Virus record (IMG/VR): IMGVR_UViG_3300024264_000022
Length of the DNA: 64,000 nt
Reading direction: 5' to 3' (one strand)
From: an uncultured virus (IMG/VR IMGVR_UViG_3300024264_000022)
Lineage: Duplodnaviria; Heunggongvirae; Uroviricota; Caudoviricetes
Position numbers and translations under genes: made by a program. The first letter of the stretch is position 1. Every line of letters begins with the position of its first letter. This document shows positions 1 to 64,000 of this stretch, piece after piece. A model generated the notes under the pieces. The model was not told the DNA's origin. It worked only from the letters and a program-made list of their open reading frames with translations, and searched no databases.

Positions 1-1197
1 TAATTTTAATGGGTCAATAATACCAGTTTTATCTGTACTTGCTCTTTTATAAGCAGTTGCAGCTTTCTTCATTTCAAATTCTTTTACAAGATATGAAACA
101 GTTTTCTTGTTATCTTTAAGAAACTTTTTGTATTTTTCTTGTAACCAAGAATCGTACTTAACAACATCTGTACCATATTTTTTAGATTCTACTTTTAGTG
201 TATCAAAAGCTTTTAAGAAATCTTTATAAGAAGTCAAACCATCTTTAAATGATGGCTCTGGAATATTACCATATATAAGACCTTTAACTTTTTCATCTAA
301 CAATTGTTCTTTTTTATTATCAAATGAATCTTGAGTCACCGCTCTTAATAGTTTATCAGACTCACTATCACCACCTGAACCAGGACCATAGTGAGTAGCA
401 GCTTCTTTACCATTCTCATCAGACTCTTTGTCTTCTTCTACGTTATTTGATTCGCCGTCTTGCTCTGCTGGTTTTTCATCATCAGCTTGCTCATCACCAA
501 AATTATTAAAATCATTTGCTTCATCACCTTTGTCCGTATTCTCTTCAATGTCTTCTTCATCATCAAAATCAAACTCATCTTTACCTAGATTGTATGATTT
601 AACAATTTCTAAATTATCAAAGTCAGGTAACTTTTTCATTTCCTGTACTTGGTCTTTTTGATATTCTAACAATTCTTTGGCTAAAGTAATTGTATCTTCA
701 AAGGTAACAATCTTGTCAACTTTAGCCAACCATTTATTATCAACATCACCAAAAACAAAAGGGAGCCTGTTAAGAGATTTACTTCTTAAATTAATTTTGT
801 CAATAATCATTAGTTCTTTATTAATGTCTTTACCCATAAGACCAAAGAAATTTTTAGTTTCAAGTATGTCAAAACCATTCATATAGTTTTTAACAATACC
901 AGGGTATTTTGCTTGAATTAATTTGTCTATTCTTGTATCTTCTAACACATTTACATATGCTCTTAACTCGGGGTCAGTAATGCCTTCCCATTCTTTATAT
1001 GGTGTATATAAAGCGTGAGCACATTCGTGAGCAATTAACATATCATATACATCACCACTTTGTTCTTTAAAGATAGGTAATGTAAGCACTCTATTTTTTA
1101 CATCAAAAGAGGCAGTTGATACTTTGTTGTGTTGAATTATTATATTCTCTGTAGCGATTAGTTTGGCTAGATAGCCTTTAACATCAAGATTTATCAT
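1..1197 (-). CDS. Partial HExxH metallopeptidase-like protein of T4-like phages (runs off the left window edge)
   Basis: Not in the ORF track; my translation: MINLDVKGYLAKLIATENIIIQHNKVSTASFDVKNRVLTLPIFKEQSGDVYDMLIAHECAHALYTP..., followed by an acidic linker. SD AAGGA precedes ATG 1197; an alternative in-frame ATG is at 1215. Confidence 0.8.
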   Translation of the reverse strand, partial: MINLDVKGYLAKLIATENIIIQHNKVSTASFDVKNRVLTLPIFKEQSGDVYDMLIAHECAHALYTPYKEWEGITDPELRAYVNVLEDTRIDKLIQAKYPGIVKNYMNGFDILETKNFFGLMGKDINKELMIIDKINLRSKSLNRLPFVFGDVDNKWLAKVDKIVTFEDTITLAKELLEYQKDQVQEMKKLPDFDNLEIVKSYNLGKDEFDFDDEEDIEENTDKGDEANDFNNFGDEQADDEKPAEQDGESNNVEEDKESDENGKEAATHYGPGSGGDSESDKLLRAVTQDSFDNKKEQLLDEKVKGLIYGNIPEPSFKDGLTSYKDFLKAFDTLKVESKKYGTDVVKYDSWLQEKYKKFLKDNKKTVSYLVKEFEMKKAATAYKRASTDKTGIIDPLKL

Positions 1198-1224
1198 AGT
1201 GTCGTCCTTTTTCATTATGTATAT

Positions 1225-1253
1225 ATCCTACAGGAGTTTTTTATGAAAGTCAA
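1225..1253 (-). promoter_or_regulatory. sigma70-type early promoter
   Basis: TTGACT-17 bp-TAGGAT on the minus strand upstream of the HExxH gene. Confidence 0.7.
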
Positions 1254-1321
1254 GCGTTAAATTAATTATTTTTTTTGTTACCAGGTAACGATTACCGACT
1301 TGATAGTGTTCTACTTTTGTT

Positions 1322-2101
1322 CTATTTTCGTATAATATCGTCTTCCCTTGTGCTGGAACCATATTGGATTTCAACGATTCGCAACGATTCGCTAGTCTCA
1401 TTTGCAAGTCTATGCCATTGTTCTCTGTTAATATGTAAATTATCAAACATTTTAAACGTTCCAAGTAAGTCTTCTCGTTTATCTGCACCGTCACCAATTG
1501 TATAAACAGTAGCCTTACCACTTGAAATGAACCAATGTTCAGCTCTTTCTTGATGTTTCTGCATTGATAAAGACTTGCCAGGCTCAACAATTAACTCTTT
1601 TACTTTTACAATGCCACTATCATTATGTAATACTTTATAGTGACCCCAATCTCTCTCCGTTGTACTGGTGACCCAATTTTCAAGTATGTTAGATGAGGAG
1701 TTAGATTTGGTAGAACCACCTACAGCAGATTCAAATTTAATCCAATCATCACTTTTAAAGTATTCAATCTCTGGTATATTGTCATTGTTTCTATCTCCAC
1801 CATTTGCAAATATAATATCTGCTAGTGGATAAAACTTCTTTACTTTTAGAATTGCGTCAATAGCTGTATCGTCATAGTCATCAAAATTGATAACATTGTC
1901 TACCGATTTTAGATTAAATAAGACTTCTCTTCTCTCGTAGAATGGTAAAAAGGATTTACCTTTTTTTCTGGTCAACCACTCATCTGAATTCAGACCTACA
2001 ATCAATACCTCACCTAGTGCTTTGGCACACTTTAGGTATTCTAAATGTCCTGAATGTAAGGGGTCAAATCCACCTGTTGCGATTACGACTCTGTGTTTCA
2101 T
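1322..2101 (-). CDS. Cytidylyltransferase-like (HIGH) domain fused to a mannose-6-phosphate isomerase-type cupin
   Basis: GGFDPLHSGH and FANGGDR motifs; C-terminal RDWGHY...SLSMQKHQERAEHW...IVEIQYG cupin signature. Confidence 0.85.
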   Translation of the reverse strand: MKHRVVIATGGFDPLHSGHLEYLKCAKALGEVLIVGLNSDEWLTRKKGKSFLPFYERREVLFNLKSVDNVINFDDYDDTAIDAILKVKKFYPLADIIFANGGDRNNDNIPEIEYFKSDDWIKFESAVGGSTKSNSSSNILENWVTSTTERDWGHYKVLHNDSGIVKVKELIVEPGKSLSMQKHQERAEHWFISSGKATVYTIGDGADKREDLLGTFKMFDNLHINREQWHRLANETSESLRIVEIQYGSSTREDDIIRK

Positions 2102-2424
2102 CTGTTGTCACCAGAGCCACCAATTACGCCTCTTGCCTGTCTGTCTTTTAGTTTTACGATATTATTGTTAGCAATGTCGGAAAGCTTAAACCCAATATCA
2201 TCAGCCAATATACTGATATACCAAAGGCAATCGCCAATTTCAGAGGATAACGCTTCACGATAATCCTTATTGTTCTCATATCCGTCTCTTAATAGTTTCT
2301 TTACTTTGTTCGCTACTTCGCCTGCTTCACCGGCAAGGCCTAGAGCTGGATATAATACAGCGTGTTTCTTGTCGTAAATTGCTGTTGACTTAGCTAATTT
2401 TTGATATTCGTCAAATGAATTCAT
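2098..2424 (-). CDS. mazG: MazG-like NTP pyrophosphohydrolase
   Basis: YPALGLAGEAGEVANKVKK...EIGDCLWY...GSGDNR. Confidence 0.9.
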   Translation of the reverse strand: MNSFDEYQKLAKSTAIYDKKHAVLYPALGLAGEAGEVANKVKKLLRDGYENNKDYREALSSEIGDCLWYISILADDIGFKLSDIANNNIVKLKDRQARGVIGGSGDNR

Positions 2425-2459
2425 TTTTATTTATATTTCCTTTTTTGAAAGTTGTTAAA

Positions 2460-3758
2460 TTATCTGCCGACATCAGCAAGATATTTTGCTTTACACTCTT
2501 CCCAATTCAAATAGATTATATCATCATAGAAATGGGTCTCTTTTGAAACTCTATCTTGTTTCTTTAAACTGTTTAATCTCTTCTTGGCATACTTGGTCTT
2601 CCATAATTCTGTTAATGCTTCTACTGAATTATCAAATTTTCTAATCAATTTATCTTCTTTAATCTCTTCTCTTAAAAATTGATTAGTGTTTTCATATAAT
2701 TCACCAAAGTAGATACCTCTAGCGTGTTCAGACTTTTGTAATTTCTTATCAATACCTAGTTTACTATATGTGAATGCTCTACTTCTATTTCTATGGTCTC
2801 TTTTATGAGGTTGACCACTATCTTTTTTAGCAACATACCATTCAAAGAATTTGTATGTGTGATTCTTCATTAACCATTGTTGTATCATAGTGTTGGTTGT
2901 TTTTTCAGGCTCATATGAAACTGAACCGGCAGTCCAACCCATTTTCTTCCAGTTTTTTAGTCTATCATATTGTGATAATGGTATTACTTTTGTCTTACCA
3001 TATAGACTAGTTGTGGTTACACCTACTAATTTGTCTTTATATTGGTGTTCCCAGGTTTTTTCAACTGTATCAGATAGGCATAAAAGTGCCAGTAGTTTGC
3101 CACCTACCAGGTTGTACCCTAAAGGTTGAATTGGTACAATTGTAGACCCGATACAGGTATGATTAATCATTCTCTGCGTCTTGGCTTCTCTTTCCCAACC
3201 AATATAATTGTCTCTAGGTGTAAGGTCTAAAAAGTCACTACTCATACAAGTGACACCAAGATACTTCTTGGTAACTTTATCTCTAATTAGAAAGTTAAGA
3301 TTTCTACCAATATTACTATTGTTTTTCATTGTAGATAAAAATGTTCTTAATGCATTCCAAATTTCAGAACCTTTGGCATTTGTATGTGAGGTAACATCTG
3401 CACCATCTGTCCATATTAATTCAGGTTGTAATTCTAAATATTCTTCGGGGTCTTCAGGTAACCAAAAATTGTTTTTAACTTCCTGTATAACTGTTGCTTG
3501 GTCAGGTCTCAACATTGCAGGCTTATCATCAAAGAATGAATTAGTTTCTGCTGTAGGGTATCTGAATTTTACTTCTTGAAATTTTTGATAAAGGGTATAC
3601 TCTTGTACTGTCATAGCAGATACAAAGGTCAAATCTTTTATGATTGTCTCTTTTAATGTATCTGTATCAATATCTGGTATTTTAGATAAGTCTGTATTAT
3701 CTTGCCAACTTTGCCATTGGTCGTCAACAGACATACCTTTCTTCCACGAATAACCCAT
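2460..3758 (-). CDS. DUF4338 / Druantia DruA-like protein
   Basis: IGRNLNFLIRD...RDNYIGW...QPLGYNLVGGKLLALL...TTTSLYG...SQYDRL motifs; ATG at 3758 (track starts at 3773). Confidence 0.7.
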   Translation of the reverse strand: MGYSWKKGMSVDDQWQSWQDNTDLSKIPDIDTDTLKETIIKDLTFVSAMTVQEYTLYQKFQEVKFRYPTAETNSFFDDKPAMLRPDQATVIQEVKNNFWLPEDPEEYLELQPELIWTDGADVTSHTNAKGSEIWNALRTFLSTMKNNSNIGRNLNFLIRDKVTKKYLGVTCMSSDFLDLTPRDNYIGWEREAKTQRMINHTCIGSTIVPIQPLGYNLVGGKLLALLCLSDTVEKTWEHQYKDKLVGVTTTSLYGKTKVIPLSQYDRLKNWKKMGWTAGSVSYEPEKTTNTMIQQWLMKNHTYKFFEWYVAKKDSGQPHKRDHRNRSRAFTYSKLGIDKKLQKSEHARGIYFGELYENTNQFLREEIKEDKLIRKFDNSVEALTELWKTKYAKKRLNSLKKQDRVSKETHFYDDIIYLNWEECKAKYLADVGR

Positions 3759-3787
3759 AATTCTCTTTCTCAATTATTAATATATTC

Positions 3788-3818
3788 ATCCTATATTAAA
3801 TTATTAGAAATGTCAAGC
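3788..3818 (-). promoter_or_regulatory. sigma70-type early promoter
   Basis: GCTTGACA-17 bp-TAGGAT upstream of the DruA-like gene. Confidence 0.7.
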
Positions 3819-4391
3819 CTTATTAGATTTTTCTAATTCTGCTATTTTGAGGTCACGTTTATATGCTTTTTCAGCCTTCTTTCTGGCCATATCAAATTTG
3901 AGTTTTGATACCTTTTCAACAAATGTAATACCCATTGTGTGGTCAAATTCGTGTTGATAGATTCGAGAGAACAGGTCTGTAAATTCTTTCTTAATTAATT
4001 TGCCATCATCATCTTCATATTCTACATTGATAGTACGTGGTCTATCAATCTTTAAAAATAGATACGGAAATGTTAAACAACCCTCTTGACCTAATAATGT
4101 CTGTTCAGAGGTTGCTACAATTCTAGGATTCCAACAAGCATACTTTTCACCGTTGTTTAGTGATAAATGATTACCCATTACAAACATTCTAAAAGGAAGA
4201 CCTGCTTGATTACAGGTAAGACCTACACCACCGTATTTTTTCATACACATAAACATTGCTTTAGAAACCTCAGCTCTATTTTCAAAGCTGTGTTCTTTTA
4301 ACATTTCATCTTTAAACGGAGCAATTGCTGTGTTTACTCTAATGTCATTTGCTGGTATTAGTCCTAATTGTTTTATTTCCTTATCTGCCAT
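3813..4391 (-). CDS. def: Peptide deformylase
   Basis: GGVGLTCNQ, EGCLT and QHEFDH motifs. Confidence 0.92.
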   Translation of the reverse strand: MADKEIKQLGLIPANDIRVNTAIAPFKDEMLKEHSFENRAEVSKAMFMCMKKYGGVGLTCNQAGLPFRMFVMGNHLSLNNGEKYACWNPRIVATSEQTLLGQEGCLTFPYLFLKIDRPRTINVEYEDDDGKLIKKEFTDLFSRIYQHEFDHTMGITFVEKVSKLKFDMARKKAEKAYKRDLKIAELEKSNKA

Positions 4392-6106
4392 TATATTGTC
4401 CCTAGTTGTGTAAAGTTTTGTACCTTTTCAAACTTTATTATGTTAGTAAATTTATCAAATAGTATATCACCTTTATGAGATATAATAAAGATATTTTCTT
4501 TTTCAAATTGTTTAATGATTTTAAAGAAATCATCCATACCTTGGCCGTCTAGTGATGAATCAAATATCTCATCTAGTATTAGTAGATTTGTATTTGTACT
4601 ATTCTTCATTCTTGCAATATCACGCCAAGTAAATAATAATGCTAAGTCTATTCTCATCTTCTCACCCTCACTAAAGTTATTATAGTTAAAGGTATCTCTG
4701 AATCTTGATTTAACTGTTTCGTTAAACTCTTCATCTAGGTTGAATGAAATATAAAAGTCCATTGCTTGTAGATATTTGTTAATAAGACTATTCATAATAG
4801 GAACATACTTACGAATGATTTGTGCTTTAGCACCTTTGTCGTTTAGTATTTCTCTTAACACATCTACATAACCTTTTTCTTCTTGTACATCTGTAAGGTT
4901 AGCGTCTGCAACACCAAGGTCTGCTGACATCTTTTCCAGTTCAAGTTTAATTGATTCTATATCTACGTCTTTATTATTGAAATTATTAATATCTAGTTGT
5001 ATTTGGTCACTATGAGATTTCAGACTTTCTAATGATGATGTTATTTTTGCCAAGTCCAAATTCATATTGGAGATTTTGTTTGAAACCTTGGAGAAAGTTG
5101 ATACTTTTTGTTCGTGTTTTGATATTTCTTCTACGAGCTGGACTAGACCACTTTCTAGTTTGGAAATTGTACCGTGTTCTTCTTCGCATTTCTTTCCCTT
5201 AAAATCTTGGTCAATCTGTTGTGTACAAACAGGACAGTTATCATTATCTTTAAAGAAGTCTAAAGTTTTCTTGTGTGTAGATATATTTGTTTCTATTTTT
5301 GTTTCTAGTTTATTCAACTGATTTAGTTTAGTTTCGACTTCTTCTTTGCCTTGTAGTTCATTTTGACTAACGGCTATCTCTTCATTCAGTTTTTGTAGTT
5401 TTGTTTCATATTCTATCTTATTTTTGTTATTTTCTTCTAGTCTATTTTGCACTACCGCCTGGTTGTCGCTACCTTTGGTCTCCAGCGTCTTTAGATACTT
5501 TGCTTCAGTTTCGTACTTGGTCTTTATTAACTCACATTGGTGCCTCACCTCCGTCAACTTTTTTTGTAAATCACTCTGTTGGGAACGTAAAATTAGGTCC
5601 ATAAGGCCAAAAACTCTAATATCAAGTATCTCTTCTACAACTTCTCGTCTGTATCTTGGTTTCATCTTCATAAACGGTTCGTAAGATGATGAGCCTAGTA
5701 ATACTACTTGAATAAAAGACCGGTAGTTTAACTTCATTATATTTTGTTCAAGATACTTTTGATAATCTATATTGTTGGCGTCTTGATTTAACTTTTTGCC
5801 GTCACAAAAAATCTCAAATATATTTGGTTTGATACCTCTACGTACTTTAAACTTTTTAGTACCAACCTCAAAGTCTACCTCAACCACACAATCACCATTG
5901 TTAATAGTATTGACCATTTGTTCTTTTTTAATAATTCTAAATGGTCTATTAAACAAGGCAAAACATAAGGCGTCAAGCAAAGTAGATTTGCCTGAGCCGT
6001 TTGTTCCTACAATTAATGTAGTTTGAGACATATCAAGATTGACAACGATAGGTACGTTACCAGTTGATAAAAAGTTTTTATAAGTTAGTCTTTTAAATAA
6101 TATCAT
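4391..6106 (-). CDS. gp46: Recombination endonuclease subunit, Rad50/SbcC-like
   Basis: Walker A GTNGSGKS, CPVC zinc hook, FSEGEKMRIDLAL signature, LILDE Walker B. Confidence 0.95.
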   Translation of the reverse strand: MILFKRLTYKNFLSTGNVPIVVNLDMSQTTLIVGTNGSGKSTLLDALCFALFNRPFRIIKKEQMVNTINNGDCVVEVDFEVGTKKFKVRRGIKPNIFEIFCDGKKLNQDANNIDYQKYLEQNIMKLNYRSFIQVVLLGSSSYEPFMKMKPRYRREVVEEILDIRVFGLMDLILRSQQSDLQKKLTEVRHQCELIKTKYETEAKYLKTLETKGSDNQAVVQNRLEENNKNKIEYETKLQKLNEEIAVSQNELQGKEEVETKLNQLNKLETKIETNISTHKKTLDFFKDNDNCPVCTQQIDQDFKGKKCEEEHGTISKLESGLVQLVEEISKHEQKVSTFSKVSNKISNMNLDLAKITSSLESLKSHSDQIQLDINNFNNKDVDIESIKLELEKMSADLGVADANLTDVQEEKGYVDVLREILNDKGAKAQIIRKYVPIMNSLINKYLQAMDFYISFNLDEEFNETVKSRFRDTFNYNNFSEGEKMRIDLALLFTWRDIARMKNSTNTNLLILDEIFDSSLDGQGMDDFFKIIKQFEKENIFIISHKGDILFDKFTNIIKFEKVQNFTQLGTI

Positions 6107-6786
6107 TATGCTCTTGGATGCTTTGCGTCTTGGTCTATTGCTGTTTCGATAATACCAGATTTTTCATTTGGATTTTTGAAAAAGAAATTACCTGATACAC
6201 TAATTCTAGTACCCTCTGATTTGAAAGGGATAACTTCGTGTCGTAATAATGCTGGAAAAATCCACATATCACCTTTTTTAGGAACATAACCATACGTATG
6301 TGAAGCCCATTCTGGAAATTGTGGTTCTCCATAATGAAAACAAATACCACCAGGTCCTACACTTCTACCTTGATACTCTTCTCGTTCTTTTTCTAAATCA
6401 GGCGTTTCTAAATAAATTACCCAAGTTATTTGTCCACTATGATGATGAACAGGATTAGATTCTCCTGATTTCATAAAGTTAATCCATAAACTCATCAATT
6501 CAAATTTATCTGTCCAACCTTTTGACCACTCACCACCTCTAAAGTGACAATTTTTTCTAGCGTAATCTGAAATGTATGGTTGAAATGCCTCTACAAACCA
6601 TTTTTTGTCTTCACTAGAATAACCACGTTGGTCTTCTATCACACCTGCTAGTTCTTTATTACCACTACCTGGTGTTTTTTGTTGTGCTCTTTCTAATAGT
6701 CCATTGATTAGATTATCGTCTGCTGTATAATTATATACAAACGGACCAAAATTTGCACCAAAATTACCTTTTACTTCTACTGTCAT
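6106..6786 (-). CDS. Putative 2OG-Fe(II) oxygenase
   Basis: LWINF...ESNPVHHH...WVIYL...IFPALLRHEVIPF...RISVSGN pattern. Confidence 0.75.
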   Translation of the reverse strand: MTVEVKGNFGANFGPFVYNYTADDNLINGLLERAQQKTPGSGNKELAGVIEDQRGYSSEDKKWFVEAFQPYISDYARKNCHFRGGEWSKGWTDKFELMSLWINFMKSGESNPVHHHSGQITWVIYLETPDLEKEREEYQGRSVGPGGICFHYGEPQFPEWASHTYGYVPKKGDMWIFPALLRHEVIPFKSEGTRISVSGNFFFKNPNEKSGIIETAIDQDAKHPRA

Positions 6787-7829
6787 TCACTTGCCTCACT
6801 ATATAGCTCTTTTGCAAAAGCTTTTAATTTTTGTTTGTCTAGGTCTGTATTTGTTTGGTCAATATAGTTTCCTAAAAATGTTAATGTATCTTCGCCTTGT
6901 TCAATTATATCCTGTTTAACAGACACATTAACATCTGACATATCTTCAATAACGTCAACCGAGTGTACATTGATTTGATTGTACAGTTTATCCATCAAGT
7001 TATTAAACATATCATTATCTGTTTTTTGAGATATAATTAGTTTAACAAAACACTCATCATATGGTGTAATGTCAAATTCATTGTAATTAGTTTGTTTATC
7101 ATCATAAATTATTTTCTTAAACATCTTAATATTATTTGATACTCTTGTCAAGTCTCTGGTGTCTGTATCAAATATATGAAATCCTTTTGGACAATTATAA
7201 TCTGACCAAGTCATTTCATATTGTGTTCCCATATAATATATTTGGCCATCATCTGACTTCTTGTGAAAGTGTCCTGATAATACTTTTTCAAACCTTTTAA
7301 ACATAGACTTCTCTTGTCCGTGGTCGTTAAAATGTCCGTTGTGCATTTCAAAGCCTTTGACTTCTAAATGACCCATTGCAATAGGTGAGGTACTATTCTT
7401 AATTTTCTCTACTGATTCTACTTCGTTATCGTCACAAATCCAAGGTATGAATAGTATAGGTAAGTTATCAAATTCAACCTCTGTTGTTTGTGTGTATACT
7501 TTAGAATTTTTATTAATCTCTAAATTCTGTAAAGCGTTTACTTCATTTGTATTCTTGTAATATGTGTCGTGATTGCCAATGATAATATGTGTATCAATAC
7601 CATCTTCTTCTAGTTTATTCCAAAAATGATTTTTGAAATTGTGTGCTGTATTGTGGTTAATAAACTTTCTTCTATCTACCACATCACCTAGATGTATCAA
7701 CGTTTTAATATTATTTTCTTTTAGATAAGGAAAAAATAGTTCATCATAAAATCTATTCTGATATTTTATAAAAGCTGGACTATCGTTTCTCACACCAAAG
7801 TGAGTATCGTTTAATATCGCTATCTTCAT
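6783..7829 (-). CDS. gp47: Recombination endonuclease subunit, Mre11/SbcD-like
   Basis: DTHFG, GDVVD, GNHD and SGHFH phosphoesterase motifs; near gp46. Confidence 0.95.
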   Translation of the reverse strand: MKIAILNDTHFGVRNDSPAFIKYQNRFYDELFFPYLKENNIKTLIHLGDVVDRRKFINHNTAHNFKNHFWNKLEEDGIDTHIIIGNHDTYYKNTNEVNALQNLEINKNSKVYTQTTEVEFDNLPILFIPWICDDNEVESVEKIKNSTSPIAMGHLEVKGFEMHNGHFNDHGQEKSMFKRFEKVLSGHFHKKSDDGQIYYMGTQYEMTWSDYNCPKGFHIFDTDTRDLTRVSNNIKMFKKIIYDDKQTNYNEFDITPYDECFVKLIISQKTDNDMFNNLMDKLYNQINVHSVDVIEDMSDVNVSVKQDIIEQGEDTLTFLGNYIDQTNTDLDKQKLKAFAKELYSEASE

Positions 7830-8362
7830 TATTTCTTTTTCTTAACTACTTTTTTAGGTTTCTTGTCTTTCTTGTCTTCTTCGGATGTTTCTTCTCTAGG
7901 TAAATTAGCTCTTAAATATTCACTAAACTGATTTTTAAAATCTCTATCTTCACCTGGATGTAAGGTCATATCGTCATAATTACCCTCTGCAATCATCTTT
8001 TGTTTGATTGTAGTTTGTTTCTTTTCTTTTTGTATTCTACGAATAAATGCATAATATATAATTTGTGTGAAATATGCAAAAGGGTTATTAGATTTATCTG
8101 GATTAAAATTGCCTAGGTATTGTAAACAGTTTTCTATACCATCAGAAATCATATCGTCTCTGTATGTGTAATTAATAAAGTTTGGTCTATACGATAAGTG
8201 ATTAGCTATTTTTAAAAAGCAACTACCAATATAATCGGTTACTGGTGGTTTAGGTTGTTTCTTCTTTTCAGCCAATAGTACAGAGTTTCTATACTCAACC
8301 ATAGCAGCTAAGAATTCTTTGTTATTTACGTAATGTTCTGGTTTTGATTTTTGTCTTGCCAT
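7829..8362 (-). CDS. gp55: Late-transcription sigma factor
   Basis: HYVNNKEFL...RPNFINYTYRDDMISDGIENCLQY..NF.PDKS.NPFAYFTQI. Confidence 0.95.
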   Translation of the reverse strand: MARQKSKPEHYVNNKEFLAAMVEYRNSVLLAEKKKQPKPPVTDYIGSCFLKIANHLSYRPNFINYTYRDDMISDGIENCLQYLGNFNPDKSNNPFAYFTQIIYYAFIRRIQKEKKQTTIKQKMIAEGNYDDMTLHPGEDRDFKNQFSEYLRANLPREETSEEDKKDKKPKKVVKKKK

Positions 8363-8382
8363 AATATCCTCATTTAAGATTC

Positions 8383-8411
8383 ATAATATCTTATTTTTAT
8401 CTAATTGTCAA
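8383..8411 (-). promoter_or_regulatory. sigma70-type promoter for gp55
   Basis: TTGACA-17 bp-TATTAT on the minus strand. Confidence 0.7.
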
Positions 8412-8436
8412 TGCCAAGATTAATTTCAAATTAAGG

Positions 8437-8464
8437 TTGACAATGTTTTTTTCCTGTGTATAAT
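8437..8464 (+). promoter_or_regulatory. Consensus sigma70 promoter in antisense orientation
   Basis: TTGACA (8437-8442), 16 bp, TATAAT (8459-8464) on the plus strand. Confidence 0.6.
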
Positions 8465-8495
8465 GAGCGGTGTAGCGTTTTCAAGAACACCTCCT

Positions 8496-8945
8496 TTAAT
8501 GGATAGTTTTCTCAAACTCATCATCATCTTCCCATTCTTCAAATATCTCTCTAATCTTCTTTTGGTCTTCCGAAGTTAATTCTTTAGCTTCATAAGACTT
8601 TACACCAGTACCTTGTTGTGGTGGCCTTATTGTATGATACTCTCTTGATATTTCACCATATTGTTTAGTCATTTCTTTAGTAGCACCAGCAATGGTCATT
8701 ATCTTATCTTTTGGAATAGTAATAATATTATCAGGAGAAAAGTTTACCCAACGAATCAAAGCAATGTAATCTTTAAATCCTTGAGGTGTAAACTGTGGAA
8801 TATATTTAACTTGTAATGGTTTTTCTAATCTTAATAAAGGCGAATCATCTGGTAACTGATTATCTTTTTCCGGTAAATGACAAACTATGTCATCACCATT
8901 AATCAGTTTAATTAACTTTATATTTGTTTTAATTTGTTGGTGCAT
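8496..8945 (-). CDS. Conserved T4-like protein downstream of uvsW, possible Sm-like fold
   Basis: IKLIKLINGDDIV N-terminal pattern, acidic tail, position between uvsW and gp55. Confidence 0.65.
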   Translation of the reverse strand: MHQQIKTNIKLIKLINGDDIVCHLPEKDNQLPDDSPLLRLEKPLQVKYIPQFTPQGFKDYIALIRWVNFSPDNIITIPKDKIMTIAGATKEMTKQYGEISREYHTIRPPQQGTGVKSYEAKELTSEDQKKIREIFEEWEDDDEFEKTIH

Positions 8946-10419
8946 TGTTCATCTCCACGTTATGTATTTCATAATCAAAGTCTTCGCCGCTGTATATATT
9001 TATCCGTTCTCTAAAGTGAGCCAGAGTGTAATTCTCTTTCTCATTGTGTGTCAAATCATCTGCAATATCATATAACGTAGCGTGTGTATTATCGTCTTTT
9101 AAACGGAGACCTCTACCAATTGATTGCAAGTTTCTTATCCTGGATTTACTAGGACTAGCAAAAATAATGTTATGCAAATTCCTAATGTTAATGCCGGTAG
9201 AGAAAGTCCCATAACTCGCAACGATAATAGCATTGTCAGCCTTTTCTGTAAGTTCTCTAATTTTTTCTCTTTGTTCAGTTTCAACACCTCCGTGAACATA
9301 GAAAACTTGTTTGTCTTCAGCTTTTTGTTTGATTGATTCATAAAGGTCCTTTCCGTGTTTTTCTACATATTGAAACAAACACAATGTATTACCTTGTAGA
9401 CCAGAGGCCAAGTTTCTTATATACTTGTTTCTCTTCTCATTGGTTACAATAAAATCCATTTCTTCTTGATATGTTTTACCTTTTAAAAATTCTCTTTCTT
9501 GTTTACCGTGTTTTAATACTAAACAGTATATTTTAAGCTCTGCAAGTTTACCTTTCTCTTGCAATTCACTTGTAGATATAACTTTATTTACAGCACCAAA
9601 TAGTCCTTCTAAAACAAGTTTGTGTGTTTTAGAACCATCTAATGTACCTGTCATACCAACTCTATATGGGCACTTAATAAGTTTAGACATTATTTTGGTT
9701 AATGAAAGTGCTTTGAATAAGTGTGCTTCATCACCTATAATCATACCATATTGTTGAAACCATTTTTTAGGTAGATTGTATATTGATTGCCAAGTAGATA
9801 TTACAACTCTTTTGTGGGTATCTTTATCGTGACCTTGATAGATTCTATGTACATTACTTTCAGGTGACCAACCATAATCTTTAAAGTCTTTAAACAATTG
9901 TTCAACCAGAGAAGTAGTAGGTACGATAATTAATATTTTTTTCTTTTCTTCTTTTAGTCTTAACATATTGAATCTTACCAACAAGTAAGTAATTAAAGAT
10001 TTGCCAGAGGCAGTAGGTGACAACAACAAAGTTCTATTTTTTCTTGTTGCATAAATGAAGGCTTCTTTTTGATAATCTCTAACCTTAAATGGTATTTCTA
10101 ATGCTTGTATAAAACTATCTACTCTTTTCTCATCAACTTTAGTATCAGTTATTTTTGTTGCGTCAACAACTTCAACTTCATTGTCTTGACACCACTTTAA
10201 AATGTAAGGATATAAACCTGCATATATTTGACCTGTCTGATAAGAAAATAATCTAATTTTACCGTCCCATTGTCTAGCCCTATATTGTGGCATAAACTTA
10301 AAACCAGGCACTTCAAAGGTAAAGAATTCTCCTAAATCTCTACGAATTGCCTCATCAGCTTCTATCTTTAGATGAACGTCATCTTTCTTGTCAATGACAA
10401 GGTATCTTATGTTTTTCAT
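8929..10419 (-). CDS. uvsW: RNA-DNA/DNA helicase UvsW
   Basis: SPTASGKS, DEAH and QSIGRGLR SF2 motifs. Confidence 0.95.
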   Translation of the reverse strand: MKNIRYLVIDKKDDVHLKIEADEAIRRDLGEFFTFEVPGFKFMPQYRARQWDGKIRLFSYQTGQIYAGLYPYILKWCQDNEVEVVDATKITDTKVDEKRVDSFIQALEIPFKVRDYQKEAFIYATRKNRTLLLSPTASGKSLITYLLVRFNMLRLKEEKKKILIIVPTTSLVEQLFKDFKDYGWSPESNVHRIYQGHDKDTHKRVVISTWQSIYNLPKKWFQQYGMIIGDEAHLFKALSLTKIMSKLIKCPYRVGMTGTLDGSKTHKLVLEGLFGAVNKVISTSELQEKGKLAELKIYCLVLKHGKQEREFLKGKTYQEEMDFIVTNEKRNKYIRNLASGLQGNTLCLFQYVEKHGKDLYESIKQKAEDKQVFYVHGGVETEQREKIRELTEKADNAIIVASYGTFSTGINIRNLHNIIFASPSKSRIRNLQSIGRGLRLKDDNTHATLYDIADDLTHNEKENYTLAHFRERINIYSGEDFDYEIHNVEMNNAPTN

Positions 10420-10421
10420 TA

Positions 10422-10850
10422 TTAAATGGCACCGGATGTAAACTTACGCCACTCAATTGCATTTTTTATTGTAAAGGTTCTATTTGAAATTTGTCTAATA
10501 GTTCTATCTAAAAAATCTATGGTAGTTTGTAAGTAATCTACTTTTTGTTTTGCACGTTGAATATCTGTATCTGATTCAAGATACTTGTCAACATCTTGTC
10601 TTAATAATTTAAAGTTAAAAGGTTTCTCTGCATATACTGAAGCTTCTGATTTGCCTGTGTAATATTCCCACTTCTCTCTTTTGATGGAGTGAAGTTCAGA
10701 CTCGGCTCTACTCAACATAAGTTTATACTTTGTTAAGTGTTTCATATATTGGTTGTGTAATTGGGGAGTTTTTAAAGATTCTAAATCTAATTCAGTCTCA
10801 TTTAGTTTTAAATCTTTATCAACTTGTTCTTGTAATTTTTCTAAATCCAT
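10422..10850 (-). CDS. uvsY: Recombination mediator UvsY
   Basis: KWEYYTGK...IKNAIEWRKF; directly upstream of uvsW. Confidence 0.9.
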   Translation of the reverse strand: MDLEKLQEQVDKDLKLNETELDLESLKTPQLHNQYMKHLTKYKLMLSRAESELHSIKREKWEYYTGKSEASVYAEKPFNFKLLRQDVDKYLESDTDIQRAKQKVDYLQTTIDFLDRTIRQISNRTFTIKNAIEWRKFTSGAI

Positions 10851-10895
10851 AATGTATCCAATCTATCATAATTTATTAAAAAAGTAAAGCGTGGT

Positions 10896-11519
10896 TTAAG
10901 TTACAATAGTAGAAGTCTTGCCACCTTTTACAGCGAATTCATATATTTTGTACTGAAAGGTAACAGTAGCAGATAAGTAATCAACATCCATACCTTGTTG
11001 GTTGAAACTCAACCCACTCAATGATACCGGAAATACATCACTAAATCTCACTTCAATATTAGCTCTATTCTTACTTGACAATACGTTTAAGGTTGCGTCT
11101 GAAAACACAGGACCTAATGGCACAGGACCACCTGTTACCTTACCGGGGTCTGTATTTGTTTGACTAGAACCTTGTAATGGGAATCTATCAGAACCAGAGG
11201 CTACAATATCTCTAAATTGAGTTCTTGAAGCTGGAAATCCTAAACCCATTAACCAACCGTGTATCTCTCTATAATTTTCTAAATTTTCATCAACCATAAA
11301 AGTACATTCTAGGTTTTCAAAATTTATCTTTTCACCAGGAATAGGTATGTCTGCAAGTGGTGTCATTTGTTTAATTGAAGATAAACTAACTCCAGGTATA
11401 TTAGCTGCTGTACAGAAATATTCCACCTTTGGCAGTTTGATAATACTAAATTTAAACTGCGCCGGAGACGCTAAGTCTAATTTAGTTGGTTGTCTTGATA
11501 ATGCATTTGTAGTTGTCAT
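10896..11519 (-). CDS. gp3: Tail tube terminator / tail completion protein (gp3, gp19-like fold)
   Basis: PKVEYFC..ANIPG...FMVDENLENYREIHGW...SDATL...FPVSLSGL.F; late promoter upstream; precedes uvsY. Confidence 0.8.
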   Translation of the reverse strand: MTTTNALSRQPTKLDLASPAQFKFSIIKLPKVEYFCTAANIPGVSLSSIKQMTPLADIPIPGEKINFENLECTFMVDENLENYREIHGWLMGLGFPASRTQFRDIVASGSDRFPLQGSSQTNTDPGKVTGGPVPLGPVFSDATLNVLSSKNRANIEVRFSDVFPVSLSGLSFNQQGMDVDYLSATVTFQYKIYEFAVKGGKTSTIVT

Positions 11520-11524
11520 ACTAC

Positions 11525-11532
11525 TATTTATA
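11525..11532 (-). promoter_or_regulatory. T4 late promoter TATAAATA
   Basis: Exact consensus just upstream of the gp3 start. Confidence 0.75.
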
Positions 11533-12105
11533 CTAGTTAATAGGCTGTGTTCCTGGCTCAGGTAATACGAAATCTTTTGGTGGCATTTTCAACGTTTTCT
11601 TTTCAGTATTGTATATAGGTATATCAGGATTTTCTTTTACCCATTCTTTTTTAGATTTGTCCCAAGCTGGCTCTTCTTCTTTTACTCTTTTAGGAGTTGC
11701 TCTTAAACCTTTACAATGTTTTTCTACCGTTGCAAATTGTGGTGGTAGAGGTCTGTCTGCATATCTTTGACAAACTTTAAGCATTTCTAGTTCTTGTCTT
11801 AAATTTTCATTCTCTAATAATATTTTGTTTTGTTCATCACACATCTTTTTAGATACACCAAGATACTTACGAAAGGTTAATGATAATCTATTATTTTCTG
11901 TTTCATAATCACTATTGCCATAAATGTAATCAGTATCACCTCTATCAGTTTCAATCCGAACATCCATATCACCGTATCTACAACTATTAGAATAAGAGTT
12001 TAGGTATTCATTTCTTGCTTGTGCTGGTTTCATAAACACAGCCATAAGCGTTAATAGGGCAAGAAGTAAAAAAGTGAACCGTAAGTCCATCCTCAGCACT
12101 TCCAT
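11533..12105 (-). CDS. Hypothetical exported protein
   Basis: N-terminal hydrophobic signal-like segment ending AQA; four Cys. Confidence 0.6.
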   Translation of the reverse strand: MEVLRMDLRFTFLLLALLTLMAVFMKPAQARNEYLNSYSNSCRYGDMDVRIETDRGDTDYIYGNSDYETENNRLSLTFRKYLGVSKKMCDEQNKILLENENLRQELEMLKVCQRYADRPLPPQFATVEKHCKGLRATPKRVKEEEPAWDKSKKEWVKENPDIPIYNTEKKTLKMPPKDFVLPEPGTQPIN

Positions 12106-12106
12106 A

Positions 12107-12421
12107 TTAGTTACCGTTCACATCACGGTTAAGGTCTTTGATGTCCCACGCCTGGTCTCTAACTTTTTCTGCTAGTTCTCTATATAGATTTTCTGCCATC
12201 TCCCAAGTACCTTCTGCTCTGGATAGACGCTGTTTTAAATCTGTATTTGAGTCATTAACAACTTTTAAGTCTCTTTGTAAGTTAGTTAATGCTGATGAAT
12301 TTGCGTTTATAGTATCTGTAAGATTAATTACATATTTGATACCTGTAAATGACCCAACTAATATTGAGGCAACGACTGGTATCATTACTATATTCTTTTT
12401 AAGTAAATCTGTTAATTGCAT
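12107..12421 (-). CDS. Hypothetical membrane-anchored coiled-coil protein
   Basis: N-terminal TM segment followed by heptad-rich sequence. Confidence 0.6.
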   Translation of the reverse strand: MQLTDLLKKNIVMIPVVASILVGSFTGIKYVINLTDTINANSSALTNLQRDLKVVNDSNTDLKQRLSRAEGTWEMAENLYRELAEKVRDQAWDIKDLNRDVNGN

Positions 12422-12481
12422 AAGTTCCTTTTAATGCAATTCAATATGTGATGTAGAATAATGTAGTGGTTTGTTTAGAAG

Positions 12482-12489
12482 TATTTATA
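12482..12489 (-). promoter_or_regulatory. T4 late promoter TATAAATA
   Basis: Exact consensus immediately after the gp32 terminator. Confidence 0.7.
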
Positions 12490-12490
12490 A

Positions 12491-12516
12491 GAACAAAGGG
12501 GTCCAGAAAGGACCCC
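12491..12516 (-). terminator. Rho-independent terminator after gp32
   Basis: GGGGTCC-TTTCT-GGACCCC stem followed by TTTGTTC. Confidence 0.8.
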
Positions 12517-12548
12517 AATGCCATTAAAGTAATGTGGAAAGAGAGAGA

Positions 12549-13457
12549 TTATTCGTCTTCAGCGAGTTTTGAAAAGTAAGATAATGTATCATCATCTTCA
12601 ACGCTAGACGCCTCATTACTTTGAACCGAAGCAGGCGCACTAGGTGTCGCAGCTGCACTACTAGTAGTAGGTGGGAGGTCTATCTCACTAGCAGTCTCGG
12701 TATTCTTTGAACCAGCAACCACACGATTAAACTTCTCTTTAAGTTCATCATAAGATTTAAAATTTGCTGCTTCTAGGAATGCTTTAAGAGGATATTGTTT
12801 ATTCCAGATACCTTTGATGACTTCATCATCTGTAGTAATTGGACTAACAGCCTCAAATTCGGATTTATCGTAATTCCAGAAACCATCAACTTTTCTGATT
12901 TTCAGTTTAAAGTTTGCACCTGTCCAGAAATCAAATGGGTTAATTGGTTTTTCATCTTCAAACGCCGGTTGCATTGCTTCTGTAATCTTATCAAAAATCT
13001 TTTTACCGAATTTAAATAAGAAAACTTTACCTTCGTTTTCAGGATGCTTGGGATCACTCACAACATAGATGTTTGAGTAGTATGATAATTTTCTTTTTCT
13101 CTTACGAGCAATCTCTTTATCACTATCTACACCTGTGTTCCATAATATAGTATTCTCTTCTGACACAGGGTCTTTCTGACCTAATGTAGTTAGAGAGTTT
13201 TCAATATACCATCCGCCAGGTCCTTGAAAAGCGTGAGACCATACTCTTGCCCACGGCATTTCTTCTTTTTGAGGTGCTGGTAAGAATCTTAACACAGCAT
13301 AACCATTACCAGTTTTATCTAGTTCAGGTTTCCACAATCTGTCGTCTTGGTATTTGTTTTTAGTTTTAGCATTATCCTCAGGATTGAGGTTTGCTTCTAT
13401 TTGTTTCGTCAATTTGTCAAAATTACTTTGACTATTCTTTAGATTTTCAAAATCCAT
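12549..13457 (-). CDS. gp32: Single-stranded DNA-binding protein
   Basis: DKTGNGYAVLRFLP, WSHAFQGPGGWYIENS, FDFWTGANFKLKI, acidic tail. Confidence 0.95.
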   Translation of the reverse strand: MDFENLKNSQSNFDKLTKQIEANLNPEDNAKTKNKYQDDRLWKPELDKTGNGYAVLRFLPAPQKEEMPWARVWSHAFQGPGGWYIENSLTTLGQKDPVSEENTILWNTGVDSDKEIARKRKRKLSYYSNIYVVSDPKHPENEGKVFLFKFGKKIFDKITEAMQPAFEDEKPINPFDFWTGANFKLKIRKVDGFWNYDKSEFEAVSPITTDDEVIKGIWNKQYPLKAFLEAANFKSYDELKEKFNRVVAGSKNTETASEIDLPPTTSSAAATPSAPASVQSNEASSVEDDDTLSYFSKLAEDE

Positions 13458-13469
13458 AGTTTATTCTCC

Positions 13470-13500
13470 TTGTATTATCGTATTGTTGTATTATCGTATT
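13470..13500 (-). repeat. Two 15-nt direct repeats in the gp32 leader
   Basis: AATACGATAATACAA twice (13486-13500 and 13470-13484), abutting the AAGGAG SD. Confidence 0.75.
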
Positions 13501-13525
13501 TTTGTATGTATAATAATATATGTTA

Positions 13526-13675
13526 TTATTTATGCTTCTTTTTCCACTCATTATAACCTTTTATCCACTTATCTTTACACTCATTAGGAAGACTTCTCTC
13601 CTTATAACAAGTTCGTAAAGTTTCAGCAGTTTTCACAATAGTATCTAAAATACCATAAACAATTTTATCAAACAT
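13526..13675 (-). CDS. Small hypothetical protein (49 aa)
   Basis: Own translation MFDKIVYGILDTIVKTAETLRTCYKERSLPNECKDKWIKGYNEWKKKHK; ATG lies 7 nt below a TATAAT box. Confidence 0.55.
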   Translation of the reverse strand: MFDKIVYGILDTIVKTAETLRTCYKERSLPNECKDKWIKGYNEWKKKHK

Positions 13676-13682
13676 AAGTCTC

Positions 13683-13713
13683 ATTATACACTTTCTTTAT
13701 TCTTTTGTCAAGC
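13683..13713 (-). promoter_or_regulatory. sigma70-type early promoter
   Basis: GCTTGACA-17 bp-TATAAT. Confidence 0.8.
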
Positions 13714-14028
13714 ACCTGTATAAGCATTTATAATGCCCATAGCAAATATAGCAATCGCTACTCCATTTAACATAATCAATGCTCTATCGTGCCATAACAT
13801 ACCTACTATTAACCAACCTATTACACCTACAAAGTGAAAATAGAGGTTTAATGGGTGTATATTAGTTGCCGTTAGAACCATTCCAATGAGAATAATAACA
13901 CTAGAAAGCCATTTAATGTACCACGATAAATCACCTTTTGGTGTTATCTTTTTAAATACTCTGGTACTATTTAATTCTTTAATCTTATCGTCAAGTTTCT
14001 TTTTATATTCCTCAGTCATACTACTCAA
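13708..14028 (-). CDS. Small three-TM membrane protein (DUF6552-like)
   Basis: WYIKW.SS...G...P.N......G..GW..VG.LW.D.ALI.LN pattern. Confidence 0.65.
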   Translation of the reverse strand: MSSMTEEYKKKLDDKIKELNSTRVFKKITPKGDLSWYIKWLSSVIILIGMVLTATNIHPLNLYFHFVGVIGWLIVGMLWHDRALIMLNGVAIAIFAMGIINAYTGA

Positions 14029-14630
14029 TTAAATATCTCTTTCATTATCAGTTTTGTTTCTGTTCTATTGTACCGTAAGAACGGTGCAAACTTCTTTAGT
14101 CGTTTAGCATAGATAGGCCAAACTACTTTTTCCTCAATCTCTTTATTCCATTTTCTAGTGAATCCCAATAACTCTTCAAAGACCACAAAAGTTTCATTAC
14201 ATATTTGTTTAGATAGTAGAAGTTTGAAAAAGATTGGATGTTGACCTCCATTAACCATAAAAAGGTCATCAAAAGACAAGCGCTTATTATCCATATTATT
14301 CCTAATACTATTACACTCATTCCTAAACTGATAAGTAAAACTATCTTTACGCTTCTTGTAATCAAAGTATATATCGTGGCCATCAGACTTAGCAAGATTG
14401 CCAATCCAGGCTTTATCTTGGTGTAGAAAGTTTGACACAAAGAAGTCAACTGCTTCTTCTGCGTTATATTTTTTAGAAAGTTTGTGAAAGAAGTATTTGT
14501 CATTTCGTTTTGTAAATGTTTCTAATTTGCAATTGACTTTACCTCCATATGTGATATAGTCGTATGTGTTGGTAGTAAAGTGAAGTTTAATACCCAACCA
14601 AATTTTAAATACATCAAATCCTCCATACAT
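14025..14630 (-). CDS. gp59: Helicase loader
   Basis: IKLHFT...YDY..YGGK...F.KRND.YFF.KL; lies between gp33 and gp32. Confidence 0.88.
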   Translation of the reverse strand: MYGGFDVFKIWLGIKLHFTTNTYDYITYGGKVNCKLETFTKRNDKYFFHKLSKKYNAEEAVDFFVSNFLHQDKAWIGNLAKSDGHDIYFDYKKRKDSFTYQFRNECNSIRNNMDNKRLSFDDLFMVNGGQHPIFFKLLLSKQICNETFVVFEELLGFTRKWNKEIEEKVVWPIYAKRLKKFAPFLRYNRTETKLIMKEIFN

Positions 14631-14839
14631 TATACAGGTAGTTCGCTTGTTTTAGGTAACAGATTTAACTGCTGACACTCTAAAGCAACCTTCTCTTTTA
14701 ATGCTTTGTTAATTAATGGACCGACCGTTGCTGTGTCAATCTCTCTTTCTTCGCAATAAAGAACGATAGCATCCATATAAGATGTTCTCTTCTCTTTTTT
14801 GAAGGCTTCTATTTCTAAACTAAATTGTTTGCTATTCAT
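14630..14839 (-). CDS. gp33: Late promoter transcription co-activator
   Basis: FSLEIE...YMDAIV.YCEE..ID...LI...LKEK...LN.LP. Confidence 0.85.
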   Translation of the reverse strand: MNSKQFSLEIEAFKKEKRTSYMDAIVLYCEEREIDTATVGPLINKALKEKVALECQQLNLLPKTSELPV

Positions 14840-14845
14840 ATTATC

Positions 14846-14876
14846 ACTATACTATAATTAAAGGGGTTTGTCAAGC
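14846..14876 (-). promoter_or_regulatory. sigma70-type promoter for gp33-gp59, likely leaderless transcript
   Basis: GCTTGACA-17 bp-TATAGT; ATG 6 nt downstream; no SD. Confidence 0.7.
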
Positions 14877-15143
14877 ACTAACACCAGGTTTCTGTTCGTA
14901 TTGGTCCATAAATTCTTTTGCGTCTTCTTCAGGCATTTCAGCACAACCTATGTTGATTACCTGTGAAGTATCACCTTCTTCTTTTAACTTGTGCATAAGA
15001 CCAAAAACTAATTCGTTATTATTTCCTTGAACAAAGCTCATACACTCTGGCAGACTATCAAACTTATAAGCAGCGTGATGTCTAGGAAAAGTTTCTCCTT
15101 CTGCGTTTAGTAGAATTGCTACAATTAAAAATACCGTTTTCAT
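14871..15143 (-). CDS. Hypothetical protein
   Basis: ORF with AAAGGAG SD, hydrophobic N-terminus and a Cys pair. Confidence 0.6.
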   Translation of the reverse strand: MKTVFLIVAILLNAEGETFPRHHAAYKFDSLPECMSFVQGNNNELVFGLMHKLKEEGDTSQVINIGCAEMPEEDAKEFMDQYEQKPGVSA

Positions 15144-15157
15144 TTTTCGCTCCTTTG

Positions 15158-15455
15158 AAAACGAGAAGTTTCTGTTGCCAAGTACCTCTCAAACTCCGTT
15201 ACCTATTAACTAGGCAGCAAGGGCAAAATTTGCTTCGCCATTTAAAATGCGTTTGAGTTCGCCAACTATTAATCTCCAATGGGTCATCTGCGTCTGTCAA
15301 TCCTAACACACCCCCCATAAAAACACTAGCGATACTTACGCCACAGATATAACCAATACTTTAACATAGCAGTTCTCCTTCTACTAGTGTGTTTATGGTG
15401 GAGGTGTCGGGAGTTGCACCCGAGTCCAGTCCGGTTATTACACCACCATCAACAA
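15158..15455 (-). ncRNA. ssrA: Circularly permuted (two-piece) tmRNA
   Basis: Acceptor piece ends GGAC-TCGGG-TGCAACT-CCCGA-CACCTCC-A-CCA (3' end 15396). Coding piece starts GGGGGTG at 15315, giving G3-U70. Tag GGC GAA GCA AAT TTT GCC CTT GCT GCC TAG (15239-15210) reads GEANFALAA; terminal hairpin contains GGCAACAGAA. Outer ends approximate. Confidence 0.92.
15326..15367 (-). CDS. Putative 13-aa peptide MLKYWLYLWRKYR inside the tmRNA intervening sequence
   Basis: AGAAGGAGA SD upstream of ATG 15367; TAG at 15328-15326. Confidence 0.45.
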   Translation of the reverse strand: MLKYWLYLWRKYR

Positions 15456-15650
15456 TTAATCTTTTTTAATTTTTTCGCAAGTCTTCTCGTCTGCATTTAA
15501 ACCTGTTTCTTTTTCGTATAACCAAACATATGAGTAAACAACATTGTTGTCTTTCTCTACACATTTCTTACCAAAAGATACTCTAGGTTCATTAATAGCA
15601 CACGCACTTAATAGTCCTGCTAAAAAAATAATACTAATCAGTTTGTACAT
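15456..15650 (-). CDS. Small lipoprotein
   Basis: Lipobox LSAC after a hydrophobic stretch; second Cys pair. Confidence 0.65.
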   Translation of the reverse strand: MYKLISIIFLAGLLSACAINEPRVSFGKKCVEKDNNVVYSYVWLYEKETGLNADEKTCEKIKKD

Positions 15651-15963
15651 TTACTTCCTTGTAGTCAAATATTCCGTACACTATGCACTTTTCTCCTTGT
15701 GCTGGTGTCTCAATAATGGCCATCATTCTGCCATCTTCGTTTAACCAATGAGATATAGCAAATACTATATCACCATCAATACTGCCTCCGTTTCTACCTA
15801 ATCCAATACTATGTGGTTTCATTCCGTTTGCGTCTAAAAACTCGTTCATTTGAACGGCAGTAGTACACAACATAGGTGCTTGGCTCTGATAAAATATATT
15901 GTTGTCGGCACTTACATAATTACTTGTCATCAAAAACATAATAACGAGTAAAAATTTCTTCAT
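15634..15963 (-). CDS. Hypothetical exported protein
   Basis: MKK plus hydrophobic signal peptide; TATAAATA at 16032-16039 upstream. Confidence 0.6.
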   Translation of the reverse strand: MKKFLLVIMFLMTSNYVSADNNIFYQSQAPMLCTTAVQMNEFLDANGMKPHSIGLGRNGGSIDGDIVFAISHWLNEDGRMMAIIETPAQGEKCIVYGIFDYKEVNVQTD

Positions 15964-15997
15964 TGTTTCCTTTTGTTATAGAAACAATTAATGTAAA

Positions 15998-16687
15998 TTA
16001 TTTCGCTGTCTCTAACTTTTTGTTCTCGTAATATTTATAAAAGTTTTCAATTGATTCTTTCAATTGTGGTTTGTAATCTTCTGGTTTCTTAATCCACTCT
16101 TGCATAGAACCGTCTTCTCCTGCGATTAATATGACGATTTGTTCTATCGGTGTACCGAATATCTCCTCATACATAATTGCATAGGCAGTTGTCTGTAAAA
16201 AGTAGTTATCAATCCACTCTTCAATCTTTTCTTTGTTAGCAGTTTTGAAATCAATTACTGAAAGTTTGTCTCTATATTGAGCGATACAATCAACTTGACC
16301 TGCAAGTGTTAACTCTTTAGAGTACATAATCTCTTCAATCAAGTGTACATCACCAATGTTCTCTAGGTAGGGTCTCATTAACCTGAATAGACCAAGAGGT
16401 AGTACACCTCTTTCACTAGGTGTTTCACCTTTGATATAGTTCTCTACTAGATTATGAGTTGCTTTACCACGGTTTGCGGCTCTTCGCATTTCAAAGTTAG
16501 CGACATCTTCGCCGATACTTTCTCGCCACTTCTTTAGACCTTCTGTTTTTCTGATACCTAGAATAGAGGTTACAGAAGGATAGTTTTGTCCTTCAACTTC
16601 GTAAAAACGAATACCATTCTGTCTACGACCTTTTGTATTTGGTAGTAGGTCTTTGTTCAAATCAACAAACTTAAATTCTTTAGCCAT
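15998..16687 (-). CDS. PD-(D/E)XK exonuclease (Cas4/RecB-like) of T4-like phages
   Basis: YPSVTSIL, RG.ATH, E...AGQVDCI...IDFKT, YFLQ..AYA; promoter TTGACA-17-TATAAT at 16749-16721. Confidence 0.85.
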   Translation of the reverse strand: MAKEFKFVDLNKDLLPNTKGRRQNGIRFYEVEGQNYPSVTSILGIRKTEGLKKWRESIGEDVANFEMRRAANRGKATHNLVENYIKGETPSERGVLPLGLFRLMRPYLENIGDVHLIEEIMYSKELTLAGQVDCIAQYRDKLSVIDFKTANKEKIEEWIDNYFLQTTAYAIMYEEIFGTPIEQIVILIAGEDGSMQEWIKKPEDYKPQLKESIENFYKYYENKKLETAK

Positions 16688-16810
16688 TATATTAATCCTT
16701 ATCTTATTTAATTATCACTTATTATATCATCACACGATACATTTGTCAAGCACCTAACCTTTTTTAGCGTACATATTAATTATATCGTCTTTAGAAAACT
16801 CGCCGAGCGC

Positions 16811-17281
16811 TCACTCTGGTTTGTATTCTTCGTATTGTGTCTTACCTTGGTCGTTTCTAAATGCTCTTAAAGTCTGTTTTCTATTGTCTGTAGTAGACTT
16901 GTATGAGCAATGAATCCAACCGCTGTTAGGTTCATCTGTCTTATGGAACTCCAATATCAATTGGTCAAAATCTAAATTTTCAGATATCCATTTTGCTAGT
17001 TCAGCATTCGGTACCCCAAAAATTTCAAAATCGGCCGCTTGCCCTTTGGCGTGCTGTGAGTTAACACTACTTCCAATAGATACACATAATTCCTCACTTC
17101 GGAATCCGCTTGATACCGTTACCGGTGTAGCGTAATGGTCTCTTACTGGTTGTAAGATGTTTTCACATAACTTTTGCATAGCAGTAATTTGGTCGTCATT
17201 CGGATTATTATTAATACCTTTCCGTTCCGCTGTTTGCGAAGCAGTTAATTCCTTCAGACTAAAATTCTTACTTAATTTCAT
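16811..17281 (-). CDS. Peptidase M15 family peptidoglycan peptidase (endolysin candidate)
   Basis: LSKNFSLKEL, SSGFR, SQH.KGQAADF, FDQLILE, WIHCSY. Confidence 0.88.
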   Translation of the reverse strand: MKLSKNFSLKELTASQTAERKGINNNPNDDQITAMQKLCENILQPVRDHYATPVTVSSGFRSEELCVSIGSSVNSQHAKGQAADFEIFGVPNAELAKWISENLDFDQLILEFHKTDEPNSGWIHCSYKSTTDNRKQTLRAFRNDQGKTQYEEYKPE

Positions 17282-17423
17282 TTAATTTTTCCTTTGCCTT
17301 TAATTTAAGTTTCTTACCTTCTTTGAGTTGTTTCCAAGTCTCAAAACTTCTATCATTATTTCTTACTTGTTCTAATACATTCACTTCCTTTTTCAGTTCT
17401 TTGTGTGCCATTTTACTGGACAT
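17268..17423 (-). CDS. Small coiled-coil protein (DUF465-like)
   Basis: Own translation MSSKMAHKELKKEVNVLEQVR...LKEGKKLKLKAKEKLNEIK; fills the gap between neighbours. Confidence 0.55.
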   Translation of the reverse strand: MSSKMAHKELKKEVNVLEQVRNNDRSFETWKQLKEGKKLKLKAKEKLNEIK

Positions 17424-17426
17424 AAA

Positions 17427-17822
17427 TTACCCCCTTGTTAGTTTTAGTATCTTCTCAATCTGTGCCTTAATAATTGGTCCTCTATTAGGCCAATGAATAT
17501 AAGGTTCCTCTGTTTTAGATAAGTTGTATAGAAAAGGTAAAACGATTTTCTCTAAATCTTTAAATCTTCTCCCAACATCTTCATCTGTTATTTCTTTTGT
17601 TATCGTATCTTTTTCAGCAACTATCTGCATAATCTCATTCATCGCTGATTTTATAGATGATACATCATTTTTAATATTAGATAGTTCAGCAGATTGACTA
17701 TCTATTTTCTTTGGGTCAATGCCTGGTTCAGATTTAGGTACTTCTGCAACAGCAGGTCCTACGCCCCAACTCTCGTCATTTAAATCAAACCCTCGCATAT
17801 AATCTGGTATGTCTTTACTCAT
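17427..17822 (-). CDS. Conserved hypothetical phage protein
   Basis: LEKIVLPFLYNL.K...YIHWPNR motif; likely ATG at 17822. Confidence 0.65.
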   Translation of the reverse strand: MSKDIPDYMRGFDLNDESWGVGPAVAEVPKSEPGIDPKKIDSQSAELSNIKNDVSSIKSAMNEIMQIVAEKDTITKEITDEDVGRRFKDLEKIVLPFLYNLSKTEEPYIHWPNRGPIIKAQIEKILKLTRG

Positions 17823-18045
17823 CAAGGTCCTCCTTTTTAATCTCTTCAAGTTTTATTAAAGCGTGTTCTCTAATGTTCTTATCTGTTGTCGCCATAACAC
17901 CTAAATCAAAAGCACTATACGCCATACTTGCACTATTCTTACTTGCAACTGCACTACTCATACCACCTATCGTAAACAAACTTGATAGGTTTGCACTACA
18001 ACCGGTAGTAAGAGCGAATAGCAATATTAGTAATAACTTGTTCAT
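17815..18045 (-). CDS. Small lipoprotein
   Basis: Hydrophobic leader ending TTGC. Confidence 0.6.
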   Translation of the reverse strand: MNKLLLILLFALTTGCSANLSSLFTIGGMSSAVASKNSASMAYSAFDLGVMATTDKNIREHALIKLEEIKKEDLDE

Positions 18046-18354
18046 TTAATTTTTCGGTAATATTTTATGTTTTTGTAATACTTGTCTAGTCTTTATTTCT
18101 TTGATAGACTTCTTGCCGTGTTCGGCTGAGAAGTGAGTGCCAGGATTTCTTTCTGCAATTTTTGATTGAAGTTCTTTCCATCCATTGTCGTTTTTAAGTC
18201 TACTGCTATATCCTGTTCCACTAATGATATTTATAGAAGTGACCATCTGCTGAATATGTTTATTCTTCTTTAGGTACTCCTCTTTTTCTGCAATAGTCAT
18301 CAAATCGTCAAATTCTTCGCCTGTTTTCGTGTTTTTAAATGAATATGATGGCAT
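18046..18354 (-). CDS. FmdB-like degenerate zinc-ribbon protein
   Basis: MPSYSFKNTKTGEEF...GWKE pattern typical of T4-like marine phages. Confidence 0.6.
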   Translation of the reverse strand: MPSYSFKNTKTGEEFDDLMTIAEKEEYLKKNKHIQQMVTSINIISGTGYSSRLKNDNGWKELQSKIAERNPGTHFSAEHGKKSIKEIKTRQVLQKHKILPKN

Positions 18355-18361
18355 TTTACTA

Positions 18362-18748
18362 CTACTTCAATGTCAAGTGAAATTGTACTTGTGATACTGC
18401 TTCTGCCATATCTTCAAGTATAGAAAGTAAATCTTCGTACTGGTTTAATTCATTCTTTTGCGATAAGTCGTAAGACGCTTTCGCTAAATCTTGTCCGTAT
18501 TGTACGATTTCAGATACGGTATGTTCACCCGATTGATAATTTTGTAATGTGTGTTGACCACTTTCAATGTGTACTCTTGTATTTGCATTACCTTGGTATG
18601 TTTCTACAAGTCTATCATTTAGAGTATTTAATTTTGTATAGTATTCACCTAGTCCTTCGTGTTCACTATAACTTTTTGTTTGCCAATGGCTCAATTGCAT
18701 ATTATTTAAATGTACAATTGTCTTTCCTACTAATGTTTCTATCATCAT
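18362..18748 (-). CDS. Ferritin/Dps-like four-helix protein
   Basis: HWQTKSYSEH..LGEYY...DRLVETYQG; late promoter TATAAATA at 18771-18778. Confidence 0.7.
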   Translation of the reverse strand: MMIETLVGKTIVHLNNMQLSHWQTKSYSEHEGLGEYYTKLNTLNDRLVETYQGNANTRVHIESGQHTLQNYQSGEHTVSEIVQYGQDLAKASYDLSQKNELNQYEDLLSILEDMAEAVSQVQFHLTLK

Positions 18749-18762
18749 AATTGTTCCTTATT

Positions 18763-18924
18763 CTATTTTTTATTTATAATATCTTTATGATATTGTGTTA
18801 GAGCGTTATCTTCTTCTGTTTCTTTCTTTGGTTTGTATGTTGCAACAAGAAAGGCTATAAAGAAACCTATAATCGTAACCGTCATACCGATTACAAAAAA
18901 GAGTAAACCGTACTCAACTGACAT
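18763..18924 (-). CDS. Small membrane protein
   Basis: ATG 18924 with GAAGGAG SD; single TM segment. Confidence 0.55.
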   Translation of the reverse strand: MSVEYGLLFFVIGMTVTIIGFFIAFLVATYKPKKETEEDNALTQYHKDIINKK

Positions 18925-19504
18925 TAGCAACTCCTTCTGTAAACCATTCAGGTGCTTTACCAGGATGTGACCATCTAGCAAAGTCTACTTTTTTCATAAT
19001 ATAATATTTACGGTAACTTGCAACTACATCAATAACACCTTCATTGAAGACTTTACATTCTTCTGGCATAGCAGGTGTTGGTAGTGTTGCAATTTTGTTT
19101 AGTGTTGCATTAAGAGGTGGTTCTTTTAGAATATCACCTAGCAACTGAAAAGACTTATGACCTAATGGTTTGTTTTTAGGAAATCTTTCCATAAATTCTT
19201 CGTTCAATGCTTTAAAATGTTTGAACAACCAAGTATAATTGTAAGCAGATTCCATTACCCATTTAGTACTAGGGTGACCTAACCAACCTGCCTTGTAGAT
19301 AACTGCCTCTTCGTTAGAGTTAGGTAGTCGCCATCTTTTGATGTCTCTACCGTTCTTTGTTTTTGCAATATACAATTCACCGTCTGCAACTCTTTTTGCT
19401 GTACATAGCATTTGAGCGCTTTCTAGTATCATCTTTACAATATGTTTATCACAACTCATCTTGGCTGCAATTACAGGGTCTTTATCTAATGCAAATATAT
19501 TCAC
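18914..19504 (-). CDS. denV: Pyrimidine-dimer DNA glycosylase (DenV-like) family protein
   Basis: MNIFALD...AA...CDKH.VKM.LESAQML, HPS..W, AMP...YR.YY. Confidence 0.75.
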   Translation of the reverse strand: MNIFALDKDPVIAAKMSCDKHIVKMILESAQMLCTAKRVADGELYIAKTKNGRDIKRWRLPNSNEEAVIYKAGWLGHPSTKWVMESAYNYTWLFKHFKALNEEFMERFPKNKPLGHKSFQLLGDILKEPPLNATLNKIATLPTPAMPEECKVFNEGVIDVVASYRKYYIMKKVDFARWSHPGKAPEWFTEGVANVS

Positions 19505-19644
19505 TAGTTAACCTTTCCGAATTTAATACACAATTGTTTCCAGACACCAGTCCAGAACATAGTTGCCCATTTGTTGGTAGCATTGTTCATCATTCTAGCT
19601 GCATTTGCGACAAGTTCTTCTTGTCTCTTTTTTGTGTAAATCAT
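19504..19644 (-). CDS. Small hypothetical protein
   Basis: Own translation MIYTKKRQEELVANAARMMNNATNKWATMFWTGVWKQLCIKFGKVN; promoter TTGACA-17-TATAAT at 19679-19651. Confidence 0.55.
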   Translation of the reverse strand: MIYTKKRQEELVANAARMMNNATNKWATMFWTGVWKQLCIKFGKVN

Positions 19645-19662
19645 AGTCATATTATATCACTC

Positions 19663-20730
19663 CTAGTTATCTTTGTCAAGCATTGATTTCACTAATGTTT
19701 TGTCGTTTTTTGAAGGCATTTCCTTTACTTCGGTAGCATTCCAGTCTAATACTTGGTCCATTTTAATACGAATCTCATCAGGATCCAGACCCATTTCTCT
19801 TAATTCTTTATGACCTAGTATCTTAAAAAACTTCTCATAGTCTTCATTTGATAATTGTTTACCTGCTAACTTCGTAAAGAAGTCTTTATAGTTGTCAATC
19901 TGTTTCTTTGCTTCTTTATGTTTAGCATTCTCTTTTGCAAGTTTCAAATCAAGTTGTCTCATTGATATGTCTTTTTTCTTCTTTCTACCTGAAGACCATT
20001 GTGCTAAAGATATGTTGGCTGCAATCAATAGTAATACTGCAAGAGGGTCAAATACAAATATCAATACAATGATTACCCACCTTACGGCTTCATCAAAGTG
20101 GTCTTTTGCATTGTCTCCATATATCAGTTCAGCAATATATTTTAGAGGACCTACTTCTGCTTCTATTTTTGATTGTTCTAATTCAAATGTATTCTTGTCT
20201 AACATATAGTTGTCTATGTTATCCATTGCCTTATCTATTGTAAGTTTAAGTTCGTTTCGTTCTTCTTCTTGTTTTTTTCGTTCTCTTAAACCTCTTGTCG
20301 CATAGTCATTCTTTAGATATACTTCAATAGATTTATCTAACTGCAATAAGGTATTTTCTGCTCGTTCTATTATTCGTTCTTCTTGTAGTATTCGTTTATC
20401 AATCAATTCAACTTTCGCTGTATTAGATGAAGTAGGTACAACCTGGTCTAGGTGTGCCTTTGATAGATAACCAAATATACCCATAGAGGTAACAAACACT
20501 AACACAACTACAGAAGTTGTCAAGTAGTATTTAATTGATTTTGGTAATTCTTTGTTCTTCCAGTTTTGATATAACCAAGAGGCGGTAACAAGTTTACCTA
20601 CCTCTAACACACCACCCATAATCATAATAGGTATTTTTGCACCACTAAAAATGGCTGCAAGTCCTAATATACTATACAAAGCGGCTACGCTTGATATACT
20701 AATCGCTGATAAAAATGCTAATATACCCAT
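19663..20730 (-). CDS. Multi-TM coiled-coil membrane protein
   Basis: Three N-terminal TMs, coiled coil, EVGPLKYIAE...VFDPLAV motif. Confidence 0.7.
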   Translation of the reverse strand: MGILAFLSAISISSVAALYSILGLAAIFSGAKIPIMIMGGVLEVGKLVTASWLYQNWKNKELPKSIKYYLTTSVVVLVFVTSMGIFGYLSKAHLDQVVPTSSNTAKVELIDKRILQEERIIERAENTLLQLDKSIEVYLKNDYATRGLRERKKQEEERNELKLTIDKAMDNIDNYMLDKNTFELEQSKIEAEVGPLKYIAELIYGDNAKDHFDEAVRWVIIVLIFVFDPLAVLLLIAANISLAQWSSGRKKKKDISMRQLDLKLAKENAKHKEAKKQIDNYKDFFTKLAGKQLSNEDYEKFFKILGHKELREMGLDPDEIRIKMDQVLDWNATEVKEMPSKNDKTLVKSMLDKDN

Positions 20731-20731
20731 A

Positions 20732-21043
20732 CTACTTTCTCTTTACTATATATTCAAAGCCTTCTACATACTCTAACTTCTTTTGAAAGAATTGTAGGTC
20801 ACTTCTGTTTAGTGCTACTTGCATTTTCTTAAATATTTTATTTGATTGCCTACCAGGATAACAACGCATTACATCTGCTGCCCAGAAACCTGTGAAGTAG
20901 ACTTTTGCTTTACCTTTCTGCAATGTATCAAAAATTTTAAATGCTTTCTCAATCATATCTTTCAGATACGGATCCATATACGGTCTATTATCTTCTTTGA
21001 TATTATTATAACTTTCGTCTTCCCAATTGTTTGGTCGTGCCAT
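20732..21043 (-). CDS. Hypothetical protein
   Basis: ORF translationally coupled to its neighbours. Confidence 0.6.
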   Translation of the reverse strand: MARPNNWEDESYNNIKEDNRPYMDPYLKDMIEKAFKIFDTLQKGKAKVYFTGFWAADVMRCYPGRQSNKIFKKMQVALNRSDLQFFQKKLEYVEGFEYIVKRK

Positions 21044-21732
21044 TATTTACTCTCCTCTAATGTTCTCACTTTTTTAATAATACTGATTACACGAGCTGCA
21101 TAATCAGGCGTTGTGCTAAATTTATCCAATGTCTTAATTAACTCTATTGGATCCATTTCGCCGTCTTCTGCAAGTTGTTTTAGTCTCAACTTACGGAATT
21201 TCTCATAGGCTGGGTGTTCATTCATCAACCTAACATATTCTTTTACACTTTCACACTTCGTAGCAAATATTCTTACACCCCAACCTTTCCACTCTGGCAT
21301 ACCTAATGGTAACATATGTGGATAGTCTTTGTTGAATACTCTAATACCGAATAGATTATTACCATCAACTGCAAATCTACTTGTACCCCAACCACTCTCT
21401 AAAGCAGCCTGTGCTGTTATCATTTCGTATGGTACTCTAAACACATCTGGTTGTGAGAAGTTTAAGAAGTCAATACATTTATGAGTTGCCCTAACAAATT
21501 GTATATCATTTTTATATGTAAATTCTGGTTCTCTTAAATCTAACTCTTTTAGTCGTTCTAGGTATTTTGTTTCGTATTCTTTTGCTAATTTGTTTGTAGA
21601 GTGTGTATTAGGATTAAATGTACCAACGACATATGTTATTAAAAATAACATTGATACACCTAATACTCTTTTAGTCCATAATTTAGTTATACGCATTTTC
21701 TCTTTGTAGTCTATTTTCACTTTTCTCACCAT
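21043..21732 (-). CDS. Bax-like glucosaminidase (GH73-type) with N-terminal membrane anchor
   Basis: AQAALESGWGTSRFA..GNNLFG, SV..Y...MN.HPAY..FR..R. Confidence 0.85.
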   Translation of the reverse strand: MVRKVKIDYKEKMRITKLWTKRVLGVSMLFLITYVVGTFNPNTHSTNKLAKEYETKYLERLKELDLREPEFTYKNDIQFVRATHKCIDFLNFSQPDVFRVPYEMITAQAALESGWGTSRFAVDGNNLFGIRVFNKDYPHMLPLGMPEWKGWGVRIFATKCESVKEYVRLMNEHPAYEKFRKLRLKQLAEDGEMDPIELIKTLDKFSTTPDYAARVISIIKKVRTLEESK

Positions 21733-21746
21733 AATGTTATATTAGT

Positions 21747-22172
21747 TTAAATCATATCTATGCCTGCTCTACTCATTGGTTTCTTAAATGAATAGAATAG
21801 AGCATTATGATTACCACTATCTCCTGCGTTTCTCATTTGATACAAATGGACCATTTCGTGTGCCAATGTACTAATGAATTCTTTTTTATTCTTATACTTG
21901 TCTGCCATTTCTAAATGAAACGATTGTGTACCTTTTCTTTTCCACTCCCATTGTGTAACCTGACCAAAACATTTTATCGGTCTCAAATCTCGTATCGTTA
22001 TCTCATTAAACGGTGCAAGTTTGGCGTCAAAGACTGCCTCATTTATCCATTGAAAGACTTTCTTAATGTCTTTATAGGTAGTCTTGTATTGTCTAGTATG
22101 CTCATATTCTGCTCTTACTCTCTTCTTTAAAGTTGCATACCTAACTGATTTAGGTTTAGTTTCTTTCGGCAC
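21747..22172 (-). CDS. SprT-like zinc metalloprotease
   Basis: TLAHEMVHLYQ...H...F. Confidence 0.75.
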   Translation of the reverse strand: MPKETKPKSVRYATLKKRVRAEYEHTRQYKTTYKDIKKVFQWINEAVFDAKLAPFNEITIRDLRPIKCFGQVTQWEWKRKGTQSFHLEMADKYKNKKEFISTLAHEMVHLYQMRNAGDSGNHNALFYSFKKPMSRAGIDMI

Positions 22173-22187
22173 TGGTGTTTGTTCTCC

Positions 22188-22349
22188 CTATCTTTTGATT
22201 TTTTCGTCTCTTTGTCTTTTTCTATCACTATACTCCATAATCAAAAATGATGTTATACCACCAAGTATAATCACCCATAGTTCAATCGGCGCCAAGGTCT
22301 TCATAAGAGAAACCAAGTCAGCCATTGAGTAAATTAAGTGTTCTAACAT
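22188..22349 (-). CDS. Small membrane protein (53 aa)
   Basis: Own translation MLEHLIYSMADLVSLMKTLAPIELWVIILGGITSFLIMEYSDRKRQRDEKIKR; AAGGAG SD. Confidence 0.55.
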   Translation of the reverse strand: MLEHLIYSMADLVSLMKTLAPIELWVIILGGITSFLIMEYSDRKRQRDEKIKR

Positions 22350-22350
22350 A

Positions 22351-22674
22351 CTACTCCTTTGTTTGACTTTCTTTGTACACTTTATCTATACCGTTAACTC
22401 TAATATCAGAAGCAATGCTCTCTAATATATTTGGTAAATGCTTTTCTAAAACAAAAGTCATTTCTATTGCCATTGAGTGTGCTAATCTTTCAAGTTCAGA
22501 CTTCAACACAGCATTATGGTCAATGTTACCGTTAACCGTTTCTTTTATGATGTGGGCACTAGTCGCCACAACATAGTCATCTGCCTTTGCTTTCTGCATA
22601 GTTAAGTGTAATGCTACACCTGACAAATACAAAAATGCAAGTACATATACTATCGTTTTTATCACGCTTTTCAT
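22351..22674 (-). CDS. Hypothetical exported protein
   Basis: Signal-like leader ending AKA; first gene after an early promoter. Confidence 0.6.
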   Translation of the reverse strand: MKSVIKTIVYVLAFLYLSGVALHLTMQKAKADDYVVATSAHIIKETVNGNIDHNAVLKSELERLAHSMAIEMTFVLEKHLPNILESIASDIRVNGIDKVYKESQTKE

Positions 22675-22705
22675 TATATACCTTTCTCATTCATTAATAT
22701 TATTT

Positions 22706-22747
22706 ATTCTATCACTTCCTAGGTACATTGTCAAGCAAAAAATGAGC
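22706..22747 (-). promoter_or_regulatory. Early promoter with extended upstream motif
   Basis: GCTCATTTTTTGCTTGACA-17 bp-TAGAAT. Confidence 0.75.
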
Positions 22748-22764
22748 TTATTTTGGGGAAATAT

Positions 22765-22790
22765 GGGTATTTTTAGTATGGAAAATACCC
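22765..22790 (-). terminator. Stem-loop after the 22807 gene, probable terminator
   Basis: GGGTATTTT / AAAATACCC inverted repeat. Confidence 0.5.
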
Positions 22791-22806
22791 TAAAACCGTT
22801 GTATTG

Positions 22807-23307
22807 TTATGCTTCTAGCTTAACAAAATCGTCATTCCACCCAAACGCTTCTTTTACAAGATTAGCCGTTAGACCTTTGTACATATTATTTAACTTCTTC
22901 TCTTTTACAGCAATAAGCAATTCTGCTTCTGTTTGATGTAAACCTTCTAAAATTTGAATAAACAAAGTTTCTTTTTTTACTTTGGATAGATTTTGGTCTG
23001 CACCTGATACGAAATGCCAAAGTCTCTTTGCTTCGGAATCAAGGAAAGTGTGTTCAGTACCTACTGGCGCTTCATTTGGAAGATACGGTGGGTTACCTTT
23101 TGGTAAGTCCCATTTAATCTTCGGGTCAAATGCACCTTTTAGTATTTGTCTCAAAGAGACACTATCATACTGGCGTAGGATTTCTGTCTTCTTTGCCTTG
23201 TCTTTAGCATTGTTAACTTTAGTTAGGATTTCGTGGTAAGTGAGTGCCATTGATGAAGAAGACATTGCTGCCATCTTCAAGCTTTGATTTATATTTTCAT
23301 TTGCCAT
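22807..23307 (-). CDS. Conserved T4-like hypothetical protein (DUF6433-like)
   Basis: FDP.I.W.LP.G.PPY...KE.LFIQ.LEGLH..EA; follows RNase H. Confidence 0.7.
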   Translation of the reverse strand: MANENINQSLKMAAMSSSSMALTYHEILTKVNNAKDKAKKTEILRQYDSVSLRQILKGAFDPKIKWDLPKGNPPYLPNEAPVGTEHTFLDSEAKRLWHFVSGADQNLSKVKKETLFIQILEGLHQTEAELLIAVKEKKLNNMYKGLTANLVKEAFGWNDDFVKLEA

Positions 23308-23333
23308 TTCATTTTCCTCTTAATATTGCAATA

Positions 23334-24197
23334 TTAAAAATCATTAATGTGTTCAATCAACGATTTCAGTTTATTATCAATGAAGTAAGGTAGTAGTTTG
23401 GACCTACTTGGTACTTCATAGTTGTTAAAGCTATTTATAATAGATTCTACCATAGCGTTAGGTATCTGGTCTAGGTCTATCAATTTCTTGTTCCTATTAT
23501 AGTACTTCTTCGTTTCAGAACCTAGTGGTATATCGTCAATCTGCGACCACTCTTCTAGTTTCTTTTTCGTAATAGGACTTTGTTTTGTCTTTGTAATAAA
23601 GACATCATCTGCTGATAGGATATTCGGTATTCCGTCTGACCTATCGCCTTTGATAATCTGTTCGTGTAAGTATCTAGTTGGATTATCTTCAACTACCATA
23701 TGCTTCTGTATCGGACTATATTGATTTACATTACTATACTTCTGTAATTGTTTGAAGTCTTTATCGCCTGATACAATTAGATACTTGTCTTCTGTCTGCA
23801 TTTTAACAATGGTAGCGATTATATCATCTGCTTCTGCATTGTCAATAGCAATTACTTTGTAAGGAAAGTTATCTTTTAATTCTTCTTTGATTTCCCATAT
23901 GAGATTAAATAGGTTATCCCAATCGTTTGTACTCTCTTCTCTACTTGTCTTACGACTTGCTTTGTATTGAGGAAAGAAGTCTCGTCTCCAAGGATTACCA
24001 CTATCACAAGCAAGTACTAAATCTTTTCCGTATTCATTACCAAACTTTCTAATGTATCCTTTGATTGAATTACATACCATATATCTAACCATTTCTTTGT
24101 TGGCAATACCTTGTTGATTGCCTTTCTGAAACGATACTCTACTCATTTGTGCCATTAGATTACTAATAAGCACTTGGTGTAAATCAACTATAATCAT
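23334..24197 (-). CDS. rnh: RNase H / 5'-3' exonuclease
   Basis: WRR.FFP.YKASR, EADDII, SGDKDF.QL, GD.SDGIPN. Confidence 0.92.
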   Translation of the reverse strand: MIIVDLHQVLISNLMAQMSRVSFQKGNQQGIANKEMVRYMVCNSIKGYIRKFGNEYGKDLVLACDSGNPWRRDFFPQYKASRKTSREESTNDWDNLFNLIWEIKEELKDNFPYKVIAIDNAEADDIIATIVKMQTEDKYLIVSGDKDFKQLQKYSNVNQYSPIQKHMVVEDNPTRYLHEQIIKGDRSDGIPNILSADDVFITKTKQSPITKKKLEEWSQIDDIPLGSETKKYYNRNKKLIDLDQIPNAMVESIINSFNNYEVPSRSKLLPYFIDNKLKSLIEHINDF

Positions 24198-24463
24198 TAT
24201 GCACTTCTTCTACTTGCTTCTAATTTTGCTTTTGCAGCTGCTCTCTTCTTTTCTATTTTAAGAGCCTGTCTAACTTTTCTACCAATTGGTATCATAATAC
24301 TATGACACATTTCTTTACCTTTCTTACTAATGTATTCAACACTAATAAGTCTATCTTTAAAATCGTTTTGAACAGACATAGTTGCCTTCTTCAAACTCAT
24401 TGCTTCTTTTTCTTTTTCGTCACCTGCTTCATTCCAAAACTTAAATATTCTCATTTTTCCCAT
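24197..24463 (-). CDS. Hypothetical basic protein
   Basis: ORF coupled to rnh. Confidence 0.6.
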   Translation of the reverse strand: MGKMRIFKFWNEAGDEKEKEAMSLKKATMSVQNDFKDRLISVEYISKKGKEMCHSIMIPIGRKVRQALKIEKKRAAAKAKLEASRRSA

Positions 24464-24664
24464 TTATATATCCGTCCTTACTATATGTTTTCTCAATTCT
24501 TTTACAAAAAATTCTATCTTATCAATGTATTCAATTAATGTTTTGTCTGTTATAAAATGCTGTTTCTCTTTTAGTTTATCATAATCTTCTATAGATAGTT
24601 GTACCATTGGACTTGGTCTTACTTCATTCTCAAAAGATTTGTCAACTGAATTATCGTCTGTCAT
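24464..24664 (-). CDS. Hypothetical protein
   Basis: ORF with AAGGA SD. Confidence 0.55.
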   Translation of the reverse strand: MTDDNSVDKSFENEVRPSPMVQLSIEDYDKLKEKQHFITDKTLIEYIDKIEFFVKELRKHIVRTDI

Positions 24665-24685
24665 ATATTCCTTTTTAAGTTAAAA

Positions 24686-24768
24686 TGTGGAGGCGAGTTC
24701 CACTCTCGCTTTCCTCGCCTCACACAACTCTATGTAAGCATACCGCTAGGTAATCTTACTATTGAGTT
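24686..24768 (-). other. Two tandem RNA hairpins in a 3' UTR
   Basis: AACTC..GTAAG..TACC-TAGC-GGTA..CTTAC..GAGTT (24768-24726), then GAGGCGAG/CTCGCCTC enclosing GAAAGCGAGAGTGGAA and followed by T residues. Confidence 0.6.
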
Positions 24769-24770
24769 CA

Positions 24771-25073
24771 TTATGCTGTGTAAGCGACTTGTTTGCCGAA
24801 TACAGCATTGATACCAGCAGCGATTACTGCTTTAGATGGTGTACCAACTCTATATGAAACGCCTTTAGTAGACCTATTTTCATAAATCATTAAACCTTCG
24901 TTTCTTAATTTACCAACCATTGCAGCCGGTGATTTAAGGTCGTAAGTGTTTCTCAATTGTTTCCAAGAAACATCTGAACCTTTGTTGAAAAGATTTCTAA
25001 TCTTTTCTGTTTTAGTTAGCTTTGTTCTAGCCATAGTTTTATCTCCTTTAGATAATTTAAAAATGTTAAACAT
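24771..25073 (-). CDS. Small putative winged-HTH DNA-binding protein
   Basis: Basic, KSPAAMVGKLRNEG..IYEN...YR.G.P; two in-frame starts (25073, 25034), each with an SD; promoter TTGACA-17-TATAAT at 25210-25182. Confidence 0.6.
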   Translation of the reverse strand: MFNIFKLSKGDKTMARTKLTKTEKIRNLFNKGSDVSWKQLRNTYDLKSPAAMVGKLRNEGLMIYENRSTKGVSYRVGTPSKAVIAAGINAVFGKQVAYTA

Positions 25074-25223
25074 AATTGTTTAACCTCCTTTTCAAGTTTG
25101 ATTTTAATGTCTTATCTGACAACTTGCTATGGTCAATCGCATTATAATGGTTTTCCATAGTCAAATTCTTATTAAGTACTCATTATACACTATCTCGTAT
25201 ATCTTGTCAAGCACTAATTTCAT

Positions 25224-25790
25224 TTATCTTACTGGTCCTTCAGGATCCGGGTCTGGAAAGTCGCCGTGTAAATCGTCATCATCTTCCGGTCCTTCTTGTC
25301 CAGGATAATCTGGTGTAAAATCAAAATTTTCTGTAAACTGGAACATACCATTGTTCCTATCGTTAAGTTCATCTGATACATCTTTGTTTAAAGGTCTAGT
25401 GGTCGTTGTTATCTCATCTGACATATTCGCATATTCAATACGAGCAGTAACCACGCCTTTCTTATTCATCTTCAATTTAACAGCATAGTCTACTACCTTT
25501 TGAATAGGATGTGTTATATTAAATTGTCTGTACAAGAGACCTCGTACGGCATCCATTGACATTGCAAGGTCTTTTGTAAATACATCTTGTTTAGTATCTA
25601 ACCCCATTTGTACAAATCTTCTAATCAAATCTAATCCGATTTCATCTGTCGCTGTTTCTACAAACTTTGCAGCTTGATAGTCTCGCATTTTCTCTTGTGC
25701 CTTTGGGTCAACATCAACACGCTTCTTTGCTATTTTATTCTCTGGAAATAAAATTACATTCTCATAATCATTCTTTTTATCATCACTCAC
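25224..25790 (-). CDS. Hypothetical protein
   Basis: NVILFP motif and acidic tail; probable GTG start at 25790. Confidence 0.6.
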   Translation of the reverse strand: MSDDKKNDYENVILFPENKIAKKRVDVDPKAQEKMRDYQAAKFVETATDEIGLDLIRRFVQMGLDTKQDVFTKDLAMSMDAVRGLLYRQFNITHPIQKVVDYAVKLKMNKKGVVTARIEYANMSDEITTTTRPLNKDVSDELNDRNNGMFQFTENFDFTPDYPGQEGPEDDDDLHGDFPDPDPEGPVR

Positions 25791-26061
25791 TAATCTTATT
25801 CCCTTTGAAGTCAACAAGTCCTAGTTTGTTATAATGTTCTATCAACTGATTATAACCACCTACTAACTCGTCATTGATTTTAATTTGAGGCATTGACCTA
25901 ACATTTTTACCTATGTCTTTAATCATCGCCTCAGGACTTTCAAACTCTTTCAAGTTTTTTTCTTCGTATTTCAAACCAAGGCCTTTGATTAAGGCCTTAG
26001 CTTTAACACAAAATGGACAATTGTCTTTTGTGTAGACAACTATACTATTCTGTTGTGCCAT
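25783..26061 (-). CDS. Glutaredoxin (NrdC-like)
   Basis: CPFC active site, RSMPQI, VGGY. Confidence 0.9.
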   Translation of the reverse strand: MAQQNSIVVYTKDNCPFCVKAKALIKGLGLKYEEKNLKEFESPEAMIKDIGKNVRSMPQIKINDELVGGYNQLIEHYNKLGLVDFKGNKISE

Positions 26062-26695
26062 TTTTCTTTTCCTTCGCTGTGTCTTCAACACTTTTGAAGG
26101 CTTCAGCAGACTTTAGTTTAAGTTTGTAAGCGTCAACAACTTCACCAATTGTGTACTCATACATCTTATTAAACTCACCAAGTGGTAGTCTTAAACCTAT
26201 CCACGCTCTGTAGTAACCTGCTTTTGTTCTAGTTACCTCTTGTGCAAAGATTTCATATCCTCTCACTGGTGTATTCGCAATGATGTTTACCATTGCTGTT
26301 TCTACTTCTGTAACCACGGTCTTAACATTTGTTTTACCTACTTCGGTTACAAAGATTTTCGCCTTCTTGTTCATTTCACCTGCAACAATATCAGCCATTT
26401 CTGCTTTCGCAATCAACTTCGCTTTCTCAATCGCAAGTTCTAATGATGGTGATACACTAGTACCAACTCCGAAGATACAAACCTTCTCATCATCATCTGT
26501 TTTGATAATACCATTGTTTGCCCACATAGATATGTCGCAATGTTTAGCATTATCAAAGTCCGCCATATACCAAGACGGTACTTCGTCTACTAACTTCTCC
26601 GTCTCTTGCTTAATTTTATAAGTCTTTGACGAACAAGCATTTAGGCCAATTATTAGAACGCCTAAAAGTCCTATCTTCATTATGTTTTTATACAT
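26045..26695 (-). CDS. LPP20-like lipoprotein
   Basis: Lipobox LNAC, VPSWY, G.G.S...LA..KA...AKA; promoter TTGACA-17-TATAAT at 26746-26718. Confidence 0.65.
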   Translation of the reverse strand: MYKNIMKIGLLGVLIIGLNACSSKTYKIKQETEKLVDEVPSWYMADFDNAKHCDISMWANNGIIKTDDDEKVCIFGVGTSVSPSLELAIEKAKLIAKAEMADIVAGEMNKKAKIFVTEVGKTNVKTVVTEVETAMVNIIANTPVRGYEIFAQEVTRTKAGYYRAWIGLRLPLGEFNKMYEYTIGEVVDAYKLKLKSAEAFKSVEDTAKEKKNGTTE

Positions 26696-26843
26696 TGTTT
26701 TTCACACTCCTAACTACATTATATAACATTTCACTCAACTTGTCAATAAGCTGGTTATTCTCAACATATGCAACAACATCCGTTGTAGACATACCTGTTA
26801 TTAACATAAAAAGGAGGCCTAATATGATTATATTTTTAATCAT
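26688..26843 (-). CDS. Small membrane protein (51 aa)
   Basis: Own translation MIKNIIILGLLFMLITGMSTTDVVAYVENNQLIDKLSEMLYNVVRSVKNNV. Confidence 0.5.
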   Translation of the reverse strand: MIKNIIILGLLFMLITGMSTTDVVAYVENNQLIDKLSEMLYNVVRSVKNNV

Positions 26844-27403
26844 TATTTTCTCTCCCAATTACCCTCGTTTGTTAAACACGCTCTTCCGAAGGATTTGAAG
26901 GCGTGTGAAGGTTGAGAATACAACCTACAATATTCTGGAGCATTCATATCTTTGTAATAGAAAGCTGCAAAGAGTTCCCAATAACCAGGTTTCTTTGCTT
27001 TCTCTAACTCTATCATTTTCTCCAGTTCTTTAATTCTTTCTTTGTCTGTTTTACCGTGTTCAGTATCAGCACATTCCATAATCTCTTCTTTGATGATAGA
27101 CTTATCATCTAATTCTCTAATGACAATCTTAATGAAACACCATTGACCGTCTCTTTCAAATCTATCTAAAACTTTTGTAGAAAGAACACCATTTGCTTCG
27201 TTGTCTTTCCATTCTTTTAGTTTCTGTTCTACCTTTTCGTGTGTATCAGATATATATACTTTGTCTACAGGTGCACTATTTACTTGCTTCTCTTCTGCAT
27301 ATGTAATTGCTTTAGGCATTATTGTTTGTGAGTATGCAATGTTTGTAAAAAATACAACTAATGCAATCATAGTCATATATAAAGTTATTCTCAAAGGTGT
27401 CAT
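26843..27403 (-). CDS. Exported protein with surface-antigen-like C-terminus
   Basis: Signal peptide; C-terminal YCR.Y...GRAC...G.W, similar to the upstream gene. Confidence 0.6.
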   Translation of the reverse strand: MTPLRITLYMTMIALVVFFTNIAYSQTIMPKAITYAEEKQVNSAPVDKVYISDTHEKVEQKLKEWKDNEANGVLSTKVLDRFERDGQWCFIKIVIRELDDKSIIKEEIMECADTEHGKTDKERIKELEKMIELEKAKKPGYWELFAAFYYKDMNAPEYCRLYSQPSHAFKSFGRACLTNEGNWERK

Positions 27404-27921
27404 TATCTTTTCTCCACCCATCTGCCATCAGGCATTTGGCATACAACTCCAAACCTTGTATCAATATCATTGTTTGCGATACCAACAACAGGCCAAGAGT
27501 TCTTAATATTAAAACTACTTTCGTACTCTTTACAGATAATAGGACCTTGTGCATAACTTCTGTTAATCTTTATAGTACCATTACTACCTGTTTTACTATT
27601 TAACCAATTACTATAACTTGCACTACCAGGACCATTGTTTAAATGGTCTACAAATACTGCATTGTGTAAATCATAATCACTATCATATAGTAATTCAGCA
27701 CCGGCAAATGCACCTACTACAGCACACGCAGCCGCCACATAAGGGTCTTGTGATAAAAGTTCTACACAAGTCATAGCACCTGTAGTACCACCGACTACTG
27801 CACCTAAATGACTTCTGTTAAATTTAAATCCTTTAGTGTTATTGACATCTTGGTGTTTTGTACTACAGGCACCAAGTGATAAACTAATTACTAAAATCAA
27901 AATTATTTTTTCTAATTTCAT
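27403..27921 (-). CDS. Glycine-zipper lipoprotein, 17-kDa surface antigen-like
   Basis: Lipobox LGAC, GAVVGG..GA zipper, W.N..TGS.G...CKEY...CQMPDGRW. Confidence 0.75.
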   Translation of the reverse strand: MKLEKIILILVISLSLGACSTKHQDVNNTKGFKFNRSHLGAVVGGTTGAMTCVELLSQDPYVAAACAVVGAFAGAELLYDSDYDLHNAVFVDHLNNGPGSASYSNWLNSKTGSNGTIKINRSYAQGPIICKEYESSFNIKNSWPVVGIANNDIDTRFGVVCQMPDGRWVEKR

Positions 27922-28090
27922 CACATACCTTTCTTTGGTTTTTACTATCAATAATACAGAAGTCTTGTGCCGTATTATCAACTACATATTTTTTTCTCAT
28001 ATCATTATCTTTCCACCAGACCTCAGCTCTCGCTGTTATAGGTCTGATTAAGAAAGTGCCGTCATTGGCAGAAGTTAGATGAAAATCCAT
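27884..28090 (-). CDS. Hypothetical protein
   Basis: Likely ATG at 28090 (MDFHLTSANDGTFLIRP). Confidence 0.5.
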   Translation of the reverse strand: MDFHLTSANDGTFLIRPITARAEVWWKDNDMRKKYVVDNTAQDFCIIDSKNQRKVCDEIRKNNFDFSN

Positions 28091-28094
28091 CTGA

Positions 28095-28340
28095 CTATTT
28101 AACTCCAAACAACGATTTAAGTTGTGCCCAATTTTGAGCAGTTTGCTGTTTTGCATTTGCCCAACTTTCAGCTTGATATTCTTTTGTCTTCTCAACTTCG
28201 TTAGTTAGAAAACTGACTACTTTGCCTGGCATTTCAACTACTGCATTACCAAACTCTTGTGGTGTTATAGTCTTTGTCTCATTCGCATTGGCACTTGATA
28301 TGCCGAATACGATTACACATAATATAAGTATTTTATTCAT
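28095..28340 (-). CDS. Hypothetical exported protein
   Basis: Signal peptide ending ANA. Confidence 0.55.
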   Translation of the reverse strand: MNKILILCVIVFGISSANANETKTITPQEFGNAVVEMPGKVVSFLTNEVEKTKEYQAESWANAKQQTAQNWAQLKSLFGVK

Positions 28341-28660
28341 ACTTTCCTTCCCATTGTTTTAATATCAGCAATGTCTACAACTTGGTAGTTACCTTTGTTG
28401 TATGCAATACTAATTGTTTTTCCTGCAGGTAATTTAGGTTTCAATACCTCTCTCTTCGTAGCACCTGCAATAATATTATTACTACAAGGTATTGAAGGTC
28501 TTACTGAATAGTCAGGAAAAGGATAACCTTTAAACTCGTTAATCACTCTACCTTGACTATCTAACTTAACTCCGATAGACTTCAACCATTTCAAATGTTT
28601 TGTTCTTGCTATCTGGTTTCGCATATCTTTAGTTAAGTAAGTCGCTTTTGTCTTTGCCAT
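28337..28660 (-). CDS. Hypothetical protein
   Basis: C-terminal IAYNKGNYQVV...MGRK motif; likely ATG at 28660. Confidence 0.6.
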   Translation of the reverse strand: MAKTKATYLTKDMRNQIARTKHLKWLKSIGVKLDSQGRVINEFKGYPFPDYSVRPSIPCSNNIIAGATKREVLKPKLPAGKTISIAYNKGNYQVVDIADIKTMGRKV

Positions 28661-28943
28661 ATTGTTTACTCTCAAATGCTTTTTGTTCTGCATAAGTTTT
28701 ACCAAACACTTTTAAATAGAAGTGGTCTCTAGGATTAGGTGCCTGATAAGCAAGTATCAAATTATCAAATTGTGTTTGTTTGATACTAATATTTCTCATA
28801 GAAGAAGGATGTTCTTTCTTCAATGATTTCATTTCTTTTAGAAACTTAATACGATTGTCGTATATTTCTTTCTTGCCTTTTTTGTCTTTGATTGTCGCCG
28901 TCTTAAATTCACTAAACATCATTTCTTGTGTGTATGTAAACAT
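28629..28943 (-). CDS. Hypothetical early protein
   Basis: GGAGGA SD; promoter TTGACA-17-TACTAT at 29005-28977. Confidence 0.6.
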   Translation of the reverse strand: MFTYTQEMMFSEFKTATIKDKKGKKEIYDNRIKFLKEMKSLKKEHPSSMRNISIKQTQFDNLILAYQAPNPRDHFYLKVFGKTYAEQKAFESKQYGKDKSDLLN

Positions 28944-29114
28944 AATTAAGTCCTCCCATTTTCATTAATTGATATAATAGTATCACAAACCTGATTAGTT
29001 GTCAAGCTGCCAATAAACCCATATTTTACACTAAATTTAGGAAAAACGAGGGGCCTAGAGGGCGCTGTAGAGGGTTTGGGATAGTCCCGTGTATGATTGC
29101 TCATTGGGATTTTA

Positions 29115-29354
29115 CTACTTTTTTGCACTTTTCTTCTTCTTCTTATTTCCAGTCAAGTAATGTACTTGCTGTTTCTTTTTAAATTTAAGAGGTAATTCCA
29201 TCTGACTATTCTTTTCAGATTTTCTAATATAACTCTTAATATTGTTCATTAAGTTCTTACATATCTTTCTACAAGATGATAACTCAATGAGCATATAAAC
29301 CATACCGCCTCCTACAATAGAAAGTAATATAATTGTAAACATAGCGTCTTGCAT
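29115..29354 (-). CDS. Hypothetical membrane protein
   Basis: N-terminal TM, basic tail, AAGGAG SD. Confidence 0.55.
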   Translation of the reverse strand: MQDAMFTIILLSIVGGGMVYMLIELSSCRKICKNLMNNIKSYIRKSEKNSQMELPLKFKKKQQVHYLTGNKKKKKSAKK

Positions 29355-29363
29355 ATTGTCTCC

Positions 29364-29576
29364 TTATCTTATATCGTCAAAAGGATCATTTGCTAAATCT
29401 CCTAATGGCATTTTGTTAGTGTCTTTTGGTGCATATTCAGCTTCAAAGTCTGCGACTTCTTTTTCTCTATATGCAATACCTTCATCAACCTTCTTAATGG
29501 CCATTGGTACATTGCCACTTTGAAGTTGGTCTTTGATTTCTTTTAGTTCTTCAATGACCGTCATTACATCAATCAT
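29364..29576 (-). CDS. Hypothetical protein
   Basis: ORF in a tightly packed early cluster. Confidence 0.55.
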   Translation of the reverse strand: MIDVMTVIEELKEIKDQLQSGNVPMAIKKVDEGIAYREKEVADFEAEYAPKDTNKMPLGDLANDPFDDIR

Positions 29577-29581
29577 TTTTT

Positions 29582-29872
29582 CTACTTACCCTCTTTGCTA
29601 TCGTTTTCTAAATTGATACTAATATCTATATCACTTTTTTCTTTCTCGGTCAGGTTGTCTTCAATCTGACTAAAATAACACCAGTGTGTTCCTGTCTCTC
29701 CTGAATAGGTAACAGCACCTGTATAGTTTAACTCGGTGTCATATGTTTGAGCATTCAAACTTGTATCGTTCTCAGCTGCAATATCAGTTTTTTCTGTTGC
29801 GATACCGATATTAATTATCTCGCCTATTCTTCCGTGATTACCTTTGATAGTATCTCCTACATTAATTATCAT
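29582..29872 (-). CDS. Hypothetical protein, possible SH3-like beta domain
   Basis: INVGDTIK...GEI; AGGAGGA SD. Confidence 0.55.
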   Translation of the reverse strand: MIINVGDTIKGNHGRIGEIINIGIATEKTDIAAENDTSLNAQTYDTELNYTGAVTYSGETGTHWCYFSQIEDNLTEKEKSDIDISINLENDSKEGK

Positions 29873-30290
29873 TCTTATATCCTCCTACTAGTTTATTCAA
29901 ATGTTTATGTTCATATTGTTGTGTTAACTTTGGTGCAAAATCATATTTAAAGAATTGTCTACCATTCCATAGTTGACCATAATCGTTAAATAGAGCGTTG
30001 TCTCTTGTAATGGCAACATCTTCACCAAATACATCTTCGTAAGTTTCATAATACTTGTCGCCGTGTATCATTTCAACTTTACTGCTACCTGTAGCGTTTA
30101 TAGCACTTTCTGTATAATGCTTATCGCAATAGGTTTTAATTCTTTTTTGAAATTCTTTGTTGTTTAGTCTGTTCAACTGACTTAAAGGAACATTTCTAAA
30201 GATAGTGTGATAGATGTAGAAGTATTCCATATCTTCTTCATCATAGTATTCAATACCGTAAACTAAATTTAAACTAGAACCTTTTGTCAT
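29862..30290 (-). CDS. Hypothetical protein
   Basis: ORF with AAAGG SD. Confidence 0.55.
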   Translation of the reverse strand: MTKGSSLNLVYGIEYYDEEDMEYFYIYHTIFRNVPLSQLNRLNNKEFQKRIKTYCDKHYTESAINATGSSKVEMIHGDKYYETYEDVFGEDVAITRDNALFNDYGQLWNGRQFFKYDFAPKLTQQYEHKHLNKLVGGYKNDN

Positions 30291-30363
30291 TATGATAGTA
30301 CCTTTCTCAATAGTATTATTATAGTCATCATTGTAAACATCATTATAAAAAAACTAGTAATCA

Positions 30364-30570
30364 TTAAGTCAACCTCACCAAGATTACTACTTGTAAAACT
30401 AAAATTGCAACTGGCACTATAGTTCTAATAAATTCCATAGTGTGATTGTATTCGTCTAGTTTTCTCTCAAACTTATTTCTTGTTTGTTTGTTTTTTATGA
30501 TTAACTCTTCTTCTCTCAACTTATTATATTTGTCAATATCTGACATTGCTTTATCTGATAATTCTGTCAT
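30364..30570 (-). CDS. Hypothetical protein with C-terminal TM
   Basis: Hydrophobic C-terminus; coupled to the upstream ORF. Confidence 0.5.
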   Translation of the reverse strand: MTELSDKAMSDIDKYNKLREEELIIKNKQTRNKFERKLDEYNHTMEFIRTIVPVAILVLQVVILVRLT

Positions 30571-30758
30571 TAAGCAGTCTCCGAAGTTATTACTTCATCA
30601 ACATTGTATTCATCAATTGAACACAGGTCAATATTGTCTGTCTTTAAGATTTCAGACTTGCAAGTATCATAGTCAATCTGACCATCTTTCAATTTCTCAA
30701 TAATCTTATCAACTGCTTTTTCAGCTTCGTCCCAATAATAGTTCATTACTTTACTCAT
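30570..30758 (-). CDS. Hypothetical early protein
   Basis: AAGGAG SD; follows the promoter at 30852-30811. Confidence 0.6.
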   Translation of the reverse strand: MSKVMNYYWDEAEKAVDKIIEKLKDGQIDYDTCKSEILKTDNIDLCSIDEYNVDEVITSETA

Positions 30759-30810
30759 AGTGTGTGTCTCCTTTGTTATTTAATTGTTCTTTTGTCTTAT
30801 TCATACTCAT

Positions 30811-30852
30811 ATAATACATCATTTCGCAATCATTGTCAAGCAAAAAACGAGC
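30811..30852 (-). promoter_or_regulatory. Early promoter with extended upstream motif
   Basis: GCTCGTTTTTTGCTTGACA-17 bp-TATTAT. Confidence 0.75.
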
Positions 30853-30858
30853 ATATTA

Positions 30859-31101
30859 TTAAAATAAATACCCTAATTTATAACATATTCCAACGATTGA
30901 AACGATAGAAAGTGTCAAATTTGTGATTATTAAGGATAGTTCTTTCCATAAGATACCTACGATACACCAGATTAACCCTCCTAGCACCATTACTAGAGGG
31001 CCTAAGGGGTATATTCCAAGTGAATTAATACCTGTTCCAAGTATCAAAATGAAGGTTCCTAACCATTTAAGTGTGTTTTGTATAGTGTGTTTTTTCATCA
31101 T
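30859..31101 (-). CDS. Small three-TM membrane protein (DUF6552-like)
   Basis: KW.GT...G...YP......G...W..VG.LWKE.SLI..N; ATG just below TTGACA-17-TATTAT (31136-31108). Confidence 0.6.
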   Translation of the reverse strand: MMKKHTIQNTLKWLGTFILILGTGINSLGIYPLGPLVMVLGGLIWCIVGILWKELSLIITNLTLSIVSIVGICYKLGYLF

Positions 31102-31184
31102 ATATACATAATACCATACTTTTAGCAGTATGTCAAGCACTATTTTGGTTATTTTTGAAGTTTTTTTGTTGATTTTACTGACTT

Positions 31185-31430
31185 TTAGATAAGCCAGTTG
31201 TACATTGCTCTCATTGATAGTAGTAAATACATCAATTCCATCAATGCTCTAGGATAATCTTTATCTTTATATCCCCAATAGACCCACATTATACACGCTA
31301 CGATTGATAATAACCAACCTATCCATTGTGTGTCTATATTTGCTTCTGATAAGATGAATACGGAAGAAACTGCAATTGCAAGTCCTATCCATCGTTCTTT
31401 ATTTCTGATTTTTGTCCATATATTGGTCAT
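31185..31430 (-). CDS. Small three-TM membrane protein (PnuC-like half)
   Basis: W.G......GW.......W.YW....D....M...Y......YNW. Confidence 0.55.
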   Translation of the reverse strand: MTNIWTKIRNKERWIGLAIAVSSVFILSEANIDTQWIGWLLSIVACIMWVYWGYKDKDYPRALMELMYLLLSMRAMYNWLI

Positions 31431-31977
31431 AGCCACCCCTCAATATAAAATAACTATCTACTATGTCGGTAACAGGATTTTTGAGAGTTTGTTGGTCTAA
31501 ATGTTCCATAAGATTTACACCTGTTTCCTCGTAAAACTTATCGTACATTTTCTCTTTGTCTGCGTTTCCTTTACCTGTGGCAAGTTTCTTTACTACACTA
31601 GGTACTACGGTATCAAACTTGATACCTTTCTTATATAACTTATGTTTTAATAAACCACAATTTTCTGCTAGATTGAATACTCTTCCTTTACTACCAAATG
31701 AGTAATCTTCTATAAACACTCTAGGATTTATTGTGTGTCCTATACAATTATTGAATACCCATTCACTAATTTTATCGTGTCGTTCTTGTTCATTATTCCA
31801 TTTAGGCATAAGATGTCCTATTATCTTACCATCTAAAAATACACCTTCGTATTTCTTAACGGTTGTTAAGTAGTAAAACTTACAATTCTCTAATGGGTTG
31901 TCTACTAATGGTCGTTCATCAACAACACATACAGCAGGACAAGTTAATGAGTAATCAATTCCAAGTATCTTCGTCAT
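31399..31977 (-). CDS. RuvC-like nuclease / Holliday junction resolvase
   Basis: ILGIDYS, FIEDY, VKK.ATGKGNADK, DIVDSY. Confidence 0.82.
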   Translation of the reverse strand: MTKILGIDYSLTCPAVCVVDERPLVDNPLENCKFYYLTTVKKYEGVFLDGKIIGHLMPKWNNEQERHDKISEWVFNNCIGHTINPRVFIEDYSFGSKGRVFNLAENCGLLKHKLYKKGIKFDTVVPSVVKKLATGKGNADKEKMYDKFYEETGVNLMEHLDQQTLKNPVTDIVDSYFILRGGYDQYMDKNQK

Positions 31978-32125
31978 CTGTGGTATCCTCTGTTAAAACA
32001 TCTTCTTCAGGTTCGTCTATTGAGCCTCCACAAAACGGACAAGTTATTGGTTCCAGTTCGTCATTTTTCCACGATATTGTAAACTCCTCTTCGCAATGAG
32101 GACATTCGTATTTTGATTTTTCCAT
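31955..32125 (-). CDS. Small zinc-ribbon protein (56 aa)
   Basis: Own translation MEKSKYECPHCEEEF...ITCPFCGG plus acidic tail. Confidence 0.7.
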   Translation of the reverse strand: MEKSKYECPHCEEEFTISWKNDELEPITCPFCGGSIDEPEEDVLTEDTTDDEDTWN

Positions 32126-33228
32126 TATAATTTAAATTTCTTAAACTGGTCTTTTTCAACATCTTGTTTGATACCACCGATAACATAACTTTCTATTTCT
32201 GTCTCTTGTGGTGCGTTTTGTAAACTTCTGCTGTTAAACCAATGTTCAGTCCACGGTAAAGGATTAGCATTACCTTGTTCATAGATTGGTTTAATACCAA
32301 TTGCTTTCATTCTTTTGTTTGCTGTCCATTCTACATAATTGTGTAATAACTTTTCAGAAAGTCCTACCATAGAACCTTTTGAGAATAGATATGTTGCCCA
32401 ACGCTTCTCTTCTTCTACTGCGTCTTTGTACATTTGTTCAACAAACTTTTCATTATTTTTTATAACCTTATTCATAACCTTATCGTTTTCAGGACCACGA
32501 TAGTTATTAATAATTCTTTGTGATACGGCAAGGTGTTGTGATTCGTCTCTAGCAATAAAAGAGATAATCTTTGCACTACCTTCCATAAGTTTTAATTCAC
32601 CAAATGCAAAACTACAAGCAAAAGAAACATAAAATCTTAAACCTTCTAATATGTTTACGGTTACAAGTGTTCTCCATAGTTTTTCTTTTAAATCGTACTC
32701 ATCAACTTTATTACCTAATTGATGTTTCATACCTGTATGGATAAAGTCATCATAGGCATTGGTTACTGATTTACTTCTTCGTTCAATCTTTTCATCTGTT
32801 ATAATAGTATCAAATATTTCTGCTGGGTCTGAATACAAATTCTTAATAATGTATGTATAACTTCTACTATGTATTGTCTCCATAAAGTCCCAGGTTACGA
32901 TACAGCCTTCTAGTTCTGGTAATGATACAAAAGGTAAAAACGCAAGACACGGACCTCTACCTTGTACACTATCTAACATAGTTTGATATTTTAGATTAGA
33001 TGTAAAGATAAACTTCTGTTCTGGTCTTAATGCTGACCAATCAGACCTGTCTTTCTGCAAAGATACTTCTTCTGGTCTCCAGAAAAAACCTAATTGTTGT
33101 TGTGTAAGTTTATCAAAGATTGGATACTTCATATTATCATATCTTTGAACCTGTAGTTCCTCACCAAAAAACATAGGTTGTTTAGTGTAGTCTATTGATT
33201 TTCCTTTATTGAATACCGTATTGCTCAA
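32125..33228 (-). CDS. nrdB: Ribonucleotide reductase class Ia beta subunit
   Basis: FFWRPEEV, ETIHSRSY, LEGLRFYVSFAC, RDESQH, APQETE. Confidence 0.96.
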   Translation of the reverse strand: MSNTVFNKGKSIDYTKQPMFFGEELQVQRYDNMKYPIFDKLTQQQLGFFWRPEEVSLQKDRSDWSALRPEQKFIFTSNLKYQTMLDSVQGRGPCLAFLPFVSLPELEGCIVTWDFMETIHSRSYTYIIKNLYSDPAEIFDTIITDEKIERRSKSVTNAYDDFIHTGMKHQLGNKVDEYDLKEKLWRTLVTVNILEGLRFYVSFACSFAFGELKLMEGSAKIISFIARDESQHLAVSQRIINNYRGPENDKVMNKVIKNNEKFVEQMYKDAVEEEKRWATYLFSKGSMVGLSEKLLHNYVEWTANKRMKAIGIKPIYEQGNANPLPWTEHWFNSRSLQNAPQETEIESYVIGGIKQDVEKDQFKKFKL

Positions 33229-33246
33229 TTTTATTTCCTCTTATTA

Positions 33247-35613
33247 TTAAATATTACAAGCTTCACATTCACCGTCATCTTCTACGACAGGAACTGAAAC
33301 TTCTGTTTGCGTGTCTTGTAGCACATTCTTCTTTTGGTCTGGTTGAAGATTAACACTACCTACGATTTGTTCATCATAAGTCATAGGGTGCATAGGTTCA
33401 TCTTCTTTCTTACCGTCATAAGTGTTTTGATAGTAAGATGTTTTCCAACCATACTTATATGTATTTAACAAGTCTTGTGCCATTGTAGATACAGGGACTT
33501 GGTTATCTTCAAAAAGTTCTGGATTGTATGACCAGTTACCTGATATACCTTGGTCAAAATACTTCTGCATTACTGCAACGATATTTATATAACCTTCATT
33601 ACTCTTCATATCCCATAATAAAGTATAGTTATTCTTTAGTCTTGCATAGTCGGGTACAACTTGTTTCAATGTACCTTTCTTACTCTTCTTAACTGATAGA
33701 TAATCTCTAGGTGGTTCAATGCCGTTTGTAGCATTGGAAACCACACTAGATGATTCAGAAGGCATTTGAGCGGAGAGAGTGCTGTGTCTTAGCCCGTATT
33801 GCATAATATCTTTTCTTAATGCTTCCCAATCAAAGCTGAGTTTACGATTTACAATCTCATCAACTTCTTTTTTGTAAGTATCAATAGGTAAGATACCATC
33901 TGAATATTTTGTCCTGTCAAAGTAATCACACTTTGTTTTTTCTTTTGCAATTTCATTACTTGCTTTCAACAGGTAGTATTGGAAACTTTCTGTTAGTTTA
34001 TCAACTTCTTTCCACGCCATCTTTTGGTCATAATTAAAACCTTTCTTCGCTAGATAGTGTGCAAGTCCGATATAACCAATACCTAAACTTCTTCGTGCCT
34101 TTGTAGAGATTTCAGCAGCTCTTACTGGATACTTCTGATGGTCTATAATCTCTTCTAATGCTCTTACTGATAAGTCGCATAAACTTTCTAACTCATCTAA
34201 ATTCTTTAATAGTCCAACATTAATTGCACTTAAAATACATAATGCAATCTCACCATCACCATCTATATGTTCAATAGGGTCTGTAGGTAATGTAATTTCT
34301 TGGCATAGATTAGACATATTAACTTTGTCTTTAAAAGAAGAGTGAGAATTTGCGTGGTCAATATTCATAATGTACATACGACCAGTTTCTGCTCTTTCTT
34401 TTAATAAGTCCATAAACAATTTTTGTGTACTTATTTTCTTTCTATAAATCTTTGTGTCTTTCTCATACTTCTTGTACAACTCATCAAACTCTGGTGTACC
34501 GAAAGCGTCATAAAGACCTGGCGTTTCGTGTGGAGAGAATAATGTCATTTCTTCATCATTAATAAATCTCTCATAAAATAGTTTTGATAGTTGAATTGAA
34601 TAATCTAGTTTTCTAACTCTATTATCTTCACTACCTTTGTTGTTCTTTAAAACAATAATATCTTCTATCTCTTTATGCCAGATAGGAAAGTGTACCGTAG
34701 CACAACCACCTCTTACACCGTTTTGTGTACAAGATTTTACGGTTGCTTCAAACTTCTTTAAGAAAGGAACAACACCTGTATGTGCAACTTCACCACCTCT
34801 AATTCTACTATTGATACCTCTAATACGACCTGCATTGATACCTATACCTGCTCTTTGTGCTGTGTAATAACCAATCGCTGTATCACTGCTAAAGATACTA
34901 GGAAGACTATCTGCGACATCTACAAGTACACAACTAGCATATTGTTTCATAGGGGTTCTAACACCCGCCATAACAGGTGTAGGAATGTTTATCTTAAATT
35001 GTGAGATAGCATTGTAATACTTTTTAATGTATGATAATCTTTTGTTTTTAGGATACTTCGCAAAGATTGTAGCCGCAATCATCATATACATAAATTGTGG
35101 TGTCTCAAAGATTGCACCACTACTTCTGTCTTGTACAAGATACTTATCCATAACTTGTCTTAATCCTGCATAGGTAAAACTATAATCTCTATCGTGGTCA
35201 ATCATAGTATTCATTCTATCAAAGTCACCTTCTTCATATTGTTTTAAAATGTCTGCGTCATAGACACCTAAATCTACACACTTCTTTGTGTGAGCAAACA
35301 AATGAGGATGGTCCCATAGTTTACCATTGATACTTTTTCTTAAACTATAAAGAAGAAGTCTACTTGCAACATATTGATAGTTTGGATATTCTAATGAGAT
35401 TAAGTCTGAAGCAGACCTAATTAAAATCTGTTGTATTTGGTCTGTAGGAATATTATCGTAAAATTGTAAACCACTATTCATTTCAACTTGACTTGATGAA
35501 ACTCCTTTTATATCTTCACAAGCATATTCTACCATATCGTGTATCTTGTCAATATTCAAAGGCTCTTGTCCACGCCCATTTCTTTTTATAACATTAATTT
35601 GTGTTTCAGTCAT
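33247..35613 (-). CDS. nrdA: Ribonucleotide reductase class Ia alpha subunit
   Basis: ATP cone, PTPVM, SCVL, SNLCQEI, C-terminal CEAC. Confidence 0.97.
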   Translation of the reverse strand: MTETQINVIKRNGRGQEPLNIDKIHDMVEYACEDIKGVSSSQVEMNSGLQFYDNIPTDQIQQILIRSASDLISLEYPNYQYVASRLLLYSLRKSINGKLWDHPHLFAHTKKCVDLGVYDADILKQYEEGDFDRMNTMIDHDRDYSFTYAGLRQVMDKYLVQDRSSGAIFETPQFMYMMIAATIFAKYPKNKRLSYIKKYYNAISQFKINIPTPVMAGVRTPMKQYASCVLVDVADSLPSIFSSDTAIGYYTAQRAGIGINAGRIRGINSRIRGGEVAHTGVVPFLKKFEATVKSCTQNGVRGGCATVHFPIWHKEIEDIIVLKNNKGSEDNRVRKLDYSIQLSKLFYERFINDEEMTLFSPHETPGLYDAFGTPEFDELYKKYEKDTKIYRKKISTQKLFMDLLKERAETGRMYIMNIDHANSHSSFKDKVNMSNLCQEITLPTDPIEHIDGDGEIALCILSAINVGLLKNLDELESLCDLSVRALEEIIDHQKYPVRAAEISTKARRSLGIGYIGLAHYLAKKGFNYDQKMAWKEVDKLTESFQYYLLKASNEIAKEKTKCDYFDRTKYSDGILPIDTYKKEVDEIVNRKLSFDWEALRKDIMQYGLRHSTLSAQMPSESSSVVSNATNGIEPPRDYLSVKKSKKGTLKQVVPDYARLKNNYTLLWDMKSNEGYINIVAVMQKYFDQGISGNWSYNPELFEDNQVPVSTMAQDLLNTYKYGWKTSYYQNTYDGKKEDEPMHPMTYDEQIVGSVNLQPDQKKNVLQDTQTEVSVPVVEDDGECEACNI

Positions 35614-35625
35614 CTATTTCTCCTA

Positions 35626-36636
35626 CTATGCTTTTCTATAATTTGTTAAAACTTGTTTCGCTGATAATTTTGAATATGTGTTGATACTTATAATCTCTTG
35701 TAGTTGTACTTTAGATACACCTGTCATAATTAAGTCATTAACATCTTTGAGTTGTATATCTTCTGGCCAAATAAAAATGTTGTAACCTAATTCAATTATC
35801 TTTTCCATTCGTTTAATTATTTCTTTGTTTCTTGGTTCGTTATCAAATATATATGTCACCTTTTCAGGATTATATTTACTATCTAGCGTCAAATCAGCGC
35901 CGCCGGCTGCAATACTATTATCAATAAACAAACTATCAATAGGACCTTCTACAACATAAATGTGTTGTGCAAAGTTTACTCTTTCTAATCCGTATATCTT
36001 ATCTTTGTCTTCGTCTAACTTAATGGTTACATACTTTGGTGTCTCTTTACCAAAGGCACGACCTTGATAGGCGAATACTTTACCGTCTGTATCATAGAAC
36101 GGTATCACTAGTCTTGGATGGTCATACTTACTAGTGTTGTATTTACGAGGTGCGATTTTGTGTGCCCACTCGTAAAACTTATGACATAAGAAAAGTTTGT
36201 CAAAATACTTTTCAGGTATCATTCTCTTCTCCACATACTCTCGTACTGGATGTTTGTCTTCTAAATTTGATATTGCCGTAAGTTCAGATATATAGTCATT
36301 CTCTATCTTCAACTTCGGTTTAAAATCAAACTTAAACTCTGGTTTTGGTGTCGCTGGTGCGTCCGACTTATATCTTTCTAATAGATATTTTTCATAGACT
36401 TTTGGGTCTATGTGTTTTAGAAAGTTAGCGAGGTTCTGACCCATACCACAATTGTGGCATTTGAAAAACATATCGTTTTTCTTACGGTAGAAATAACCTC
36501 TGGACTTTAGTTTGGACTTTTGACTATCACCACAATGTGGACATCTAAAGTTAAATAGATAGTCACCTTTTTTCTTAAAATGACCTAGTCGGGCCGAGAT
36601 TTCGTTGATGAATTTTAAATCTGTATAACTTGACAT
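35626..36636 (-). CDS. gp61: DNA primase
   Basis: CPHCGDS...CHNC zinc finger, VEGPIDS and FDNEPRN TOPRIM; promoter TTGACA-17-TATGAT at 36693-36665. Confidence 0.95.
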   Translation of the reverse strand: MSSYTDLKFINEISARLGHFKKKGDYLFNFRCPHCGDSQKSKLKSRGYFYRKKNDMFFKCHNCGMGQNLANFLKHIDPKVYEKYLLERYKSDAPATPKPEFKFDFKPKLKIENDYISELTAISNLEDKHPVREYVEKRMIPEKYFDKLFLCHKFYEWAHKIAPRKYNTSKYDHPRLVIPFYDTDGKVFAYQGRAFGKETPKYVTIKLDEDKDKIYGLERVNFAQHIYVVEGPIDSLFIDNSIAAGGADLTLDSKYNPEKVTYIFDNEPRNKEIIKRMEKIIELGYNIFIWPEDIQLKDVNDLIMTGVSKVQLQEIISINTYSKLSAKQVLTNYRKA

Positions 36637-36697
36637 TTAGCACTCTTTAATTAATATAGTACACATCATACTATATCTTATGCTATTTGTCAAGCAC

Positions 36698-37180
36698 CTA
36701 TGATACTTTCATTAACTCTACAACTAATGGGAAGTTTCTTGCTAAAATGAATCCTATTACAATAGAACCACCGATTATTAAGTATTTCCACTTCTCTAGC
36801 ATATTTACCTTTTCTCCTAGAGAGTTCTTAATAGACCTTATTTCATTCATAATACGCTTTTCAGTCATATCAATATTATCTTTTAGTTGTCTATATCTCG
36901 TTTCAGTATCTTCTTGTCTGTCCTTTAACTTTGAGAAGATAATTTCATCTAATTTTTCTGCTTGATTTAGTTTTTCTTCGTGTACAGCAAGCATTGATTT
37001 AATACCACTACTGATATTAGTTAACTTGTCAATCGCCGTGTCTAGTCTTCTATGTACCATATTGCTCTGTTGAAGTTCAGACTTCAACACCTCTATACTT
37101 GTACGATTGTCGTACACTTCTTTTGATAGTGAAGTTAGGGTTGCCCTAGTTTCACCGTTACCGTTTTTATCTATAGACAT
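36698..37180 (-). CDS. Coiled-coil protein with C-terminal TM
   Basis: LAVHEEKL...LEKWKY.IIGG pattern; holin-like role unproven. Confidence 0.6.
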   Translation of the reverse strand: MSIDKNGNGETRATLTSLSKEVYDNRTSIEVLKSELQQSNMVHRRLDTAIDKLTNISSGIKSMLAVHEEKLNQAEKLDEIIFSKLKDRQEDTETRYRQLKDNIDMTEKRIMNEIRSIKNSLGEKVNMLEKWKYLIIGGSIVIGFILARNFPLVVELMKVS

Positions 37181-37202
37181 AGCGATTTCCTTTAAAAATC
37201 AA

Positions 37203-37535
37203 TTAACCCGCAAGTGGATTTTTTGCTTTTAATTTAAGTTCTTGTATTTGAAGTTTCAGTACTTCAATTTCTTTTTCGTTTACTTTTGTTTGAGTTTTGT
37301 TCTTTTGTACACTACCAGAAATATCAGCAGGTATGTTACCTTCTAATTGTGTAATTTTAATTTCTAGTGCTTTAATAGATTCTTGTAGAGGTGCAATATT
37401 AACACCTTTTCTTTCTTCTAATGCGTTCATTTTAGTAGTCAATTCTCCGTATTTAACGAATCCACCACCAATAGCAACTACGGCTGCGATTAAAGCTGCC
37501 ACACTTGCCAAGTTATCTTTTAATTGTTTTATCAT
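37203..37535 (-). CDS. Membrane-anchored coiled-coil protein
   Basis: N-terminal TM (IGGGF), coiled coil, C-terminal NPLA. Confidence 0.6.
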   Translation of the reverse strand: MIKQLKDNLASVAALIAAVVAIGGGFVKYGELTTKMNALEERKGVNIAPLQESIKALEIKITQLEGNIPADISGSVQKNKTQTKVNEKEIEVLKLQIQELKLKAKNPLAG

Positions 37536-39352
37536 AGTTGTTTCCTCAATTGTTCTAGTTCAATTTTTAATCTGTTTTCCTCAGTCTTAATTCTATCTAA
37601 CTCTATTCGTTGAGTTGTTAAAGGGTCGTTATCAGTATATTTTGCTAAGGTTACACTTTTATATATTTGTGTTTGTTCTATATTTAGTTGATTAAAGAAA
37701 TCTACATTTCCATCAGGAAGTTGAACAGAAGAGTAAAAGGACTGATTTTTATATGAAGACATATCAGGAGCGTTATCACTCATCGCCTTTAGTGTTATAA
37801 ATTGTACTGCTTTTACTTTCTGGTCTACCGTCATTAATGTATTCTCTAATTTCTTAATAATCTTTTCTACTTTGGCACTTATGCTGCTTGCGATATTCTT
37901 CTCATTTCCGCTATCAACATCTGTTTCCTTTGTTGTGCCAGTCTCATCTGCATCCACGCTTTCTTCATTTGCCGTCTCCGTCGTCTCTCCTTCTGCTTTC
38001 GTATCTTCGTCCACAGAAGATTCATTTGACTTCTCTTCTGTTGACTCACTTGCCTCAGGTTCACTCGTACTGCTTGTCTCATCTTCTTTAGTAGTCTCGG
38101 TGTTATTAGGTTCTGGTTCATTTGAATTTGTATTACTTGCATTTGATTCCTCTTGTTTAGGTTCGTTTTCTATTTTAGGTTCACCTGATTGTTTAGGTTC
38201 CTCTTTGATAGTCTCTTCTTCTAAATTAGATTTCGTTGCTACAACATTATTTTCCTCCATTTTAGGTTCTTCTACTTTAGGTTCAGGAGCAACATTGAGT
38301 TCCTCCTTCATCATATTACCTACTTCTTCAAAAAATTGTTCTTCTGTTATATTCTCTTCAACGAGAGCAGTATTAAATTCTTGTACTAAATCATTTGTTT
38401 CTATAAAATCTGTAAATTGTGTTTGTACAAATTCTTCAAACTTTACTTCTTCTATTTTACCAAGGTCATCTTCTATAAGCATTGTAGTATCAATAGATAC
38501 AACTTCAATCTGTTCAAAATTTTTAACTGCGTCATCAACTTTTGTATCTAAATCTTGGAATAAATCTACACCATCATCTGTTGTTAAATCAACTGCGTTT
38601 GCAATATCATTACCTGCGTCTGTACAAGTACCTAATTCTGTGCAAAGTGTAATTGTTGTTGATTGAACACCAGCAGTTGTAATAGATAACTGAACATTAT
38701 CTACATCTGGTCCTCTATGGGCACCATCAGAAGCTGTGCCAGCAGTATTATTGTAAACTTCAGCTCTTATTGTAAAATCTGTTTGTGTATTTGTATTGTG
38801 AGTATAACTATCTGTATAATTATTCCATTGACCAGCATTACCTGCCCTATTAGGGTCGTGGTCATTTATATTTCTTGTTTGTGTAGTTACCGTACCATCA
38901 CCGGCTGTGATAGTTTGTTTAAGAGTAAATGTATTTTCTGTATTATTCCAAAACCAAATGTCTGACGACATTGTTGAAGTAAAGCCTTCATTGATTTGTG
39001 CTTGTGTTAATTTACCATCACCAACTAAATCTACATCTTGGTAAATACTACCATTGGGGTCGCCTTCAAATGCTAATACACCACCTGAAGTATTTTGTCC
39101 TGATTGAGTTGTACCTGATGTGTTATTGTGGCCGTGACCGACATCACCTGAAATTGTCCAACCGTTTGTGTTGTAATCAGATGTTCCGAAAGTTGAGTTT
39201 GTTAAGACATTACCTGTGGTCGTACCAGCAGTAGATGTGGTACAGGTACGGTCACCTAGAGCGTTAGTTGTACAGGTTTCTGCCTTAATCTCGTTTACGG
39301 AAATTATAAGGATTAAGGTCGTCAGCAAGTTTATCACATTTAAACCACGCAT
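37532..39352 (-). CDS. Large exported protein: Thr/Gly-rich beta domain, acidic linker, helical C-terminus
   Basis: Signal peptide; long Glu/Ser/Thr/Pro low-complexity region. Confidence 0.65.
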   Translation of the reverse strand: MRGLNVINLLTTLILIISVNEIKAETCTTNALGDRTCTTSTAGTTTGNVLTNSTFGTSDYNTNGWTISGDVGHGHNNTSGTTQSGQNTSGGVLAFEGDPNGSIYQDVDLVGDGKLTQAQINEGFTSTMSSDIWFWNNTENTFTLKQTITAGDGTVTTQTRNINDHDPNRAGNAGQWNNYTDSYTHNTNTQTDFTIRAEVYNNTAGTASDGAHRGPDVDNVQLSITTAGVQSTTITLCTELGTCTDAGNDIANAVDLTTDDGVDLFQDLDTKVDDAVKNFEQIEVVSIDTTMLIEDDLGKIEEVKFEEFVQTQFTDFIETNDLVQEFNTALVEENITEEQFFEEVGNMMKEELNVAPEPKVEEPKMEENNVVATKSNLEEETIKEEPKQSGEPKIENEPKQEESNASNTNSNEPEPNNTETTKEDETSSTSEPEASESTEEKSNESSVDEDTKAEGETTETANEESVDADETGTTKETDVDSGNEKNIASSISAKVEKIIKKLENTLMTVDQKVKAVQFITLKAMSDNAPDMSSYKNQSFYSSVQLPDGNVDFFNQLNIEQTQIYKSVTLAKYTDNDPLTTQRIELDRIKTEENRLKIELEQLRKQL

Positions 39353-39398
39353 ATACTATTACTCCTGTATAAATTGTTAACCATATTAATGTTTCCAT
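39285..39398 (-). CDS. Putative 37-aa single-TM peptide overlapping the 606-aa gene start
   Basis: TAAGGA SD; METLIWLTIYTGVIVYAWFKCDKLADDLNPYNFRKRD. Confidence 0.45.
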   Translation of the reverse strand: METLIWLTIYTGVIVYAWFKCDKLADDLNPYNFRKRD

Positions 39399-39405
39399 AG
39401 TGTCC

Positions 39406-40185
39406 TTATTTTGATTTATTTACTTTCTTTTCAAGTTTCTCAACTTTCTTTTCAAGTTTATCTGCGTATGCGTCTAACTTCTTATTTTCTTTTCTTATCT
39501 CATTAGCGATAGCAGTTTGTTCAGTTAATTGGTAATTTAAAGACTTGTCTTTTTCACTAGTCTTTGTTAATTCTTTTTCTTTGTTCTCTATGACTTTTAG
39601 TTTCTCAACATATAAATCATAATCAGGTCTTAACTTGTCATATTTGTTCCATTGTGCTTTTGCTTCAGCACCAATCTTACCTTGATATGGACAAGGTGTT
39701 CCGGAATGTATCATTGCTTCAAACACTCTAGGATCCTGACACAATATAGAAACAGCAGCGACCTTCATACCTAGGTCATTTAAGACTTTACTTAATTTAA
39801 TTCGTTCACAATTTTCGTCTCTTATATGAGCACCAAGTGATAAACCGATACCAGGATATTGTAGTCCACCAGACATACCCATAACGCAAACATCTTGCGA
39901 CATAGCACTCATAGAGGGCGCTGAGGCAGTATTCTGTTGGTCTCTTATGTTTGAGTTGTTATTTGTGGTTGCGTTAGTCGTACTTGTGGTATTACTAGAC
40001 GAACCGCTAGCGTAAGTAGTTGTTGATTCCTGCGAATATCCACCTGTGATTGTGGTATTACTTCCCGTAGAATTTGAGAGAGTATTAGTAGTCGCTCCAG
40101 ATGATGTAGTATCAGACCAAACAGGACTTGTAGTGAGTCCTACCATAACAAAACATACTATAATAAGTTTAAATAACCTATCCAT
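39406..40185 (-). CDS. Exported Ser/Thr-rich protein with Cys-rich domain
   Basis: Signal peptide; SAPS...C...DENCERIKL...GMKVAAV..LCQDPRV...GTPCP. Confidence 0.65.
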   Translation of the reverse strand: MDRLFKLIIVCFVMVGLTTSPVWSDTTSSGATTNTLSNSTGSNTTITGGYSQESTTTYASGSSSNTTSTTNATTNNNSNIRDQQNTASAPSMSAMSQDVCVMGMSGGLQYPGIGLSLGAHIRDENCERIKLSKVLNDLGMKVAAVSILCQDPRVFEAMIHSGTPCPYQGKIGAEAKAQWNKYDKLRPDYDLYVEKLKVIENKEKELTKTSEKDKSLNYQLTEQTAIANEIRKENKKLDAYADKLEKKVEKLEKKVNKSK

Positions 40186-40190
40186 TGTGT

Positions 40191-40234
40191 GTGTCCTTGA
40201 GTATATTCTATAATATTATTTATGCAAAGGACAC
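40191..40234 (-). promoter_or_regulatory. SD-sequestering hairpin with a late-promoter-like CATAAATA in its loop
   Basis: GTGTCCTT (40234-40227) pairs with AAGGACAC (40198-40191); CATAAATA at 40224-40217. Confidence 0.6.
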
Positions 40235-40292
40235 TTCCTAACCAATTGTTTTCGTAGGATTTATTTGACACACCCTGGTGTCAATGTTTTGA

Positions 40293-40772
40293 CTAAAACT
40301 TTCCTTGACTAATTGCGAGTAATATCATACCCCATATTGAGCCACCTACAAGAAGTACAAGTAATCCTATTGCGATACCGTCTAATATACTGCGTTGTAG
40401 TTCTTTTTGTTTATATACTTCTTTTTCTCTTTGAGCTCTAATCTTTCTTCTCATTTCTGTAAGTTCAGTCCAAGTATTAGGACCAAAACGAAAGTTTAAA
40501 AGAGACCGTAGTTCTCTTTCTTGTTCCATTATTTTCTTTTCGTGTATGAGTAATTGTAAGGACTCTTCTTCTACGCTACCTGCTGAAAAGAGTTTCTTAA
40601 ATATAGGTGGGTTCTTATTATGTTCAGCCGCTTTTCGTATATCTGCTACAGCAGTATACCACTTTCCCATTTGTTTGAAAGTATGTTCAGCCTCTTGGCC
40701 TATTGCGACTGCTCTGGTTACTGCTTTGTATGCTGTTGTTGCCATTGCTATGGCAGAAATTGGGTCTATCAA
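40293..40772 (-). CDS. Hypothetical protein with C-terminal TM
   Basis: MIDPISAIA.A..A...F..GSVEEE pattern. Confidence 0.6.
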   Translation of the reverse strand: MIDPISAIAMATTAYKAVTRAVAIGQEAEHTFKQMGKWYTAVADIRKAAEHNKNPPIFKKLFSAGSVEEESLQLLIHEKKIMEQERELRSLLNFRFGPNTWTELTEMRRKIRAQREKEVYKQKELQRSILDGIAIGLLVLLVGGSIWGMILLAISQGKF

Positions 40773-40836
40773 TGTTCTCGTTCCTTATGCTATAGTGTGG
40801 GTCTGTAGTCATAAGGTAAAACATCAATTCATATTA

Positions 40837-41202
40837 CTATTTATCTTTTTCTTTGTCTTTTGGTTCATAATATTTTTTATACTCATCTAATAAAGCATTT
40901 GTTTTCATCATATGGTTTCTGATTTGAGCAAAGTTCTTTGCAATGAGTTGATAGTCAGCGTCTGTTAAACCAAACAGCACAGGGTCTATACCTGTTTCTT
41001 CTAACTTCTTAAATACTTCTTGTGCATTTTCAGAAGTAATAATAATCCACTTAATCTGTTCTAGTTCAGGTGGTGTAGGTTTATCTAAATTTAGTTTTTC
41101 TCTTTCTACTTCTGTTTTAAAGATGTCTAACTTCTTAACAGAAGAACAACCACTAACTGCGATTGCAAGTATTAAAACTAAAAATATATTTCTAATTTGC
41201 AT
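40837..41202 (-). CDS. Lipoprotein, o-spanin (Rz1-like) candidate
   Basis: Lipobox VSGC, Pro-rich segment, overlaps the end of the Rz-like gene. Confidence 0.65.
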   Translation of the reverse strand: MQIRNIFLVLILAIAVSGCSSVKKLDIFKTEVEREKLNLDKPTPPELEQIKWIIITSENAQEVFKKLEETGIDPVLFGLTDADYQLIAKNFAQIRNHMMKTNALLDEYKKYYEPKDKEKDK

Positions 41203-41671
41203 ATTCAACATAATTTGGATTCGCTATTGATGGACATTCAGTATTAATCTCACTCTTTAAAGTTGCTTTAATTTCTTTTTCTGTTAATGGACTACCCATT
41301 GCAATTTCAATACATCTAGTAGCGTTTGCACTACCTTTGTTTATTATTCTTTCAATTGCACCGGTTCTGTCTATTGCTAGTTTACCAATGTCTCGTTTCT
41401 TTTTATTGAACCTTTTATCAAGTTCATTTAAGTCTTTCTTTAGGGCGCTCACCAGAACATTCATTTGTTTGTTCGCTTCTAGTATCTTACCAAAATCTTC
41501 TTTCTGCTGTTGTATTACAGCCTTTTGGTCATTAATTGATTCTTCTAACTTGATTTGGTTTGCTTTCAATATCTCATTGTCTGCTTTCAACTTATAAACA
41601 TAAGCTGCACCACCGGCTAGTCCTGCAATTAATATACCTGCCATAATCATTTTTGCACCACCGAATATCAT
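41192..41671 (-). CDS. i-spanin (Rz-like) candidate
   Basis: N-terminal TM, long coiled coil, C-terminal Cys residues, followed by a lipoprotein. Confidence 0.6.
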   Translation of the reverse strand: MIFGGAKMIMAGILIAGLAGGAAYVYKLKADNEILKANQIKLEESINDQKAVIQQQKEDFGKILEANKQMNVLVSALKKDLNELDKRFNKKKRDIGKLAIDRTGAIERIINKGSANATRCIEIAMGSPLTEKEIKATLKSEINTECPSIANPNYVEYAN

Positions 41672-41672
41672 A

Positions 41673-41780
41673 TTATCTCCAGAATTTTATTTTTTTAGTT
41701 AATTCTGCTAGGTCTTCAAACTTTTCGTTTACATACCAACCTAACATAAAACCAACTATAAGTCCTATTGTTAAAAACAT
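41673..41780 (-). CDS. Small single-TM protein (35 aa)
   Basis: Own translation MFLTIGLIVGFMLGWYVNEKFEDLAELTKKIKFWR; GAGG SD. Confidence 0.55.
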   Translation of the reverse strand: MFLTIGLIVGFMLGWYVNEKFEDLAELTKKIKFWR

Positions 41781-42049
41781 TATTTTTTACCTCTTAATTT
41801 TACTTGTTCTACTTTCACTTTTGCTATTTCATCTTCTAGTTTATTAATTTTCTTTACTAACATAGGAAACTTTTGTATTAGTTTCTCTTCTTTAGTAAGA
41901 ACATCTAAATCGTATCTCTTGGCTGCCCAACTATAACACTTATCTACTTTCTTGTAAAACCAGATACCCATTTTAGTTTTCTTAAACCAGGCATTAGTAG
42001 ATTGTCCTACTATGGCACCCATAGCAGATTTTATTAAAAAGAACCACAT
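41780..42049 (-). CDS. Hypothetical protein
   Basis: Likely ATG at 42049 (MWFFLIK); WF.KT..G.WF motif. Confidence 0.55.
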   Translation of the reverse strand: MWFFLIKSAMGAIVGQSTNAWFKKTKMGIWFYKKVDKCYSWAAKRYDLDVLTKEEKLIQKFPMLVKKINKLEDEIAKVKVEQVKLRGKK

Positions 42050-42050
42050 A

Positions 42051-42554
42051 TTATTTCTTCGCCTGTGGTTTAGCACCTCGTGGAGCGCTTGAGTTGATTG
42101 CCCAACGACCAAACATTCTCACACTATAGTAAGCAGATTTAATTTTCCACTTAGGAACTGAAGGTTCTGAATTTTCCATACCTTGTCTGAATACCTTATC
42201 TGCTATACTTCTATATAGTTCTCTTTGTTTCTTTGTAGATATGATACCTTCTTTAAATGCACCGTTAATTTTTTCGTATAAAATGTCGTGTATTACAGCT
42301 GCTCTTGCAACATCAAATGGAGCAATAAATGCCCAACATATTCTTGGCACACTTGCAAGGTCTGTTATATAATTTTTTGGTACCGTAATTGTTGCTGTAT
42401 TTTTTCCATTATCAATAACATCTACGCTACATTCTTTCAACATTTTTACTTCTGTATTATCTAAATCATCTGATTTAAACCTTAGAGCTTTATTTAATAC
42501 CCAGTTTCTTGGTGGTAAAAATATTGCGTCTAATAATCCGTTAAAACTACTCAT
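42051..42554 (-). CDS. DUF1353 family protein
   Basis: VP..Y.TDLASVPR..W...AA.IHD.LY...AD.VF...Y..VR.FG. Confidence 0.8.
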   Translation of the reverse strand: MSSFNGLLDAIFLPPRNWVLNKALRFKSDDLDNTEVKMLKECSVDVIDNGKNTATITVPKNYITDLASVPRICWAFIAPFDVARAAVIHDILYEKINGAFKEGIISTKKQRELYRSIADKVFRQGMENSEPSVPKWKIKSAYYSVRMFGRWAINSSAPRGAKPQAKK

Positions 42555-43137
42555 TGTTATCCTCTCGTTTAACTATTTTTAAGTTCTTTGTTTTCTTATC
42601 TTGTTTTATTCCGTGTCTAGGATCCTTGTTGGCTTGTAAACCAATCTTCCTGCTAGGTCGTGTTGCACTAACTGGAGGAGTATCTCCTAAACTTGGTATT
42701 GGGTTAAGTGAACCGTAAGAACCTTGACCGATACTACCAAATGCACTATCAGTTAATTTTGCTTTTTCTAAAATTGATTTTTTTTCTTCATCTACGACAA
42801 ACTCTGGTTCGTTTTTACCGTATGTTAATTCGTCTACAATAACATCTAGTCTATCTAATTGGTCTAGTACACTATTCAGTACAGCGTTATTGTTATCTTT
42901 GTTCTCTTTAATCTTTGTACCAAGTCTAGTTAGAACATCTTTCTTTTTTTTCTTATCTTGTACAGCGTCAGGTGGCATAGATACTCCACCGTGTGCAACT
43001 GCATTAGCAGGTGCTTCTTCTGGAACACAATTAGGTACAACTCGGTCACCTTTCTTTTTAGTGCCGACTTGTTTGTAACCTGTCCAACAAGCTTCCCATA
43101 CATCTTTAAATTCTTTTAATTTTTTATCTTCGCTCAT
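42547..43137 (-). CDS. Hypothetical, probable internal head protein
   Basis: KEFKDVWE N-terminus, CWTGYKQVG..KKG...VPNCVPEE module, EEAPAN motif. Confidence 0.6.
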   Translation of the reverse strand: MSEDKKLKEFKDVWEACWTGYKQVGTKKKGDRVVPNCVPEEAPANAVAHGGVSMPPDAVQDKKKKKDVLTRLGTKIKENKDNNNAVLNSVLDQLDRLDVIVDELTYGKNEPEFVVDEEKKSILEKAKLTDSAFGSIGQGSYGSLNPIPSLGDTPPVSATRPSRKIGLQANKDPRHGIKQDKKTKNLKIVKREDNNE

Positions 43138-43717
43138 CTAAATAGTCTCCAGGAACATATATTTCTTGCATATCTTTACCGTACTTCATCTTATATATAT
43201 CTAAACCTAACACCGTGGAATCAGGTGTAAGTTCTTCTAAAGTAAAGACATCTGTACCTTTAGGTAAAAATTCTTCGCCAGTAAATAGTTCTTCTTTTAA
43301 TTGATAACTTCCAACTTTTAAAGTTGAATCTGTAAAGTACTCTTCATTAAGAGACAAAGGATAAACTAATTCGTTCTTCTCTTTTAATATCTTAACAAGT
43401 GTACTCTCTATGTTCTTACCTTGGTCTAAAGCAAACTCTTTATCTTCTTTTAGTAATAAACCTAATGCAACAGCAAACGAACCTATCTTACTACCTAATC
43501 CTACTTTACCTAGTATTCTTTTTAAGTTGAATACAAATCTATGTAGCATTGTGTAAGATGATTTTTCTGCACCTGTTTTTAATAGTCTATATGGTTTAAG
43601 TACTTTACCATCTGCGTCTATAATACCTGTTTTAAACGCTTCTTGGTTCTTAAACGGAGTAACCAATAATTTAATTACTCTATATGCTATTAATAAATCT
43701 ACTGCTCTGCTTGCCAT
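43124..43717 (-). CDS. Conserved T4-like hypothetical protein
   Basis: D....YR.IK.L.TPF...AFK.GIID.DG...YT..HR.VFN.KR. Confidence 0.65.
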   Translation of the reverse strand: MASRAVDLLIAYRVIKLLVTPFKNQEAFKTGIIDADGKVLKPYRLLKTGAEKSSYTMLHRFVFNLKRILGKVGLGSKIGSFAVALGLLLKEDKEFALDQGKNIESTLVKILKEKNELVYPLSLNEEYFTDSTLKVGSYQLKEELFTGEEFLPKGTDVFTLEELTPDSTVLGLDIYKMKYGKDMQEIYVPGDYLDERR

Positions 43718-44079
43718 TATAGTTTCTCTAACTCCCGTCTAACATATTCGTCTTCTGTCAGTTCATCTAGTTCCGACGGATACAAATAGTTTAGGTATTT
43801 AAAAACAGACTTTAAGATAGGCCAATACTTCGTGTCATTTTTATATAACAATAAAGTTATACAGGCATCCGTACCGAAAACATTTTGTAGTACGATAATA
43901 TGATTTGTTACCAACCTAATTTTTAATAGGCTCGTAGTTTCATATTTCCGAAACAATCTTTTGAGATATTTAAATCTCTTTATATCATCCCAAAATTCTT
44001 TTTCAGTTTCAAATGTCGGATTATCATAATGCTTTTGTGCATACAATAACCAGTTCTTGTCGGTTATCTGTTTGAACAT
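43717..44079 (-). CDS. Conserved T4-like hypothetical protein
   Basis: YA.KHYDNP...EF.DD.KRFKY.KRL...RL..NHII.L.NVFG. Confidence 0.7.
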   Translation of the reverse strand: MFKQITDKNWLLYAQKHYDNPTFETEKEFWDDIKRFKYLKRLFRKYETTSLLKIRLVTNHIIVLQNVFGTDACITLLLYKNDTKYWPILKSVFKYLNYLYPSELDELTEDEYVRRELEKL

Positions 44080-44089
44080 TAATTTACGC

Positions 44090-44512
44090 CTATTTTAATT
44101 TAGCGTAAACCTTTGATGAACCGTTAGACAATGTTTCGTACTTAACTTCTAATTTTAAGTTATCAATACCAGGACCATTATCTACTACTACATCTTCAGG
44201 TTTCGTTTCAGTTGTTTTACCGTATGTACCACCGAATTGTTTTACTTCACCAGATACCGTTCCAGCGTCACCTTCTAATTTCATAGGTGAAATATCTAAA
44301 CCAATTCTCATTAATTTTTCTCTTAATGAATCAACTGCTTGTTGAGGTTTGATATATTCCATATCTGCAACCGAACCAACAAATGCGTTAACTCTTTTAA
44401 GTACATTAGGGTCTTTCAAATTCGCTGTACCGATATTACTATCTTCTACTGCGTTTGATGTAGCTGTTCCGACCGTCTTGTCTTCTTTTAAGTGTTCTTT
44501 AAAAGTTTTCAT
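44090..44512 (-). CDS. Hypothetical protein with capsid-targeting-like N-terminus
   Basis: Starts MKTFKEHLKE. Confidence 0.65.
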   Translation of the reverse strand: MKTFKEHLKEDKTVGTATSNAVEDSNIGTANLKDPNVLKRVNAFVGSVADMEYIKPQQAVDSLREKLMRIGLDISPMKLEGDAGTVSGEVKQFGGTYGKTTETKPEDVVVDNGPGIDNLKLEVKYETLSNGSSKVYAKLK

Positions 44513-44662
44513 TTATTCCTCTTTTTCTTTTTTATTATCTTTTTTAGTACCAGGTACTAAATCTTCTTCAAATTCATTAAGGTCATTTTCAGTATTAACC
44601 TCGTTTGGATTAACCGTTAAAATTTCTTGCAAAGTTTTTGACTTTTCTGTTATTTTATCCAT
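44513..44662 (-). CDS. Small hypothetical protein (49 aa)
   Basis: Own translation MDKITEKSKTLQEILTVNPNEVNTENDLNEFEEDLVPGTKKDNKKEKEE. Confidence 0.5.
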   Translation of the reverse strand: MDKITEKSKTLQEILTVNPNEVNTENDLNEFEEDLVPGTKKDNKKEKEE

Positions 44663-44897
44663 TTGGTTGTTCCTCTACAACGGGTTTTAATTCTTTTTCT
44701 GCTTCTCTTAATGTCAAATCGCTATCTGCTTTTCGCATTAACTTTTCTAGTACTTGTACTGCACCGTGCAAAGCATTTAAACGAGACTTTGTACTTGCTA
44801 GTTCATTCTCTAGTTTGTTAACACTTTCAGTTAGTGTTTCTCTTTCTTTAAATAGTTGATTATATTCTTTCTCAACTACGCCAAGTGATATAGCCAT
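44655..44897 (-). CDS. Coiled-coil hypothetical protein
   Basis: Heptad pattern, LNA..GA.Q; GAGGAG SD. Confidence 0.6.
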   Translation of the reverse strand: MAISLGVVEKEYNQLFKERETLTESVNKLENELASTKSRLNALHGAVQVLEKLMRKADSDLTLREAEKELKPVVEEQPNG

Positions 44898-44924
44898 AAT
44901 TATTTCTCCTCAAATTAATTAATA

Positions 44925-45374
44925 TTATGCGAGTGTAGCACCATTATGTGCAATTACATTCCATTTAGAATTTTTAAATAAACAAGTTACCGTTTCACCT
45001 TCACCACTTAAAGAGATAGTTGAATATCCTCTTAAATTAGTTGGTGTAATAGTGATGGCGTTACCACCAGTACCTACTGCAATAATTGTTTTAATCATTC
45101 CGTTAGCACCATCTGCCATTGAAAGTGCTGTTGCACCGCCAGATTGGTCTACTTCTGAAATTGCTGATGTTGTGTCAATCGCTGTACTAGTAGAAGTTAA
45201 TGCTTCACTAGTTGATGTCAATCCGATAAAAGTTGGGATGTTATTAAAGACATCTTTCGCTGTTACCTTTTTATTAATTGGTGTATTTGAGGGGTCATCA
45301 ACAATATGGAATAAATCCTCTACTGCCAATGATGTGCCTAGGTTATCTAGGGCTGTAATTTTCTTGTCTGCCAT
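44925..45374 (-). CDS. Putative virion structural protein
   Basis: MADKKITAL N-terminus, beta-rich; TATAAATA at 45443-45450. Confidence 0.65.
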   Translation of the reverse strand: MADKKITALDNLGTSLAVEDLFHIVDDPSNTPINKKVTAKDVFNNIPTFIGLTSTSEALTSTSTAIDTTSAISEVDQSGGATALSMADGANGMIKTIIAVGTGGNAITITPTNLRGYSTISLSGEGETVTCLFKNSKWNVIAHNGATLA

Positions 45375-45451
45375 TTCTGTTCTCCTATAATTCCACTAAT
45401 TGTGGTAAACTACTGCGTACATCATATACGCACCATTAATACTATTTATAC

Positions 45452-45483
45452 AAATAAAAAAGGGGACCACAAAGGATCCCCTA
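45452..45483 (-). terminator. Rho-independent terminator
   Basis: AGGGGATCC-TTTGT-GGTCCCCT followed by TTTTTATTT. Confidence 0.8.
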
Positions 45484-45514
45484 ATATTCTTAATTTTATT
45501 GTTCTTATTATCTA

Positions 45515-46093
45515 TTACGCAACAGCAGTAATTGTTCCTGCGCCAGAACCTGCACCAGCAGATATAGCGACAGCAGCAGCACTTGAAGCAACCGTATCAG
45601 TAATAGTTCCACCTGCTAAAGCGACATTCTGAGCCGCAATAGATAGTACATCATCTGCACTAATAGTTGAACCACCTGCACCTACAACTAATGTAAATGT
45701 TACCGTGTTAGCAGTTGCAGCTGATTTCGTCAATGTTAATGACGCAGCTGAACCACCACCTGCTTGTGAGTTGGTTACTGCGATTGTAGGCGAACCTGCA
45801 ACCGTTATTTGTTCGTTATAGTTTACCGTTACCGATAAAGTACCACCAGCAGATACATCAAATTCTGATATATCCCATTCAGTTGATGAAATTGTAGCGG
45901 CAGCTAATGCTGTTGCTAATCCACCAATTGCGACTAGTACTTCAGGAGTAGCGGAAGTATTTCCGTTTCCAGTTCTAGCAGACCCTGCTCTTACAACCCA
46001 ACCTTTTTCATTAGCAAAAACTTCTGCTTTTTCAGTTGTAGTAAGATTTTTAGGTTTACTTTCATCACTGGAGCTTGATCCCCATAAACTCAT
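45515..46093 (-). CDS. Putative virion decoration protein, Ig-like
   Basis: MSLWG start, Ala/Thr/Ser-rich; late promoter TATAAATA at 46141-46148; own terminator. Confidence 0.65.
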   Translation of the reverse strand: MSLWGSSSSDESKPKNLTTTEKAEVFANEKGWVVRAGSARTGNGNTSATPEVLVAIGGLATALAAATISSTEWDISEFDVSAGGTLSVTVNYNEQITVAGSPTIAVTNSQAGGGSAASLTLTKSAATANTVTFTLVVGAGGSTISADDVLSIAAQNVALAGGTITDTVASSAAAVAISAGAGSGAGTITAVA

Positions 46094-46155
46094 AGTATCT
46101 CTCCTTATTAATTTAAGTTAACTTAATGATTAATCGTTTATATTTATAAGATTGA

Positions 46156-46752
46156 CTATTTAAAACCAAGTTTCTTCAATTCAGAAATCGTTTTAGCAGT
46201 ACTAGTATGATGAATACCTATACCACCTCTTGCTCTAAACTGATTGATGTTTTTAATATAGTCGTCAATTAGAATTGTTGGCATACCACCAACTTTAGCA
46301 AAATTCTGTTTTTCTCTTCGTTTTACTAAATTCACTTTACTACCGGACATACCTAATTTTGTTCTAGCCCATTTTGATTTGCCAGGAATACAACTAGGAT
46401 CCGAAGTCTGTTCTACATAAGCAGATAAGATATGTGGGTCATACTTTGATATGAAAGACCAAAGTCTTTGACCACCTGGATTCCAAGGTAATGTAGACCA
46501 GAAATTTTTAGTCTGCATTATTGGTTGCCACTTATCTCTTATTGTTTTAAATTTCTTTCTAGGTTCTAATGCCCATTGTGATAGAGGCATTTTAACTGCC
46601 TTTTGTGCAGCCTGTTCAAAATTACATAGGACTCCGTCCATATCACAATAGATACGAGGCAACTTCTTATTGTCTTGTCTAAATGCTTCGTTTTTTAATG
46701 ATAGTTTTTTGACTTGATGTACAACATCACTTCGGAGTTCTTTGAATTTCAT
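46156..46752 (-). CDS. HAD-family 5'(3')-deoxyribonucleotidase-like protein
   Basis: IYCDMDGVL, FW..LPW, ILIDDY..N...F...GG.GI.H. Confidence 0.8.
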   Translation of the reverse strand: MKFKELRSDVVHQVKKLSLKNEAFRQDNKKLPRIYCDMDGVLCNFEQAAQKAVKMPLSQWALEPRKKFKTIRDKWQPIMQTKNFWSTLPWNPGGQRLWSFISKYDPHILSAYVEQTSDPSCIPGKSKWARTKLGMSGSKVNLVKRREKQNFAKVGGMPTILIDDYIKNINQFRARGGIGIHHTSTAKTISELKKLGFK

Positions 46753-46783
46753 AGTGTTTTATATCCTTTTTTCATTATGCTTT

Positions 46784-46825
46784 ATATTAACACATTCCTA
46801 TAGCTTTGTCAAGCACAAAATGAGC
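46784..46825 (-). promoter_or_regulatory. Early promoter with extended upstream motif
   Basis: GCTCATTTTGTGCTTGACA-17 bp-TAATAT. Confidence 0.7.
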
Positions 46826-46837
46826 AAAAAGATGTAA

Positions 46838-47158
46838 TTATGTTGTATAATCTATCTTTGGATTAACATCAATTGAGTCTGATTTACTCGCATTTAGAGT
46901 AGTTTTCTTTTCAGGTTCTTTTGACTTGATGTTCATAGGGTCTTTAGGTTCTTGTGATTTAGGTAGAACCGTATCTCCGGACATATCTTTATTGTGGTTA
47001 TCTTCTTTCTTTGCTCTTAATTTTGCAAGGTCAGAACCATCAATCTTACCGTTATTGTTCTTATCTAATTTCTGTTGTTTCGGAGATAACTTCTCTTGCA
47101 TTACTGCAGCTGTTATCGCTTCTTCAACTGAACCAGGTTTACTTTTTAAATATGACAT
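46838..47158 (-). CDS. Hypothetical protein with an EF-hand-like loop
   Basis: LDKNNNGKIDGSDLAKLR. Confidence 0.6.
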   Translation of the reverse strand: MSYLKSKPGSVEEAITAAVMQEKLSPKQQKLDKNNNGKIDGSDLAKLRAKKEDNHNKDMSGDTVLPKSQEPKDPMNIKSKEPEKKTTLNASKSDSIDVNPKIDYTT

Positions 47159-47159
47159 A

Positions 47160-49067
47160 TTAGCTTCCTTTTACTTTAGCGGCAAGGTCTTTGTCTGCCC
47201 CACCCCAAGTTCCACTTGATTTAGTTATAAATGAATTTACTCTAGCAAACGCCCATTGGTGTTGACTAGCCCCAGGTCTATGTCCACCTTTCCAGGCAGC
47301 CATTCCTCTATCAAATACTTTCTTTAGAATACCATATGGCATTCCAGATTTCTCTGCTTTATTTTTTAATCCTTCAATCGCTTCATACATTTCTTTTGCA
47401 GGATGATTTTTGTTTTCAGTTTTTACTTTCTTCTGAAGCTTCGTATCAGTCTCAAACTTTTTACCATAAGCTTCTTTAAATTTCTTCTTAGGTTTCTCAT
47501 CATCTTTATCGTAAGCGTCTTCTTCGTTTTTGTTCTTAGGTTCTTTATAACCATTTGCGAAAGCAGCCTTTCTTTGAGCGTCTGAAGCAAAACCTTCGTT
47601 AGTTCTTTGTAGTACTTTTTGAACATCTGGATGGTCTGATAATCCTTTTGCAAGTTTCTCAATTGCTTTAATAGCACCTGTCATATTGCCACCTTTGTAT
47701 CTCTTATCGTTTGCAATACCGTATGCCATTTTGATTTGTTGTGAAGTAAAGCCTTCTGAAATAACTTCTTCTTTTACTTCTTTCTTTTGTTTGTCTCTTA
47801 ATATCTTTTGTGCTAATCCAACTTGTAATGGAACTTCTCCTGTATCAGGATTTGGTTCTGGTTTGATTGCTTTATTCTTTTCGTTTTCTAATTTTGTTTT
47901 TAACAAAGTTATCTGGTCTTTAAGAGCGTCTACATCAACTTTAGGTTCATCTTTCTTCTCTTTCTTCAAGTCTTTAAACTTAATCTTACCAGATTCAACT
48001 TCACCATTTTCTGTTTCTTCTGTAAACTTAACTGGTGCTAATACCGTACCGTGTGTTTTCGGGTCTAGTACTACCATCATTTCTTGTCCTGGTGTAGTCT
48101 TCTTATAATCTTTATTAATTTTTTTGAAATTTGCTTTACTGATTTCAACAGGACCTTTACCAGAATATTTGTAATCTCTTCCAGCAAGTACTGCTTCTTC
48201 AATACTTTCAGTCTTTAAGTGAGACCTAGTTGCTAATTGCATATCTAGTATCTTTCTCATATTACCTTTTAGTTCAATACCACCAGGTACATCTGATACT
48301 TTTAGACCGTGTTGTTTTGCAAGTGAAACCATATTTGATTTCTCTTTTTCATTTGTGAAACCTTTAATAGTTCCTGTGCCTTCGTGTAATTCGTCTTCTT
48401 CTTTAGTTAGTATTCTAGTGTCTGGGAAGTTATCCATTACTTTTTTATGGATTGCTTCTACATCTTTTGCACTATCAATTCTAACTTCTGAACCAGATTT
48501 GTGAATTTCTCCACCACCTGTTTTACCTTTAAACATATTTGCAATCTTACTTGCCTCGCCACCGTTCTTTGCCATATACTCTACATATTCAGTATATTCT
48601 AAAATAACTTGGTCCCAAGACTTGTTTTCAAATGCTGAAAGTTTTACACCTTGTGGTACTTTGATACCTTTGGATATCATACGACTAACTGCCATTGCTG
48701 AAATAAAAGGAATGTCTGCTTTGAAGAGTTTAGGAAGTTGTGCGTCTGCAATTTTGTCAAAGATGTTTCTTAACTGATTTGCTCTTGCGATAGATATTCT
48801 CTTACCTGCAAGGTCAGCATATTCTGCTTTTAACTTTTTGATTTGTTGGTCTGTAAATTCAACCAGTTGTTCTTCCTTGATGTCTTCTTCACCTAGAATA
48901 GTTTTAACGGTTGCAACAGGCAACTTCATTTGTTTTGCAATTGCTTCAGCTGATTTACCTTGGTCAAAAAGAGTAGCAATTGTCTTCATCTTGCCTTCGT
49001 CAATCTGAATATCGTTTGCCCACACCTCTTCTAGTGCTTCTCTCATTGTTTGTGTATATCTTGTCAT
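47160..49067 (-). CDS. Multi-module probable internal head polyprotein, C-terminal DUF5824-like domain
   Basis: Short modules separated by hydrophobic-x-E sites; C-terminal LK.KA.KSG....L..V..RG.AAW..GHRPG...QWA.ARVNSF. Confidence 0.6.
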   Translation of the reverse strand: MTRYTQTMREALEEVWANDIQIDEGKMKTIATLFDQGKSAEAIAKQMKLPVATVKTILGEEDIKEEQLVEFTDQQIKKLKAEYADLAGKRISIARANQLRNIFDKIADAQLPKLFKADIPFISAMAVSRMISKGIKVPQGVKLSAFENKSWDQVILEYTEYVEYMAKNGGEASKIANMFKGKTGGGEIHKSGSEVRIDSAKDVEAIHKKVMDNFPDTRILTKEEDELHEGTGTIKGFTNEKEKSNMVSLAKQHGLKVSDVPGGIELKGNMRKILDMQLATRSHLKTESIEEAVLAGRDYKYSGKGPVEISKANFKKINKDYKKTTPGQEMMVVLDPKTHGTVLAPVKFTEETENGEVESGKIKFKDLKKEKKDEPKVDVDALKDQITLLKTKLENEKNKAIKPEPNPDTGEVPLQVGLAQKILRDKQKKEVKEEVISEGFTSQQIKMAYGIANDKRYKGGNMTGAIKAIEKLAKGLSDHPDVQKVLQRTNEGFASDAQRKAAFANGYKEPKNKNEEDAYDKDDEKPKKKFKEAYGKKFETDTKLQKKVKTENKNHPAKEMYEAIEGLKNKAEKSGMPYGILKKVFDRGMAAWKGGHRPGASQHQWAFARVNSFITKSSGTWGGADKDLAAKVKGS

Positions 49068-49081
49068 CTTATATTTCTCTC

Positions 49082-49363
49082 CTAAAATTCCTTTATTTCT
49101 ATTATTAGTCTACCTTCACCTTTGTGTACTCTATGAAATGTTTCCTTTGGTATTTCAAAAACATCTCCTACTTTCATAATGACTGGGAGTTTATTATCCA
49201 TTTGTAATTTCCAATTAACTCCAGCAATAATTCTTATCGTTCTATTTCGTCTATCTCGGTGCCAAACTAAATTCTCTTCGTTGGCGTCTTGTCCGAAACT
49301 TCGTTGAAAGAAATCGTCCGTTTTTGTTTCGTCCGGTCTTTCATCATAAAATTCCATTGTCAA
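49082..49363 (-). CDS. Small cupin-like protein
   Basis: LVWHRD...W.LQ.DN..P...IPK..FHR..KG. Confidence 0.6.
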   Translation of the reverse strand: MTMEFYDERPDETKTDDFFQRSFGQDANEENLVWHRDRRNRTIRIIAGVNWKLQMDNKLPVIMKVGDVFEIPKETFHRVHKGEGRLIIEIKEF

Positions 49364-49366
49364 CTC

Positions 49367-49906
49367 CTACCAGTAAAAGTTACCCCCACCCGATAGTCCT
49401 AATGACTTCGCATAACGAGGTAAGTTGCAAGCCCAATAGGCAGCACTTGTTTTATCTTTTTGTTGGTCGCACTTATGACGAGCAGCAAAAGATTTTCTGG
49501 CTTGTTTGTCGTTTAACTTAACTCTTAAACCAGTAGTGTCTCCCCAAGTAACCTTCTTAATCTTATCTCCGTCTTTTACAAAAACATAAAACTTTTTAGG
49601 TCCACCTTTTTTTGGTTTATTTAAAGGCGGATTCTTTTCGTCTTCTTCTTGTATCGGACAATCTAAAGGTACTTTCATACCTTCATATTCTGCAAATTCT
49701 CCAATGTCTGTTTCTAATAAAGTTCTATCCCATTCACTTTCGCATTGTAATAGACCTTCATTAAACATATGTCTTGCTTCTCTAAACAAGGCATAAAACT
49801 CTTCGCTATGTACTCTATATATGTTCTCAGCTAGAGGTATGCTATTCTCAATATGATAGTTTAACGAGACCGTTATCTTATCTGCATAATCACTAAATCT
49901 TAACAT
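49367..49906 (-). CDS. Conserved hypothetical protein
   Basis: MLRFSDY start; KKFYV.VK...KV..GD...RKSFAARHKC...A.YW.C. Confidence 0.65.
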   Translation of the reverse strand: MLRFSDYADKITVSLNYHIENSIPLAENIYRVHSEEFYALFREARHMFNEGLLQCESEWDRTLLETDIGEFAEYEGMKVPLDCPIQEEDEKNPPLNKPKKGGPKKFYVFVKDGDKIKKVTWGDTTGLRVKLNDKQARKSFAARHKCDQQKDKTSAAYWACNLPRYAKSLGLSGGGNFYW

Positions 49907-52817
49907 ATTCTTTAAAAGATTGTACTTTCAATCTCTCCTCCATTTTTTTCACAGCGTCATTCAATTCTACTTGATACTCTTCTCCGTATCTCTTCTTATA
50001 TTTATCAATAGTCTCACTTGAAGAAGCCCATTTCTGTATATCTTCTTGGTTTATTGTCTCTGGACTTGTTTCTGCACGCTGTCCTGGGGTTACAATTTTA
50101 GTATGGTCTGCATAATCTTTACCTATTTCATAAGATTCCTTACCATACATCTGTTGATATTTCTTCGTATGTACACTAGTAGTTGTCTTTGCGTCTTTAT
50201 CTCCTGGTGCAGCTTTGTAATCTTTATCGTTATCTGACTTCTTATATTTTTGTTTTGAAAAGTGTTTTGCTCTTTTTTCTTTTTCACTTTTCTTCATATC
50301 TTTGTAATACTTTTTAGGTTGTGTACCTTTTTTAGTTTTTACATCTTTATCTTGTGGTAATTTCTTACCGTATTCTTCATTCATTTTGACTTCCGTTTCT
50401 GATACTGCTTCAAAACCATAGTCTACATTTAAATTAATTTCGTGTAATTTAGTTTCATCTATGTTAGTCTGTGGAATACAATTCCATATCCAACATTTAT
50501 GTAAGTTAGAATTATTGTCTTCTAATACAACATAGTTTGTACTTCTACGAATTACTTTACCTGTAATCTCTTGTTCTTGGTCTTCAACACTATCGTTTAT
50601 GTTAAATAGTTGTTCACGGATATACAAGTCTCTTAAATGCCATTTAGTAAAGCTTTCAACACTAGCGATAGGTTGATATGTTCCGATACCTGGTCCAGTA
50701 TAACCTGCAGCCAAGTTCATTCCTTTTCTAATTAATCCAAATAGTTTATCTTTGTCTCTAAAAGATGTAGGTAGACCTTGCTTAAAAGATTTAAGGTCAT
50801 TAGATTGAGCCGCAGCTCTCATTTTACTTGCTGACATTCCCATAGCGCCTTCAGCGTCTGGGTCTCTTTCGCCAGCAGATACGATATTGATTTTATCAAA
50901 CTCGTAATTTGTTCCTCTTGCTTGTACACCGTTGTACTTGTTTAGTAGTGTTTCAAATTCTCTTACTCTATCTGAACCAACTACCATTGTTATTTGATTT
51001 GCTTTTCCATTTAATTTATTGATGACTTCAATAGCTGTTCTTGCACCTGCAATTTGTTTTATCTTGCTTGAGTGTCTAGGGAACATAGATTTCATAACTC
51101 TAATCTTGTCAGCAACTTTCAATGGATTTTTCTTTGGGTCTTGCGAACCACTTGGCACAATGAGATAATCATTTGCACCTACAGACGCCACTTTGTTAAT
51201 TAACTTTTCGTGGCCTATCGTTGGTGGATTAAATCTACCAAATGTAAATGCGATATGTTTTTTAGGTGTGCCTACTGCTTCAGTTTTTAGACTATCAATT
51301 TCTTTATCGGTAACTATACCGTCATCTAAAATCTTCTTGCACTTCTTAAAGAAAGTAATGTAATGATATTTCTCTAACATCTTATAGATTACATTTTTAG
51401 GTAATCTGTTTTTAATACTATACTTTCTGATTTCGTCTGGCGACATATCTGTATCAAACGCACTTCTTCTTTCTGCGTCAACACCGTCACCAATCTTTAT
51501 TATGTCCTCTATATCATTTTCTATTTCTTCTAACTTACTCTCTACTCTTGCTTGTAAGTTTTCTATATCGTCAGGACTTAATTCTTTTAATTCGTCATAG
51601 TCAACAATGTCTCTTTTTAGTTCACCTTTGACTACATCTATTTCTTGTACTTTCTTATTGAAGTCAGCAATATAATCATCAATATTAAAAGTAAAATCTT
51701 CAGGTCTTTTAACAAATACATTCCTTGTAATTGAAAATACTGCGTCTGCTTTTTTCTCTTGTTCTTTATATGTTGCTTCATCGGTTACAAAATAATAGTT
51801 AATAGGATGTTTTGTACCAGGTATTAATTTACCTTGTATGTTATTTGGATTCTTTGATGAAAGGTATTCTAAAGATAGTCTTTCTCTTTCTGCAACTCTT
51901 TCACTTTCAGGAACATCAAATAATACATTGATGTCTAGGTCTGCGTCATTTCTATATCTATGTGTTAGAATAGAACCAATCAAACCATACTTAATAACTG
52001 GAAATTCTTTTTCAAATACTTTGATTTGGTCTTGTATTTGTTTTACTACACTTGCTTTTATTTTAGGATTATTTGTATCTGCATTATCAAATACAGCAGG
52101 TGCATATGTTTTTCTAGGAATGTCAATAATACTTTCCTGAATATCTACCATATTGATTAACTTATCTGCAATCTTTACAGAAGTTGTATGGTCAGACGGA
52201 TAGTGCCAACCTGCAACTACTCTACCGTAACCACATTCATCAGCAAGTTCTATTAAATTTTCTTTATGTTTAGGATATAATTTACCATAGTATTCTGCAA
52301 TCAATCTACTTTGTAGACTATGACCAGATGGATATGCTGGTGTCTTCATACTATCAGAAATTAATTCCATACTATCAAAATCCATATTCATTTCTTTTGC
52401 AAGTTCATATGGTCTTGGTCTTTGAAATTTGTTTTTGTAATGTCTAACTACACCACTACCTGCTTTCTTTAATTCAGATATATCTTTCTTATCATATTCT
52501 AAATTATATTTCATTAAGTATTCTTCAATACCATAAAATGTTTCTTGGTCGTGGTTCTTTACACTCTCTTTTACTGCACTAGTTCTTTTCTTAAATAGTT
52601 CAGTCATCATTTCTAATTCTCTTTTAGTTTCAGGACTATCATTTTCAGAAGGTGCTTTAACATCAATTTTCTTCCAGTCACCAACAATATTCTGTACAGG
52701 TTTGTCGTCAACTTTAGGGTGTGTCAAATCATTCAAGTCTTCTGCTACAGACTTGCACTTCTTTAATAGTTCTTTAACATAGTCCATTCTATGTTTCTTT
52801 TGAAAATTATCTGGCAT
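49893..52817 (-). CDS. Tri-enzyme protein: PAP2 phosphatase, Pol-beta-type nucleotidyltransferase and HIGH cytidylyltransferase-like domain
   Basis: KNKFQRPRP / YPSGH / GRVVAGWHYPSD; GSILTHRYRNDADLDINV; FGRFNPPTIGHEKL...MSASKMR. Confidence 0.8.
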   Translation of the reverse strand: MPDNFQKKHRMDYVKELLKKCKSVAEDLNDLTHPKVDDKPVQNIVGDWKKIDVKAPSENDSPETKRELEMMTELFKKRTSAVKESVKNHDQETFYGIEEYLMKYNLEYDKKDISELKKAGSGVVRHYKNKFQRPRPYELAKEMNMDFDSMELISDSMKTPAYPSGHSLQSRLIAEYYGKLYPKHKENLIELADECGYGRVVAGWHYPSDHTTSVKIADKLINMVDIQESIIDIPRKTYAPAVFDNADTNNPKIKASVVKQIQDQIKVFEKEFPVIKYGLIGSILTHRYRNDADLDINVLFDVPESERVAERERLSLEYLSSKNPNNIQGKLIPGTKHPINYYFVTDEATYKEQEKKADAVFSITRNVFVKRPEDFTFNIDDYIADFNKKVQEIDVVKGELKRDIVDYDELKELSPDDIENLQARVESKLEEIENDIEDIIKIGDGVDAERRSAFDTDMSPDEIRKYSIKNRLPKNVIYKMLEKYHYITFFKKCKKILDDGIVTDKEIDSLKTEAVGTPKKHIAFTFGRFNPPTIGHEKLINKVASVGANDYLIVPSGSQDPKKNPLKVADKIRVMKSMFPRHSSKIKQIAGARTAIEVINKLNGKANQITMVVGSDRVREFETLLNKYNGVQARGTNYEFDKINIVSAGERDPDAEGAMGMSASKMRAAAQSNDLKSFKQGLPTSFRDKDKLFGLIRKGMNLAAGYTGPGIGTYQPIASVESFTKWHLRDLYIREQLFNINDSVEDQEQEITGKVIRRSTNYVVLEDNNSNLHKCWIWNCIPQTNIDETKLHEINLNVDYGFEAVSETEVKMNEEYGKKLPQDKDVKTKKGTQPKKYYKDMKKSEKEKRAKHFSKQKYKKSDNDKDYKAAPGDKDAKTTTSVHTKKYQQMYGKESYEIGKDYADHTKIVTPGQRAETSPETINQEDIQKWASSSETIDKYKKRYGEEYQVELNDAVKKMEERLKVQSFKEYVKI

Positions 52818-53481
52818 TTCTTTTCTTCGCTAGTTCTTGTTCTATCCATTTCTTTGCGACATAATTTTGAACAGGTTTTCTAACGAGTCCTCTAATTCGT
52901 GTGTAAACTTTGTTAAGTGTATCTTCACTTGCATTGTTATTATCAACTACAATCATACTACCAGTACCAAATAGATTTTGAAATCTACCTATATTACTTT
53001 GTACAACATTCCAACTCTTCGTTGCAATAGTTTCAGGTACGGTTCTAGTTCTAACTTTGTTTCTTTGTAATGCAACTTCTAAACTCGTATTTACAAACAT
53101 CATATAAGTATCGTAACCTAACATTCTTAACATACTTCTTTGTTTATTAATAATGTCATAGTCTCTACCTGTGGCGTCAATGACAAGACCTAATCTATTT
53201 CTAATATATAAGTCCATCTGGTCGCCTGTAATTTGTTTTGCTCTTGCTCTCAATGGGTCTCTAGCGTCTGCTTCTTTATCAGGCATTTTTAATGAGAGAC
53301 CTGCCTTCTTTAAATACATTTCAAATCTGACATCTGAATTAACTAATTTTAAACCCATACCAGCAGTTGTTCTATTGGTAACATAAGACTTACCAGAACC
53401 AGGACCACCTGCTAAAAAGAACGCTTTAAATATACCTGGGTCGTAAACGCCTTCTTGTATTATGTGTTTAAAAGTTTTCAT
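52807..53481 (-). CDS. Zeta-toxin-like P-loop kinase
   Basis: LAGGPGSGKS, VNSD, LVIDATG, ALQRN..R. Confidence 0.75.
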   Translation of the reverse strand: MKTFKHIIQEGVYDPGIFKAFFLAGGPGSGKSYVTNRTTAGMGLKLVNSDVRFEMYLKKAGLSLKMPDKEADARDPLRARAKQITGDQMDLYIRNRLGLVIDATGRDYDIINKQRSMLRMLGYDTYMMFVNTSLEVALQRNKVRTRTVPETIATKSWNVVQSNIGRFQNLFGTGSMIVVDNNNASEDTLNKVYTRIRGLVRKPVQNYVAKKWIEQELAKKRNAR

Positions 53482-53768
53482 ACTTTATATAGAGTATACT
53501 TTAAAGTTAACTCTTCTCCTTTTTTTATATCTTCTAATGTTTGTATATAATATTTTCCATCAACTTCTATCTTTTGACAATTAGGTTTATCACTATGATT
53601 TAAAAAACCACCAAGTGGTGTTCTATAAATTTCTCTACCCATAGTCAAATGAGAGATACCTAAATCTGTCATCTTATCAATCGTTGCTGTTGCAAATAAA
53701 CCAAAACCTTCTATTGGCGATAACTTTATTGTTATGTTATCAGGTAAAGGTCTATACTTATCTGTCAT
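53478..53768 (-). CDS. SET domain protein
   Basis: SPIEG.GLFA, FLNHS..PN, DIKKGEELT..Y. Confidence 0.85.
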   Translation of the reverse strand: MTDKYRPLPDNITIKLSPIEGFGLFATATIDKMTDLGISHLTMGREIYRTPLGGFLNHSDKPNCQKIEVDGKYYIQTLEDIKKGEELTLKYTLYKV

Positions 53769-54075
53769 CTCCACTACCTTGTATCTTGTTTCTTTCTTGT
53801 CTGTCTTTTAATTTTTCTAAATTTAATTGTGCGATTGTATCTAAATCAATATCTAAATCTCTCGCAAGTGCTGATATGTACCATAACACATCACCTAATT
53901 CTTTTTTCATATCTTCTTTAAATGTAGGACTTGCACCGTCTCTAATATTCTTTTTAACTTTTTCTGCTACTTCACCTGCTTCACCACATAATCCTAATGC
54001 AGGATAAGTTACCTTACTTGCAAGTGGATAAATTGCTGTGTTAGCAGCTAGAGTTTGGTATTCATTAAATTGCAT
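53758..54075 (-). CDS. mazG: MazG-like NTP pyrophosphohydrolase (second copy)
   Basis: YPALGLCGEAGEVAEKVKK...ELGDVLWY...GSGDDR. Confidence 0.9.
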   Translation of the reverse strand: MQFNEYQTLAANTAIYPLASKVTYPALGLCGEAGEVAEKVKKNIRDGASPTFKEDMKKELGDVLWYISALARDLDIDLDTIAQLNLEKLKDRQERNKIQGSGDDR

Positions 54076-54664
54076 TTTGTATCTCCTTTATAATATCTTT
54101 CGCAATATCGCCTGCTTCTTTTCCTTCAGCTTTGATAGAAATGAAACCTGGTTTTTTTCTGTAGTGTTCAATCGCCGGTCCGGTTTCTTTGTTGTAGAGA
54201 TTGATTCTATCAGTAATAATATCTGGCTTATCATCTTTTCTTCCTCTCTTCGTAAGTCTTCTAATCACTTCTTCTTTACTTACATCAAGGTATACAACAA
54301 CATCATAATTGATACTATTCTTTTCCATATCTCTTACTTGTTGCATATATCTAGGATAACCATCTAGTACATAACCTTTACTAGCATCCTTTTCTGTTAA
54401 TGCGTTCTTCACTAATTTTAAAACTATATCGTTAGGTGCAAACTTACCTTTGTCTAATAAATCTTTAATCATTTGTCCATCAGAACCACCTTTGTCAATT
54501 TCTTTTCTTAATAATCCACCTGGGTAAATATGTTTAATACTAAAGTGTCTTGTAATGTATTCACTATAAGTTGATTTACCACTTCCTGGACCACCCATTA
54601 TAATAACTCTTGTTTGTTTTGCTTCATTCAGGTATGCCGTCAAATATGATTTAAAAGTTTCCAT
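54065..54664 (-). CDS. adk: Adenylate kinase, short LID
   Basis: GGPGSGKST, GYVLDGYPR, RGRKDD. Confidence 0.88.
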   Translation of the reverse strand: METFKSYLTAYLNEAKQTRVIIMGGPGSGKSTYSEYITRHFSIKHIYPGGLLRKEIDKGGSDGQMIKDLLDKGKFAPNDIVLKLVKNALTEKDASKGYVLDGYPRYMQQVRDMEKNSINYDVVVYLDVSKEEVIRRLTKRGRKDDKPDIITDRINLYNKETGPAIEHYRKKPGFISIKAEGKEAGDIAKDIIKEIQNAI

Positions 54665-54665
54665 A

Positions 54666-55880
54666 TTATCCTTTCACCCAATCTTTAGCAATCGTAAAGT
54701 TTGCTCTACTAAATTCTAATCTGTCTACGAGTTTAACTACATTACCAATCTTATCTGTTGCAACATAACCTTCAGGTGATGTTACCTTAAAACCAGTATC
54801 GGTTCTTAAAAAGTGTCCGATAGATTGTATCTGTGCTATTTTTCGTACTATAATGTTTTTACAATTCTGTAATGTGATGTATGTTGCAATGGCGAAATAT
54901 AATGATTGTTTATTTCTTTGAATAAATTTTATATTATCTGCTTTTGCTTTAATGTAAGGTGCTTTACCTTTTTCTGTTTTTCTACTATCTATTTCTTTGT
55001 CAATGAAATTTGTATAGTATGGTTCAAAACCATCTACTAGTGATTTAACACTACCCATACCTTGTGTACCTCTAACGATACTATTGAAATATGTTTTAAT
55101 TTTCATACCTACGCCTAACTCGTCATTACTATCAAACTGATTTAACATAGGTCCTGCTTTTTGTAAACTACCTTGTGCCATTCTTAACTGAGCATTGAAT
55201 TGTGAAACTTCAGCACGATTGAAACTTGCACTACCACTAGTGTCTTTGTATTCTGCACTTGGTACCCATACACTACCACTTCTGATTCCTTTAACATAAC
55301 CAAAGTTAGCATTTAAGCTATCCATTTTGTCACCAACATATTGTGTATGAAACACTATGCCCATTCTAGCACGAGCAATCTTACGACCGACAGCACTATT
55401 AACAGGCATAGCATATGTTATAGTATTAGGAGTAAAGGTAATCATTGATTGTCCGTCAATGTTATTCACTTTCTTATCTTCATTAGTAAAGAGACAATCA
55501 CCTTGGACAATGCCTCTTATACCTAATTTTTTCAATTCTCTTAATGCAACTTCTAATTTTGCACCAACACCACCTGGGTGATTTCTTCTTATGTCTGCTG
55601 AAGTGTAATTGATTTTAGGAGTTTTATTGAATACAGATTTTGTACCGACAAAGAATTTGCCGTTTTCAGGATTAGTTCCACATACTATCGCAGGAGCGCC
55701 GTCCCACTTAACGGTTACATTTACTCTATTGCTAACATTACCTGTTAACATTTTCTGCAAAGATTGTAAGAACGCTATTGCGTTTCTACCGCCTTTGGCA
55801 CCGTTATTAATTATTTCGTCTTCTAAATGCTCAAGGTGTGTGTTCGTACCCGAGCTAGAATATCCTTTAAAACTAAACAT
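54666..55880 (-). CDS. DUF6267-like protein, RNA-ligase-type nucleotidyltransferase candidate
   Basis: NTHLEHLED, TVKWDGAP (KxDG), QGD, EGYV...VKLVDR.EFS; TATAAATA at 55951-55958. Confidence 0.65.
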   Translation of the reverse strand: MFSFKGYSSSGTNTHLEHLEDEIINNGAKGGRNAIAFLQSLQKMLTGNVSNRVNVTVKWDGAPAIVCGTNPENGKFFVGTKSVFNKTPKINYTSADIRRNHPGGVGAKLEVALRELKKLGIRGIVQGDCLFTNEDKKVNNIDGQSMITFTPNTITYAMPVNSAVGRKIARARMGIVFHTQYVGDKMDSLNANFGYVKGIRSGSVWVPSAEYKDTSGSASFNRAEVSQFNAQLRMAQGSLQKAGPMLNQFDSNDELGVGMKIKTYFNSIVRGTQGMGSVKSLVDGFEPYYTNFIDKEIDSRKTEKGKAPYIKAKADNIKFIQRNKQSLYFAIATYITLQNCKNIIVRKIAQIQSIGHFLRTDTGFKVTSPEGYVATDKIGNVVKLVDRLEFSRANFTIAKDWVKG

Positions 55881-55962
55881 TTTTGTCCTTCATTTTTTCC
55901 ATATACAAATAAACTATCCATTAATATAAGTCTTCACTTCGTTGTGCTACTATTTATAAGTC

Positions 55963-57381
55963 TTATGACACCTTAACAAAGAAAGAAGATAAATCAGTAC
56001 TGGAAGCTGCGTATTTTATAATATCCGTACATACTTTATTTCTTTGTGTTGATGTTGCACTCATCATAGTATCTAAAAATAGTAGACACATATTCTTACT
56101 GAATATAAAACTACCACCTTTATCTAAACATTGTTTGATAAACGGTTTAACATCTACTGGATTCTTCGCATACTTCTTATATAGGACATACATATCATTT
56201 AACTTGACTTGACTACTTGGTGTTTCTTTCCAACCAGATAATAAGCCTTGTGAACCTATAGATTTTCGTATGTGTTTCTCACAATAGAAATTTAAATTAC
56301 CACCACCGATTTTACCACCGGCAGCACTCAATCCTTTTATCTCTCCTTGCCAAGATGAAGAAGAGTTAAATGCTCTAAACTGAACATTCGCACTACCCAT
56401 ATTCATATACATATCAATTGACGAAAAGAAATCGTTATTTTTTCCAAATACATAATTCTTATAATCGTGTGATACTAACTTCACTCTTTCAGGAGCATTG
56501 TACTCTTCTAACTTAACGGTACTACCTAATTTCTTTAGAGAGATACCTAGTAAGAAAGTTCTAGGAGTATTTAATCTACCTGCTTTGTCTAATACTGCTT
56601 GATTTAGTATTCCCCAATCTTGCTTAAACATTGCAAGAGGATCCGAACCTGGTGTCATTGTAGTCATCCATATATCACCTGGATTCCATTTATCATCTGA
56701 AAAACTACCTGGTGCTAATGGTGCTCTACCATCTTTCTGTGCCATTTGTTTATCTATTTTTATTACTTCTTTTTTAGCTGCATATACTTTACCCATAAAA
56801 GTACTGCCTCTATGAAAGTAAACACCACCTGTAACCTTTGATGAATACTTTTTATAAATTTCGTTTGCTGTTTTTATAAATGTACCACTTTCAATCCAAT
56901 CTGATGGTACTCTATCTTTAAATGCTGTATAAGCAACGGTAGCCTGTACATAACGAGAAGCCTTTTCCATATTGGCGTCTGTAATGTCTGATAACTTTAT
57001 TGGACCTTTTTTAACATTAAATGCTAATGAACAATAATAACATTGTCCACTTTCAGTAATTGCGGTCACAGCTGCACCACCACCTGAACCACCTCCACCA
57101 CCAAATAGTGGTGACTTATAAATTTGTGTAAGAGATATTTCTTCTATCTTACTTCCTGTAGAAGATTTGACTTGAATAACACAAGGCCAAGAATTAGGTT
57201 TTGATACAATTGCGATACCTTCTAGTTTACGACCACTAGATGTAGCACCTTCAACAAATCTTTCTTTTGCGTTAATCATTAATTGTACAATTTCAAAACG
57301 AGACTTACCAGCATACTTACCATTCTTGGCTTCATATGGTTTATTGTCTCTTATAAAATCGTTCTTCTTAAAAACTGCCAT
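55963..57381 (-). CDS. Hypothetical protein with a restriction-endonuclease-like motif
   Basis: Gly linker, then TESG...KWNPGDIW...GISLKK; promoter TTGACA-17-TAGTAT at 57438-57410. Confidence 0.55.
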   Translation of the reverse strand: MAVFKKNDFIRDNKPYEAKNGKYAGKSRFEIVQLMINAKERFVEGATSSGRKLEGIAIVSKPNSWPCVIQVKSSTGSKIEEISLTQIYKSPLFGGGGGSGGGAAVTAITESGQCYYCSLAFNVKKGPIKLSDITDANMEKASRYVQATVAYTAFKDRVPSDWIESGTFIKTANEIYKKYSSKVTGGVYFHRGSTFMGKVYAAKKEVIKIDKQMAQKDGRAPLAPGSFSDDKWNPGDIWMTTMTPGSDPLAMFKQDWGILNQAVLDKAGRLNTPRTFLLGISLKKLGSTVKLEEYNAPERVKLVSHDYKNYVFGKNNDFFSSIDMYMNMGSANVQFRAFNSSSSWQGEIKGLSAAGGKIGGGNLNFYCEKHIRKSIGSQGLLSGWKETPSSQVKLNDMYVLYKKYAKNPVDVKPFIKQCLDKGGSFIFSKNMCLLFLDTMMSATSTQRNKVCTDIIKYAASSTDLSSFFVKVS

Positions 57382-57440
57382 TGTTAATTCTCCATTTGTA
57401 TTCTCTCTTATACTACTACATATTTATTGATTTGTCAAGC

Positions 57441-57517
57441 TGGCGACCTCGGCAGGACTTGAACCTGCAACATCCAGTTTAGAAGACTGGTGCTCTATCC
57501 AGTTGAGCTACGAGGCC
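57441..57517 (-). tRNA. tRNA-Arg(TCT)
   Basis: GGCCTCG/CGAGGTC acceptor stem, CCAGT-CTTCTAA-ACTGG anticodon arm, TTCAAGT T-loop, encoded CCA. Confidence 0.95.
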
Positions 57518-57528
57518 ATACTCCAGAT

Positions 57529-57613
57529 TGGTGCCACCGACCGGACTTGAACCGGTAAGGATTACTCCGACGGATTTTAAGTCCGTTGTGTTTACCAATT
57601 TCACCACGGTGGC
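57529..57613 (-). tRNA. tRNA-Leu(TAA)
   Basis: GCCACCG/CGGTGGC acceptor stem, ACGGA-CTTAAAA-TCCGT arm, long variable arm, encoded CCA. Confidence 0.95.
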
Positions 57614-57621
57614 GAAACTGA

Positions 57622-57903
57622 TTAAGCGGCTATTGTTTGTTGTGCGATAACCATATCAACTGCCTTTTCCCATAGTTTACTTGCACCGTCATAAGTGTCA
57701 AAACCTTCTTCATCTGCAAAGTCCATAGTTGAAGAAGACATAACACCGTCAATAGGCATTGTATGATTAGTAATGATTTTAGCGATAGTCTCTACTTTCG
57801 CTGTGTTGTAGATAAGACCTTGTTCAGTAGTTATTTCAAGTTCACCATTGTTAGCAGACAAGAAATTGATTGGGTCGTTTGAGTTAGTGTTTGGAAAATT
57901 CAT
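57622..57903 (-). CDS. Hypothetical early protein
   Basis: GAAGGA SD before ATG 57903; SSTMDFADE.GF motif. Confidence 0.6.
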   Translation of the reverse strand: MNFPNTNSNDPINFLSANNGELEITTEQGLIYNTAKVETIAKIITNHTMPIDGVMSSSTMDFADEEGFDTYDGASKLWEKAVDMVIAQQTIAA

Positions 57904-57937
57904 AGTATATCCTTCTTTCATCATTGATTATGTATAT

Positions 57938-57979
57938 ACTATAACACACGCATAGCGTAGTGTCAAGCAAAAAACGAGC
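57938..57979 (-). promoter_or_regulatory. Early promoter with extended upstream motif; probably also drives the tRNAs
   Basis: GCTCGTTTTTTGCTTGACA-17 bp-TATAGT. Confidence 0.75.
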
Positions 57980-58000
57980 AAAAAGTAAAAAAAAATGAAT

Positions 58001-58264
58001 TTATTTTGGTTGCATTTCACAAAGAAAATGAGGTATGCCTCCGTTAACTTCCCATACTCTTTCTTTATTCTGAAATCTAACTAGTGACCTAGCATCCTTT
58101 TCAAAAAAGAAGTCTTTGACAATAACATTAGTAGGTTTTTCTATTACTCTCCAGTAAATCTTACCTCTCTTCTTAACCATTGTCTTCGTATAGTGTAGTT
58201 TCTCGCCAGGCTCTAGCAGTCTACTTTGTTTTTGCTTCATTGGTTTTGTGTTTTTTCTAGGCAT
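58001..58264 (-). CDS. Hypothetical protein
   Basis: Likely ATG at 58264; W.V.E..T......F.FE.DA...G.P.F. Confidence 0.55.
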   Translation of the reverse strand: MPRKNTKPMKQKQSRLLEPGEKLHYTKTMVKKRGKIYWRVIEKPTNVIVKDFFFEKDARSLVRFQNKERVWEVNGGIPHFLCEMQPK

Positions 58265-58268
58265 AAGT

Positions 58269-59633
58269 TTATACTTTAAAATCTGAAAATTTGTCGTAAG
58301 GGTCTTCAGCAAATTCTTTCTCCTGATTAGCGTCTACAATGTTTTGTGCTTTTTGCTCTACATCATACAATCTCATCTTACTTCTATCAACGCCAATAAT
58401 AAAACTACGATTGATTGAGGGATCGCTATACCTGTTCTTCAATTGTTTTACTTTCATTTGATTAAGACTATCTAACTCTTCGTTAGTCATCAAAGCAAAC
58501 ATAAAGTCAGCAGTAGCAGGTAGACCAAAACTTTCAGAAGTATCTTCTAATCCAATATCAGTAGATACAAAACCACTTCTTGTTGTTTGTGTAGCAGTAA
58601 ATATAGGTAATTTAAATTCTACTGCAAGACCTCTTAACTCTTCTGCAATTGCTTTGATATAGAAATAAGATGATATGTTACCACCTTTAAATCTACTTGA
58701 AGCACATATGTTAAGATAATCTATGAATACAACATCAGGTTTAAAACTTTTCTTTAATGCAAGTTCATTTAATAATCCTTTAAAGTGTCCACTATGAGCA
58801 GACGCTGTTGGATATTCTTTGACGATTAATGTACCAGGACTTTTTGCTTTTAACTTTTTAATTCTGTCATCAAACATATCTTTAGGTAAAGCGTGTAAGT
58901 CATCTGTGGTTACATCTAATAAATTACTATCAATTCTTTCTGCGATTCTTTCTTCTGCCATCTCCATTGTAATGTATAAAACATTCTTACCTTCAAGTAA
59001 TGAAGTAGCAGCGAGGTGACACATAAACAAAGATTTACCTACACCGGTACCGGCAAGACATACATTCAATGTCTTCTGTGGCACACCGCCTTTAGTTATT
59101 CTATTGAAATATTGTAAATCAAAAGGAAGTCTTAATTCTTTCCTGTGGTAATAATCATATCTATCATCTGCATCCCCAATGTAATCGTGCCCAATGTGAT
59201 TATCAAAAGACACAGCAAGAGCTTCAGATAAAATTGAAGGAATGGCTTCTGCATTTCTTTCCTTGTCTTTTCCATCCAAGATTTTAATGCCGTTAAGTAC
59301 TGCATTGTTTACCGCCTTGTCTTTACAGAATTTCTCCGTAGTGTCAAACAACCATTGTATATCACTCTCTTGTGGAGTTAATCCGTTTATTGTTGTTTTA
59401 ATAGCTTTAAACTCTTCCTCGTTAATATCTTTACGATTGTTTAATTCTATAATCAAGGTCTCTTTTGTAGGAAGATTATTATATTTAGTTATGAAATCAT
59501 AGATTGAAAGAAATAAAATTTTATCACTTCTTGTTCCAAAGTACTCATCTTTTAAAAACGGCAATACCTTTCTAGTATATTCTTCATTGAATATTAAGTT
59601 TGTCAGTATTGTGTCTTCAAGTCTATTTGTCAT
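58269..59633 (-). CDS. gp41: Replicative DNA helicase
   Basis: AGTGVGKS, ITMEM, IDYLNI, SESFGLPATAD, KQLKNRY. Confidence 0.96.
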   Translation of the reverse strand: MTNRLEDTILTNLIFNEEYTRKVLPFLKDEYFGTRSDKILFLSIYDFITKYNNLPTKETLIIELNNRKDINEEEFKAIKTTINGLTPQESDIQWLFDTTEKFCKDKAVNNAVLNGIKILDGKDKERNAEAIPSILSEALAVSFDNHIGHDYIGDADDRYDYYHRKELRLPFDLQYFNRITKGGVPQKTLNVCLAGTGVGKSLFMCHLAATSLLEGKNVLYITMEMAEERIAERIDSNLLDVTTDDLHALPKDMFDDRIKKLKAKSPGTLIVKEYPTASAHSGHFKGLLNELALKKSFKPDVVFIDYLNICASSRFKGGNISSYFYIKAIAEELRGLAVEFKLPIFTATQTTRSGFVSTDIGLEDTSESFGLPATADFMFALMTNEELDSLNQMKVKQLKNRYSDPSINRSFIIGVDRSKMRLYDVEQKAQNIVDANQEKEFAEDPYDKFSDFKV

Positions 59634-59940
59634 CAAGGATTGTTCCATCATTTATTCTCTCATCTAAAAGTTCAATTAATATATCACCAATATACACTAA
59701 AAATGCTTCTTTGTCAATATCCAAGTCTAGTTCTTCTGGTTTCTTTAATAGAGTCCATTCAAACTGCAAAGGCAATTTACCATCTGCGTTTTCTTCTTGT
59801 GCAAATTGTACCTTGCCGTACTTGTATATAACATCTTTGTACTTACCTTCAACAATTTTTATACAACTAAAATCGTCTCCTGGTCTTTGTGCAAAGGTGT
59901 ATCTTTTATCCGTAGAGGAATTTTCTTTTTGTTGCTTCAT
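59623..59940 (-). CDS. Small protein between uvsX and gp41 (gp40 position)
   Basis: G.Y..V.Y.YG.V...L.F...IGDIL..L; synteny. Confidence 0.55.
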
Positions 59941-60919
59941 CTATCTTCTCTAATACTTCTTTTGTAAAGTACTCTTCTGGATTGTCAATGATTGTTTTAC
60001 CAAACACTTTCTTACCATCAGGTGTTTCAATTCTAGTAGATACTTTTTTGAAAATCTCAGCTTCAACAGCAATATCTAATAGTCCATAGTACTTGTCTAA
60101 ACCTTTTGTATAAGTTAACAATACATCAATTATAGAATTTTCTTTTGTTAACCTTGACTTGTAGTTTTTACAATGAATAATATTACCGACAACTTCTGTG
60201 CCGTCTTTTACTTTTCTCTTTGATAGATAAACAATATTACTAGCGGCGTATTTCAATCCTGAACCACCACCCATTTCTTTTTGAGGAAACATAGAACCAA
60301 TAACATCATATGTGTGATTGGTCATAATCATAGGAACATTTGCTTTACCAAGTTTTAATGTTAAAACTCTAAATGTAGATTTGACAATTTGTGACCTTGT
60401 CATATCTCTTGTTTCTTTACCGTCAGCAGTATCTTCCATTTCTTTTGTAGTAGATAACATACCTAAACTATCTAATACAAACATAATAGGTTTTCTAGTA
60501 CTCTCTGGTTGTTCTAGGTACTTGTCTACTACTTTGATTGCTTGTGCTCTAAATTCTTGTACGGTTGCAACTGGTACAACGACAAATCTTTTACTATCAA
60601 TGCCTCTATCTTCAATCATATTTTTAGATACGGCACTTTCACTTTCAAAGTAAATAACACCTGCGTCTTTGTCTGCTTCTAAAAAATGTTTACAGATACC
60701 TAATGCAAAGAAAGTTTTTCCTGTTGCAGCTTCGCCAGCGATTGCTGTAATCTTATTACCTGGCATACCACCATAGATACTGCCTGATAGTAAGGCGTTT
60801 AATGAATAACAACCTGTATCAACAAAATTTGATACATCACCAGCATCCACACCTTCACTTGCAAGTGTGGCATATTCATTGCCAGTTTCTTTTATTATGT
60901 CTTTTAAAAAATCACTCAT
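59906..60919 (-). CDS. uvsX: RecA-like recombinase
   Basis: [30 protein letters not shown]; promoter TTGACA-17-TACAAT at 60972-60944. Confidence 0.95.
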
Positions 60920-60961
60920 AGATTACTCCATTCAATTGTCTACATTGTATACTAATATAGC

Positions 60962-61279
60962 TTATTTGTCAACAGCCTGTACTCTTTTTGCTTTGAGAAT
61001 AACTTTACGACCAGGCTTGTATACTTCATTTTCTAATCGCAAGTTCTCATCTTCTGGAACCCAATCTTTCGGTGGGTCTTCATATTCTTCTGATGGTATC
61101 TTATTCCACAAGTTTGTTCTAAACTCGTCTAGTGATACTGCACCTTCTGAATTAAATACTCTTCCTTCAAAGTTACCTACCATTTGGAACACTTGTTCTT
61201 TATTATATGCAACTTTTCTTTGATAATCCCAATATGGTTTTAAATCTTTGTAATCTTCTTCTTTTATCATAGTTATCAT
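60962..61279 (-). CDS. Hypothetical protein
   Basis: ORF coupled to the MTase stop. Confidence 0.55.
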   Translation of the reverse strand: MITMIKEEDYKDLKPYWDYQRKVAYNKEQVFQMVGNFEGRVFNSEGAVSLDEFRTNLWNKIPSEEYEDPPKDWVPEDENLRLENEVYKPGRKVILKAKRVQAVDK

Positions 61280-62508
61280 AAAAAGTTTTCTAATGTACCT
61301 TTTCTACTACCACTAAAGAAATCATAATCTTTAGGACCGAAACACCAAACATTCTCAATATATTTCATTGCCATAAATTCGTTCAGTTCTTCTTTAGTTT
61401 TAAACTTTGCATTACCTTGAGGTCGTTGCATAATAACCATACCGATTTGACCTAAAAACTTTTCTCTATGACTATTTATTAATTCATCACTTGACCTGTA
61501 TCTAACATTCTTAATCTTTGGATCCATAATGTTGACTAACATAAACTTTGATTTCTTCATAGTCTTTTCTGCAACAGGTAAATAGAAATCATCACGCCAC
61601 TTCTCGTACTCGTTGAATTTAAACCACGATTGATTTTCTTCTTTCTCACCACCTTTATTATATTGTTCAGTACTAAAGTATGGTGGACTTGTAAAGGCAC
61701 AATCTATATCTGGTAATTCATCATAAGGTAAATCTTCTGCACCACAATTATATATCTTAACTTTTTTATTAGGAAAGAATTTGCTATACTCTTCAATCTG
61801 TTTCATATATTGTTTATATGTGTTAGGGTTTGGGTCGCAACCATAATACTCTTCTGCATTACTACTAAAGAAACCTGCAAGTCTATCGCCCCAACCACAA
61901 GAAGTATCTAGTACCGTTCTTGCCTTTGTCATATCATATAAAGTTTTTGCAACAACAGGTTTAAATTGTGTTGCAATATATGTACCTAATCTAAAGGCAC
62001 TCATATATGTACCTTCTTTTAAATGTCGTTCACTATTAATACCACGCCAGATAGGACCTAGACAACGCCATATATCTTTAGGTGTGCCATTCTCCCATAC
62101 ATCAATAGGTGCTCTAAAACCATAACTACTACAATTCAATCTTAAATGTTGATGAAAATAATTAGATGATACATTGTAAGTTGATGGAGCGTCAATCAAA
62201 CCTAAACCATATCTTTTAAAGTCATATTCATAGTCATCATATTTTTCAAATACTTTTTTCTCAACTTGTTCTACTGGTTTACATATCTTTGAAGTGTCAA
62301 ACTTTGATAGACCAATAATACTTTGTCTCATATCTTCATATGATATTTGTTTCAAAGGAAACTTTGGTCTTTCAGTAGCAATGTATTCTGAAAGTAATTC
62401 TCTAAATCGTTCTTTACCTAGTTCTTCTGTCCATCTATCAAACTGGATAGTGTCCATAATAGGCAAACCATTTTCATCAGCGTATTGTTTAAGGTCTAGT
62501 ATATTCAT
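61276..62508 (-). CDS. DNA amino-methyltransferase (SPPY type)
   Basis: VLDTSCGWGDRL..Y.G.DPN (SAM binding) and FTSPPYF; promoter TTGACA-17-TATACT at 62590-62562. Confidence 0.8.
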   Translation of the reverse strand: MNILDLKQYADENGLPIMDTIQFDRWTEELGKERFRELLSEYIATERPKFPLKQISYEDMRQSIIGLSKFDTSKICKPVEQVEKKVFEKYDDYEYDFKRYGLGLIDAPSTYNVSSNYFHQHLRLNCSSYGFRAPIDVWENGTPKDIWRCLGPIWRGINSERHLKEGTYMSAFRLGTYIATQFKPVVAKTLYDMTKARTVLDTSCGWGDRLAGFFSSNAEEYYGCDPNPNTYKQYMKQIEEYSKFFPNKKVKIYNCGAEDLPYDELPDIDCAFTSPPYFSTEQYNKGGEKEENQSWFKFNEYEKWRDDFYLPVAEKTMKKSKFMLVNIMDPKIKNVRYRSSDELINSHREKFLGQIGMVIMQRPQGNAKFKTKEELNEFMAMKYIENVWCFGPKDYDFFSGSRKGTLENFL

Positions 62509-62594
62509 TGTTCCACATTATTAAAATTAAAATTATTGGTAAATAAACGATTAATACAAAGAGTATACTATAAAAAAACTGCATTGTCAAGCAC

Positions 62595-63293
62595 CTATTC
62601 AAATCTTTCTAATGGACCTTTACTAATAAAGGTTTTATCTTTTAACTGATTTTGTGTTGATTTTTTAACATCTGTAATTAGTTTTAATATTGTTTTATTA
62701 TTAATTTCAGTATTACGATTTAGTCTTTCTCTAAAGTCTGAAAATTCTAAATTAAAATAATCTTTTAGAAAGTCTTTACCTAATACAACATTTGCACCAA
62801 GTCTTTCCCACACTTTTATATTACCGGCACCTTGTGGTTCAAATAAGGTAACCACTATATTATCTATTTTAAAATCACTAAATTTTGATTGTAGTTCTTC
62901 ACATATTTTTCTGTTACCATCAATATCATTTGGTATACCTTTACCACTAGTTCTATCTGCTCTTATTTTAATTTCAGCATTAGTGATAATTTTATCATTT
63001 GCATTGTAGATAATAATATCTGGTAGTTTACCAGCAATCATTTTCTTATCTTTGTTTATCCAAATGCCTTCATCTTTACCTTTAAACTCATAATAATTAC
63101 AACATTGAACATCACTACGATTATCTAATATAAAATCTCTTAATTCTTTTTCTATATTAGTACCATATGCTACCTGTGTACTAGATAAGATATGAAAGAA
63201 TTTTGTTAGTGGTAAGTTATTTGTTAAGAAATATATAGGACTACTAGTAAAGTATTCCTCGTTTTTATCTAAATTTTTTGTTTCAATTATCAT
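62595..63293 (-). CDS. Putative PD-(D/E)XK restriction-type endonuclease
   Basis: GT..EK...LPDIII...AEIK; very AT-rich; lies between MTase genes. Confidence 0.55.
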   Translation of the reverse strand: MIIETKNLDKNEEYFTSSPIYFLTNNLPLTKFFHILSSTQVAYGTNIEKELRDFILDNRSDVQCCNYYEFKGKDEGIWINKDKKMIAGKLPDIIIYNANDKIITNAEIKIRADRTSGKGIPNDIDGNRKICEELQSKFSDFKIDNIVVTLFEPQGAGNIKVWERLGANVVLGKDFLKDYFNLEFSDFRERLNRNTEINNKTILKLITDVKKSTQNQLKDKTFISKGPLERFE

Positions 63294-63299
63294 ACTTCG

Positions 63300-63881
63300 T
63301 CAAGCACCCATACCTGGCCAACCTTCACTTAATCCAAGGTCTTCCCATTTAGTATTACTCTCTTGTACATTTAGGTAAGGATAGTTACCATTCAGTAATT
63401 TATATTCGTCTACATAACTCTTTTCAATCGTATGATAATCTACACTAATGTAATGCTGTTGATAGTCGCCATTCATCTTCTGAATTTCAACTCTAACTTG
63501 TGGTAGATTATAGTAATAAACTTCTATTGTTTTACCTGCTTTGACTTGTTGATTGATATAGTTCCATACTGCATAAGTTCTTTTAGAATTACCTTCTCTA
63601 AAACCACCTAGATAAGCATTGATTGTACCTTCAATACCACCTTTAGTTTGACTACCACCAATCTTAACTATTGTATCATCACAAGTAATAATGTATATTT
63701 TGCCACAAGAATTTTGTCGTTCTTGTTTTGATACTGCAAACTTAACTTTCAATGCTACTTCTGGTAGATGTACATAACCTGGGTCTTTATATATCTGTCC
63801 TAAACATAACCAGTTGTCTAGTTTTAATTGTTGAATTTTGTTTTTCTTTTTATATCCTAATTGTTCAGCTAAAGCATTCAT
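63300..63881 (-). CDS. GIY-YIG nuclease, restriction-enzyme-like
   Basis: GKIYII...IVKIGGS...IEK......YP.LN; ATGA overlap with the upstream MTase. Confidence 0.65.
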   Translation of the reverse strand: MNALAEQLGYKKKNKIQQLKLDNWLCLGQIYKDPGYVHLPEVALKVKFAVSKQERQNSCGKIYIITCDDTIVKIGGSQTKGGIEGTINAYLGGFREGNSKRTYAVWNYINQQVKAGKTIEVYYYNLPQVRVEIQKMNGDYQQHYISVDYHTIEKSYVDEYKLLNGNYPYLNVQESNTKWEDLGLSEGWPGMGA

Positions 63882-64000
63882 ACTTCGTTCCCCCAACTAT
63901 CCCAACCTTCTCTCTTCTGTCTTGCAAAGAGTTCAATGTACGGACCGTTTAATAAGTTTTCAATATGTGTATACATTATATCTGGTTTCTTACTATGTCG
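63878..64000 (-). CDS. C-terminal end of an MT-A70 family adenine methyltransferase (partial)
   Basis: Own translation RHSKKPDNVYTHIENLLNGPYIELFARQKREGWDSWGNEV-stop. Confidence 0.85.
   Translation of the reverse strand, partial: RHSKKPDIMYTHIENLLNGPYIELFARQKREGWDSWGNEV

Follow-up and report, generated by a model that had tools for sequence, protein, structure and literature searches.

The 64 000-nucleotide stretch of uncultured-virus DNA analysed here (hereafter the window) carries a 974-aa ORF in which a PAP2 phosphatase, a Pol-beta superfamily nucleotidyltransferase (NTase) and a HIGH-superfamily nucleotidyltransferase follow one another behind a short leader (Table 1). A sequence-only reading of this DNA had described three complete catalytic motif sets in this one ORF, with junctions at VDIQE/SIID (residue 228) and SLKTE/AVG (residue 513). 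The ORF, the motif positions and both junctions were verified in the 974-aa protein, but the Pol-beta set is not canonical, its third-carboxylate position being N340. Of 72 complete ORFs with an NTase from 80 IMG/VR loci, 14 repeat the order PAP2+NTase+HIGH (10 plain, four with an extra kinase in front), and this recurrence rules out an assembly artefact as the source of the fusion.

The ORF lies in an operon with other putative nucleotide enzymes. The upstream kinase is of a type that is fused in frame to PAP2 via I-R-E/S in L011–L014. DUF6267, the first gene, had no PDB sequence match. The sequence TATAAATA ahead of the operon, a putative T4-type late promoter, and the presence of gp55 in the window suggest late expression.

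Table 1. Features of the three-enzyme ORF and its surroundings (positions in the window).
Feature	Position	Strand	Remarks
974-aa modular ORF	49893..52817	−	leader, PAP2, Pol-beta NTase, HIGH, small beta module, basic module, C-terminal module
N-terminal leader, aa 1–26, ends V-A-E26	52740..52817	−	degenerate M-x-x-F-K/R leader; putative targeting role
PAP2 phosphatase, class A acid phosphatase type, aa 27–228	52134..52739	−	Pfam, PDB sequence matches, motifs in 17/17
Junction 1 Glu, E228	52134..52136	−	final leader residue of stand-alone NTase homologs; predicted gp21 site
Pol-beta superfamily NTase, aa 229–513	51279..52133	−	minimal-NTase core and helical bundle; model, Foldseek, VIA, conservation
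Junction 2 Glu, E513	51279..51281	−	corresponds to the Glu closing the leader of N-terminal HIGH proteins; hot spot for insertions; L-x-x-E, predicted to be a gp21 site
HIGH-superfamily nucleotidyltransferase, aa 514–721	50655..51278	−	marine T4-like 'cytidyltransferase' (phrog_395/3041)
Small conserved module, aa 722–803	50409..50654	−	always behind HIGH; SH3/KOW-like by eye
Basic module, aa 804–894 (27 K+R), and C-terminal module, aa 895–974	49896..50408	−	exchangeable among relatives
QSFKEY tail, aa 966–971	49905..49922	−	clade-specific; overlaps next gene's start
P-loop kinase (AAA_33/Zeta-like), upstream	52807..53481	−	leader ending I-Q-E
Adenylate kinase	54065..54664	−	leader ending L-N-E
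DUF6267 (phrog_455)	54666..55880	−	first gene of late operon; ligase-like motifs by eye
Putative T4-type late promoter	55951..55958	−	head of operon; from sequence
Downstream genes: 179-aa, cupin, 635-aa DUF5824	47160..49906	−

The PAP2 module (Pfam PAP2 at residues 126–214, E = 5.9e-9, above cut-off) has all its motifs, K128-x6-RP, PSGH (163–166) and R199-x5-H205-x3-D209, with K128, R135, S164, H166, R199, H205 and D209 as key residues. Among solved sequences, class A acid phosphatases come closest to it (E = 4e-8), and like the non-specific enzymes PhoN and PhoC it has all three motifs; it differs from them in being fused into a predicted cargo protein and in falling far under the PhoC/PhoN equivalog cut-off (NCBIfam NF045654, 19.8 of 430 bits). 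We predict, with weaker confidence, that it is a broad nucleotide phosphomonoesterase. Identity with NARP1-AP was rejected: the phosphatase of that system is a Macro domain, with PAP2 unmentioned, and the cluster showed nothing like an Adps gene.

The HIGH module (Pfam CTP_transf_like at residues 525–626, E = 2.3e-9, above cut-off) carries GRFNPP-T533-x-x-H536, GSDR (614–617) and SASKMR (662–667), and neither (H/T)-x-G-H nor S-x-S/T-x-x-R varies across the alignment (17 of 17 HIGH sequences, three cultured phages among them). A 'cytidylyltransferase' specificity was rejected, as the glycerol-3-phosphate cytidylyltransferase profile is not among the 12 families matched. The nearest profiles are NadR, NadD and CoaD, all below their curated cut-offs (for a window-identical member, NadD 26.8 of 112, NadR 23.6 of 341 and CoaD 19.1 of 103 bits), and by these profiles NAD-type adenylyltransferases appear to fit better. 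We tentatively propose that the module adenylylates a phosphomonoester, NAD formation from NMN/NaMN being the single best guess. In cultured relatives (Syn9 gp184 and HTVC008M gp130; phrog_395, phrog_3041) the HIGH domain is 37–45% identical and lies in the same place after gp41, but these cyanophage and pelagiphage 'cytidyltransferases' are without the PAP2 and Pol-beta modules. The earlier proposal that such a protein 'gained two more enzymes' therefore holds in outline but not as a simple gain, as PAP2 has come and gone repeatedly (the NTase tree calls for 10 or more events of gain or loss).

Behind the HIGH and small modules, the C-terminal module begins after a conserved E894. The terminal QSFKEYV had been read as a targeting-like signal; however, an SFK[ED]Y tail occurs in only five of 39 distinct C-terminus/next-gene pairs, and we reject it as a family trait, although it may have a local role. 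Its appearance is that of a remnant of the leader belonging to the following gene.

The Pol-beta module is only marginally matched by Pfam NTP_transf_2 (residues 264–317; E = 9e-4, 20 bits, slightly under the 21-bit cut-off) but contains the motifs GS (281–282) and D293-x-D295 within a conserved set of G281, S282, D293, D295, H337, N340, R450, P473, N475, K479, E482, Y484 and Y486. Among 116 distant members, G281 is conserved in 100%, S282 in 91%, D293 in 97% and D295 in 99%; position 340, placed as the third carboxylate by alignment and secondary structure, is Asn in 75%, Gln in 16% and Glu in 6%. An earlier model, built on a shallow alignment, was of low quality (pLDDT 70.7, no Foldseek match at E 0.001), whereas the present model (pLDDT 87.7) is a self-contained fold beginning directly after E228. 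With it, Foldseek returned LinB at E = 3.5e-4, but with TM 0.24 and rmsd 16.5, and found no match to the whole NTase fold (best TM about 0.24). For the core, VIA gave 1ylq (Z 8.0, rmsd 3.0, 90 aligned) and 2rff (Z 7.2, rmsd 3.4, 102 aligned); a wide VIA search returned mostly generic helical bundles, and the lack of a CCA-adding enzyme in its output does not exclude one. The MntA profile reached 17 of 60 bits in two NTase homologs, and poly(A)/CCA-type matches were limited to weak ones to MTPAP palm and Trf4, ranked under ANT/MNT. The phage NTase resembles LinB, ANT(4')/ANT(9)/AadA and MntA in its GS-x10-DxD core and C-terminal helical bundle, but differs from them in sequence (9–16% identity), in the lack of a whole-chain superposition, in the Asn at the third carboxylate and in a motif of its own, P-x-N-x-x-Y-K-x-L-E-x-Y-x-Y. 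By analogy with MntA, LinB and ANT, we lean slightly towards a module that moves AMP onto a hydroxyl group, whether on a protein or on a small molecule; extension of RNA 3' ends seems improbable. Sequence matches to STING and Kelch were short chance matches and were dismissed. The family comprises 873 representatives at < 50% identity and had no match among 50 697 GenBank phage records. A second locus scan yielded close relatives only, and one that started from a distant stand-alone NTase gave no locus.

The three enzymes do not appear to form a fixed three-step pathway. PAP2 is missing from 58 of the 72 complete NTase-bearing ORFs and the NTase occurs in no cultured phage searched; since both are optional, co-delivered cargo is likelier than a single pathway.

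What the modules have in common is the way in which they begin. Each of the three is also found by itself or at the start of a protein, where it follows a short leader whose last residue is Glu. An M-x-x-F type leader, which we liken to the T4 capsid-targeting consensus, is present in 113 of 134 PAP2-fused and 156 of 175 PAP2-less homologs, the window's clade being without its canonical form; in P0246 a leader of the same type as residues 1–26 is attached directly to the NTase. Glu-ending leaders are concentrated in this cluster (7/17 ORFs vs 3/83 others; Fisher p 1e-4 for a pattern defined post hoc). They also precede unrelated folds, including the kinase (in all 25 distinct N-termini), the majority of adenylate kinases and stand-alone PAP2, and the kinase+PAP2 and ADK+kinase fusions are joined at the leader Glu. 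The leader is probably a capsid-targeting sequence of the T4 type.

At junction 1, Glu stands directly before S-I-I-D in all 80 loci and in 128 of 129 distinct junctions, 124 of which have a hydrophobic P3. In the 116 distant NTase modules, many of them stand-alone with M-K-x-F leaders, the junction Glu is kept in 94% and the following Ser in 92%, with Asp replacing the Glu in 3%; Asp blocks processing in T4 IPIII (PMC9026906), a point against cutting at this site. The 46 distinct PAP2-fused junctions all keep the P1 Glu and a hydrophobic P3 while P2 and P4–P8 vary, and several retain a complete internal leader (MKTFKTFIE). The (I/L)xE match previously claimed for both junctions is found at E228 (I-Q-E) but not at E513 (K-T-E), for which the strict form was rejected. 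It also fails at E26 (V-A-E) and is found in only 55 of the 129 junction 1 variants, against 124 with hydrophobic-x-E, so that the lineage's putative cut-site motif is broader than (I/L)xE. In any case, (I/L)xE alone means little because 10 such sites occur in the 974-aa protein; hydrophobic-x(1,2)-E-[A/S/G] occurs at only five, two of which are the junctions.

At junction 2, the motif hydrophobic-x(1,2)-E-small, defined post hoc, fits 104 of 114 distinct junctions vs 2083 of 31 805 background windows (6.5%); the hydrophobic residue is at P4 only in 11 of the 114, and at neither position in 10. E513 itself is preceded by Lys (P3) and Leu (P4), sits in the model where the last helix of the NTase ends, and is unremarkable in conservation (rank 102 of 966 positions; 13 of 81 Glu are ≥ 90% conserved). 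On the other hand, HIGH proteins of cultured phages start with a leader ending in the corresponding Glu (Melnitz, MKKFSEIIE/AR; Syn9 gp184, MKKFSAFLSE/AE), and unrelated inserts between NTase and HIGH have, by eye, a Glu close to both ends in nearly all cases.

Two expectations of the sequence-only reading were thus borne out: modules are gained, lost and inserted at leader-derived Glu residues, and 17 of 17 fused homologs, though diverged, show no change in the catalytic motifs of the three enzymes. Because modules exchange at these sites while catalytic residues are kept, we infer a polyprotein processed in the prohead. This late protein, in which three exchangeable enzymes are linked at the Glu residues that end leaders, would be loaded into the prohead and probably cut by a gp21-type protease at E26, E228 and E513, and the resulting 23–33 kDa enzymes would be injected separately with the DNA. 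Within minutes of the start of infection they are predicted to act against host defence by adding or removing phosphate and nucleotide groups. We consider it probable, on balance, that the fusion is such head cargo, and we hold the continued cutting of the internal Glu sites, taken overall, to be equally probable. The 72.9-kb contig yielded no gp21, although two of five related contigs carry it, one of them with an 86% identical NTase; G001 encodes gp21, gp22 and gp23, G002 encodes gp21, and both have a gp23 with F-M-x-E at residue 52.

Known substrates offer both a precedent and a caution. T4 IPI–IPIII and Alt combine a capsid-targeting sequence, gp21 processing and injection (PMC9026906, PMC9958956, PMC12373910), and the phage fusion shares with them a short N-terminal leader, the final Glu with a hydrophobic P3, a late T4-like context and a common leader with variable cargo behind it. 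The T4 proteins, however, carry one inhibitor or enzyme per chain and are end-trimmed, whereas the fusion, known from its sequence, chains several enzymes at internal leader-derived Glu under a motif broader than L/I-x-E. The prohead proteases compared in the literature trim terminal propeptides or destroy scaffolds, and in SPN3US 13 of 14 sites are N-terminal and one C-terminal. The protein could therefore be packaged unsplit, one leader loading the whole chain and only its ends being trimmed, the internal Glu residues being relics of fusion or a requirement for folding of the domain that follows. Fusion through loss of a stop codon would retain a downstream leader automatically; E513 is outside (I/L)xE and at a helix end; E228 may be held by structure because the conserved, ordered S-I-I-D start abuts it; and large fusions, for example IPIII-beta-galactosidase, enter T4 heads and are delivered from them (PMC9026906). 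Yet the P1 Glu and hydrophobic P3 persist in 46 of 46 fused forms, even as the remainder of the leader decays, the same Glu precedes unrelated folds, and inserts are bounded by Glu on both sides. We regard delivery of an uncut chain as unlikely.

Less probable still is a late cytoplasmic multi-enzyme that never enters the virion and serves nucleotide/NAD metabolism or RNA end repair together with the kinase, adenylate kinase, MazG, HAD phosphatase and DUF6267. Its nucleotide-enzyme neighbours and the degenerate leader of the window's clade suit such a role, but leaders are enriched in the cluster and nearly every stand-alone module has a leader plus Glu. Cytidylyltransferases, putative counterparts of the window's protein, and neighbours were moreover detected in virions of two cyanophages, S-CREM2 and S-SZBM1 (PMC10665884, PMC9146016). 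These detections may reflect co-purification, which the S-CREM2 authors allow, and that in S-SZBM1 amounts to two peptides (PMC10665884, PMC9146016). The virion passage on S-SCSM2R names no enzyme of this kind, and passages of PMC7824862, PMC9503650, PMC4621102 and PMC7411985 do not describe the fusion protein. That the protein fills the prohead core, largely digested like gp22, gp67 and gp68 with its enzymes as passengers, is very unlikely: its C-terminal third is charged, weakly conserved and Glu-punctuated, and in T4 the core proteins end up as many fragments after cleavage, but the catalytic residues of three enzymes are invariant and the architecture is too variable for a scaffold.

Returning to head cargo cut into separate enzymes, polyvalent proteins of phages and conjugative elements likewise place disparate enzymes in a single chain, for which delivery with the DNA and processing have been proposed (PMC5512222). 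Their hub domains (embedded metallopeptidase MPTase, ArdC-N, MuF) had no match in the 974-aa protein in Pfam and PHROG scans, and processing of the phage fusion would instead occur in trans, by the head protease. A more speculative generalization, which we consider doubtful as a whole, is a protease-punctuated cargo grammar in marine T4-like phages, the bacteriophage counterpart of RNA-virus polyproteins: any enzyme could slot between leader-derived Glu residues, one targeting signal would load the chain and the head protease would free all its parts. The cut at E228 would also expose the conserved S-I-I-D terminus, switching on a new AMP-transferase, confined to uncultured phages, that disarms host defences on injection, beside Tad6 and ADP-ribosyltransferase cargo in distant members.

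If head cargo is the right reading, the most abundant ocean myophages inject a shifting set of ready-made enzymes, and their head protease acts as a polyprotein protease, a role not described in the literature compared. The leader-plus-Glu rule would then list injected cargo from sequence alone and point to candidate anti-defence enzymes, including the Pol-beta family, and the presence of 'cytidyltransferase' in cyanophage virion proteomes would be explained. Cultured Melnitz, HTVC008M and Syn9 make the idea testable; in HTVC008M and Melnitz, modules of the downstream 179-aa, cupin and DUF5824 genes are fused to the HIGH protein.

A single ORF on the minus strand encodes 974 residues that join PAP2, Pol-beta nucleotidyltransferase (NTase) and HIGH domains, and this fusion is real. 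PAP2 and CTP_transf_like exceed the Pfam cut-offs, NTP_transf_2 falls slightly short, and the C-terminal half matches the PHROGs 'cytidyltransferase' families 395 and 3041. A sequence-only reading had placed three sets of catalytic motifs and quoted two junctions; all are found at the positions claimed. The catalytic residues proved conserved as well: those checked are invariant in 17 diverged fused homologs (of 50 full-length rows of alignment A2, those <80% identical mutually and to the query), bar E650 (94%). The source contig, a fragment covering 72,890 bases of a T4-like phage genome, carries gp41, UvsX, gp46/47, gp55, gp32, gp59 and nrdAB. Its genes for adenylate kinase and peptide deformylase agree with the pelagimyophage groups of PMC7029224, so a SAR11 host is likely. 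Of 24 listed runs, 20 (from 12 studies) contained the stretch, whole or in part (six of the 20 possibly its source), and RNA is on record for six of these 20; one RNA-library contig (record 12) covers both junctions, which is no proof of transcription.

Features of the fragment and of related locus L001
Feature	Location	Strand
PAP2–NTase–HIGH ORF	49893-52817	-
PAP2 (Pfam)	aa 126-214	
NTP_transf_2	aa 264-317	
CTP_transf_like	aa 525-626	
DUF6267 protein	54666-55880	-
Modular protein ending in DUF5824	47160-49067	-
SET-domain protein (Pfam E 2.9e-11)	53478-53774	-
RfaE-like + cupin protein	1322-2101	
MazG-like genes	53758-54075 and 2098-2424 (-)	
497-aa protein of L001	5204-6697	-

Class A acid phosphatases come closest to the PAP2 module (E 4e-8). 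HIGH matched the profiles of NadR (17 of 17 members), NadD (14) and CoaD (13), all far under cut-off, and PDB sequences weakly; the same fragment carries a second HIGH-type enzyme and two MazG-like genes. For the NTase, a model from a 103-sequence alignment (pLDDT 87.7; flanks of low confidence, in part due to truncation) predicts a minimal-NTase core plus helical bundle (1ylq: Z 8.0, rmsd 3.0, 90 aligned), with LinB, ANT(9), AadA and ANT(4') ranked top by Foldseek at low whole-chain TM. Asn occupies the third-carboxylate position in 75% of 116 distant NTase modules, and the bundle holds conserved acids (D394, D406, E482). In LinB and kanamycin NTase a base comes from the bundle; by analogy, it may do so here.

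The NTase family comprises 873 representatives (E 0.001). Its closest Atlas clusters are 92-100% viral, and in BFVD 11 uncharacterised phage fold relatives rank above the HIGH-fragment match; tblastn with two NTase queries matched none of 50,697 GenBank phage records. Among 53 long proteins with distant NTases, a domain scan revealed fusions to Tad6, KptA/PARP-like, DUF5662 and kinase domains (proteins P0336, P0337, P0310, P0327 and P0377, the kinase being a polynucleotide-kinase domain), which suggests that other phage groups have cargo chains aimed at host defences. Tad6 blocks Thoeris, according to 10.64898/2026.01.28.702374.

The NTase ORF is complete in 72 of 80 loci and truncated by contig ends in eight. 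NTase, HIGH and a small beta module, possibly SH3/KOW-like, make up 56 of the complete ORFs, and NTase and HIGH two; PAP2 precedes the NTase in ten and kinase plus PAP2 in four. Glu precedes S-I-I-D-I-P in all 80 loci, and proteins lacking PAP2 start with a short leader (e.g. MKKFREVIE, MRFKDYVLE) that ends in this same Glu. At junction 1 (E228, PAP2/NTase), surveyed in the 312 of 320 sequences covering the NTase start, P1 is Glu and P3 is F, L, M or I in all 46 distinct PAP2-fused junctions; some of these retain a complete internal leader. At junction 2 (E513, NTase/HIGH), hydrophobic-x(1,2)-E-[A/S/G], a motif chosen after data inspection, occurs in 104 of 114 distinct cases versus 6.5% of background windows. 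Inserts of up to ~150 residues there have Glu near both ends in nearly all cases. Cultured phages carry HIGH as first module, and that of Melnitz begins MKKFSEIIE/AR, with the E/A-R/K seam of junction 2. Stand-alone modules, fusions and inserts all use the junction Glu, bearing out the suggestion that modules swap there.

In homolog P0246 the leader type of this clade is joined straight to the NTase, so E26 and E228 bracket PAP2 like a cassette. At least ten PAP2 changes on starred branches are required by a quick tree built from 90 NTase modules. Truncated genes may account for some leader-only rows, but three starred sister pairs involve loci (L027, L048, L031) whose upstream kinase gene is intact. 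PAP2 also stands alone behind Glu-ending leaders or is fused to a 179-aa module. In L045, L046, L015 and L062 the NTase-HIGH protein is divided into separate ORFs, by natural fission or sequencing error.

The leaders are probably T4-type capsid-targeting sequences. They open 7 of 17 cluster ORFs versus 3 of the remaining 83 (p 1e-4; pattern chosen post hoc). Folds of unrelated kinds follow the leader-type Glu, and it is also the joining point of kinase+PAP2 and ADK+kinase fusions; this argues for a processing site more than a fold constraint. The gene run to which this ORF belongs is headed by TATAAATA, a putative T4-type late promoter 71 bases ahead of DUF6267. The prohead protease gp21 is present in two of five related contigs, one of which (G001) encodes gp21, gp22 and gp23. 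Both gp23 proteins have F-M-x-E at residue 52, immediately before the part aligning with mature T4 gp23, suggesting a protease motif broader than L/I-x-E.

We think it reasonably probable that gp21 processes the protein into separate enzymes. Synthesized late, as its promoter suggests, it would attach to the prohead core by its leader, as in T4, and be cleaved after E26, E228, E513 and perhaps E894; fragments of 23.5, 33.2 and about 23-53 kDa would be ejected, and their immediate targets, judging from folds and fusion partners, would be nucleotides, NAD precursors or defence proteins of the host. T4 IPs and Alt bear targeting leaders, undergo cleavage after L/I-X-E and reach the host by injection (PMC9026906, PMC9958956, PMC12373910 and PMC7411985), and polyvalent proteins offer a conceptual precedent for the enzyme chain (PMC5512222). 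A search of mainly open-access literature returned neither the fusion, its NTase family nor gp21-released enzyme chains.

Several observations count against cleavage. The proposed (I/L)xE fit fails at junction 2, where P3 is Lys; E513 is modelled as terminating a helix, 12 other Glu are at least as conserved, and a conserved, ordered terminus adjoins E228. In SPN3US the cuts described lie at termini (PMC10052503). A protein packaged yet left uncut would accommodate these points, but we consider it unlikely. Residence in the cytoplasm, still less probable, would suit the degenerate leader of this clade, which speaks against packaging by leader; the targeting-like tail QSFKEY is confined to this clade plus L053 and resembles the overlapping next gene's leader. 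On the other side, cytidylyltransferase was detected in virions of S-CREM2 (PMC10665884) and S-SZBM1 (PMC9146016), and was not named for the S-SCSM2R virion (PMC12801897), in the accessible parts of these papers. That the protein serves as prohead core filler is very improbable.

The K-W-D-G and E-G motifs of DUF6267, with a late Lys motif, resemble those of an ATP-dependent ligase; the protein matched no PDB sequence, and phrog_455 matches it as well as the HIGH domain. The late operon includes a small SET-domain gene, which this clade shares with few loci outside it. The DUF5824 protein is also Glu-punctuated, and in HTVC008M and Melnitz its modules form part of the HIGH protein. Outside the late cluster, between regA and gp43, L001 encodes a protein that resembles, by eye, a RimK ATP-grasp fused to a small protease and whose leader ends F-L-S-E.
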